The notes beneath the pieces were generated by a model, which was given only the letters and a program-made list of their open reading frames with translations, did not search any database and had not been told where the DNA came from. From a virus (taxonomy: Duplodnaviria > Caudoviricetes): a stretch of 28,197 nt of DNA. The DNA lies in the IMG/VR virus record IMGVR_UViG_3300048880_000066, positions 1 to 28,197 of that record, one strand, 5' to 3'. Positions 1-28,197 of this stretch are shown here, piece by piece. Made by a program: the position numbers and the translations under genes. Every line of letters starts with the position of its first letter. Positions within the stretch are counted from its first letter, which is position 1.

Positions 1-125
1 AAACGCTCAAAAAGTCATTCCAAGAAATGAACGACATCGAGAAAAAATTAAAAGAACTCGACGATGAAATGACACGAATCGAAGAGGAACGGAGACGTAT
101 TTTGACCTCTGGTCTAAATAACTGA
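1..125 (+). CDS. Partial (5'-truncated) coiled-coil hypothetical protein
   Basis: Frame from position 3 is open: TLKKSFQEMNDIEKKLKELDDEMTRIEEERRRILTSGLNN*, stop TGA at 123-125. Heptad-like charged pattern; not in the ORF track. Confidence 0.7.
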   Translation, partial: TLKKSFQEMNDIEKKLKELDDEMTRIEEERRRILTSGLNN

Positions 126-129
126 ATGA

Positions 130-155
130 GAGAGAGCCGAGAGATCGGTTCTCTC
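130..155 (+). terminator. GNRA-capped hairpin; weak terminator or processing/stability element
   Basis: GAGAGAGCCGA-GAGA-TCGGTTCTCTC forms an 11-bp stem (one G.U), followed by GTTT and then the RBS AGGAGG of the next gene. Confidence 0.45.
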
Positions 156-169
156 GTTTAGGAGGCACT

Positions 170-406
170 ATGAGCCATGAGATGAATGATGAACGGGACG
201 ACAATATCCGCGATGGCAGATTCGAAGTTGTCGGACAGTTCAGCTTTAAAAACAGAACGCAATTTAAATGCGTTTTATGTGATCGAAAAGTATGGGGATA
301 CGGAAACAATCCCGCGCCACTAGCGACGGACGGACTGTGCTGTGAACCATGCAATCTGAAAGTTTTATTAGCAAGAATTGAGTTATTTCCAAAGGGGGGA
401 ATATGA
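170..406 (+). CDS. Small Cys-rich putative Zn-binding phage protein
   Basis: RBS AGGAGG at 160-165. Motif CxxC...GYGNNPxP...CCxxCN. Stop overlaps the next start (ATGA). Confidence 0.8.
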   Translation: MSHEMNDERDDNIRDGRFEVVGQFSFKNRTQFKCVLCDRKVWGYGNNPAPLATDGLCCEPCNLKVLLARIELFPKGGI

Positions 407-1422
407 CAGGTATGACAGACGAAGAGTTGCAGTTCAACACGCAACAGCAAGAATCGTGGGGACAGCTTTTCTCCCACTCCAACCTCGCATCGCTGGGGAC
501 TGACATCGAGGACGCTATCAACGTCCCTGATGCCCTAAGAATGGCGGGTCTTGATTGGGAGGTCGAAAAGAACTCGACTTTTTATACACGAGACGACGAC
601 GACGGGATGGCATTTATTAAGTCCAAGCATTTTTATTCGATCAGTCGAACAGATACGAAGGACGAATTCTGCCACGCCACGAGTCGTTACCAAACGGTCA
701 ACAACATCGATGCTTTCGGTTTTGTCGACCTCCTATGCGAAGAGGGTGCGCGCTTTTGGAGGGCCGGAGAGTTCAGAGGAGGGAGAAAGGTTTTCATGAT
801 AGTAAAACTCCCTGTCCCTTTGACGATGTCTTCCGGCGACACGATAGCGCGGTCGATCATAGTATCGACCTCGCACGACTCGACGCAGGGTATTCGAGCG
901 AACTGGTTGCCGATTCGGTTTGCCTGTTCCAACGTTGTCGCCGCGTCGATTGCAAATAGTCCAATGGTTTTTCGGCACACGGTGTCGATGGCTGACGGGG
1001 TAAACGCTAAAGCGGCGAGGCGAATTCTCTATGATGCGGAGCATTATTATTCTTCGCTCGACAGGTATGTGAACGCGATGGAAGTTCAGCCGTTTAACGA
1101 TGGCGACATGGAGAAATTAATCGAGAACGTTTTCGATTCTCCAAGAACTCCCGACGATAAGCATCGGCTATCTAATAACTATTTATATGAGACTTGTCTG
1201 CAAACATTCCGCAGAGGGAGAGGAACGTTCGGGCTTACAAAATGGGACGCATATAACGCGGTCTGCGAGTATCTCGATTACTATCGCCCGATCGGAAATA
1301 AACTGGACTCCGTAGCCGATCCAGCCATGCAGAACGAGAGGCATTTCAACTCGATTCTCTCGACGAACAGGTTCTCAGGAACTAAGTTGCGAACCAAGGC
1401 GTTCGAACTGTTAACGGCTTAA
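403..1422 (+). CDS. DUF932/TIGR03299-like phage/plasmid protein
   Basis: Family-like motifs AGLDWEVEK, YQTVNNIDAF, AGEFRGGRKVF, STSHDS, PIRFACSN, RHT, GTxWxAYNAVxEYxD. Confidence 0.85.
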   Translation: MTGMTDEELQFNTQQQESWGQLFSHSNLASLGTDIEDAINVPDALRMAGLDWEVEKNSTFYTRDDDDGMAFIKSKHFYSISRTDTKDEFCHATSRYQTVNNIDAFGFVDLLCEEGARFWRAGEFRGGRKVFMIVKLPVPLTMSSGDTIARSIIVSTSHDSTQGIRANWLPIRFACSNVVAASIANSPMVFRHTVSMADGVNAKAARRILYDAEHYYSSLDRYVNAMEVQPFNDGDMEKLIENVFDSPRTPDDKHRLSNNYLYETCLQTFRRGRGTFGLTKWDAYNAVCEYLDYYRPIGNKLDSVADPAMQNERHFNSILSTNRFSGTKLRTKAFELLTA

Positions 1423-1436
1423 TTTTCTTATATAAT
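1408..1436 (+). promoter_or_regulatory. Putative promoter CTGTTAA-N16-TATAAT
   Basis: Perfect -10 TATAAT at 1431-1436 upstream of RBS AAGGAGG. The same upstream heptamer and spacing recur at 1703-1731. Confidence 0.5.
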
Positions 1437-1461
1437 CAGGTAGTTTATAAAGGAGGTAATA

Positions 1462-1701
1462 ATGACTACCGCAACACAATTCGTGTGGAGAACGGCTCGC
1501 GAGACTGCCGAGATACTCGGCATTAGTCGAACGAGAGTGAACCAACTCGCCCGCGATGGTCGATTCGGGCTGAATGCTTATAAAAAGTATTCAGCCGAGT
1601 TGAACTACAACGGCGTATGGTACATCCCGTTTCCGAACGAATACAAAAGACAACCAGAAGGGCGACCGCTTGGCAGTAAATCCAAGACTGCTTATATTTA
1701 A
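1462..1701 (+). CDS. Helix-turn-helix DNA-binding protein (excisionase/HTH_17-like)
   Basis: TARETAEILGISRTRVNQLARDGRF HTH pattern, C-terminal GRP (AT-hook-like), strong RBS AAGGAGGT. Confidence 0.8.
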   Translation: MTTATQFVWRTARETAEILGISRTRVNQLARDGRFGLNAYKKYSAELNYNGVWYIPFPNEYKRQPEGRPLGSKSKTAYI

Positions 1702-1702
1702 T

Positions 1703-1731
1703 CTGTTAAGGTAGCCTGTCCACAATAAAAT
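1703..1731 (+). promoter_or_regulatory. Putative promoter CTGTTAA-N16-TAAAAT
   Basis: Intergenic; same heptamer and spacing as at 1408-1436. Confidence 0.45.
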
Positions 1732-1755
1732 AATCCAAAGTCATAGGAGGGCTGT

Positions 1756-2715
1756 ATGGATACAATTTTTCGTGATCGAATTTTGATCACAAACGTTCAG
1801 GACATCGACTGGGCGTACAAATTAACGGGAGACATCAAGGCGATTTCGCCTAAGTACCCCACCTCTAACATCACGCTGTCAAAGCAAGATGCCGGAGACA
1901 AAATACCGAGGCAGGGCGACCAAGTCCTCTGCCAGTTTGAGACAGACAATCTCAAGAAAGTGGATTCTTCAGCGGAAGAGCAGGAAAAGACGTGGAACTG
2001 GTACTGGAAAATCACCCAGTACGACATTGATTCTGAAGGACAACCAGACAGCGGGGACGACCTCTGGAAAGAGGCGGAAAAAGGCACATATAATCAGCCA
2101 GCCGCCAGCGGCAATGTGATTAATCGCTCCGTTGTCGACAATATCCGCGTTCCTGATTACACGAAAGACCTTCGACCGGAGGAAAGATATCGAGCGACAG
2201 CGTCCAACGCACGAACTGCGTTGATGCTGGCGCGGGAGATAATGACCGAGGACGGAGCGATGACGGCAAAATGGTATGAGGGAGAGGACTCCGACGCCTT
2301 TCATCTTAATAACGACTTACTGTTCGCGCTGTCCGATAGTCTGTTCGGGTATATTCAATCCCGAACAAACGGCACGGACTTCGTCGAGTGGGTCGAACCG
2401 CCGTACGAGTCCCCGATGGTTAATTCTCTGGTTAAAGACGGAGCAACAATCACGGAGATCAAACCAAAGCCCAAAGCCCCCGTCTTTGAGGACGGCACAA
2501 TGACGATTGACCCTGACTCGACTGTCGACATCAAAGACGGAGTCGCGTTCAAAGAAGCAGTTCTCGCCAGAGGTCACGACCTCGCATGGGCGATGGATCG
2601 ATTCAAAAGGCTGGGGATTGCCAAGTCCTCGGATTATGTCTCCTCCGGAAGGGGTTCATATAACGATCTCCTCAAAGAGATCGTGAATCTCCCTGACGAG
2701 GACGAGGGAATATAG
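1756..2715 (+). CDS. Hypothetical protein, possibly ssDNA-binding/recombination
   Basis: RBS AGGAGG; 319-aa ORF with aromatic beta-rich N-terminus and acidic tail PDEDEGI; lies upstream of the helicase. Function is inference only. Confidence 0.7.
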   Translation: MDTIFRDRILITNVQDIDWAYKLTGDIKAISPKYPTSNITLSKQDAGDKIPRQGDQVLCQFETDNLKKVDSSAEEQEKTWNWYWKITQYDIDSEGQPDSGDDLWKEAEKGTYNQPAASGNVINRSVVDNIRVPDYTKDLRPEERYRATASNARTALMLAREIMTEDGAMTAKWYEGEDSDAFHLNNDLLFALSDSLFGYIQSRTNGTDFVEWVEPPYESPMVNSLVKDGATITEIKPKPKAPVFEDGTMTIDPDSTVDIKDGVAFKEAVLARGHDLAWAMDRFKRLGIAKSSDYVSSGRGSYNDLLKEIVNLPDEDEGI

Positions 2716-3008
2716 TGGATACGACTCCGCTATATTGCGGAGTCAATGGCTGTAATACCCACGACTATCAGGTCGCTCCGGCTTTCTGCGATTACCAATG
2801 GCAACTGCGACAGGCAGACTTGGCCCGCAGAGAGTCGGATCGATCGGTGGAGCGCACAATTAAGGACGTCTCTCTGGTTCTCAGAGAGACGCTCCTCGAT
2901 GTTCTCGACACTATCGAGACGGTAAAAGAGGAGAAGCCCACCTATCGCGCCCCTAGCCAGCCAAACGGCTCCCCAAAACGAAACAAGAGAGGAGGAATTT
3001 CATTATGA
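2715..3008 (+). CDS. Hypothetical protein
   Basis: GTG start overlaps the previous TAG and its stop overlaps the next ATG. N-terminal C-x4-C-x2-H. Confidence 0.7.
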   Translation: MDTTPLYCGVNGCNTHDYQVAPAFCDYQWQLRQADLARRESDRSVERTIKDVSLVLRETLLDVLDTIETVKEEKPTYRAPSQPNGSPKRNKRGGISL

Positions 3009-4267
3009 CGTATCAGTATCAGAGCGACGCACAACCCCAACCTCCAGAAATGGAAGTTGATGGCGAAGTTTATACGCTCACTTGGCACGACCGAAATATC
3101 AAAATGACAATCGACAGATTCCATACTCGATCAGAAGAAACGAAAGCCGAAATCAAAGTCGAATTCGCCGACAGGGAAGAGAGCGAAGCAATGATCACGC
3201 GCGGACGTGCAGGTCTACTTTCAACATTCAAAAACCTGATCGACGATTGTGTCGACTTTGGCGGGGATTGGATCGAGAAAGACGACTGGAAAATTATGTT
3301 CAAACAAATGTCGATTACAGTTCTCGATCGGTTCCGCATGGGAGAACCCGTGCTGAATCTCGCGACCCTTGAGGACAAGGGCCAAAAACCGTTCATCGTG
3401 TCACCGTTTATTTTCGAAGGTTCGCCGACGATTATTTACGGACGCGGTGGGGTTGGTAAATCCTTGTTCTGTCTTTATTTGGCAATGCTGATGCAGACCG
3501 GAAACAGCGAAAATCGCCTCAATGCGACGGGAGGAAACGTCCTGTATCTCGATTGGGAGGCAGACCCCGACGAGTCGAAACATCGGGCAGACCTCATCGC
3601 CCACGGTATGAACATATCACCGGACGTGAACATTCATTATCGATTCTGTGCCGAACCGTTTACCAGCGAAATCGACGTGATACGGAGACTTGTCAGCAAA
3701 CTCGACATCCAGCTTGTCGTAATTGATTCCATAATTCCGTCATGTGGCGGGAATGCAATTGATCCAGAGGTGACCTCGAAATACTCCCGCGCGATTCGAT
3801 CTCTGAAAACTTCAAAGGGACAGGTTGCAACGCTCTTGATTGGTCACACGACCAAGCAAGAGGACAAGTCCGGAAGTCCGTTCGGGTCTGTCGTCTGGAG
3901 AAACTTCGCGAGAACCGTTTGGGAATTTCGCGCCCCACAACAGGCGAATTCTGATGTTGTCGACATTGCGTTGATACATCAAAAAATAAATCTCGGAAAA
4001 ACCCTTGCTCCTGTCGGGGTTCAAATCTATTGGGGTGAAGGTGCAGTCAAGTTCAAAGCTATGGACGCAAGACGACATCCGTTGTTCCGTGCGGACATGC
4101 CTCTGGGAGAGCGAATACACGTTCTTTTAGAGGATAACGGTACGATGACACTTGAACGCATCGTGTCGACCCTGAGGGGCGTCGAGGAGAGCGATATCCT
4201 TGATGTTCTAGAAGGAGACAATCGCTTCGAAAGTGTCGGAACTGGCTGGCAGTTAGTTTCGATCTAG
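3005..4267 (+). CDS. RecA-fold ATPase, AAA_25/RepA-type replicative helicase
   Basis: Walker A GRGGVGKS, VLYLDWE, Walker B LVVIDSI, LLIGHTTK, PFGS. C-terminal winged-helix-like segment; RBS GGAGGA. Confidence 0.85.
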   Translation: MTYQYQSDAQPQPPEMEVDGEVYTLTWHDRNIKMTIDRFHTRSEETKAEIKVEFADREESEAMITRGRAGLLSTFKNLIDDCVDFGGDWIEKDDWKIMFKQMSITVLDRFRMGEPVLNLATLEDKGQKPFIVSPFIFEGSPTIIYGRGGVGKSLFCLYLAMLMQTGNSENRLNATGGNVLYLDWEADPDESKHRADLIAHGMNISPDVNIHYRFCAEPFTSEIDVIRRLVSKLDIQLVVIDSIIPSCGGNAIDPEVTSKYSRAIRSLKTSKGQVATLLIGHTTKQEDKSGSPFGSVVWRNFARTVWEFRAPQQANSDVVDIALIHQKINLGKTLAPVGVQIYWGEGAVKFKAMDARRHPLFRADMPLGERIHVLLEDNGTMTLERIVSTLRGVEESDILDVLEGDNRFESVGTGWQLVSI

Positions 4268-4272
4268 GATTA

Positions 4273-4361
4273 CGCGAGACGGGGAGGTTATGACGACTGA
4301 GCAAAACAAGGAAAGCTCGTCCGTCGCTCCTGAGTTAATGAGGAGGGCTTTTCGTCTCGCG
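4273..4361 (+). other. Predicted three-way-junction structure at the convergence of early and late arms
   Basis: 14-bp outer stem CGCGAGACGGGGAG/CTTTTCGTCTCGCG (three G.U pairs on the + strand) encloses two inner hairpins. Confidence 0.45.
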
Positions 4362-4574
4362 CTTTCCGACGGTTGCGGATATCCAAGTCCGCGACCGAGA
4401 CAATATATTACCATTTTTTACAAATTGAAAGACGTTGGATGAACAGATTCCACACACTCCACGAACCGCGTTTCGCGTCGTTCCAGATGTCATCTGCACG
4501 ACCTGAGATCGCGCATGATGAAGACTTCTGTTTTTCTTACACTTCGGGCAGTAAGCCTTTGGCTTAAAAATCAC
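4335..4574 (-). CDS. DUF5679-like zinc-ribbon protein
   Basis: KAYCPKCKKNR...RNAVRGVCGICSSNVFQF resembles the DUF5679 pattern. Likely start is GTG at 4574 (TAGTG overlap, GGAG upstream), not 4709. Confidence 0.65.
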   Translation of the reverse strand: MIFKPKAYCPKCKKNRSLHHARSQVVQMTSGTTRNAVRGVCGICSSNVFQFVKNGNILSRSRTWISATVGKRETKSPPH

Positions 4575-4753
4575 TACTCGTTCTCCAACACTTTCAACGA
4601 AACACCCGCGAGGAAACCGAATAATGCTCCTATTATTGCGGTAATTACTTCGATTGCCTGAAGTTGAACCCCAACCCATAAACCAACACACGAAAAAATC
4701 GTCGCGCATAAAATGGCGACCATGATCTGCGGTCGTATTTTTCCAAACTCCAT
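4574..4753 (-). CDS. 59-aa two-TM membrane protein, holin candidate
   Basis: Not in the ORF track. MEFGKIRPQIMVAILCATIFSCVGLWVGVQLQAIEVITAIIGALFGFLAGVSLKVLENE*. RBS AAGGAG; TAATG and TAGTG coupling at its two ends. Confidence 0.75.
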   Translation of the reverse strand: MEFGKIRPQIMVAILCATIFSCVGLWVGVQLQAIEVITAIIGALFGFLAGVSLKVLENE

Positions 4754-4932
4754 TAATTAATCTCCTTTGATTCCTTTGTATATCGCGGATGAAATATCAA
4801 ATGATGTTGTTTTCTTTGTTGTAACACCGGATCGAGTCCCGTGTTCAACTCTCGCGCTTTGCGCTCTCTTTCGTCTAACCATACACATGTGTCGCAGTGT
4901 AATTTATAAGTCAACAATGGTTCTGCCTTCAT
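4753..4932 (-). CDS. 59-aa hypothetical protein with CxxC...HxxxH
   Basis: Not in the ORF track. MKAEPLLTYKLHCDTCVWLDERERKARELNTGLDPVLQQRKQHHLIFHPRYTKESKEIN*. ATGA overlap upstream and TAATG overlap downstream fill the gap exactly. Confidence 0.65.
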   Translation of the reverse strand: MKAEPLLTYKLHCDTCVWLDERERKARELNTGLDPVLQQRKQHHLIFHPRYTKESKEIN

Positions 4933-6161
4933 TGTGAGGCAGGCAATGGCATTGATACTTCAATATTGCTGGTATTTAAAAATGACTTATATACTACTGA
5001 TGTCGCTATGGTAAATGCCTTAGTAGCGAGGCTCTCATCACCACCGATTTCATTGAGAGTTATTTCCATAGTGCCTGCCTTAATTAAATTTAATACACAA
5101 GCCCCACCGCGCGCGTAAATATTCGAAAGTTTCAGGACATCGACCTTGCCGTTTACCCCGCTGGATGCACTCGTGATTTTTAACATGTCATACAATCCAC
5201 CCTTAGTCTCCATATCGTCTGCACGATTTCCGCCATTGATACCCCTGTCGCGGGGTACTCCAGCCACGGGGCTGATGGATTGCCCGTCGGACAGATTTCC
5301 ATGGACGATCAATTTGTGGATTTCTGAATTACTAATATCTAGTCGTGCGCAACGCCACCTGTCGATCGTCAGCTTTCCCACCTCCAGATATGTCTCGTTA
5401 AATGTTGGATCTGTTGATGCCGCAATCCCACCGACATAAATCACATTTCCCCCTGCATTGCTGGGCAATGCAGAGCCTGCGTATGCTGTACCAAGCGAGA
5501 TGTTTTCAATCGTGATATTCCCCACACTTGTAGTTCCTAAGTCTAGGCGCAAGGTGTTATATTCTTGGTCTGCGAATACTGGAGCATCAAGAGGGGCGGA
5601 GTATATCCCTGCGTCACCATTAGCAAATGATCTACCCTGCGTTACCTCTGCGACCACCAAACCGCCTCCGGCAACAGACCCGATACTTAAGAACGTGATA
5701 GCCATTTGCGGGCTGAATCCTGCCATTCTCAAGAGGGTGAAAGGTGATTTTACGATATTAAATGCGGTGCGCCATTTTTTAGATTCCCCATTTAAATATT
5801 CTATCTTGGCAAAGACCCAATCCCGTGCGACGCAGACCTTTCGATAAGTGGAGATAACCTTGCGAGGAAAGGCACGTATATTCCTGCGGGATTCGGGCTG
5901 TAGCAAGCCCATAGCGAAGAGGGCGAGAGATGTCGGTAGTGTTATTAACCAATTGGTATTTAACGTCTCAATTACAGAACTTAAATAAATGAGCGTTGGC
6001 TGAATCCAACAACCGACATAATCGATGCAGGGAACAGTGTAAGGAATCCAATTGATAGGATTAAAATAACTTAATGCCAGCCCTACAATTCCCAACAGTA
6101 TCAAGGAGATTGTTAAAGCAATCGCCAATATCGTCGAAATTCTCATTCTTAACATGTCCAT
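4929..6161 (-). CDS. Hypothetical multi-TM membrane protein with a beta-rich C-terminal domain
   Basis: 410 aa; hydrophobic segments near aa 8-33, 72-87 and 153-172; C-terminal G/S/T/N/I/L-rich region; coupled to neighbours. Confidence 0.8.
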   Translation of the reverse strand: MDMLRMRISTILAIALTISLILLGIVGLALSYFNPINWIPYTVPCIDYVGCWIQPTLIYLSSVIETLNTNWLITLPTSLALFAMGLLQPESRRNIRAFPRKVISTYRKVCVARDWVFAKIEYLNGESKKWRTAFNIVKSPFTLLRMAGFSPQMAITFLSIGSVAGGGLVVAEVTQGRSFANGDAGIYSAPLDAPVFADQEYNTLRLDLGTTSVGNITIENISLGTAYAGSALPSNAGGNVIYVGGIAASTDPTFNETYLEVGKLTIDRWRCARLDISNSEIHKLIVHGNLSDGQSISPVAGVPRDRGINGGNRADDMETKGGLYDMLKITSASSGVNGKVDVLKLSNIYARGGACVLNLIKAGTMEITLNEIGGDESLATKAFTIATSVVYKSFLNTSNIEVSMPLPASQ

Positions 6162-6496
6162 TAATTGCCTCCGTAGTTTCCGTATTGCCTAGTGTCTCCA
6201 TATCCACTTTGTCCCATGTCTTTTAGGATGTCATTAAAACTGGAATGGTCGGACATTATGGAACGCATTTCATTCTCTATAATTGCTTGTTTCTTTTCGA
6301 TGTCATCTAACCGATTATCAAAATTCTCAATTGCTTCTATGAGGGCGGTATCGTCAAATACTTCAAGGCTTTCTATAGCAACAGTATTATTGGTTACTGT
6401 GGAATCAAGTTGGGCAATATACCAAATCATTCCAAAACATTGAGCCACAACAGCAGTTGCCAAAGCTATAACCACTTTCATGTTCTTGAAGTCCAT
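6161..6496 (-). CDS. Single-TM coiled-coil hypothetical protein
   Basis: N-terminal TM VVIALATAVVAQCFGMIWYI followed by heptad-like sequence. Confidence 0.75.
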   Translation of the reverse strand: MDFKNMKVVIALATAVVAQCFGMIWYIAQLDSTVTNNTVAIESLEVFDDTALIEAIENFDNRLDDIEKKQAIIENEMRSIMSDHSSFNDILKDMGQSGYGDTRQYGNYGGN

Positions 6497-6685
6497 TTAT
6501 GAGCCGCCGTCTTTGTACATTTTCACAATCAAATATGTCGCAATTGCCAAACCCGTCAGACCGATTCCGATTCCGTAAGAAGCTATTTTCCGAGTCATGC
6601 TTTGTCCTTTCTGCATTCTTTCTAATCTTCGTTTTAAATCGTCCAACTGATTGAGCAAGAACGAGACTTCCGTGTCTCTGCTCAT
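6497..6685 (-). CDS. Small coiled-coil protein with C-terminal TM
   Basis: LLNQLDDLKRRLERM, then IASYGIGIGLTGLAIATYLIV; RBS AAGGA. Confidence 0.7.
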   Translation of the reverse strand: MSRDTEVSFLLNQLDDLKRRLERMQKGQSMTRKIASYGIGIGLTGLAIATYLIVKMYKDGGS

Positions 6686-6696
6686 TTTTTATTTCC

Positions 6697-7506
6697 TTAC
6701 ATAGTTACCGCAATTTCGATGATGTTTATCTTTGCAACACCTGTCAGAATATATGTCGTTCCATTGGTGGATGTCTTATTCGCCGTGAATGACCAAGCTG
6801 TGGACGCTGTTCCGTTTGGTAAGAACTGGCACGAGTAAATCTGTGTACCAACACTCTGATCTTGAGCGGCTGTAGGGGTTACTCCGCTGACGGTTTTTTT
6901 GGTTGCGCTGTTATATATAAAAGCCAGATCGTACGTGAACGCTCCAATGAATCCAGTCCCGCTCGGAACATATGTATTCTTTGCGCCATACCAGAAATTC
7001 GCAACGAGAATTTTATTCGACCCCGTTGCGGCATAGGTGCTATTTCCTATCGTATAAATCCCCGTATCGCTTCCATTCCAAGCTGATCCCGCCTGATACT
7101 GCGGCGCAGTCTGTGCCGTTTCTGATGTCGAGATCGTGTGCTGATGATCACCCGCCGCCGCTTCCGTTGCTCCTGTTCCCAGACTTCGCAGAGACGGCGT
7201 CCCAGCCGCTTGGTCTGCCGCCGTTAAATCTACTGCAACACTTCCGTCGAAATAAAGAATATCAACGCTATTTCTTTGAATCGTTCCCGTGACCGACGGG
7301 TCTGCTGATTGGTCTGCGAATTGAAATCCTGCGATATTAGAAAACGAAACTCCTGACAACGTCGCTGATCCATCTCCTGCCGCGCCCGTGTGGGCGTGGA
7401 CAGAGAGTTGGTTCATGTTGTCTCTGATTTGTTCGTTAAGCGACCCCGTACCGGACGCCAAGATGATCTCGTCGGTTGCCCATGTTTTCGGTGCTGTCCA
7501 AGCCAT
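6697..7506 (-). CDS. Putative tail fibre / minor tail protein
   Basis: MAWTAPKTW...IRDN start, HxH motifs (HAH, HQH), G/S/T/A-rich; paralog of 7761-8123. Confidence 0.7.
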   Translation of the reverse strand: MAWTAPKTWATDEIILASGTGSLNEQIRDNMNQLSVHAHTGAAGDGSATLSGVSFSNIAGFQFADQSADPSVTGTIQRNSVDILYFDGSVAVDLTAADQAAGTPSLRSLGTGATEAAAGDHQHTISTSETAQTAPQYQAGSAWNGSDTGIYTIGNSTYAATGSNKILVANFWYGAKNTYVPSGTGFIGAFTYDLAFIYNSATKKTVSGVTPTAAQDQSVGTQIYSCQFLPNGTASTAWSFTANKTSTNGTTYILTGVAKINIIEIAVTM

Positions 7507-7751
7507 TACAAACTCCAGCCACTACAATCAGAACAACCGCTTGAATGGGTTGTCCACTTAGTCTCCATATCGCTAATCGATAAGGATTCTTTACTCGTTA
7601 TAAATTCGATCGTTCCCATATAATCTGCCGTGATGATAAGGGCTTCGGGGGGGTCTGTTGTTATGTCTAGACCGCTATTTTCCGCGCTTAATACTGCGGT
7701 TCGAATATGGTCGCAGATTGCTTTCTGTTCTTCGCCTGTTCTGTCTGCCAT
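7506..7751 (-). CDS. Hypothetical protein (tail region)
   Basis: RBS AAGGA; stop overlaps the next start; C-terminal HSSGCSDC. Confidence 0.7.
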   Translation of the reverse strand: MADRTGEEQKAICDHIRTAVLSAENSGLDITTDPPEALIITADYMGTIEFITSKESLSISDMETKWTTHSSGCSDCSGWSL

Positions 7752-7760
7752 GTTTAATCC

Positions 7761-8123
7761 TTAATGGGTATGATTCCCTGCCGCCGCTTGTGTCGCACCC
7801 GTGCCAAGTGTTCTGGCACTTGGCATCGATACACTCGCGTCCGAATCTAATTGCACAACATCTGTCCCGTTGTAATATCTCAGGTTGGTATTTACTCGCC
7901 GGAGTTCTCCCGCCCAAACAAACGTCGCTTCTGTGTTGCTGTTGAGTGCCATGTTCGTCTGTCCCGTATAAGTTCCACCGACATCAAGGACACTCCCCCC
8001 ATCACCAGCCGCGCCCGTGTGAGTGTGCGTCGACAATGCAAGGAAATTATCGCGAATATACGTGTTCATTAACGATGCCGTGACCATCGTTTCGCTCCAA
8101 GTTAGCGGTGCTGTCCAAGCCAT
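7761..8123 (-). CDS. Short tail fibre paralog
   Basis: MAWTAPLTW...IRDN...HTHTGAAGDG...LGTGATQAAAGNHTH aligns with the first ~125 aa of 6697-7506; RBS AGGAG. Confidence 0.75.
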   Translation of the reverse strand: MAWTAPLTWSETMVTASLMNTYIRDNFLALSTHTHTGAAGDGGSVLDVGGTYTGQTNMALNSNTEATFVWAGELRRVNTNLRYYNGTDVVQLDSDASVSMPSARTLGTGATQAAAGNHTH

Positions 8124-8132
8124 AACCGTCTC

Positions 8133-9698
8133 CTAAAAAGAAGGAACCATTGATTGACCCAATATCCCCTGATCGAGTTTCCACAATTGCGAATACCCAC
8201 CAATCGCCGGAGAGAGCATCCATGTCACATTGTGAACCGTCCCTCCCTGATCGATTTTATGGGAGATATTCTCAATAAAAAACTCCGAATTAATTCCGAG
8301 GTTTGCGTTGTTCTGTGCAACGACTGTAACGCGATCTGATATGTCTCTCGCTATCGCTTGATCCATATTGTTTTGCGAAACATTTGCATTAAATGTCATC
8401 GTTAAAATCGGCACGGGAGATTTAAAAACCGACATATGATAATTGCACCATGATTGCGCCTGAACATGTGTCGGGATGAACTCCGTTGCCGCTGTGTGCA
8501 TCCGATCTCCGAAGATCGCTTGGCTCGCACTATCAACCGCTTGGACGATGACCGGATCGTCTCCCTGTACGCTGTCCCCTCGCGCCTTGAGGAGCGTTAT
8601 AAATACGTTATCGGTTGTATGTGTATTGGTGACGGTAATAATCATCTGTGTCGCTGTCTTTGTGACATCAACATCGAGATAAGTTGTCATATTATTTCCG
8701 CTTCCATCAGCCGCCAGATTTCCCGTGTAATCTGTAGTGGCGACAAGATCGTGCCACGCGTTAACTTCAATGGCATCGTTCGGAGAATTTGTGTTCGGAT
8801 AACTTGCGATCCAAATTCTCTGTTCGCTTGGCGTAAGCATCGGACTATCCGCTCCTGTGTCCCCAAGTGTCCAGAGATCAGCAAAATAAGTGAACGTATA
8901 TCCTCGGTAAACTGCTTCGATATGATTCACGACAGTTCCGAGCGGGTCTTCCTGTCGCAATGTCATATAAGAATGGGTCGCCCCTCCTGCGTCGCTGAAC
9001 GTTACAAGTGACGCATTATATGGTGGGTTCAATCGCGTTTCGCGAGACTCGAAAACGATCTTCCCGTCGTATGATTCGCGGACGAATCCGGCTTCGGTTT
9101 CTTCGACAAGTCTCAGGGCTTTGATGGTTGCTTGATCTGTTGTCCACCATCGGGTCATAGTGGTCTTACCCTCTGCGAGAGTCCTGTCGGTAACCGACCA
9201 ATCCGCCGCATCAAGAATCGCCCCGATTGCTTGATCTGTGCGGATGTTAGTTTCAGTTATTGACTTTGGCATAAACTCGTTTAAATATCCGAGTGCGCCG
9301 TATGCTTCCAGAGTACACGTCGCAAGAGCGGTCGACGCTGGCTTCGGTGCAATCGTTTGAAGTTTGCCCGCCCACATGTCCTGCGCTTCTGTGGAGAAAT
9401 CAAAAGGAAAGGTATAAGGAAACGAGGCAGATGCGCCAGTTCCGAATCTTACCGACCGCGCCGGAAGAATGTTTCCTGCTAAAACAGAGGAGGCGTTTAG
9501 AGGCGAATACTTTCCAGATTCATTGTTGAGAATTGCCGTAAATTTTCCGGCAGAAGAGTTCCCCGTTAGTTGCGACGCGTAGTCTCTACCGCGTCGGAAA
9601 CTAACGCTCAGAACGTCCGAAGTTATATCGTCATAAGTGCCGATAAAATCCCCGTTATTGTCCCAGTCAACTTGAAGTTGATATGTCGTTACTACCAT
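8133..9698 (-). CDS. Minor tail protein (baseplate hub/Tal-like)
   Basis: 521 aa with VDWDNNGDF...DITSDV...RRGR...LNNESGKYSP N-terminus and DISDRVTV...FFIENISHKI C-terminus, typical of siphovirus hub proteins; downstream of the TMP. Confidence 0.7.
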   Translation of the reverse strand: MVVTTYQLQVDWDNNGDFIGTYDDITSDVLSVSFRRGRDYASQLTGNSSAGKFTAILNNESGKYSPLNASSVLAGNILPARSVRFGTGASASFPYTFPFDFSTEAQDMWAGKLQTIAPKPASTALATCTLEAYGALGYLNEFMPKSITETNIRTDQAIGAILDAADWSVTDRTLAEGKTTMTRWWTTDQATIKALRLVEETEAGFVRESYDGKIVFESRETRLNPPYNASLVTFSDAGGATHSYMTLRQEDPLGTVVNHIEAVYRGYTFTYFADLWTLGDTGADSPMLTPSEQRIWIASYPNTNSPNDAIEVNAWHDLVATTDYTGNLAADGSGNNMTTYLDVDVTKTATQMIITVTNTHTTDNVFITLLKARGDSVQGDDPVIVQAVDSASQAIFGDRMHTAATEFIPTHVQAQSWCNYHMSVFKSPVPILTMTFNANVSQNNMDQAIARDISDRVTVVAQNNANLGINSEFFIENISHKIDQGGTVHNVTWMLSPAIGGYSQLWKLDQGILGQSMVPSF

Positions 9699-9822
9699 TT
9701 TTTAATTCTGCCTTCAGTTCATCCCTTTGTCGCTCTGCAACTATCCTTCTAAGTTGCTCACTTGCCAGAGGATTCTCTGCACACAATTTCGCTATATCTG
9801 CATCTGTAATTTTATCTTCCAT
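9667..9822 (-). CDS. 51-aa hypothetical protein
   Basis: Not in the ORF track. MEDKITDADIAKLCAENPLASEQLRRIVAERQRDELKAELKNGSNDISTSS*; bridges the gap between flanking genes. Confidence 0.6.
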   Translation of the reverse strand: MEDKITDADIAKLCAENPLASEQLRRIVAERQRDELKAELKNGSNDISTSS

Positions 9823-10144
9823 CGGGATTTGTATGTGCCTTTTCTATACACCAATCCGAAACCATTGTTTCAACTTCTGCGTCAGTCATATCTCTCACCT
9901 CTTGAGGATTTCCTGTAGCACTTGGGTCTACATTAATTTTATAAGCCTCAATTCCATGAATCTCTTGTACAAAAGTTAAGAGTTCTGCGTGGGTAAGTAG
10001 TGTTCCACCGCCAAGTCCTATTCCAACTGCCCAAAATGTTGGGGGGTCACTAGAAATTTCTGTAGGATGCCGGAATCGGGGCGCGTCAAAAATGTAACGA
10101 GGCTGTTCTTCCCTTGCAACTAATTTATATTTCAGTATCGCCAT
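9812..10144 (-). CDS. Hypothetical protein (fibre module)
   Basis: RBS GAGGA; colinear with the operon. Confidence 0.7.
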   Translation of the reverse strand: MAILKYKLVAREEQPRYIFDAPRFRHPTEISSDPPTFWAVGIGLGGGTLLTHAELLTFVQEIHGIEAYKINVDPSATGNPQEVRDMTDAEVETMVSDWCIEKAHTNPDGR

Positions 10145-10967
10145 GCTTGTCCTCTCTGTATAGGAATTCCCCTCTTAATAATTTATCCAACCCAATATGA
10201 TTCAAAACATCCTGATGGGCATCCCCGAACTGTTCTACCATGTCATCAAGAAACGCATATAAATGAGTTACCCTTGGCATCTGCCCTTCTTCAATTAATT
10301 CTTCACAATGGGCAATATAATTTCCGATAATCTTTTGAGCGACCTGCAGGTGAATCCCATACTGCTCGAAGTATTCTGCATTACCGTTGGTAATTTTTTT
10401 TTGCAAAATCATGTCTCTATGACCCTGACGAAACGCTTGACGAATGTGGTGTTTGATTTCATCACGTTCTGCATCCATCTCGTCCCAATTCTCAGGAATG
10501 CCGTTGTTAATTCTTATCTCTTCATATGCTTCCTGAAAAACTGCAAGTTCTTTAAACGCTCCATCAAAATAGATTTTACTTCTCTCCTGTTGATATAAAG
10601 TTTCCTCTATCCTGATTTCAGCTAACTCATCTCCTTCTTCCGCTTGCCGTTGCCACTTTTTTAAACGGACTTCCATTTTCCTCATTTGGAAGTATTGTGA
10701 TTCAATAGCCTTTCTTCTATCCTCAATTTGTGCAAGACATTGACGCAATCTCCTATAGGGCGCATCTGTCAACATAGTTAAAGTCATTAACTGATTTGTT
10801 GTCTGAGTTTGTGAGCGTCCAAGAGTTTTATTTGCCCTATCAATCTCAACCATTTTTTCTGACACTTTCACTAACTTGTCAGGAGTCATAGTGTCTAAAC
10901 CTGTCGAGATATGTTCGTATACTTTCGCAAGGTCTAACTGCTCCGCTCTTTTAATTAAGTCGACCAT
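10125..10967 (-). CDS. Alpha-helical/coiled-coil hypothetical protein, possible fibre chaperone
   Basis: 280 aa, charged and helical, coupled (TAATG) to the upstream fibre gene. Function is inferred from position. Confidence 0.75.
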   Translation of the reverse strand: MVDLIKRAEQLDLAKVYEHISTGLDTMTPDKLVKVSEKMVEIDRANKTLGRSQTQTTNQLMTLTMLTDAPYRRLRQCLAQIEDRRKAIESQYFQMRKMEVRLKKWQRQAEEGDELAEIRIEETLYQQERSKIYFDGAFKELAVFQEAYEEIRINNGIPENWDEMDAERDEIKHHIRQAFRQGHRDMILQKKITNGNAEYFEQYGIHLQVAQKIIGNYIAHCEELIEEGQMPRVTHLYAFLDDMVEQFGDAHQDVLNHIGLDKLLRGEFLYREDKHGDTEI

Positions 10968-12031
10968 TATTGATTTCCTACTCCTGCTCCGTTTGTAGTA
11001 ACACCATAATTCAATGCGTTAGCCCCCACAGTAGCCAAACCTAATGTCCCAACGTTAAAAATTAAAGTTCCGGACTCATATGCCGATGACCCCGACCCCC
11101 CTGCAATAACCCCATAAGTTCCATTTCCTGTTGTACTGTTTGCTTCCCTTGCATTTGCCATGTTCCCATAATCAGTACCAACACCGAATGAAGCTGTGGT
11201 GTAGTGGAACATCGCATTACTATGTCCTCCATATTGCCAAGCCCCGCCTGCAAGAACTATTCGTGAACTTCCTAAACCACCGTCAATAGCATCACAATTA
11301 TAGTTATATCTAGGAGTTCCAGCTTCTAGGTTCCCTGCTAATGCAGATGTTCCTCCAGTTGCAAAGGTTTCATAGTCCCAATTTGTTTGACCTGTACTCC
11401 AAGGGCTTCCTCCAAACGTACAGAAATAAGTTGCCCCACTTGCACTTCCCGCCTGTTCACGAGTTCCATATAAGTTCCCATGAGCTGTACTAGTTCCTGT
11501 TGTTGCAATAGTTATTTTATTTTTAGTGCTTGCCGCCACAGCGGAAGTTGTATTGTAGCCCCCTCCATATATTCCTGTTGTTCCGTCACTTCCACCTCTG
11601 CCCCCATAGAATGCATATGGTGCTACAGTTCCCCAATTCGTTGAATATCCAAAAGTGGCGGCAGTTAGGTAATATATCCAATTCTGAGCAGACCCACCGC
11701 CAAAATTGGGTAGTCCCCCTGCGTTTACAATTCGAGTTAGATTAGACATTTTTCCTGTGTAGTTATAACGCTGATACCAATTCATTGATACCCCGTGGGT
11801 ACTGCTTAATCCCCAAGCAACTGCAAGAGTTACGCTGTTGCAATATTCATAACGTAACTGGTAACCACCACTTCCACCTGAACCAAAACCGCTATAACTA
11901 AAGTATCTATCTCCTGCCCAAGGGGTAGGCGGAACGTGAGTAGGAGGCCATACTTGTCCATAAGCGGCATTGCGTTGCTGATTTAAATCCCATACCCCGT
12001 TGGCATCAGTAGTGTTAGGTATTCTAGCCAT
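10967..12031 (-). CDS. Putative tail fibre/receptor-binding protein with Kelch-like repeats
   Basis: About six imperfect ~45-aa repeats (GG...YxTxATxGxxxxxGNL/M), G/S/T/Y/N-rich; RBS GGGAG. Confidence 0.7.
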   Translation of the reverse strand: MARIPNTTDANGVWDLNQQRNAAYGQVWPPTHVPPTPWAGDRYFSYSGFGSGGSGGYQLRYEYCNSVTLAVAWGLSSTHGVSMNWYQRYNYTGKMSNLTRIVNAGGLPNFGGGSAQNWIYYLTAATFGYSTNWGTVAPYAFYGGRGGSDGTTGIYGGGYNTTSAVAASTKNKITIATTGTSTAHGNLYGTREQAGSASGATYFCTFGGSPWSTGQTNWDYETFATGGTSALAGNLEAGTPRYNYNCDAIDGGLGSSRIVLAGGAWQYGGHSNAMFHYTTASFGVGTDYGNMANAREANSTTGNGTYGVIAGGSGSSAYESGTLIFNVGTLGLATVGANALNYGVTTNGAGVGNQ

Positions 12032-12040
12032 GATTTCTCC

Positions 12041-12898
12041 CTAAACAAAAAATAGATATGGCATTACTGGAAATATACCCTGTGTAGAAGTAGTTCCATT
12101 AGTAGTGCCATAAGGATTAGAATCTGAAAATGTACCAGTTGTTGCTATCCATTGAGTAATCACGTTTCCATCACTTAATGTGATTGTATTTCCCCCCCCA
12201 CCACCACCAATAAAATTTCCCGCTGTACTTCCCCTATAGGTAACTGCGGTCGTTCCTCCAACTCGATAAGCGAAAGCGATTGTATACGTTGACCCAAAAC
12301 TTAAAAGTGGCATTGCCCCTGACCCGCTGTAAGGAGTGGAGGGGTCAGGATACCTCAAGAACTGAAAAGCCCCAACGGATGCCCCTTGAGTCACCCCTGC
12401 AAAATAATCTCCCCATACATCACTTCCCATTGAATATCCCGGATATACAAAGCCAGTATCGTAAATAACATTTGCATTAATACAGCCGTTTCCTGAATAT
12501 ATCTTTCCCATCCACGTTGGCGCACCTGATGACATCCATGAAGAAGTTGAGACCCCAAAACCAGCTCCGAATATTTTGTATCCCGCATGAGAACCTGTTT
12601 GACTAAGATTAAAAGAAATAGCGTCAACATTATTCCAATTAGCATCCATTGACCAATTGCCTGTCATAGTGCTTGCCGCTCCCGCATTTGTTGCCGCGGC
12701 ATTTCCATCTGTTATGGTGACGGTATCACCAGAATATCGCTTTATATAATAAGGTGTCCAAGCGGCAGGGACAAAAGGGTCAGGCCATTCGCCACCTTCC
12801 CTAGCCTTTCGGACGGCATTCATTTTCCATATGCCATTGGCATCATTATCGCTGTTGCTTGGGATTCTATAATTAGGCAACGTCTGTAATTGCCTCAT
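12041..12898 (-). CDS. Putative tail fibre/receptor-binding protein
   Basis: N-terminus RIPSN..DANGIWKMN...EWP is shared with 10967-12031; G/S/T/A-rich. True start may be TTG at 12880. Confidence 0.7.
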   Translation of the reverse strand: MRQLQTLPNYRIPSNSDNDANGIWKMNAVRKAREGGEWPDPFVPAAWTPYYIKRYSGDTVTITDGNAAATNAGAASTMTGNWSMDANWNNVDAISFNLSQTGSHAGYKIFGAGFGVSTSSWMSSGAPTWMGKIYSGNGCINANVIYDTGFVYPGYSMGSDVWGDYFAGVTQGASVGAFQFLRYPDPSTPYSGSGAMPLLSFGSTYTIAFAYRVGGTTAVTYRGSTAGNFIGGGGGGNTITLSDGNVITQWIATTGTFSDSNPYGTTNGTTSTQGIFPVMPYLFFV

Positions 12899-13253
12899 AA
12901 CTTACGACAACATCAAGGTCATCAACGGTTTGAGCGACTGCCATTAATCTGTTTCCTGTTCCAGTTGCAAGATGATTAATATAGAGCGGTGTATCTATAA
13001 TGCTAAGAGATGAATCCGCAGGGATTGTAATTGTCTTGGCTAGATAAGTCACCGCTGTGTTTTCATCAATATAAATATCAATGTCACAGTTATTTGTTCC
13101 ATCAATATTTGAAACGATTATCATATTGACCTTATGGGTGTAATTCGTAGGAACTGCATCCATAATAGATGTGGCTGTAAGTGCCGCTAATTTAGTTGTC
13201 TGGTTCTGCCCATAGATATGTTCTACAGCCACAATGTCGGGTGGATTCGCCAT
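12873..13253 (-). CDS. Small beta-rich virion structural protein
   Basis: KVNMIIVSNIDGTNNCDI...YLAKTITIPADSSL...VVVSYEAI pattern typical of phage fibre clusters; RBS AAGGAG. Confidence 0.7.
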   Translation of the reverse strand: MANPPDIVAVEHIYGQNQTTKLAALTATSIMDAVPTNYTHKVNMIIVSNIDGTNNCDIDIYIDENTAVTYLAKTITIPADSSLSIIDTPLYINHLATGTGNRLMAVAQTVDDLDVVVSYEAITDVA

Positions 13254-13263
13254 TTAATTCTCC

Positions 13264-13722
13264 TTAAAATAATAATGCTAATGCCGCCGCCAAGCCGACT
13301 GATGCTCCGCTTGCTGACGGTGTAAACCATTCAGGGATTCCCCCTGCTGAAACTCTTATCTGTTGATTGAGTATTCCGATACCTAATTTGGCGAGAGTAT
13401 TCGCACCGCTTGAATACGGGATATCCCCCGTAGTCCACGTGGTCTGTCCTGTCCCGCCATAAACTTCAGTCACCGCCGTTCCTTGCCAAAGCCCTGAACT
13501 GATTGTTCCAACCTTAGTGATTGCCAGCCATGCCGGAAGTCCACCCGATACCGTCAGCACCGTATCCGTTGCGCCAATCTGTAACCTTGATAATTGCGAG
13601 GTTGACGTGGCATGAAGAGTGTCTCCGATTGCCTGTCCCTGAAATTGATGAGAATCAATTCCCTCCCATTCGGCTTCCGTCAAAGTAGTCCCGACGTCGA
13701 TATGTCTTAATTCATCAGCCAT
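13264..13722 (-). CDS. Minor tail/fibre-attachment protein
   Basis: Two GDxxYxxxxxxLxxLxIG...PxW repeats and a hydrophobic C-terminus VGLAAALALLF; directly after the TMP. Confidence 0.7.
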   Translation of the reverse strand: MADELRHIDVGTTLTEAEWEGIDSHQFQGQAIGDTLHATSTSQLSRLQIGATDTVLTVSGGLPAWLAITKVGTISSGLWQGTAVTEVYGGTGQTTWTTGDIPYSSGANTLAKLGIGILNQQIRVSAGGIPEWFTPSASGASVGLAAALALLF

Positions 13723-15905
13723 TAGTCAATTACTCCTTGAAATCCGCCTCGAAGTCTGGCATTTTTAACAGCTTCAGAAACCTTCGCATCAAAGTCGTCC
13801 ATCCCATACGAGTCGCCCTGAACGTTAACCGTTATGTTTTGTATACTCTGAACCTCGCCACCTCTTCCGCGCCAGCCCTGCTTCGGCGCAAAATAATCAT
13901 CTCCAAACCGATCCATCATGTTCATGCTGTGGGCGATCTGACCGCCAATTCCTCTTGCTCCAAATGTTTCTTCCGTTCCCAATTGACCTTCTCTGTAGTT
14001 TCTTTCCTTATCCCTTTCAGCAAAGGTTTTAACTGTTGGAATATGCTTAAATGGATTGATTTTATTTATTCCACCAATCGCGTCATTAAGCCCTTCAATC
14101 AATACATCTGTCGCATCCTTTAAGTGTTGAACCATCCCGTCGATATTTCCGGATAAAAGATCCATTAAGGCTCCCCACATGTTGCCCCAAAACGTCGTCA
14201 TCTTATCGACGAATGCTGAAAAATATTCAAACACTTTGTCTTTTCCTGACATGAAGTTTTCTTTGATTTTTTCCCAAAAATCTTCGCCGAATATAATTTT
14301 CCCAAGCGTGTCCATTAATGCGAAAAATATATCCTTACTGAGTCCGAATTTTGCTTTGATTTCATCCCACACATGCATGAAGGCATCAAAAAAATGCTGT
14401 CCGGCATCTTTGAAGTGTTCCATTGCGGCTGACCAATCTCCGTTAACTAAATCCCATAAGCCTTGAAAAACATCAATGACACCTTGAATACTGTCGACGA
14501 GTGCAAGCATAGGGCCAGCAACAATTTTTTTAATCCTGTCCCAATTTTCTGCACCAAATATCTGACGCATATTGTAATCAAATACCCCCCAGAGGTCTTG
14601 TAGGGCCTGAATATTCTCTTCCCATTTATTCATCCACACGATAACCGCGGCAATCGCCAACCCAATTGCGAGGATCGCCAGTCCGATCGGGTTCGCTAAT
14701 AAGAATATAAGGAGAGGCATTAACATTGAAATCATGATCATTAACGGCGCAACTGCCGCCCCAATGATCATTCCAAAAACTATAAACTTTTTGGTTTCCT
14801 CGTCGAGTTCGGAGAACTTCTGAATTAAAGGCGTAAGGTGATCGTTTAAAAGTTCTGTCAGAAGTGGAAGCAACTCGTTTCCCATTTCGATCTTCGCGCC
14901 TTCCATTGCTGACGTAAACTCTTTCATCTCTCCGGAGAGTCCTCGCATCTGAATATCGGCGACTTCCTTTGCAGTTCCGCCAGCGTCCATCAAGGACTGT
15001 TCCATCGCTCGCAATGCTTCCGTCCCCTGTCCAACAATCGCAGACATTCCAGCCCCAGCACGTTGTCCGAATATCTTCAACATGGACGAGGTGTTTGCGC
15101 CGGAATTTTCAAGCTGTTCGACGATTTCCACAAACGGAAGGAGGTTTCCTTCCGAGTCTTTTAAAACGATTCCCAATCTCTTCAGTTCTTTCGCAACATC
15201 ATCGACGGGATCAAGTAGTGATCCGATCGCAAACCGGAGCGAAGTTCCTGCCATTGTTCCCTGTATGCCAGCATTACCCATCAAAGCGATCGCCGCTGTT
15301 ACGGATTCAAATCCCATTCCGGCAGAGGACGCGATAGGCGCGACCATTTTCATCGACTCGCCCAACATCTCCATGTCGACGTTTGCGCTCGTCATTGCCT
15401 TGGCTAGAACGTCATTTGCGTGTCCTAACTCTTCAGTCGTTAAGCTATAACCCGACATAATGTTTGACGCTATGTCTGCGGTTCGTGCGATATCTAATTG
15501 CCCCGCCGCCGCCAAGTTAAGAATAGACGGCATCGCGCCGAGAATCTCGTTGGTTTCAAATCCTGCCATCGCGAGAAATCCCTGCGCTTCCGCCGCTTCG
15601 GTAGCGGCGAACATCGTTGTCCTTCCAAGGTCGCGCGATTGATCCCTGAGGGCGTCTAAGTCTTTTCCTGTTGCCCCGCTCAATGCGCTGACACGATTCA
15701 TCGATTTTTCGAATTGCGCCGCCGTGTGAATTGCTGAACCAGCAATTCCCAAGATCGGCATCGTAACGCCGAGCATCATTTTTTTGCCAATGGAACGGAA
15801 CTGCCCGCCCATCTTTTTCATGCGGTCGCTCGACCTGTTCAACGCGTTGTCGAGGCTGGCTGAATCTCCCTTTATATGTACGACTAAATCGCCGACGTTT
15901 GCCAT
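13722..15905 (-). CDS. Tail tape measure protein (TP901 family)
   Basis: FEKSMNRVSALSGATG...LGRTTMFAATEAAEAQGFLAMAGF core, GIQGTMAGTSLR, a hydrophobic segment and Trp/Phe-spaced helical repeats; 727 aa. Confidence 0.95.
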   Translation of the reverse strand: MANVGDLVVHIKGDSASLDNALNRSSDRMKKMGGQFRSIGKKMMLGVTMPILGIAGSAIHTAAQFEKSMNRVSALSGATGKDLDALRDQSRDLGRTTMFAATEAAEAQGFLAMAGFETNEILGAMPSILNLAAAGQLDIARTADIASNIMSGYSLTTEELGHANDVLAKAMTSANVDMEMLGESMKMVAPIASSAGMGFESVTAAIALMGNAGIQGTMAGTSLRFAIGSLLDPVDDVAKELKRLGIVLKDSEGNLLPFVEIVEQLENSGANTSSMLKIFGQRAGAGMSAIVGQGTEALRAMEQSLMDAGGTAKEVADIQMRGLSGEMKEFTSAMEGAKIEMGNELLPLLTELLNDHLTPLIQKFSELDEETKKFIVFGMIIGAAVAPLMIMISMLMPLLIFLLANPIGLAILAIGLAIAAVIVWMNKWEENIQALQDLWGVFDYNMRQIFGAENWDRIKKIVAGPMLALVDSIQGVIDVFQGLWDLVNGDWSAAMEHFKDAGQHFFDAFMHVWDEIKAKFGLSKDIFFALMDTLGKIIFGEDFWEKIKENFMSGKDKVFEYFSAFVDKMTTFWGNMWGALMDLLSGNIDGMVQHLKDATDVLIEGLNDAIGGINKINPFKHIPTVKTFAERDKERNYREGQLGTEETFGARGIGGQIAHSMNMMDRFGDDYFAPKQGWRGRGGEVQSIQNITVNVQGDSYGMDDFDAKVSEAVKNARLRGGFQGVID

Positions 15906-16153
15906 TATCTCTTTGCCTTGCTCTCCATCTTTTTCTGGTTGTCTGCCTCTCTCATAAGAGCGAGTTCAACTATCGGAAGAACTGACACGGGTTCTTCCAT
16001 AATGACCGACGGAGGACAGCCATAACGCTGTGCCATCCCGTCGATCATTTCTGCAACCGATAACTCGGTCGGCTTCGTTATTGGCTGACCGTCCCGATCG
16101 CTTCCGCCGCCGACGGAGAGAAACCGTTTTGTGTCAGCCTTGAGACTTCCCCC
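15905..16153 (-). CDS. Tail assembly chaperone gpT part (reached by -1 frameshift)
   Basis: Open -1 frame from the slippery GGGGGAA to stop 15905; MAQRYGCPPSVI motif; immediately upstream of the TMP. Confidence 0.75.
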   Translation of the reverse strand, partial: GGSLKADTKRFLSVGGGSDRDGQPITKPTELSVAEMIDGMAQRYGCPPSVIMEEPVSVLPIVELALMREADNQKKMESKAKR

Positions 16154-16467
16154 GACGACGACACTTGCTCCACCCATGCCGTCAAGACAGCAAGCGCGAG
16201 AGTAAATGGCAACTGTCCGAACCCGTCTGAATCAGTCGGAATCGAAGTGCCATCGTCGTCGGTTACATCCCAGCTTTGTAGGACGTCAGTTGCAAAAGAC
16301 TCGAACCCCTCTTGCATTTTTTCTGCGTCCTGCGATGCCAACAAGACCTGAAGGTCAAAAAAGACCTTCAGGGTCACATTACTTTTGACCATGATTTTCA
16401 TCTCGTCCAATTCGGGTTGCGCCTTGAACGTCAGCAATTCATTAGTCGATCGTAGTTTAAAAGCCAT
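16078..16467 (-). CDS. Tail assembly chaperone (gpG-like)
   Basis: Start MAFKL at 16467 just after the tail-tube stop; VLQSWDVTDDDG..IP motif; lies between tail tube and TMP. Confidence 0.8.
   Translation of the reverse strand: MAFKLRSTNELLTFKAQPELDEMKIMVKSNVTLKVFFDLQVLLASQDAEKMQEGFESFATDVLQSWDVTDDDGTSIPTDSDGFGQLPFTLALAVLTAWVEQVSSSGEVSRLTQNGFSPSAAEAIGTVSQ
16147..16153 (-). promoter_or_regulatory. Programmed -1 ribosomal frameshift site GGGGGAA
   Basis: mRNA reads TCG GGG GAA in the G frame; a -1 shift gives GGG GGA AGT, the 15905-16177 frame. Confidence 0.75.
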
Positions 16468-16469
16468 AA

Positions 16470-16886
16470 CTAAACAGTAGTCCAAGTCGGAACAGTTCCG
16501 TCGGCTAATTGCAACGTTACGCTCCACGTTAGGGATCGATCATCGCCGAGAGAAATATCATAATTTTCGATTATGTATTCTCCCGCCATTTTTGGGTTGG
16601 TGGCAGTATTTCCACCGATCGCAATTGTGACCGTTCGCGCTGTCGTCCGAGTTTTGAAAACATCGTGCGACTTGTCGGTCGCGGCGTTGAAGTATCCTTC
16701 AAGTCCGATCGAGCCGTCCTGAAGTCCTCCGATCCTTTCCGGCGCACTCTTGTCGAGTCCTGTCACCTCCAATATGTTTGTCGGAAGGTTTATGGAAATT
16801 GAAGATATGTCGTTCGATATATCCTGCCAATTCCCTGCTGAGTTATCCACCGCAACATACGTTCCGGTTCCTGCTATTTTTGCCAT
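16470..16886 (-). CDS. Major tail (tube) protein
   Basis: LEVTGLD...RIGGLQDGSIGLEGYF...IIENYDISLG...WSVTLQ tail-tube pattern; RBS AAGGAGG. Confidence 0.8.
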   Translation of the reverse strand: MAKIAGTGTYVAVDNSAGNWQDISNDISSISINLPTNILEVTGLDKSAPERIGGLQDGSIGLEGYFNAATDKSHDVFKTRTTARTVTIAIGGNTATNPKMAGEYIIENYDISLGDDRSLTWSVTLQLADGTVPTWTTV

Positions 16887-16902
16887 TTTTAGACCTCCTT
16901 AA

Positions 16903-17622
16903 TTAGTCTCTGGCGAAATCAACTGCAAACACTAAATTCGTAAACGTGTTCGTGCTTCGACATCTTAGATATCGATTTACCGTTCCCGTAACGGCGACAT
17001 ACTCGCTGTTCGGGGACGTTGTTACAGCCGTAAAACTTATGAGATCAGTCCATGCCGATCCGTTTGTGGAATGCTGAATTTTTACGTCAGCAGTTCCAGA
17101 CGAAAGCGAGAACACTTGAAGAACAGCACTTCCGCCGCTTGATGACGACGCTCCGCTGTCTACCGTTCCTCCAGATGTTGTGCTTGCGTGGGTGTCTTGA
17201 TGAGACGTTAACATCACCCCGAACTGTGGAGTATATGTGTTGGATTCAAAACTCGCAGAGGCGGAGACGGCGGCATCGACGCCGGTATCGACATCGTAAT
17301 TCGCGATCTTTGCGACCATGTGAATCGACGGGTCGCCTTCAGCAGAACCCATCGGAACGAGTACGTTCTGATCCGTTGTCGGTACTTTGCCGGAATTAGC
17401 GGTGAACAGCGCATGGGATCGCCCAGCCGCCGCGTCAAACCAAACGCTCACTCCCATCGTTCCCGATCCTAATCCGGTGATACGTTTGTTCGCCGTGACG
17501 TCCAACGTTGTGACATCGAGCATCGTGCTGGAGTAACCGATTCCGTCGAGACTGTTTGCGTCTCCCGACAGGTCGTCTCCCTGTACATATAACCGAATAT
17601 TATTTCCGTTTACTTTTGCCAT
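16903..17622 (-). CDS. Second tail-tube-like protein with extra C-terminal domain
   Basis: N-terminal ~130 aa align with 16470-16886; C-terminal VKIQHSTNGSAWTDL...RYLR beta domain. Confidence 0.7.
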   Translation of the reverse strand: MAKVNGNNIRLYVQGDDLSGDANSLDGIGYSSTMLDVTTLDVTANKRITGLGSGTMGVSVWFDAAAGRSHALFTANSGKVPTTDQNVLVPMGSAEGDPSIHMVAKIANYDVDTGVDAAVSASASFESNTYTPQFGVMLTSHQDTHASTTSGGTVDSGASSSSGGSAVLQVFSLSSGTADVKIQHSTNGSAWTDLISFTAVTTSPNSEYVAVTGTVNRYLRCRSTNTFTNLVFAVDFARD

Positions 17623-17631
17623 CTCTTTCTC

Positions 17632-18066
17632 CTATGGTGCGACCGTAACGTCGTCTAATATCTCAACTTCAAAAGGAATCGAAACCGTGCGGAACGCTGT
17701 GCCGGATATCTCTTGATATCCTGCTTGCGCGTCTCCGACTTGTGAATATGTGCAATTGCCGGACAACTCGGTATCAGCCGCGAGAACATCGTGGACGTTG
17801 TACATCGCATCCCATACGTCGAGTTCTAATGATTCTCTGACGTCCGCGCTACTCTGCATCCGAAAATAAGCGCGTATCGAGAACGTGGTGATTGATCCGT
17901 CCCTCGTCATCGTTTCGCCCGTTACCGTTCGCCCTGCGACCCAGAACGCAAGCAGTGGAGTTCCCGCGATTGCCAACGGTTCTCCTCTCATTACAGAGAC
18001 GAAAGCCGGATCGGTAATCGTTGACAACAGAGTATCGATTCGATCGATTGCTCCCGATCTGCTCAT
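17632..18066 (-). CDS. Putative tail terminator/completion protein
   Basis: Position before the tail tube, 144 aa, LAADTELSGNC motif. Confidence 0.6.
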   Translation of the reverse strand: MSRSGAIDRIDTLLSTITDPAFVSVMRGEPLAIAGTPLLAFWVAGRTVTGETMTRDGSITTFSIRAYFRMQSSADVRESLELDVWDAMYNVHDVLAADTELSGNCTYSQVGDAQAGYQEISGTAFRTVSIPFEVEILDDVTVAP

Positions 18067-18473
18067 GATTTAAAAACCTTCATAATTGCTCCGCCGATGT
18101 ATCTCTGGAAAGCCTGTTCGTTTCTCGCAAGCTGTCGAAACATGTTCTCGAACATCTTGTATCCCTTGAATCTTGAACCCTGATTCCGCCTCGAAATTCC
18201 TTCCACCCAATTCGCATAGATAAGATTCGATCCGTATCGATGCGCCCCCGCGTCGATCTGTGCCACGTAATCTTTTACAACTGCCGATCCGATTCTGTTT
18301 TTTAAGTTACCTGTCACAAAACCATGGTTCGGATACAGTTGATTTTTGACGACGTTCGCCCCTTCGATCTGTGCGAGTTCCATCAGCCCGTCGTTGATGG
18401 CGTGTTTTAGCTGATCCTTTAATCTCGGATCAGCTATTTTTCCCTTGAGTTCGGTTTCGATCGTGACATTCAT
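18063..18473 (-). CDS. Neck protein (HK97 gp10-like)
   Basis: VTGNLKNRI...YANWVEG motif; position between adaptor and terminator. Confidence 0.7.
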   Translation of the reverse strand: MNVTIETELKGKIADPRLKDQLKHAINDGLMELAQIEGANVVKNQLYPNHGFVTGNLKNRIGSAVVKDYVAQIDAGAHRYGSNLIYANWVEGISRRNQGSRFKGYKMFENMFRQLARNEQAFQRYIGGAIMKVFKS

Positions 18474-19393
18474 TACATGAAAATTCCGTTCGATGTCGAC
18501 GCGACTCGATATTGATCGAGTGATGTCAGCACCTGTTTGATTTCGTTTCTCGGTAAGGTGATCGGCTGATCTCCTCCGATCGTTGTTGTCAGTCCCAAAT
18601 CTCTATCTCGAAAAGTAATTCGAGATATATCGAGACACGCTTGGGAAATAAGTTCGGGGTATACAAACGCGGAAACGTCCTGCGAGATCAGGTGCGTTGT
18701 GGCAGTTGTGCCATTGACGCCCCTTTCGACGGTTAACGTGTTTGTGCTGATAGACGTCACGTACATATGCTCCGAGCCGATTACTATCGTCTCTGCGCTT
18801 CCCAGCGCACTTGCGCTGGCAACGTCGAATGATGTTGCTGTCGCATCTGTAATCGCCGCCGAGTTTGTTGTCACGTCAGTCGTTTCGTTTGAGTATCCCC
18901 ATGTCCCAAGAATCGACAAAGTCTGCTGTCCGCCATAGAACGACTTCGCCGTGTCCTCGTTTAATTTGAGGATTGTTTTCGGCGCGAAGTTGTACGGCAT
19001 AAGCAGATAATCATTATCGTATCCGCTCGTTAATGTTTCCGATTCTGTTCGTGCCGTCTGCTTGTACGAAGTGACTGTCGTTGCCTCGACGAGCCAGCCG
19101 TCCAAAGGGATCACCGGAGACAGGGATTGTGCCAGCGATATGTTCCCACCCCAACCCGTGGGGGTTGTGTATTGCGGAGACTGTCTCAAAGTTCCAGAAC
19201 CTATGTCGTAAGTTCTGGTTTCTGTGGATGCACCGAACATTCCTCCTCCGCAGTAATCGTCGATTCTGCGGGAGGACGCTTCGATAATGCGTCGCAATGT
19301 TGCCGCGTCTCCCGTCCAACCAGACGCGTAACTCGTTCCAGCGAGGTAATCTCTCAGGTCGTCAGTTGTCGCGTAAGAATGGCGGTTCGGCAT
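18473..19393 (-). CDS. Head-tail connector/adaptor (gp6/gp15-like) with inserted beta domain
   Basis: YATTDDLRDYL...IEASSRRIDDYCG...GTWGY...PELISQACL adaptor motifs. Confidence 0.75.
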   Translation of the reverse strand: MPNRHSYATTDDLRDYLAGTSYASGWTGDAATLRRIIEASSRRIDDYCGGGMFGASTETRTYDIGSGTLRQSPQYTTPTGWGGNISLAQSLSPVIPLDGWLVEATTVTSYKQTARTESETLTSGYDNDYLLMPYNFAPKTILKLNEDTAKSFYGGQQTLSILGTWGYSNETTDVTTNSAAITDATATSFDVASASALGSAETIVIGSEHMYVTSISTNTLTVERGVNGTTATTHLISQDVSAFVYPELISQACLDISRITFRDRDLGLTTTIGGDQPITLPRNEIKQVLTSLDQYRVASTSNGIFM

Positions 19394-19584
19394 TATTTAT
19401 TCTCCTGCGTCGTTGTCTGCTTGTTTGTCCCCGTCGTTTTCTTTTTCGTCGTCGTTGCTTTCTTTTTAAAATATTCGGTATACGCGTTCGCTTCTTTCGA
19501 CGGAATGTCGTACGTCTCGCCTTCAAGAAAGGCGCGATTCAAACTCCCGATCGATACGCTTTTGATACAAACTACTGTCGCCAT
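19393..19584 (-). CDS. Small Lys/Thr-rich head-completion protein
   Basis: Start MATVV at 19584 with RBS GAGGAG; GETYDIP motif and basic tail, typical of the gene after a major capsid gene. Confidence 0.7.
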   Translation of the reverse strand: MATVVCIKSVSIGSLNRAFLEGETYDIPSKEANAYTEYFKKKATTTKKKTTGTNKQTTTQENK

Positions 19585-19601
19585 TTCCATCTCCTCAATA
19601 A

Positions 19602-19641
19602 CGACAGGGGGAATGGTCATTCCGTTGCACTCCCCCTGCCG
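19602..19641 (-). terminator. Stem-loop after the capsid gene (probable leaky terminator/stabiliser)
   Basis: CGGCAGGGGGAGUG / CAUUCCCCCUGUCG 14-bp stem with two G.U pairs, followed by UUAUU. Confidence 0.65.
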
Positions 19642-19657
19642 ACTTAGCCTTTAGTTA

Positions 19658-20506
19658 TTAACTAGCGGCACACTTCAAAATTTTGAACGCATCGGTTAAA
19701 CCGACTTGTCCGTCGCCTCTTCGAGTTCCGAAGAAACCGATTTGATCCGTTTCCATGTAGAGCGAGTCGTTGCGACGTATCGAAAAACCAATCCTGTCAA
19801 AAATGTAGTAGTTTCGGAAGTCCCCAAACACAGCGATTTCGTTGTTCGCTTGCAAGCTTGAGTTAAGACCGTTGCCACTAATATCGTTGTTTATGACTGG
19901 TCGACCAAGCAAAAACGACGCCGGAGGTGTATTCAAGTCGTTGACTGAATGCACTCCTGCCGATGTTGCGTTGATGTTGTTGATCTCTTTCGAGATTAAC
20001 GATTGCATTACCCAAGTCGCATTAGCTCTGTGCTGTGCTTCTAAGGTATAGAAAATACCGAATATGTCAGCGGCAGTTATTGCCGTCGTCGCCCCCATAA
20101 CATAATCGGAAACGCCTGTTCCCGCGGGCAGAATCCCTTGGTAGTTTGTGGTGTCGTTACCGTTTAGGATTCCGACATCCTCAAATCTTCCACTAGCCTC
20201 TGCAAATATTTGTCCCAGCAATGCTGGCAAGTTTACTGCGGAGTCGTCGAGTAATTCTCGGCTGGTTTTCACCAATCCGCCCGACTTCTCTATGCTGAAA
20301 TTTACCTGTCCAACTACGGGCGTGGACTCCTGCGTTGTGTAGGCGGCTTCCTCTGCGATTGCCCCCCACGTTGCTGACGCTAACGTCGGCAAATATCCGT
20401 CCTTACTCGCAACACGAATAACCGTTGCCGCCGTTCTTAATGCTCCCCACGGCAGTCCGGTATCGTGAATCACAGAGTTTATAAACTCTTCTGGAACAAA
20501 GAATCC
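19658..20506 (-). CDS. HK97-fold major capsid protein, exon 2
   Basis: GFFVPEEF...EKSGGLVKTSRELLDDSAVNL...ILNGNDT...LLGRPV...VFGDF...RGDGQV...AF motifs; no well-placed RBS of its own. Confidence 0.93.
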   Translation of the reverse strand, partial: GFFVPEEFINSVIHDTGLPWGALRTAATVIRVASKDGYLPTLASATWGAIAEEAAYTTQESTPVVGQVNFSIEKSGGLVKTSRELLDDSAVNLPALLGQIFAEASGRFEDVGILNGNDTTNYQGILPAGTGVSDYVMGATTAITAADIFGIFYTLEAQHRANATWVMQSLISKEINNINATSAGVHSVNDLNTPPASFLLGRPVINNDISGNGLNSSLQANNEIAVFGDFRNYYIFDRIGFSIRRNDSLYMETDQIGFFGTRRGDGQVGLTDAFKILKCAAS

Positions 20507-20792
20507 CAATAATTTTTTTGTTACTACCTCAAAAAATTTGAGGCGGATCGATCATTTCTGTCGACCTCTCATGGTTTCCCATGAGTTCAGACTATCTCAT
20601 CATCTCCTTCGAGATGTTCGGCACTATTGATGTATTACGTTCTGCGCTCTCAGAACACCATCTAGTCGTTGAGCCTTCCCCGAAAGCGTTCGGGGCTTGG
20701 TTGCGGATTAGCTTATCTTGCGACTTAGCCTTCCCGACAGTTCACCGAATTTGCAACAGTTATCACTAACTGAGGGGGCAGATTACTTTTTT
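20507..20792 (-). ncRNA. Group I self-splicing intron (286 nt, no homing endonuclease, probably subgroup IA-like)
   Basis: 5' exon ends in U, intron ends in G. P/Q/R/S elements AACUGUCGGGAA, AAUCCGCAACC, CUCAACGACUA, GAGAUAGUCU. P3 UUCGGU/GCCGAA, P7 GACUA/UAGUC, P1 and P10 pairings. Removal restores EG|GFFVPEEF in frame. Confidence 0.93.
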
Positions 20793-21272
20793 ACCCTCTG
20801 CGTCCGTATCTTCTTGCATTGCCTTCAGAACATCTGTACTAGCTGTCTTGTAGAAAACATCTGTCGAAGGAGCGGTCATCCATTGGATGAAAGCATCCTT
20901 CTGGAAATTGGCTTCATCTTTTAAGTTGTCTCCCATGACATCCTGCACCCAGAGCGGCTGTGCCATTGCTGGCATTCCCTTTACCCAAGTCGCGGGCTTA
21001 TAGTCCGCCTTGGTCTTTGCTCCGGTGTCGTTTGCCTTGTACAGTTTCACGTCTTCGGATGCAACTGGGACTCTCTGAACGCCTTCGTCGCCCCACGTAT
21101 CGGTCATTTCTTTGACCTTCGAGGCGGTTGCGTCAAGAGAATCTGCCGTCGCGAATTTTTCTTTTGCTTCTGTCACCAGCTTCTCAGCCTGTACCGCTTC
21201 ACCAGAAGTGATGGCGGCTTCAGCCTGAGTTACCAGAGACTTAGCATCGTCGCGCAAATCTTTCGATTGCAT
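20793..21272 (-). CDS. Major capsid protein, exon 1 (scaffold/delta domain plus start of the capsid fold)
   Basis: Follows the protease (TAATG overlap, RBS AGGAG); helical N-terminus; ends KAMQEDTDAEG. Spliced product is 442 aa. Confidence 0.9.
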
Positions 21273-21958
21273 TACAAATCTCCTATTTCTTTTTTGATTT
21301 CTTCGATCTCTCTCAGTTGTATAGCTTTCCTCAATTCCTTGACCGTTTCGATCAACTCGTCGGGGACATCTACTTCCGTGCCAGAGGCATCCGACTCATC
21401 GTCGGACGTGTCTGGGACGGGTTCTGATTCTATAGTTGGTGTCACGTCATCGTCGGACTTTGCCGATATCGTTGCCGTGCTGGGTGACGCTCCCCGCACA
21501 ACTAGGCTGGTTTCTACCCAATCAAGATTATTGATTACCCGAACATGCTCTCCGCTCGTTGTTCGTTCCATGATTGCACTCTCTGGGGTCATATTGAACC
21601 CGACAGAGTATTGATTAAGATAGTCCCCTTTCACATTACTAAAAGCATCGCGTCCGAGTTCGGTTTCGAGATTCATCTGCATGACTGCTTTCAGCCTGTA
21701 TTCTTTCTCGCTAACCGGAACAACGCTCGCAGATAAAACTTTACCGACGACATTCGATTGGTCGTGCTGGGTGAGAACAGGAATCGGCAGATTGTTCTCG
21801 ATTGATTTGTCGAATGCGTCCGACGTGATGATGTCATTATCGGAATCGACGATGCCCATCGAGTTCACGTACGCTTCGACGATCCCCTGCGTCTCGTTCA
21901 GGACTTTGACCTCGGATAAGTTCCGGCTAATTTTCTCGATTCTAAATGTGTCGGTCAT
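21272..21958 (-). CDS. HK97-family prohead protease
   Basis: GIVEAYV...DSDNDII...VLTQHD...VVGK...YSVGF...ETSLVVRGA, with the catalytic His/Ser/Glu pattern. Confidence 0.92.
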   Translation of the reverse strand: MTDTFRIEKISRNLSEVKVLNETQGIVEAYVNSMGIVDSDNDIITSDAFDKSIENNLPIPVLTQHDQSNVVGKVLSASVVPVSEKEYRLKAVMQMNLETELGRDAFSNVKGDYLNQYSVGFNMTPESAIMERTTSGEHVRVINNLDWVETSLVVRGASPSTATISAKSDDDVTPTIESEPVPDTSDDESDASGTEVDVPDELIETVKELRKAIQLREIEEIKKEIGDL

Positions 21959-24048
21959 ACCAGCACTCCTTCGGGTTTGTAATCTCGCGGCATTGGCAAC
22001 CAGTTAAGTCGCCCGTTTGGGTGATCCATTATGTTCTGAGCATCTATCAACGGATAAATCGTGTTGTGCCTCTCGGCACATGTGAATCCATACGGGTCTG
22101 CCGGATCGACATAATCGTCGCTCGGATCGCCGTCGGGATCATCTGCTCTGGCATATCCGAATCCTTGATCCTGATATATCCGTGTAGTTGTCAGATTTTG
22201 AGTTCTCATCGTTTCCGTTCGGGCGATTAGTCTGGCTCGAACATTTGTTGCCTCGGTAAATACAGAGCGAATTCCGACGAAGTTTTCGTCCGGAACGCCT
22301 CTCGCCAATTGCTCGATCGTGTATCCACGAGAGAGAGCAATATCGATCACGCGCTGTGTCGCTCTTAATGTTGTCGAATGTATCAATGTCGTACGCTCTG
22401 GAACGCCCGTTAACAGTCCTGTTACCAGCGGAGATGTCGCGTTATATGTAACGCTTCCGGCGACTCCGGCATCGTTCACCGTTGCGAATGTTGCTTCGAT
22501 TCCGTCTGAATACTGACGGAAGAGAATGCTTGATAATTGCTGGGCCGATTCCTCTGGAATTAACTCCGCATAATCTCGCGGCATCGCTTTGATAACTTCG
22601 ATTCCCTGTCCCCTTTCCATCATTCGACCAAGTATTCCGTCGACCCTGTTCTGAAGACTGCGGAAATATTTTTGATATTCCGGCGTCCATTTATCTGTCA
22701 GGGATTCGCGCTCGTCGATAAGTCTTTGGCTCATGCGCTTGGCTCGGTCTGCGACCGCTCCAATCGCTTGAATTCCTTTCAACTCTTCGAGCGGCTGTGC
22801 GGCAATGATAGGATTCATCGGTGCTAACGGAAGTTCACCGACAACGACCTCGGTTGTTGTCGTGGGAATGCGTCGAATATCTCCGTTGTTTACGGCTTCA
22901 ATCCCAACCATTTCCCGCGCTTCATTTAGTGACACGATACCGGAAACAAACAACTCGGACGCTCTGTTCGTGATGCTGTCATCCTCGTCGAGAGACGATC
23001 TGTAATCGCTCATATCGACAGCGAGTTCGCCGTCGTTTGGAAAGTCTGCTACTAACATGAAATTAAAGAACCGAACTATTCGTGTGATCAACGGGTCGAT
23101 TGTCTCTGAAAAGAAAGCGAACCGCGCTTCTCTATAGTTACTATAGGTCGACCTTTGAAGTCCCACATTCGCAGAGATAAGAATGGGAGGAACTCCCAGC
23201 ACGGCGCAGATGCGCGTCTCTGTAGTGTTCCGAACCTCGGTCATTGCCATGTCCTTCGGTGCGGATGCCATCTGCTCATAGGACGCATCCTCGTCGAGTA
23301 TCGCTACCGAATGCAGATTGTTCGTCCCTCCGAAAGATGAACGCCATCGATTGCGGATGATGTTCGCTTCCTCCTGAGAGGTTAATCGTTTCTTGAGTTT
23401 CAAAAGTCCCGACGGAACTCCGGCATTATTGAAATATGCCTTGTTGAAATCCGTGATCGACATGTCGAGGTTAACGATTTTCGAGATCACATGGAGAGGC
23501 GATAATCCAAAATTATCGTCCTCTGGATTTGGTAATTTCAGATGTCCCATATCTTCATATGCGATCTGGTATTCCTTGGAATCGACCTCGTAAACATAGT
23601 CGTTCCGTCCGTCCCCGCGTGGCGTAATGCTTACGCGATCAGGACGCAACAGATACAGATCGCGAACTCTGCCGACGCCGTCGCGTTGCTTGAGAACGTA
23701 AACGTTTCCCGCAATGTTCAGATAGGTCACCACTTTTTCGATGAACGTGTACCAATCCTGCAAGTCATTTGGGCGGGATAATAAACGGGCAAACTCTCCC
23801 GATTCATCCTCTATATAGCCACCGTCTGCCGTTGGCTTCTGTATTAAATAGCGAACCGACGCCGCCGCTGTGGACAGTTCTCGGATACACGCATAAACAA
23901 TAGCGTTCTTTCCGTATCCTTCACGGGCATAATTGTAGTAATTGTCTGGAGGGTCTTCGGTCTGTGCGTATCCTCCGACAAGAGGGACGGTCGCGTCGAC
24001 CTGTTTGAGTTCTTCCGTTCTATTAAAGAGATTCCAGAAACTCGGCAT
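21955..24048 (-). CDS. HK97-family portal protein fused to a MuF (SPP1 gp7-like) domain
   Basis: NAIVYACI, GNVYV, LRPDRV, GLSPL, YFNNAGVPSG, ICAVLGVPP, SLNEARE, then RARLIARTET...C...HPNGR. ATG 24048 with SD AAGAGGTG is preferred over GTG 24054. Confidence 0.92.
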   Translation of the reverse strand: MPSFWNLFNRTEELKQVDATVPLVGGYAQTEDPPDNYYNYAREGYGKNAIVYACIRELSTAAASVRYLIQKPTADGGYIEDESGEFARLLSRPNDLQDWYTFIEKVVTYLNIAGNVYVLKQRDGVGRVRDLYLLRPDRVSITPRGDGRNDYVYEVDSKEYQIAYEDMGHLKLPNPEDDNFGLSPLHVISKIVNLDMSITDFNKAYFNNAGVPSGLLKLKKRLTSQEEANIIRNRWRSSFGGTNNLHSVAILDEDASYEQMASAPKDMAMTEVRNTTETRICAVLGVPPILISANVGLQRSTYSNYREARFAFFSETIDPLITRIVRFFNFMLVADFPNDGELAVDMSDYRSSLDEDDSITNRASELFVSGIVSLNEAREMVGIEAVNNGDIRRIPTTTTEVVVGELPLAPMNPIIAAQPLEELKGIQAIGAVADRAKRMSQRLIDERESLTDKWTPEYQKYFRSLQNRVDGILGRMMERGQGIEVIKAMPRDYAELIPEESAQQLSSILFRQYSDGIEATFATVNDAGVAGSVTYNATSPLVTGLLTGVPERTTLIHSTTLRATQRVIDIALSRGYTIEQLARGVPDENFVGIRSVFTEATNVRARLIARTETMRTQNLTTTRIYQDQGFGYARADDPDGDPSDDYVDPADPYGFTCAERHNTIYPLIDAQNIMDHPNGRLNWLPMPRDYKPEGVLV

Positions 24049-24084
24049 ATCCACCTCTTACGGCTTACGGGAACATGCCAAAGT
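24040..24084 (-). promoter_or_regulatory. Hairpin sequestering the portal start codon
   Basis: UUUGGCAUGUUC pairs with GGAUAUGCCGAG (contains the AUG); the loop holds CCGUAAG twice and the SD. Confidence 0.5.
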
Positions 24085-24140
24085 CCACATTTTCGGAACA
24101 ATCTTCCAACGTTACATATTGAGGCTTTTCAGACAACACG

Positions 24141-24278
24141 TCAAGAAACTTCGTTTCTTGTTTTGCATCGATAGCAGACGATGATCGTTCCTTTGCTCGC
24201 CTTTTCTGCGAGCAATTTGCCGCATTGTTCGCACCGCAGTTCCTTCGTTTCTACTGGTGGCATTTGCCATGACAACAT
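24141..24278 (-). CDS. Mu Com-like zinc-ribbon regulator
   Basis: ELRCEQCGKLLAE...IVCYRCKTRN matches the Com pattern. Start ATG 24278 (TGATG overlap, RBS AAGGAG); 45 aa. Confidence 0.75.
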   Translation of the reverse strand: MLSWQMPPVETKELRCEQCGKLLAEKASKGTIIVCYRCKTRNEVS

Positions 24279-24475
24279 CAATGCCCGCTCCTTATAGAAT
24301 TGTGACACGCGCAACCGCACCCCTTGCACCCATCAACAGGTTCCTCCGAATGCCAACCCGTCATACAATCGACACTTAACTGTTTTACTGAAATACCATG
24401 ATTAGCGATCCTTTCTAACCAATGGGCTATTCTTCCCAAATCAATCGATATGTCCTTAAGTATTTCATCATCCAT
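24278..24475 (-). CDS. Small protein with a Cys/His cluster
   Basis: RBS AAGAGG; CMTGWH...CKGCGCACH. Confidence 0.7.
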   Translation of the reverse strand: MDDEILKDISIDLGRIAHWLERIANHGISVKQLSVDCMTGWHSEEPVDGCKGCGCACHNSIRSGH

Positions 24476-24477
24476 AT

Positions 24478-24588
24478 TTATTGCCTCTTATTGTCCATAA
24501 TTTTCGTTCGTTGTTTCGGGTGATGGCACTTGCAATCACAGCCGAGACAATCACGATGCCCGCCATATAAACAGATCAGCTTCACCAT
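24478..24588 (-). CDS. 36-aa Cys/His microprotein
   Basis: Not in the ORF track. MVKLICLYGGHRDCLGCDCKCHHPKQRTKIMDNKRQ*; overlaps the TerL stop and shares its motif with the next gene. Confidence 0.55.
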   Translation of the reverse strand: MVKLICLYGGHRDCLGCDCKCHHPKQRTKIMDNKRQ

Positions 24589-25766
24589 ACGCCCATCCCT
24601 GCCGCGCTTGTTCTGCCCTGTACCGCAAGAGCCAGAGCCATTACACAGTCGTCATGCAGTCCGGACGGGGCAGAATACTTCACTCCAGTTCTGGTGTACT
24701 CGTAAGCAAAGGCGTCGAGTTCACCAACGATCGCGCCCTCTGGATACGTGATGCCCTGCGTCTGAATGGCGAGCGACAGCCCCTCCATTAGCTTCTGCTT
24801 AGATGTCGAGGAGAATGTGTACCCCTGAACGTTGCCCAGAGAGCGTTGGAGACGCTCGACAATCGGGTCGCCAACTCCCGTACTGTCGACGAGTGCGCCT
24901 GTATTGCTGATGATATTTCCGAGACGATAACAAGTTTCTTCCCACGGTGCTTGAAAGCGTTCGAAAGCTGACACGTTTCCCGATTCGTCCAGCCCGATTG
25001 CGACCGTCCAATCCACACTCTTCGCGAGGTCGACACCAAAAACGACCGTCTCTTCGGTCGACATTGCTCCGATACATTGCTGGATTGCCCGCTGTCCGAA
25101 CGGGTTTCCGCCGTCCTCTGACGGTTCTGCGAGATACAGTTCCTTGAACACGTTCTCTGGAAGCATTCCCTTCGCCTGTTCTATCTCGTCAGCAACGACG
25201 ATGCCAGCTTCGACAGCGTCATACGCTGTCAGCTTGGCATAGTGCCAGTCGGGTTCTCCCATCTCCGCTCGTCGTGCGAGAACATATGCCCAATTCTTTC
25301 GCCCTTTAACGTTCCCGATAATGCGAATCTGTCCCCGTGTCGCTGTCATGGTTGAACGAATCGCATGCCATGCCTCCTCTCGCAGACGGGTTGCCTCGTC
25401 TATTACGACAGCAAAAACATCTTCTCCGTATAGGTTGTCCGGCTTCTCTCCAGATTTAAACGCAACGGTCGTGCCGTTAATGAGTCGGATCGTTAGTTCC
25501 GACTCGTTTGCTGTGTAGAGTGTTTGGCTGAGTCCGCGACGCATTCTCCGAAACGCGATTCTCGCTTGCGGATATACCGGAGCGACCCACCAAAACGTCT
25601 GCCCTTCCCGCCCTCGAAACGCCTGTTCTATGATCCATGAAAGACAGGCAACGGTCTTGCCGCTCTTCGTTGCCCCTTCGATTATTGCGTATCTTTTAGG
25701 GCTGAAGATCGCGGCCTGTTGCTTCGAGTATAGTGGGGGTCGTTTGTATTTGATTTGTGTCGTCAT
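24582..25766 (-). CDS. terL: Terminase large subunit
   Basis: Walker A GATKSGKT, WWVAPVYPQA, Walker B VVIDEA, nuclease GVDLAK..DWT and HDDCVMALALA. Confidence 0.95.
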   Translation of the reverse strand: MTTQIKYKRPPLYSKQQAAIFSPKRYAIIEGATKSGKTVACLSWIIEQAFRGREGQTFWWVAPVYPQARIAFRRMRRGLSQTLYTANESELTIRLINGTTVAFKSGEKPDNLYGEDVFAVVIDEATRLREEAWHAIRSTMTATRGQIRIIGNVKGRKNWAYVLARRAEMGEPDWHYAKLTAYDAVEAGIVVADEIEQAKGMLPENVFKELYLAEPSEDGGNPFGQRAIQQCIGAMSTEETVVFGVDLAKSVDWTVAIGLDESGNVSAFERFQAPWEETCYRLGNIISNTGALVDSTGVGDPIVERLQRSLGNVQGYTFSSTSKQKLMEGLSLAIQTQGITYPEGAIVGELDAFAYEYTRTGVKYSAPSGLHDDCVMALALAVQGRTSAAGMGVW

Positions 25767-26163
25767 TGTTCGCGCTCTCTATTATAAAAGTGACAGGCTC
25801 ATTGCTGAGAAATGAGTTGTTCACTTGGATCATGGATTTGTCTGGGACAACTCCATGAATGGCTGAGATTTTATCCATAACCTGTAACACTATCCTGACC
25901 GCCTCGACATCTCCTCCCAATGCCCGCTGATACCAGCGGAGAAGAATCTGATTGTAACGTTCCATCTGCAACGCTCGAACCTGATCCGCCATCCCGACAT
26001 GCTCTCTGGCGAGTTCACCAAGAACTCGCGTTACATCTTTTTGAATCTGGGACGACGACACGCCCTCTTGATCTGCGATCTGTCGGACGCTTGCTCCGGC
26101 AACCTTGGACTGAAGAACGCGGAATTGCCGCTGTCGCACAGCCATTGTCTGTTTATTAGCCAT
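25696..26163 (-). CDS. terS: Terminase small subunit (HTH)
   Basis: GASVRQIADQEGVSSSQIQKDV HTH, helical middle, directly upstream of terL. Confidence 0.7.
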   Translation of the reverse strand: MANKQTMAVRQRQFRVLQSKVAGASVRQIADQEGVSSSQIQKDVTRVLGELAREHVGMADQVRALQMERYNQILLRWYQRALGGDVEAVRIVLQVMDKISAIHGVVPDKSMIQVNNSFLSNEPVTFIIESANNDDTNQIQTTPTILEATGRDLQP

Positions 26164-26596
26164 AAGTAATCCTGCTCACCTTGTCAGTCTGGGCCTGTTT
26201 TGACCTGTTGGTGATGATCATATTCTCTGCAATCTTGACGAAAAACGGATTCAATGTCCACAGCTTCTCCACGAAATGGATGATGTAATTCTCGACGCTT
26301 GCTCCAATGGATTCGGCGGCGCAGACGGTACAGCCCATCGAGTTCAGATATGCGTCGATCGCACCTTCTGCGATCTCGCATTCTTGCTCCGGCATGTTGA
26401 GGTGGGTTTCGATTCGGTACTCGTCATGAATGCGACAGTTCACCGTCTTGAATACGATGTCGATCTTTTTCTTGGGACGGTCTAAGAAATCTTCCTTATT
26501 AGTAAACCCCCAAGCATACACGCCGTCCCATGCCTTATTCCCCTCCTCGTCTTCGTTCCAGTAGTTCTCGAAGATGTAATTTGTATCGTCTGGCAT
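26156..26596 (-). CDS. Hypothetical protein
   Basis: RBS AAGGAG; acidic and aromatic; CxxH and CxxC motifs. Confidence 0.75.
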   Translation of the reverse strand: MPDDTNYIFENYWNEDEEGNKAWDGVYAWGFTNKEDFLDRPKKKIDIVFKTVNCRIHDEYRIETHLNMPEQECEIAEGAIDAYLNSMGCTVCAAESIGASVENYIIHFVEKLWTLNPFFVKIAENMIITNRSKQAQTDKVSRITYG

Positions 26597-26605
26597 CTGT
26601 TCTCC

Positions 26606-27718
26606 TTAGATAATAGCGAGGGTTTTTGCGCCCCTGTAATCTATCGCCCCAACATATTTGAATCCGGCTGTTACGCGCCCCGATGCTGTAGTCGCTCCCA
26701 TTTGAACATCGCTCGCCGACTTCCCTGTCGGTGACACCCTGCGCGGCTTTCCCGTCATGCGCCAATTCGTCGACTTGGCTCGCGTCCATATCATCGCTGG
26801 ATGGGCCATTCGATCATACACGGGTTTCCCCGTCGCTCGCATCATCGAGGCGACCCTGTCAGCCATGACAGTCCCGATCCCCAGCCCTTGATAATCCGGC
26901 AGACAGACCGTCCTCGACAGTCTCCAGCCGGACGCGGTTGCGTGAGGGAACGACAGCACCCCGACGAATGCGACGGGAGTGTCGTTCATAAACGCCACGA
27001 AACACGTCGTCGACTGGTTTATGCTCTGGCTTAGATAGTGAAATCGACTGAAGGTACTCCATGCGCTTTTATTGACTCGGCGAATGGTGAGTGAAACTTC
27101 CGGTCGTCGCCGAACCGACCTCCATGTGAACTGGTTATCGGCTGGCTCATACAGCCAGTCGGGTTGCAACCAATCGACGATATCGTAATGACAGGACACG
27201 GCGACGAACTGTCCTCCGCGTCTCCGTACGGCTTTCGCCATCGAGTGGCTTCCGATCTGAGCGACTGTCCGGTCGACGACGCTGGTGAACTCATCAAGTA
27301 CAACCAGCCCGTCGGAGACAATGGCTCGCGCAAGATTGGCGCGGAACTGCTCTCCGGTAGACAGCACATGGAACGGACGCAACCAGTTCGGCGGACTGCC
27401 GAACCCAACGCTCGACAGAGCATAGGTGATGTCTTTTATCGACATGATGTCAGGAAAAGAATCGACGATACTTTCGCCCTTCTTCCAATCGAACTCCTTG
27501 ATGGCGTCGCCAAAAACCTCCGACGCGATGGTGGTTTTCCCAGAGCCAGACGCGCCGACGATGAGTCCAACGTTCCACTCCTGCTCGTCGAGCGGCATTG
27601 ATACCGTCCACCCCTCTCGGCTGACTTCGTCGGCCTTGAGGTCGAAGATGCCCTCGACCTGTTGGACGCGCGGCGTCCGTTTAATGTCGGCAGTTCTTAG
27701 GATATTAAACTCTGGCAT
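26606..27718 (-). CDS. ABC-type ATPase fused to a GNAT acetyltransferase (Mom-like candidate)
   Basis: Walker A GASGSGKT, signature LSTGEQFR, Walker B VVLDEF, H-loop SCH; C-terminal FHYL...RTVCLPDYQGLGIG acetyl-CoA-binding motif A. Confidence 0.85.
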   Translation of the reverse strand: MPEFNILRTADIKRTPRVQQVEGIFDLKADEVSREGWTVSMPLDEQEWNVGLIVGASGSGKTTIASEVFGDAIKEFDWKKGESIVDSFPDIMSIKDITYALSSVGFGSPPNWLRPFHVLSTGEQFRANLARAIVSDGLVVLDEFTSVVDRTVAQIGSHSMAKAVRRRGGQFVAVSCHYDIVDWLQPDWLYEPADNQFTWRSVRRRPEVSLTIRRVNKSAWSTFSRFHYLSQSINQSTTCFVAFMNDTPVAFVGVLSFPHATASGWRLSRTVCLPDYQGLGIGTVMADRVASMMRATGKPVYDRMAHPAMIWTRAKSTNWRMTGKPRRVSPTGKSASDVQMGATTASGRVTAGFKYVGAIDYRGAKTLAII

Positions 27719-28197
27719 GTAAGCCCTTCCATTGAGAATCGATCAAGTAATTGCCTCTGATGTTCTTCGTCATTGCACAGAATAACGACCTCGAATTTCG
27801 ACTCCAGAGCGTCCGTCTCATCTCCTGAAACCGCCTCCGAAAAGTCGAGATCAGAACCGAGGTTCGCCATTTCCGACAAGATGTCAGATAACGAGTTATC
27901 CTCGACGGTGATTCCTGCCAGTAAATCGGCGAGAATATCGCTGTCGGTGTCAGCCATAGCACCCAACACGTCATGCGTTGCGAGAACTTTGTCCGCCTCT
28001 TCGTCGTCGAGATCGACAATCAAGACCGGAACTTCGGTGTCTGATGCCACCTCAGTCCGGAGATGTCCGTCGATTAGCACCAGCCCTGCGGGTGTTTCCC
28101 GTGCGATTACCGCGTCAGCAAAGCCCACGTCAGCCAACATGGAACGTAATGCGTTCTCCTGCGTCTCAGGATGCCTCCTCCAGTTCTTCGGATTGGG
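27697..28197 (-). CDS. ParB/Srx-like N-terminal domain protein (5'-truncated)
   Basis: Frame is open to the window edge: PNPKNWRRHPETQENALRSMLADVGF...LIDGHLR...VPV; no methylase domain follows. Confidence 0.85.
   Translation of the reverse strand, partial: PNPKNWRRHPETQENALRSMLADVGFADAVIARETPAGLVLIDGHLRTEVASDTEVPVLIVDLDDEEADKVLATHDVLGAMADTDSDILADLLAGITVEDNSLSDILSEMANLGSDLDFSEAVSGDETDALESKFEVVILCNDEEHQRQLLDRFSMEGLTCQSLIS

Follow-up and report, generated by a model that had tools for sequence, protein, structure and literature searches.

Introduction

How is a major capsid gene expressed when 286 nt without an open reading frame (ORF) interrupt it at the start of the HK97 fold, and by which route do such inserts spread among related phages? 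This question is raised by a tailed phage (Caudoviricetes; IMG/VR record IMGVR_UViG_3300048880_000066) of which 28,197 nucleotides, here called the window, were analyzed; the window is a linear virus record and is 89% complete. The initial annotation, made from the letters alone, had described the insert as a compact group I intron. Homing, collaborative homing and microhomology repair have been described as means by which group I introns move, and direct proof of mobility by reverse splicing is lacking according to the accessible sections of three papers (PMC3984707, PMC2988022, PMC3073962). How group I introns without an ORF reach new sites is named as an open question in the available part of one of them (PMC3984707).

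Results

The head module of the window lies on the minus strand in the order terminase, portal, protease and capsid. Matches to PF04860, PF03237, phrog_12 and phrog_2 cover the portal (21955-24054) and the terminase large subunit (24582-25766), and a prohead protease (PF04586; 21272..21958) is encoded directly upstream of the capsid gene. The capsid gene itself is called as two ORFs of 168 aa (20766-21272) and 283 aa (19658-20509). Excision of 20792-20507 (286 nt) yields a single frame of 442 aa, with the break between codons 160 and 161. There are ten in-frame U|...G junctions near both ends, and only 20792/20507 gives the motif of the uninterrupted homologues without gain or loss of a residue. 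In an alignment with 27 such homologues both exons abut with neither gap nor overlap. Exon 1 (20793..21272, minus strand) comprises 160 codons, the last base of which is the U of the 5' splice site, and is collinear with residues 1-160 of uninterrupted homologues (88% to P0025). Exon 2 (19658..20506, minus strand; 282 codons plus stop) encodes the HK97-fold core and matches PF05065 from profile position 2 (E 7.7e-40) as well as phrog_10, the major head protein. The coordinates, the junction, the 442-aa product and the terminal G given in the initial annotation are thereby confirmed, and the alignment with intron-less homologues that it had proposed as a check shows exons collinear with uninterrupted capsid genes.

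The PF05065 match, the portal-protease-capsid order and solved homologues identify the product as an HK97-type capsid protein; a profile built from the homologue alignment matches four solved capsid sequences (best E 1.7e-27), and the junction motif lies within the displayed alignments. Exon 1 alone gave no capsid match in Pfam, and a single-sequence structure model is helical over residues 1-58 and unreliable for the rest (pLDDT 49.6). Exon 1 likely encodes a scaffold (delta) domain of the HK97 type, together with the N-terminal residues of the mature protein. The intron would then lie about ten codons past the maturation cut, if this cut is placed by likeness to phage LittleE (PMC3706429). 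Among annotated phage capsids the best matches are at most 35% identical, and searches of GTDB genomes with a single query and with an alignment query found no relative. A scan for promoters and terminators gave no signal above shuffled sequences. Some features of the surrounding genes were seen in passing. The portal gene encodes 699 aa, of which only residues 52-384 form the portal domain, and the best matches over its full length carry the joint annotation of portal and minor head protein. Two adjacent ORFs at 16470-17622 (minus strand) match the same two major tail protein families. A 370-aa protein encoded upstream of the terminase genes (26606-27718, minus strand) has ABC-ATPase-like and GNAT acetyltransferase matches (phrog_11143) and adjoins a ParB-like/methyltransferase ORF. 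In the related locus L033 a second match to capsid residues 160-223 lies at 2962-3153, inside a long protease gene that immediately precedes an intact capsid gene.

The insert (20507..20792, minus strand) is recognized by the group I intron model RF00028, which in cmscan matches 20809-20568 over the whole model with 87.9 bits against a gathering score of 50 (E 1.9e-21). This is the sole Rfam match within the window and the outcome of the covariance-model check that the initial annotation had asked for. The insert has stops in all six frames and its 62-aa antisense ORF is without a Pfam match, in agreement with the description as ORF-less. Every helix named before could be located, and P4, P5, P5a and P6 were found in addition; the coordinates of P7 needed a small correction, to 20669-20663 pairing with 20594-20589. 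The internal guide sequence (20776..20784, minus strand, like all elements listed here) is assigned from the sequence and from pairing and covariation with the exon across relatives. Its part 20779-20776 forms P1 with the last 4 nt of exon 1, with a U-G pair at the splice site, and 20784-20780 forms P10 with the first 5 nt of exon 2. The P2 hairpin follows at 20757..20772, with changes on both sides in 6/6 pairs. The 5' strand of P3 (20749-20744) and the P4-P5-P5a-P6-P6a domain occupy 20673..20749, placed by RF00028, helix location and covariation. Helix location and covariation likewise define the catalytic core at 20589..20669, which contains P7 with an invariant G-binding G-C pair, the P7.1/P7.1a insertion (20662-20629), the 3' strand of P3 (20622-20617) and P8 (20616-20601), as well as the 3' part at 20507..20585 with the hairpins P9, P9.1 and P9.2, a conserved UAACA linker and the terminal G at 20507. 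P9.2, identified only in the window, does not enter the pair count below. Thus, a score above the covariance-model cut-off, a U-G splice site with terminal G, a covarying core with its pseudoknot and the exact restoration of the gene together place the insert among the group I introns.

A 306-nt stretch folds better than 100 of 100 shuffled versions (z -3.86), and its minimum-energy fold omits P7 and the exact P1. P4 contains an extra bulged U, and the first pair of P6 (20701 with 20673) is non-standard. This pair is A-C in the five-member lineage of the window intron, G-U in 16 of 27 introns and U-U in 6, and the position looks wobble-shaped rather than damaged. Subgroup IA is defined by an extra hairpin domain between P7 and P3. 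P7.1 of the introns compared is paired in 100% of cells and has double changes in 3 of 4 pairs, and the window intron likely belongs to this subgroup, bearing in mind that phage introns fit subtypes poorly, as stated in the accessible text of PMC11878797 (for subgroup context see also the available parts of PMC12350094 and PMC6125680). As a separate observation, the loop of the P6 extension (20691-20688) is complementary over 4 nt to the P7.1a loop (20647-20644, minus strand). The two 4-mers are different yet complementary in two other intron groups, and the complementarity is only partly kept in L027, L134, L087 and the L098 group. We presume that the two loops may form a P11-type tertiary pair, and a literature search on this pair gave no result.

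Two protein searches of viral contigs yielded 91 loci on 90 contigs. The region of the junction is a hotspot: 85 contigs span it, 70 of them uninterrupted and 15 with an insert, and the inserts lie at four sites within 19 nt. These are site A after codon 155 (3 contigs), site B after codon 157 (4 contigs), site C of the window after codon 160 (6 contigs) and site D inside codon 162 (2 contigs). Three of 78 contigs have an intron at site E (near codon 411); further cases are L087, which the count missed, and L006, the contig of which ends inside such an intron. There are hence five capsid intron sites in total, all with ORF-less inserts, and their fractions are not population frequencies because many contigs are near-copies. 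A motif search added 76 further loci, 45 of them in the capsid gene of the window clade. The 31 distinct introns from viral contigs measure 257-331 nt and contain no ORF longer than 96 aa. Of 44 matches in a metagenome pattern scan that looked for alleles with an endonuclease, 12 were capsid loci, all with ORF-less hotspot inserts of 270-292 nt; the other 32 lacked a capsid match and were dropped as chance. Three capsid genes (L015, L087 and L193) hold two ORF-less group I introns each, one in the hotspot and one near the C-terminus. When 18 related loci were scanned with Rfam, 13 of them gave matches, 15 in number and with scores of 88-115 bits; four of the remaining five loci are gap-free and one is a cut contig. 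When junctions were scored without a splice-site rule, U|...G came out best for 16 of 19 gaps; for two of the others the U|...G register gives the same peptide, and for one it is second by 0.4.

The window's structure could be followed through these relatives. In 27 distinct introns of sites A-D, 97.3% of cells are paired, and both partners have changed in 30 of 53 pairs, a count reached by 0 of 500 shuffles, with slid controls at 23-40%. Both controls are inflated, since the structure was drawn from one of the sequences and the rows are related, and the double changes are still numerous. MAFFT placed P3 and part of P4 out of register in five rows; both were therefore dropped from the alignment count and counted by motif, which gave 35 of 36 pairs for P3 in 6 distinct strand combinations (2 of 2000 shuffles as high). 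A P1 of 4 bp with the U-G pair at the splice site is present in 26 of 27 hotspot introns and varies in step with the exon, and P10 measures 2-9 bp across them. From established group I chemistry, the window intron is very probably a functional self-splicing ribozyme. A guanosine bound in P7 would attack the U-G pair in P1, exon 1, once freed, would attack the position following the terminal G, which P10 brings into line, and would thereby be joined to exon 2. Self-excision from the late mRNA would allow a single 442-aa capsid precursor to be made from both exons.

That spliced RNA was not seen could also mean that the phage is defective and the insert a dead intron or an assembly artefact. A search for RNA runs listed three, and in contigs inspected from two seawater RNA runs (2/2) pieces of both exons were covered and neither the intron nor the junction. 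One RNA contig of run X1 crosses the hotspot uninterrupted. It comes from a different strain, with 8 differences in 53 bases, and could represent an intron-less allele, so it does not count as evidence of splicing. The odd first P6 pair and the extra P4 bulge might be taken as decay; both are common to five distinct introns, though, the same intron occurs in the independent contig L001 and, in one piece, in run X3, and the genes next to the split capsid gene are all open. We regard a dead intron or artefact as hardly credible. It is also very unlikely that splicing is optional, a reading in which the unspliced message would provide two products: a separate scaffold-like protein of exon 1 with 8 further residues, and a capsid core whose translation restarts at the intron's final UUG. 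The intron does sit at the likely boundary between scaffold and core, and an in-frame AUG, GUG or UUG ends 24 of the 31 distinct introns, several with a purine-rich run 5-6 nt upstream. Yet the best ribosome-site match of the window is 15 nt from the UUG, inside the P9.2 stem, and three of four site-E introns have the same ending, where a restart would give only about 30 residues; it is these useless site-E codons and the buried ribosome site that make a restart unlikely. Furthermore, a start codon is missing or out of frame at the end of 7 of the 31 introns, the ribozyme is under strong pairing constraint, and an arrangement of two genes with an unrelated spacer was not seen among the related loci compared.

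The relatives of the window intron do not sort by site. Its core (intron positions 20-250) is 98.7% identical to that of L001 (site C), 91-92% to L027 and L031 (site A) and L134 (site B), and 61-66% to the other 11 site-C introns. In the intron tree the introns of the window, L001, L027, L031 and L134 form a 100/100 clade over sites A, B and C, and monophyly by site is rejected for C (AU p 3.5e-11), A (4.2e-6) and B (9.4e-19). Introns L027 at site A and L134 at site B are 94.7% identical (287/303 columns) in capsid genes of 71% identity, they share the whole intron including a unique 3' tail, and their sites have the same 8-nt local context. These observations are the case for transposition, in which an excised intron RNA would reverse-splice into the abundant capsid mRNA at a nearby guide match and would become established in the DNA either through microhomology repair or through reverse transcription with recombination. 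In fungal rDNA this pattern has been interpreted as reverse splicing, at least in the accessible part of that report (PMC1299323). However, the tree test assumes no recombination, so the rejection of monophyly shows conflict and not transposition, and recombination between introns yields the same conflict. A search for a reverse transcriptase (RVT_1) gave a match in none of five records. Two hotspot introns never occur on the same contig, an observation of little weight for or against. We consider transposition unlikely. That the clade's ribozymes hop between neighbouring capsid positions with a few guide bases retuned, by reinsertion at the RNA level and with no endonuclease, is a proposal we hold to be a little less probable still. 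If true, the trio of L027, L134 and the window would be a case of reverse-splicing transposition caught in the act in phage mRNA, a pathway long proposed without direct proof.

Homing offers another route. An ancestral endonuclease might have been lost, or a free-standing one might act in trans (collaborative homing), and the ORF-less introns would be the residue. Collaborative homing is described in the accessible text of PMC3984707 and PMC2988022, the sites lie in a highly conserved motif, and the flank pattern given below resembles co-conversion. In other phages, introns with the same P7-P9 motif adjoin HNH, LAGLIDADG, GIY-YIG or EndoVII genes at 15 of 19 loci, which shows adjacency only. 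These figures come from 47 of 80 frames, from 19 of 31 non-clade loci. Their neighbours include other head proteins, tape measure, terminase and ribonucleotide reductase genes, and it follows that the wider family has endonucleases and favours virion genes, the copies of the window clade being without. The capsid intron of LittleE, one codon away, holds an endonuclease gene. Against this stands the uniform lack of an endonuclease frame: with 31 of 31 distinct introns and 12 of 12 metagenome inserts at the lengths given above, none encodes the endonuclease that marks mobile (homing) introns. The window ORFs gave no endonuclease family match (31 plus 16 scanned of 133 listed, the rest being mostly overlapping or antisense). 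Genome-wide searches of five records, with completeness of 14-91% and only some at 86-91%, found HNH, HNH_3, GIY-YIG and LAGLIDADG_3 in 0 of 5 each; nuclease families beyond these four profiles would be missed. Relatives have no separate gene between protease and capsid. A free-standing gene beside the capsid gene had been considered from long protease-capsid distances in relatives, and these distances turned out to be one open protease extension. Overall, past or trans homing appears improbable to us, to about the same degree as transposition. Two observations on the wider family stand apart from this question. A compact related intron splits the tape-measure genes of L114, L125 and L147, and several loci of large phages (L096, L106, L126, L142, L152, L154 and L166) contain two to four pieces of intron in a stretch of 3 kb, adjacent to endonucleases and head genes.

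We lean, if modestly, towards DNA recombination as the main route of spread, on the basis of sequence comparisons. During co-infection, recombination would carry the intron and a short flanking exon stretch between alleles, and the ribozyme body would be swapped between introns of neighbouring sites, with the site-specific ends staying in place. The window intron would accordingly be a site-C intron with a core from the lineage now at sites A and B. The nearest relative indeed changes from segment to segment: the window core is 89-97% like L027 and L134, and for the 5' leader and P9.2 the best, if weak, agreement (69-75%) is with site-C introns. These end segments may have converged, as they measure only 13-21 nt, reach no more than 69-75% identity and are held in part by pairing with the exon. 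Similar switches occur in L037 and L079. This segment mosaicism appears to favour recombination between introns over true transposition, and the likeness of the whole L027 and L134 introns fits whole-intron movement as well as a swap. In a 49-nt window around the hotspot, pairs of alleles with an intron at the same site differ by 0.5% against a background of 4.6% (12 pairs), intron-less pairs by 3.6% against 4.1% (14 pairs) and pairs with and without intron by 13.9% against 7.4% (15 pairs). This is a weak sign of introns travelling with short exon flanks, because the pairs are non-independent and 5-49% of other windows are as divergent. On the capsid tree (74 rows, a set enriched for introns and with L006 mislabelled intron-less) the intron-less state requires 18 changes, the shuffled mean being 22.6, and intron-bearing and intron-less alleles are often close sisters. 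The window intron is, as judged from these sequences, an allele of patchy occurrence and belongs to a set of related ORF-less introns at adjacent sites. Exon sliding was also considered and seems unlikely to us; the cross-site relatives have no exon remnant at the intron ends.

Discussion

We consider it fairly probable that a protein-free, self-splicing intron interrupts the capsid gene of this phage and spreads among related phages via DNA recombination. Neutral recombination leaves the first occupation of the five sites and the persistence of the introns unexplained; for the first occupation, transposition or past or trans homing may also account. Group I introns in capsid genes are already known and a single intron such as that of the window is ordinary. 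What the series adds, as far as the sequences tell, are ORF-less introns at five capsid sites, with near-identical ones a few bases apart in related phages: ribozymes 91-95% identical lie at spacings of 6, 9 and 15 nt in capsid genes that are only 61-71% identical, with guides matched to each site. Such a series is a compact natural experiment on the movement of introns that lack an endonuclease, and the short intron RNAs of the clade make reverse splicing, guide retargeting and core swapping directly testable. It also matters for annotation, since capsid genes of this kind come out of gene calling as 283-aa fragments (P0001-P0004 are examples).

We found no paper on the introns of the window clade; subscription journals and supplements were mostly outside the scope of this search, and census tables could list them. 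The rarity implied by the initial annotation is not supported, at least in view of the accessible text of two reports, which describe a spliced capsid intron in LittleE and an ORF-less tail intron in BAKA (PMC3706429) and capsid introns in crAss-like phages (PMC7886860). The closest intron-like DNA among annotated phage records is a 284-nt gap between two terL coding sequences of Streptococcus phage 2972. It matches the profile of the window clade at E 5.8e-17, lies in a terminase gene and is covered by BLASTN over only 14% of the query. We take this insert to be the published spliced intron of that phage.

The nearest case in terms of the host gene is LittleE, in which splicing was shown by RT-PCR and N-terminal sequencing, as reported in the available text of PMC3706429. 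As in the window, the capsid gene is of HK97 type and is interrupted by a group I-type intron close to where the mature protein begins; exon 2 of LittleE starts at PF05065 position 3 and that of the window at position 2, so the LittleE site is one codon downstream. In contrast to the 286-nt ORF-less intron studied here, the LittleE intron has 808 nt by its GenBank record (819 in PMC3706429) and contains an endonuclease gene. The two capsid proteins have no pairwise BLASTP match, and the LittleE intron matches the profile of the window clade weakly (E 2.8e-5). That both introns lie in one short motif points to the beginning of the HK97 fold as a recurrent hotspot. The introns of LittleE (L214) and the window also share the same short linker motif just before the terminal G, in unrelated capsid genes. 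The accessible part of the same paper cites a capsid intron in Tuc2009 and describes a 265-nt tail-gene intron in BAKA and Optimus that lacks an endonuclease and is spliced (RT-PCR for BAKA) (PMC3706429). This intron resembles that of the window in being ORF-less and in a virion gene, but it interrupts a tail gene and does not occupy a neighbouring site in the same gene. Since it shares 156 nt at 98% with the LittleE intron, related introns at different sites are already on record, as far as the available text goes (PMC3706429).

In crAss-like phages, group I introns are typical of core genes including the capsid gene, and one gene is present in five fragments, according to the accessible text (PMC7886860). 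These introns were found via endonuclease domains and belong to large genomes with many introns, whereas the window has one ORF-less intron in a genome of about 30 kb. Several similar introns can also share one gene, as in Twort, where one gene holds three (PMC3984707, PMC2988022, PMC3073962, in the parts at hand). The closest parallel for the pattern of sites comes from fungal rDNA, in which ORF-less group I introns are inferred, in the available text of the report, to have spread by reverse splicing between different sites that share few exon bases (PMC1299323). The difference is that those introns reside in eukaryotic rRNA, while those of the window clade lie in phage mRNA, at sites 4-19 nt apart and with signs of mosaicism.
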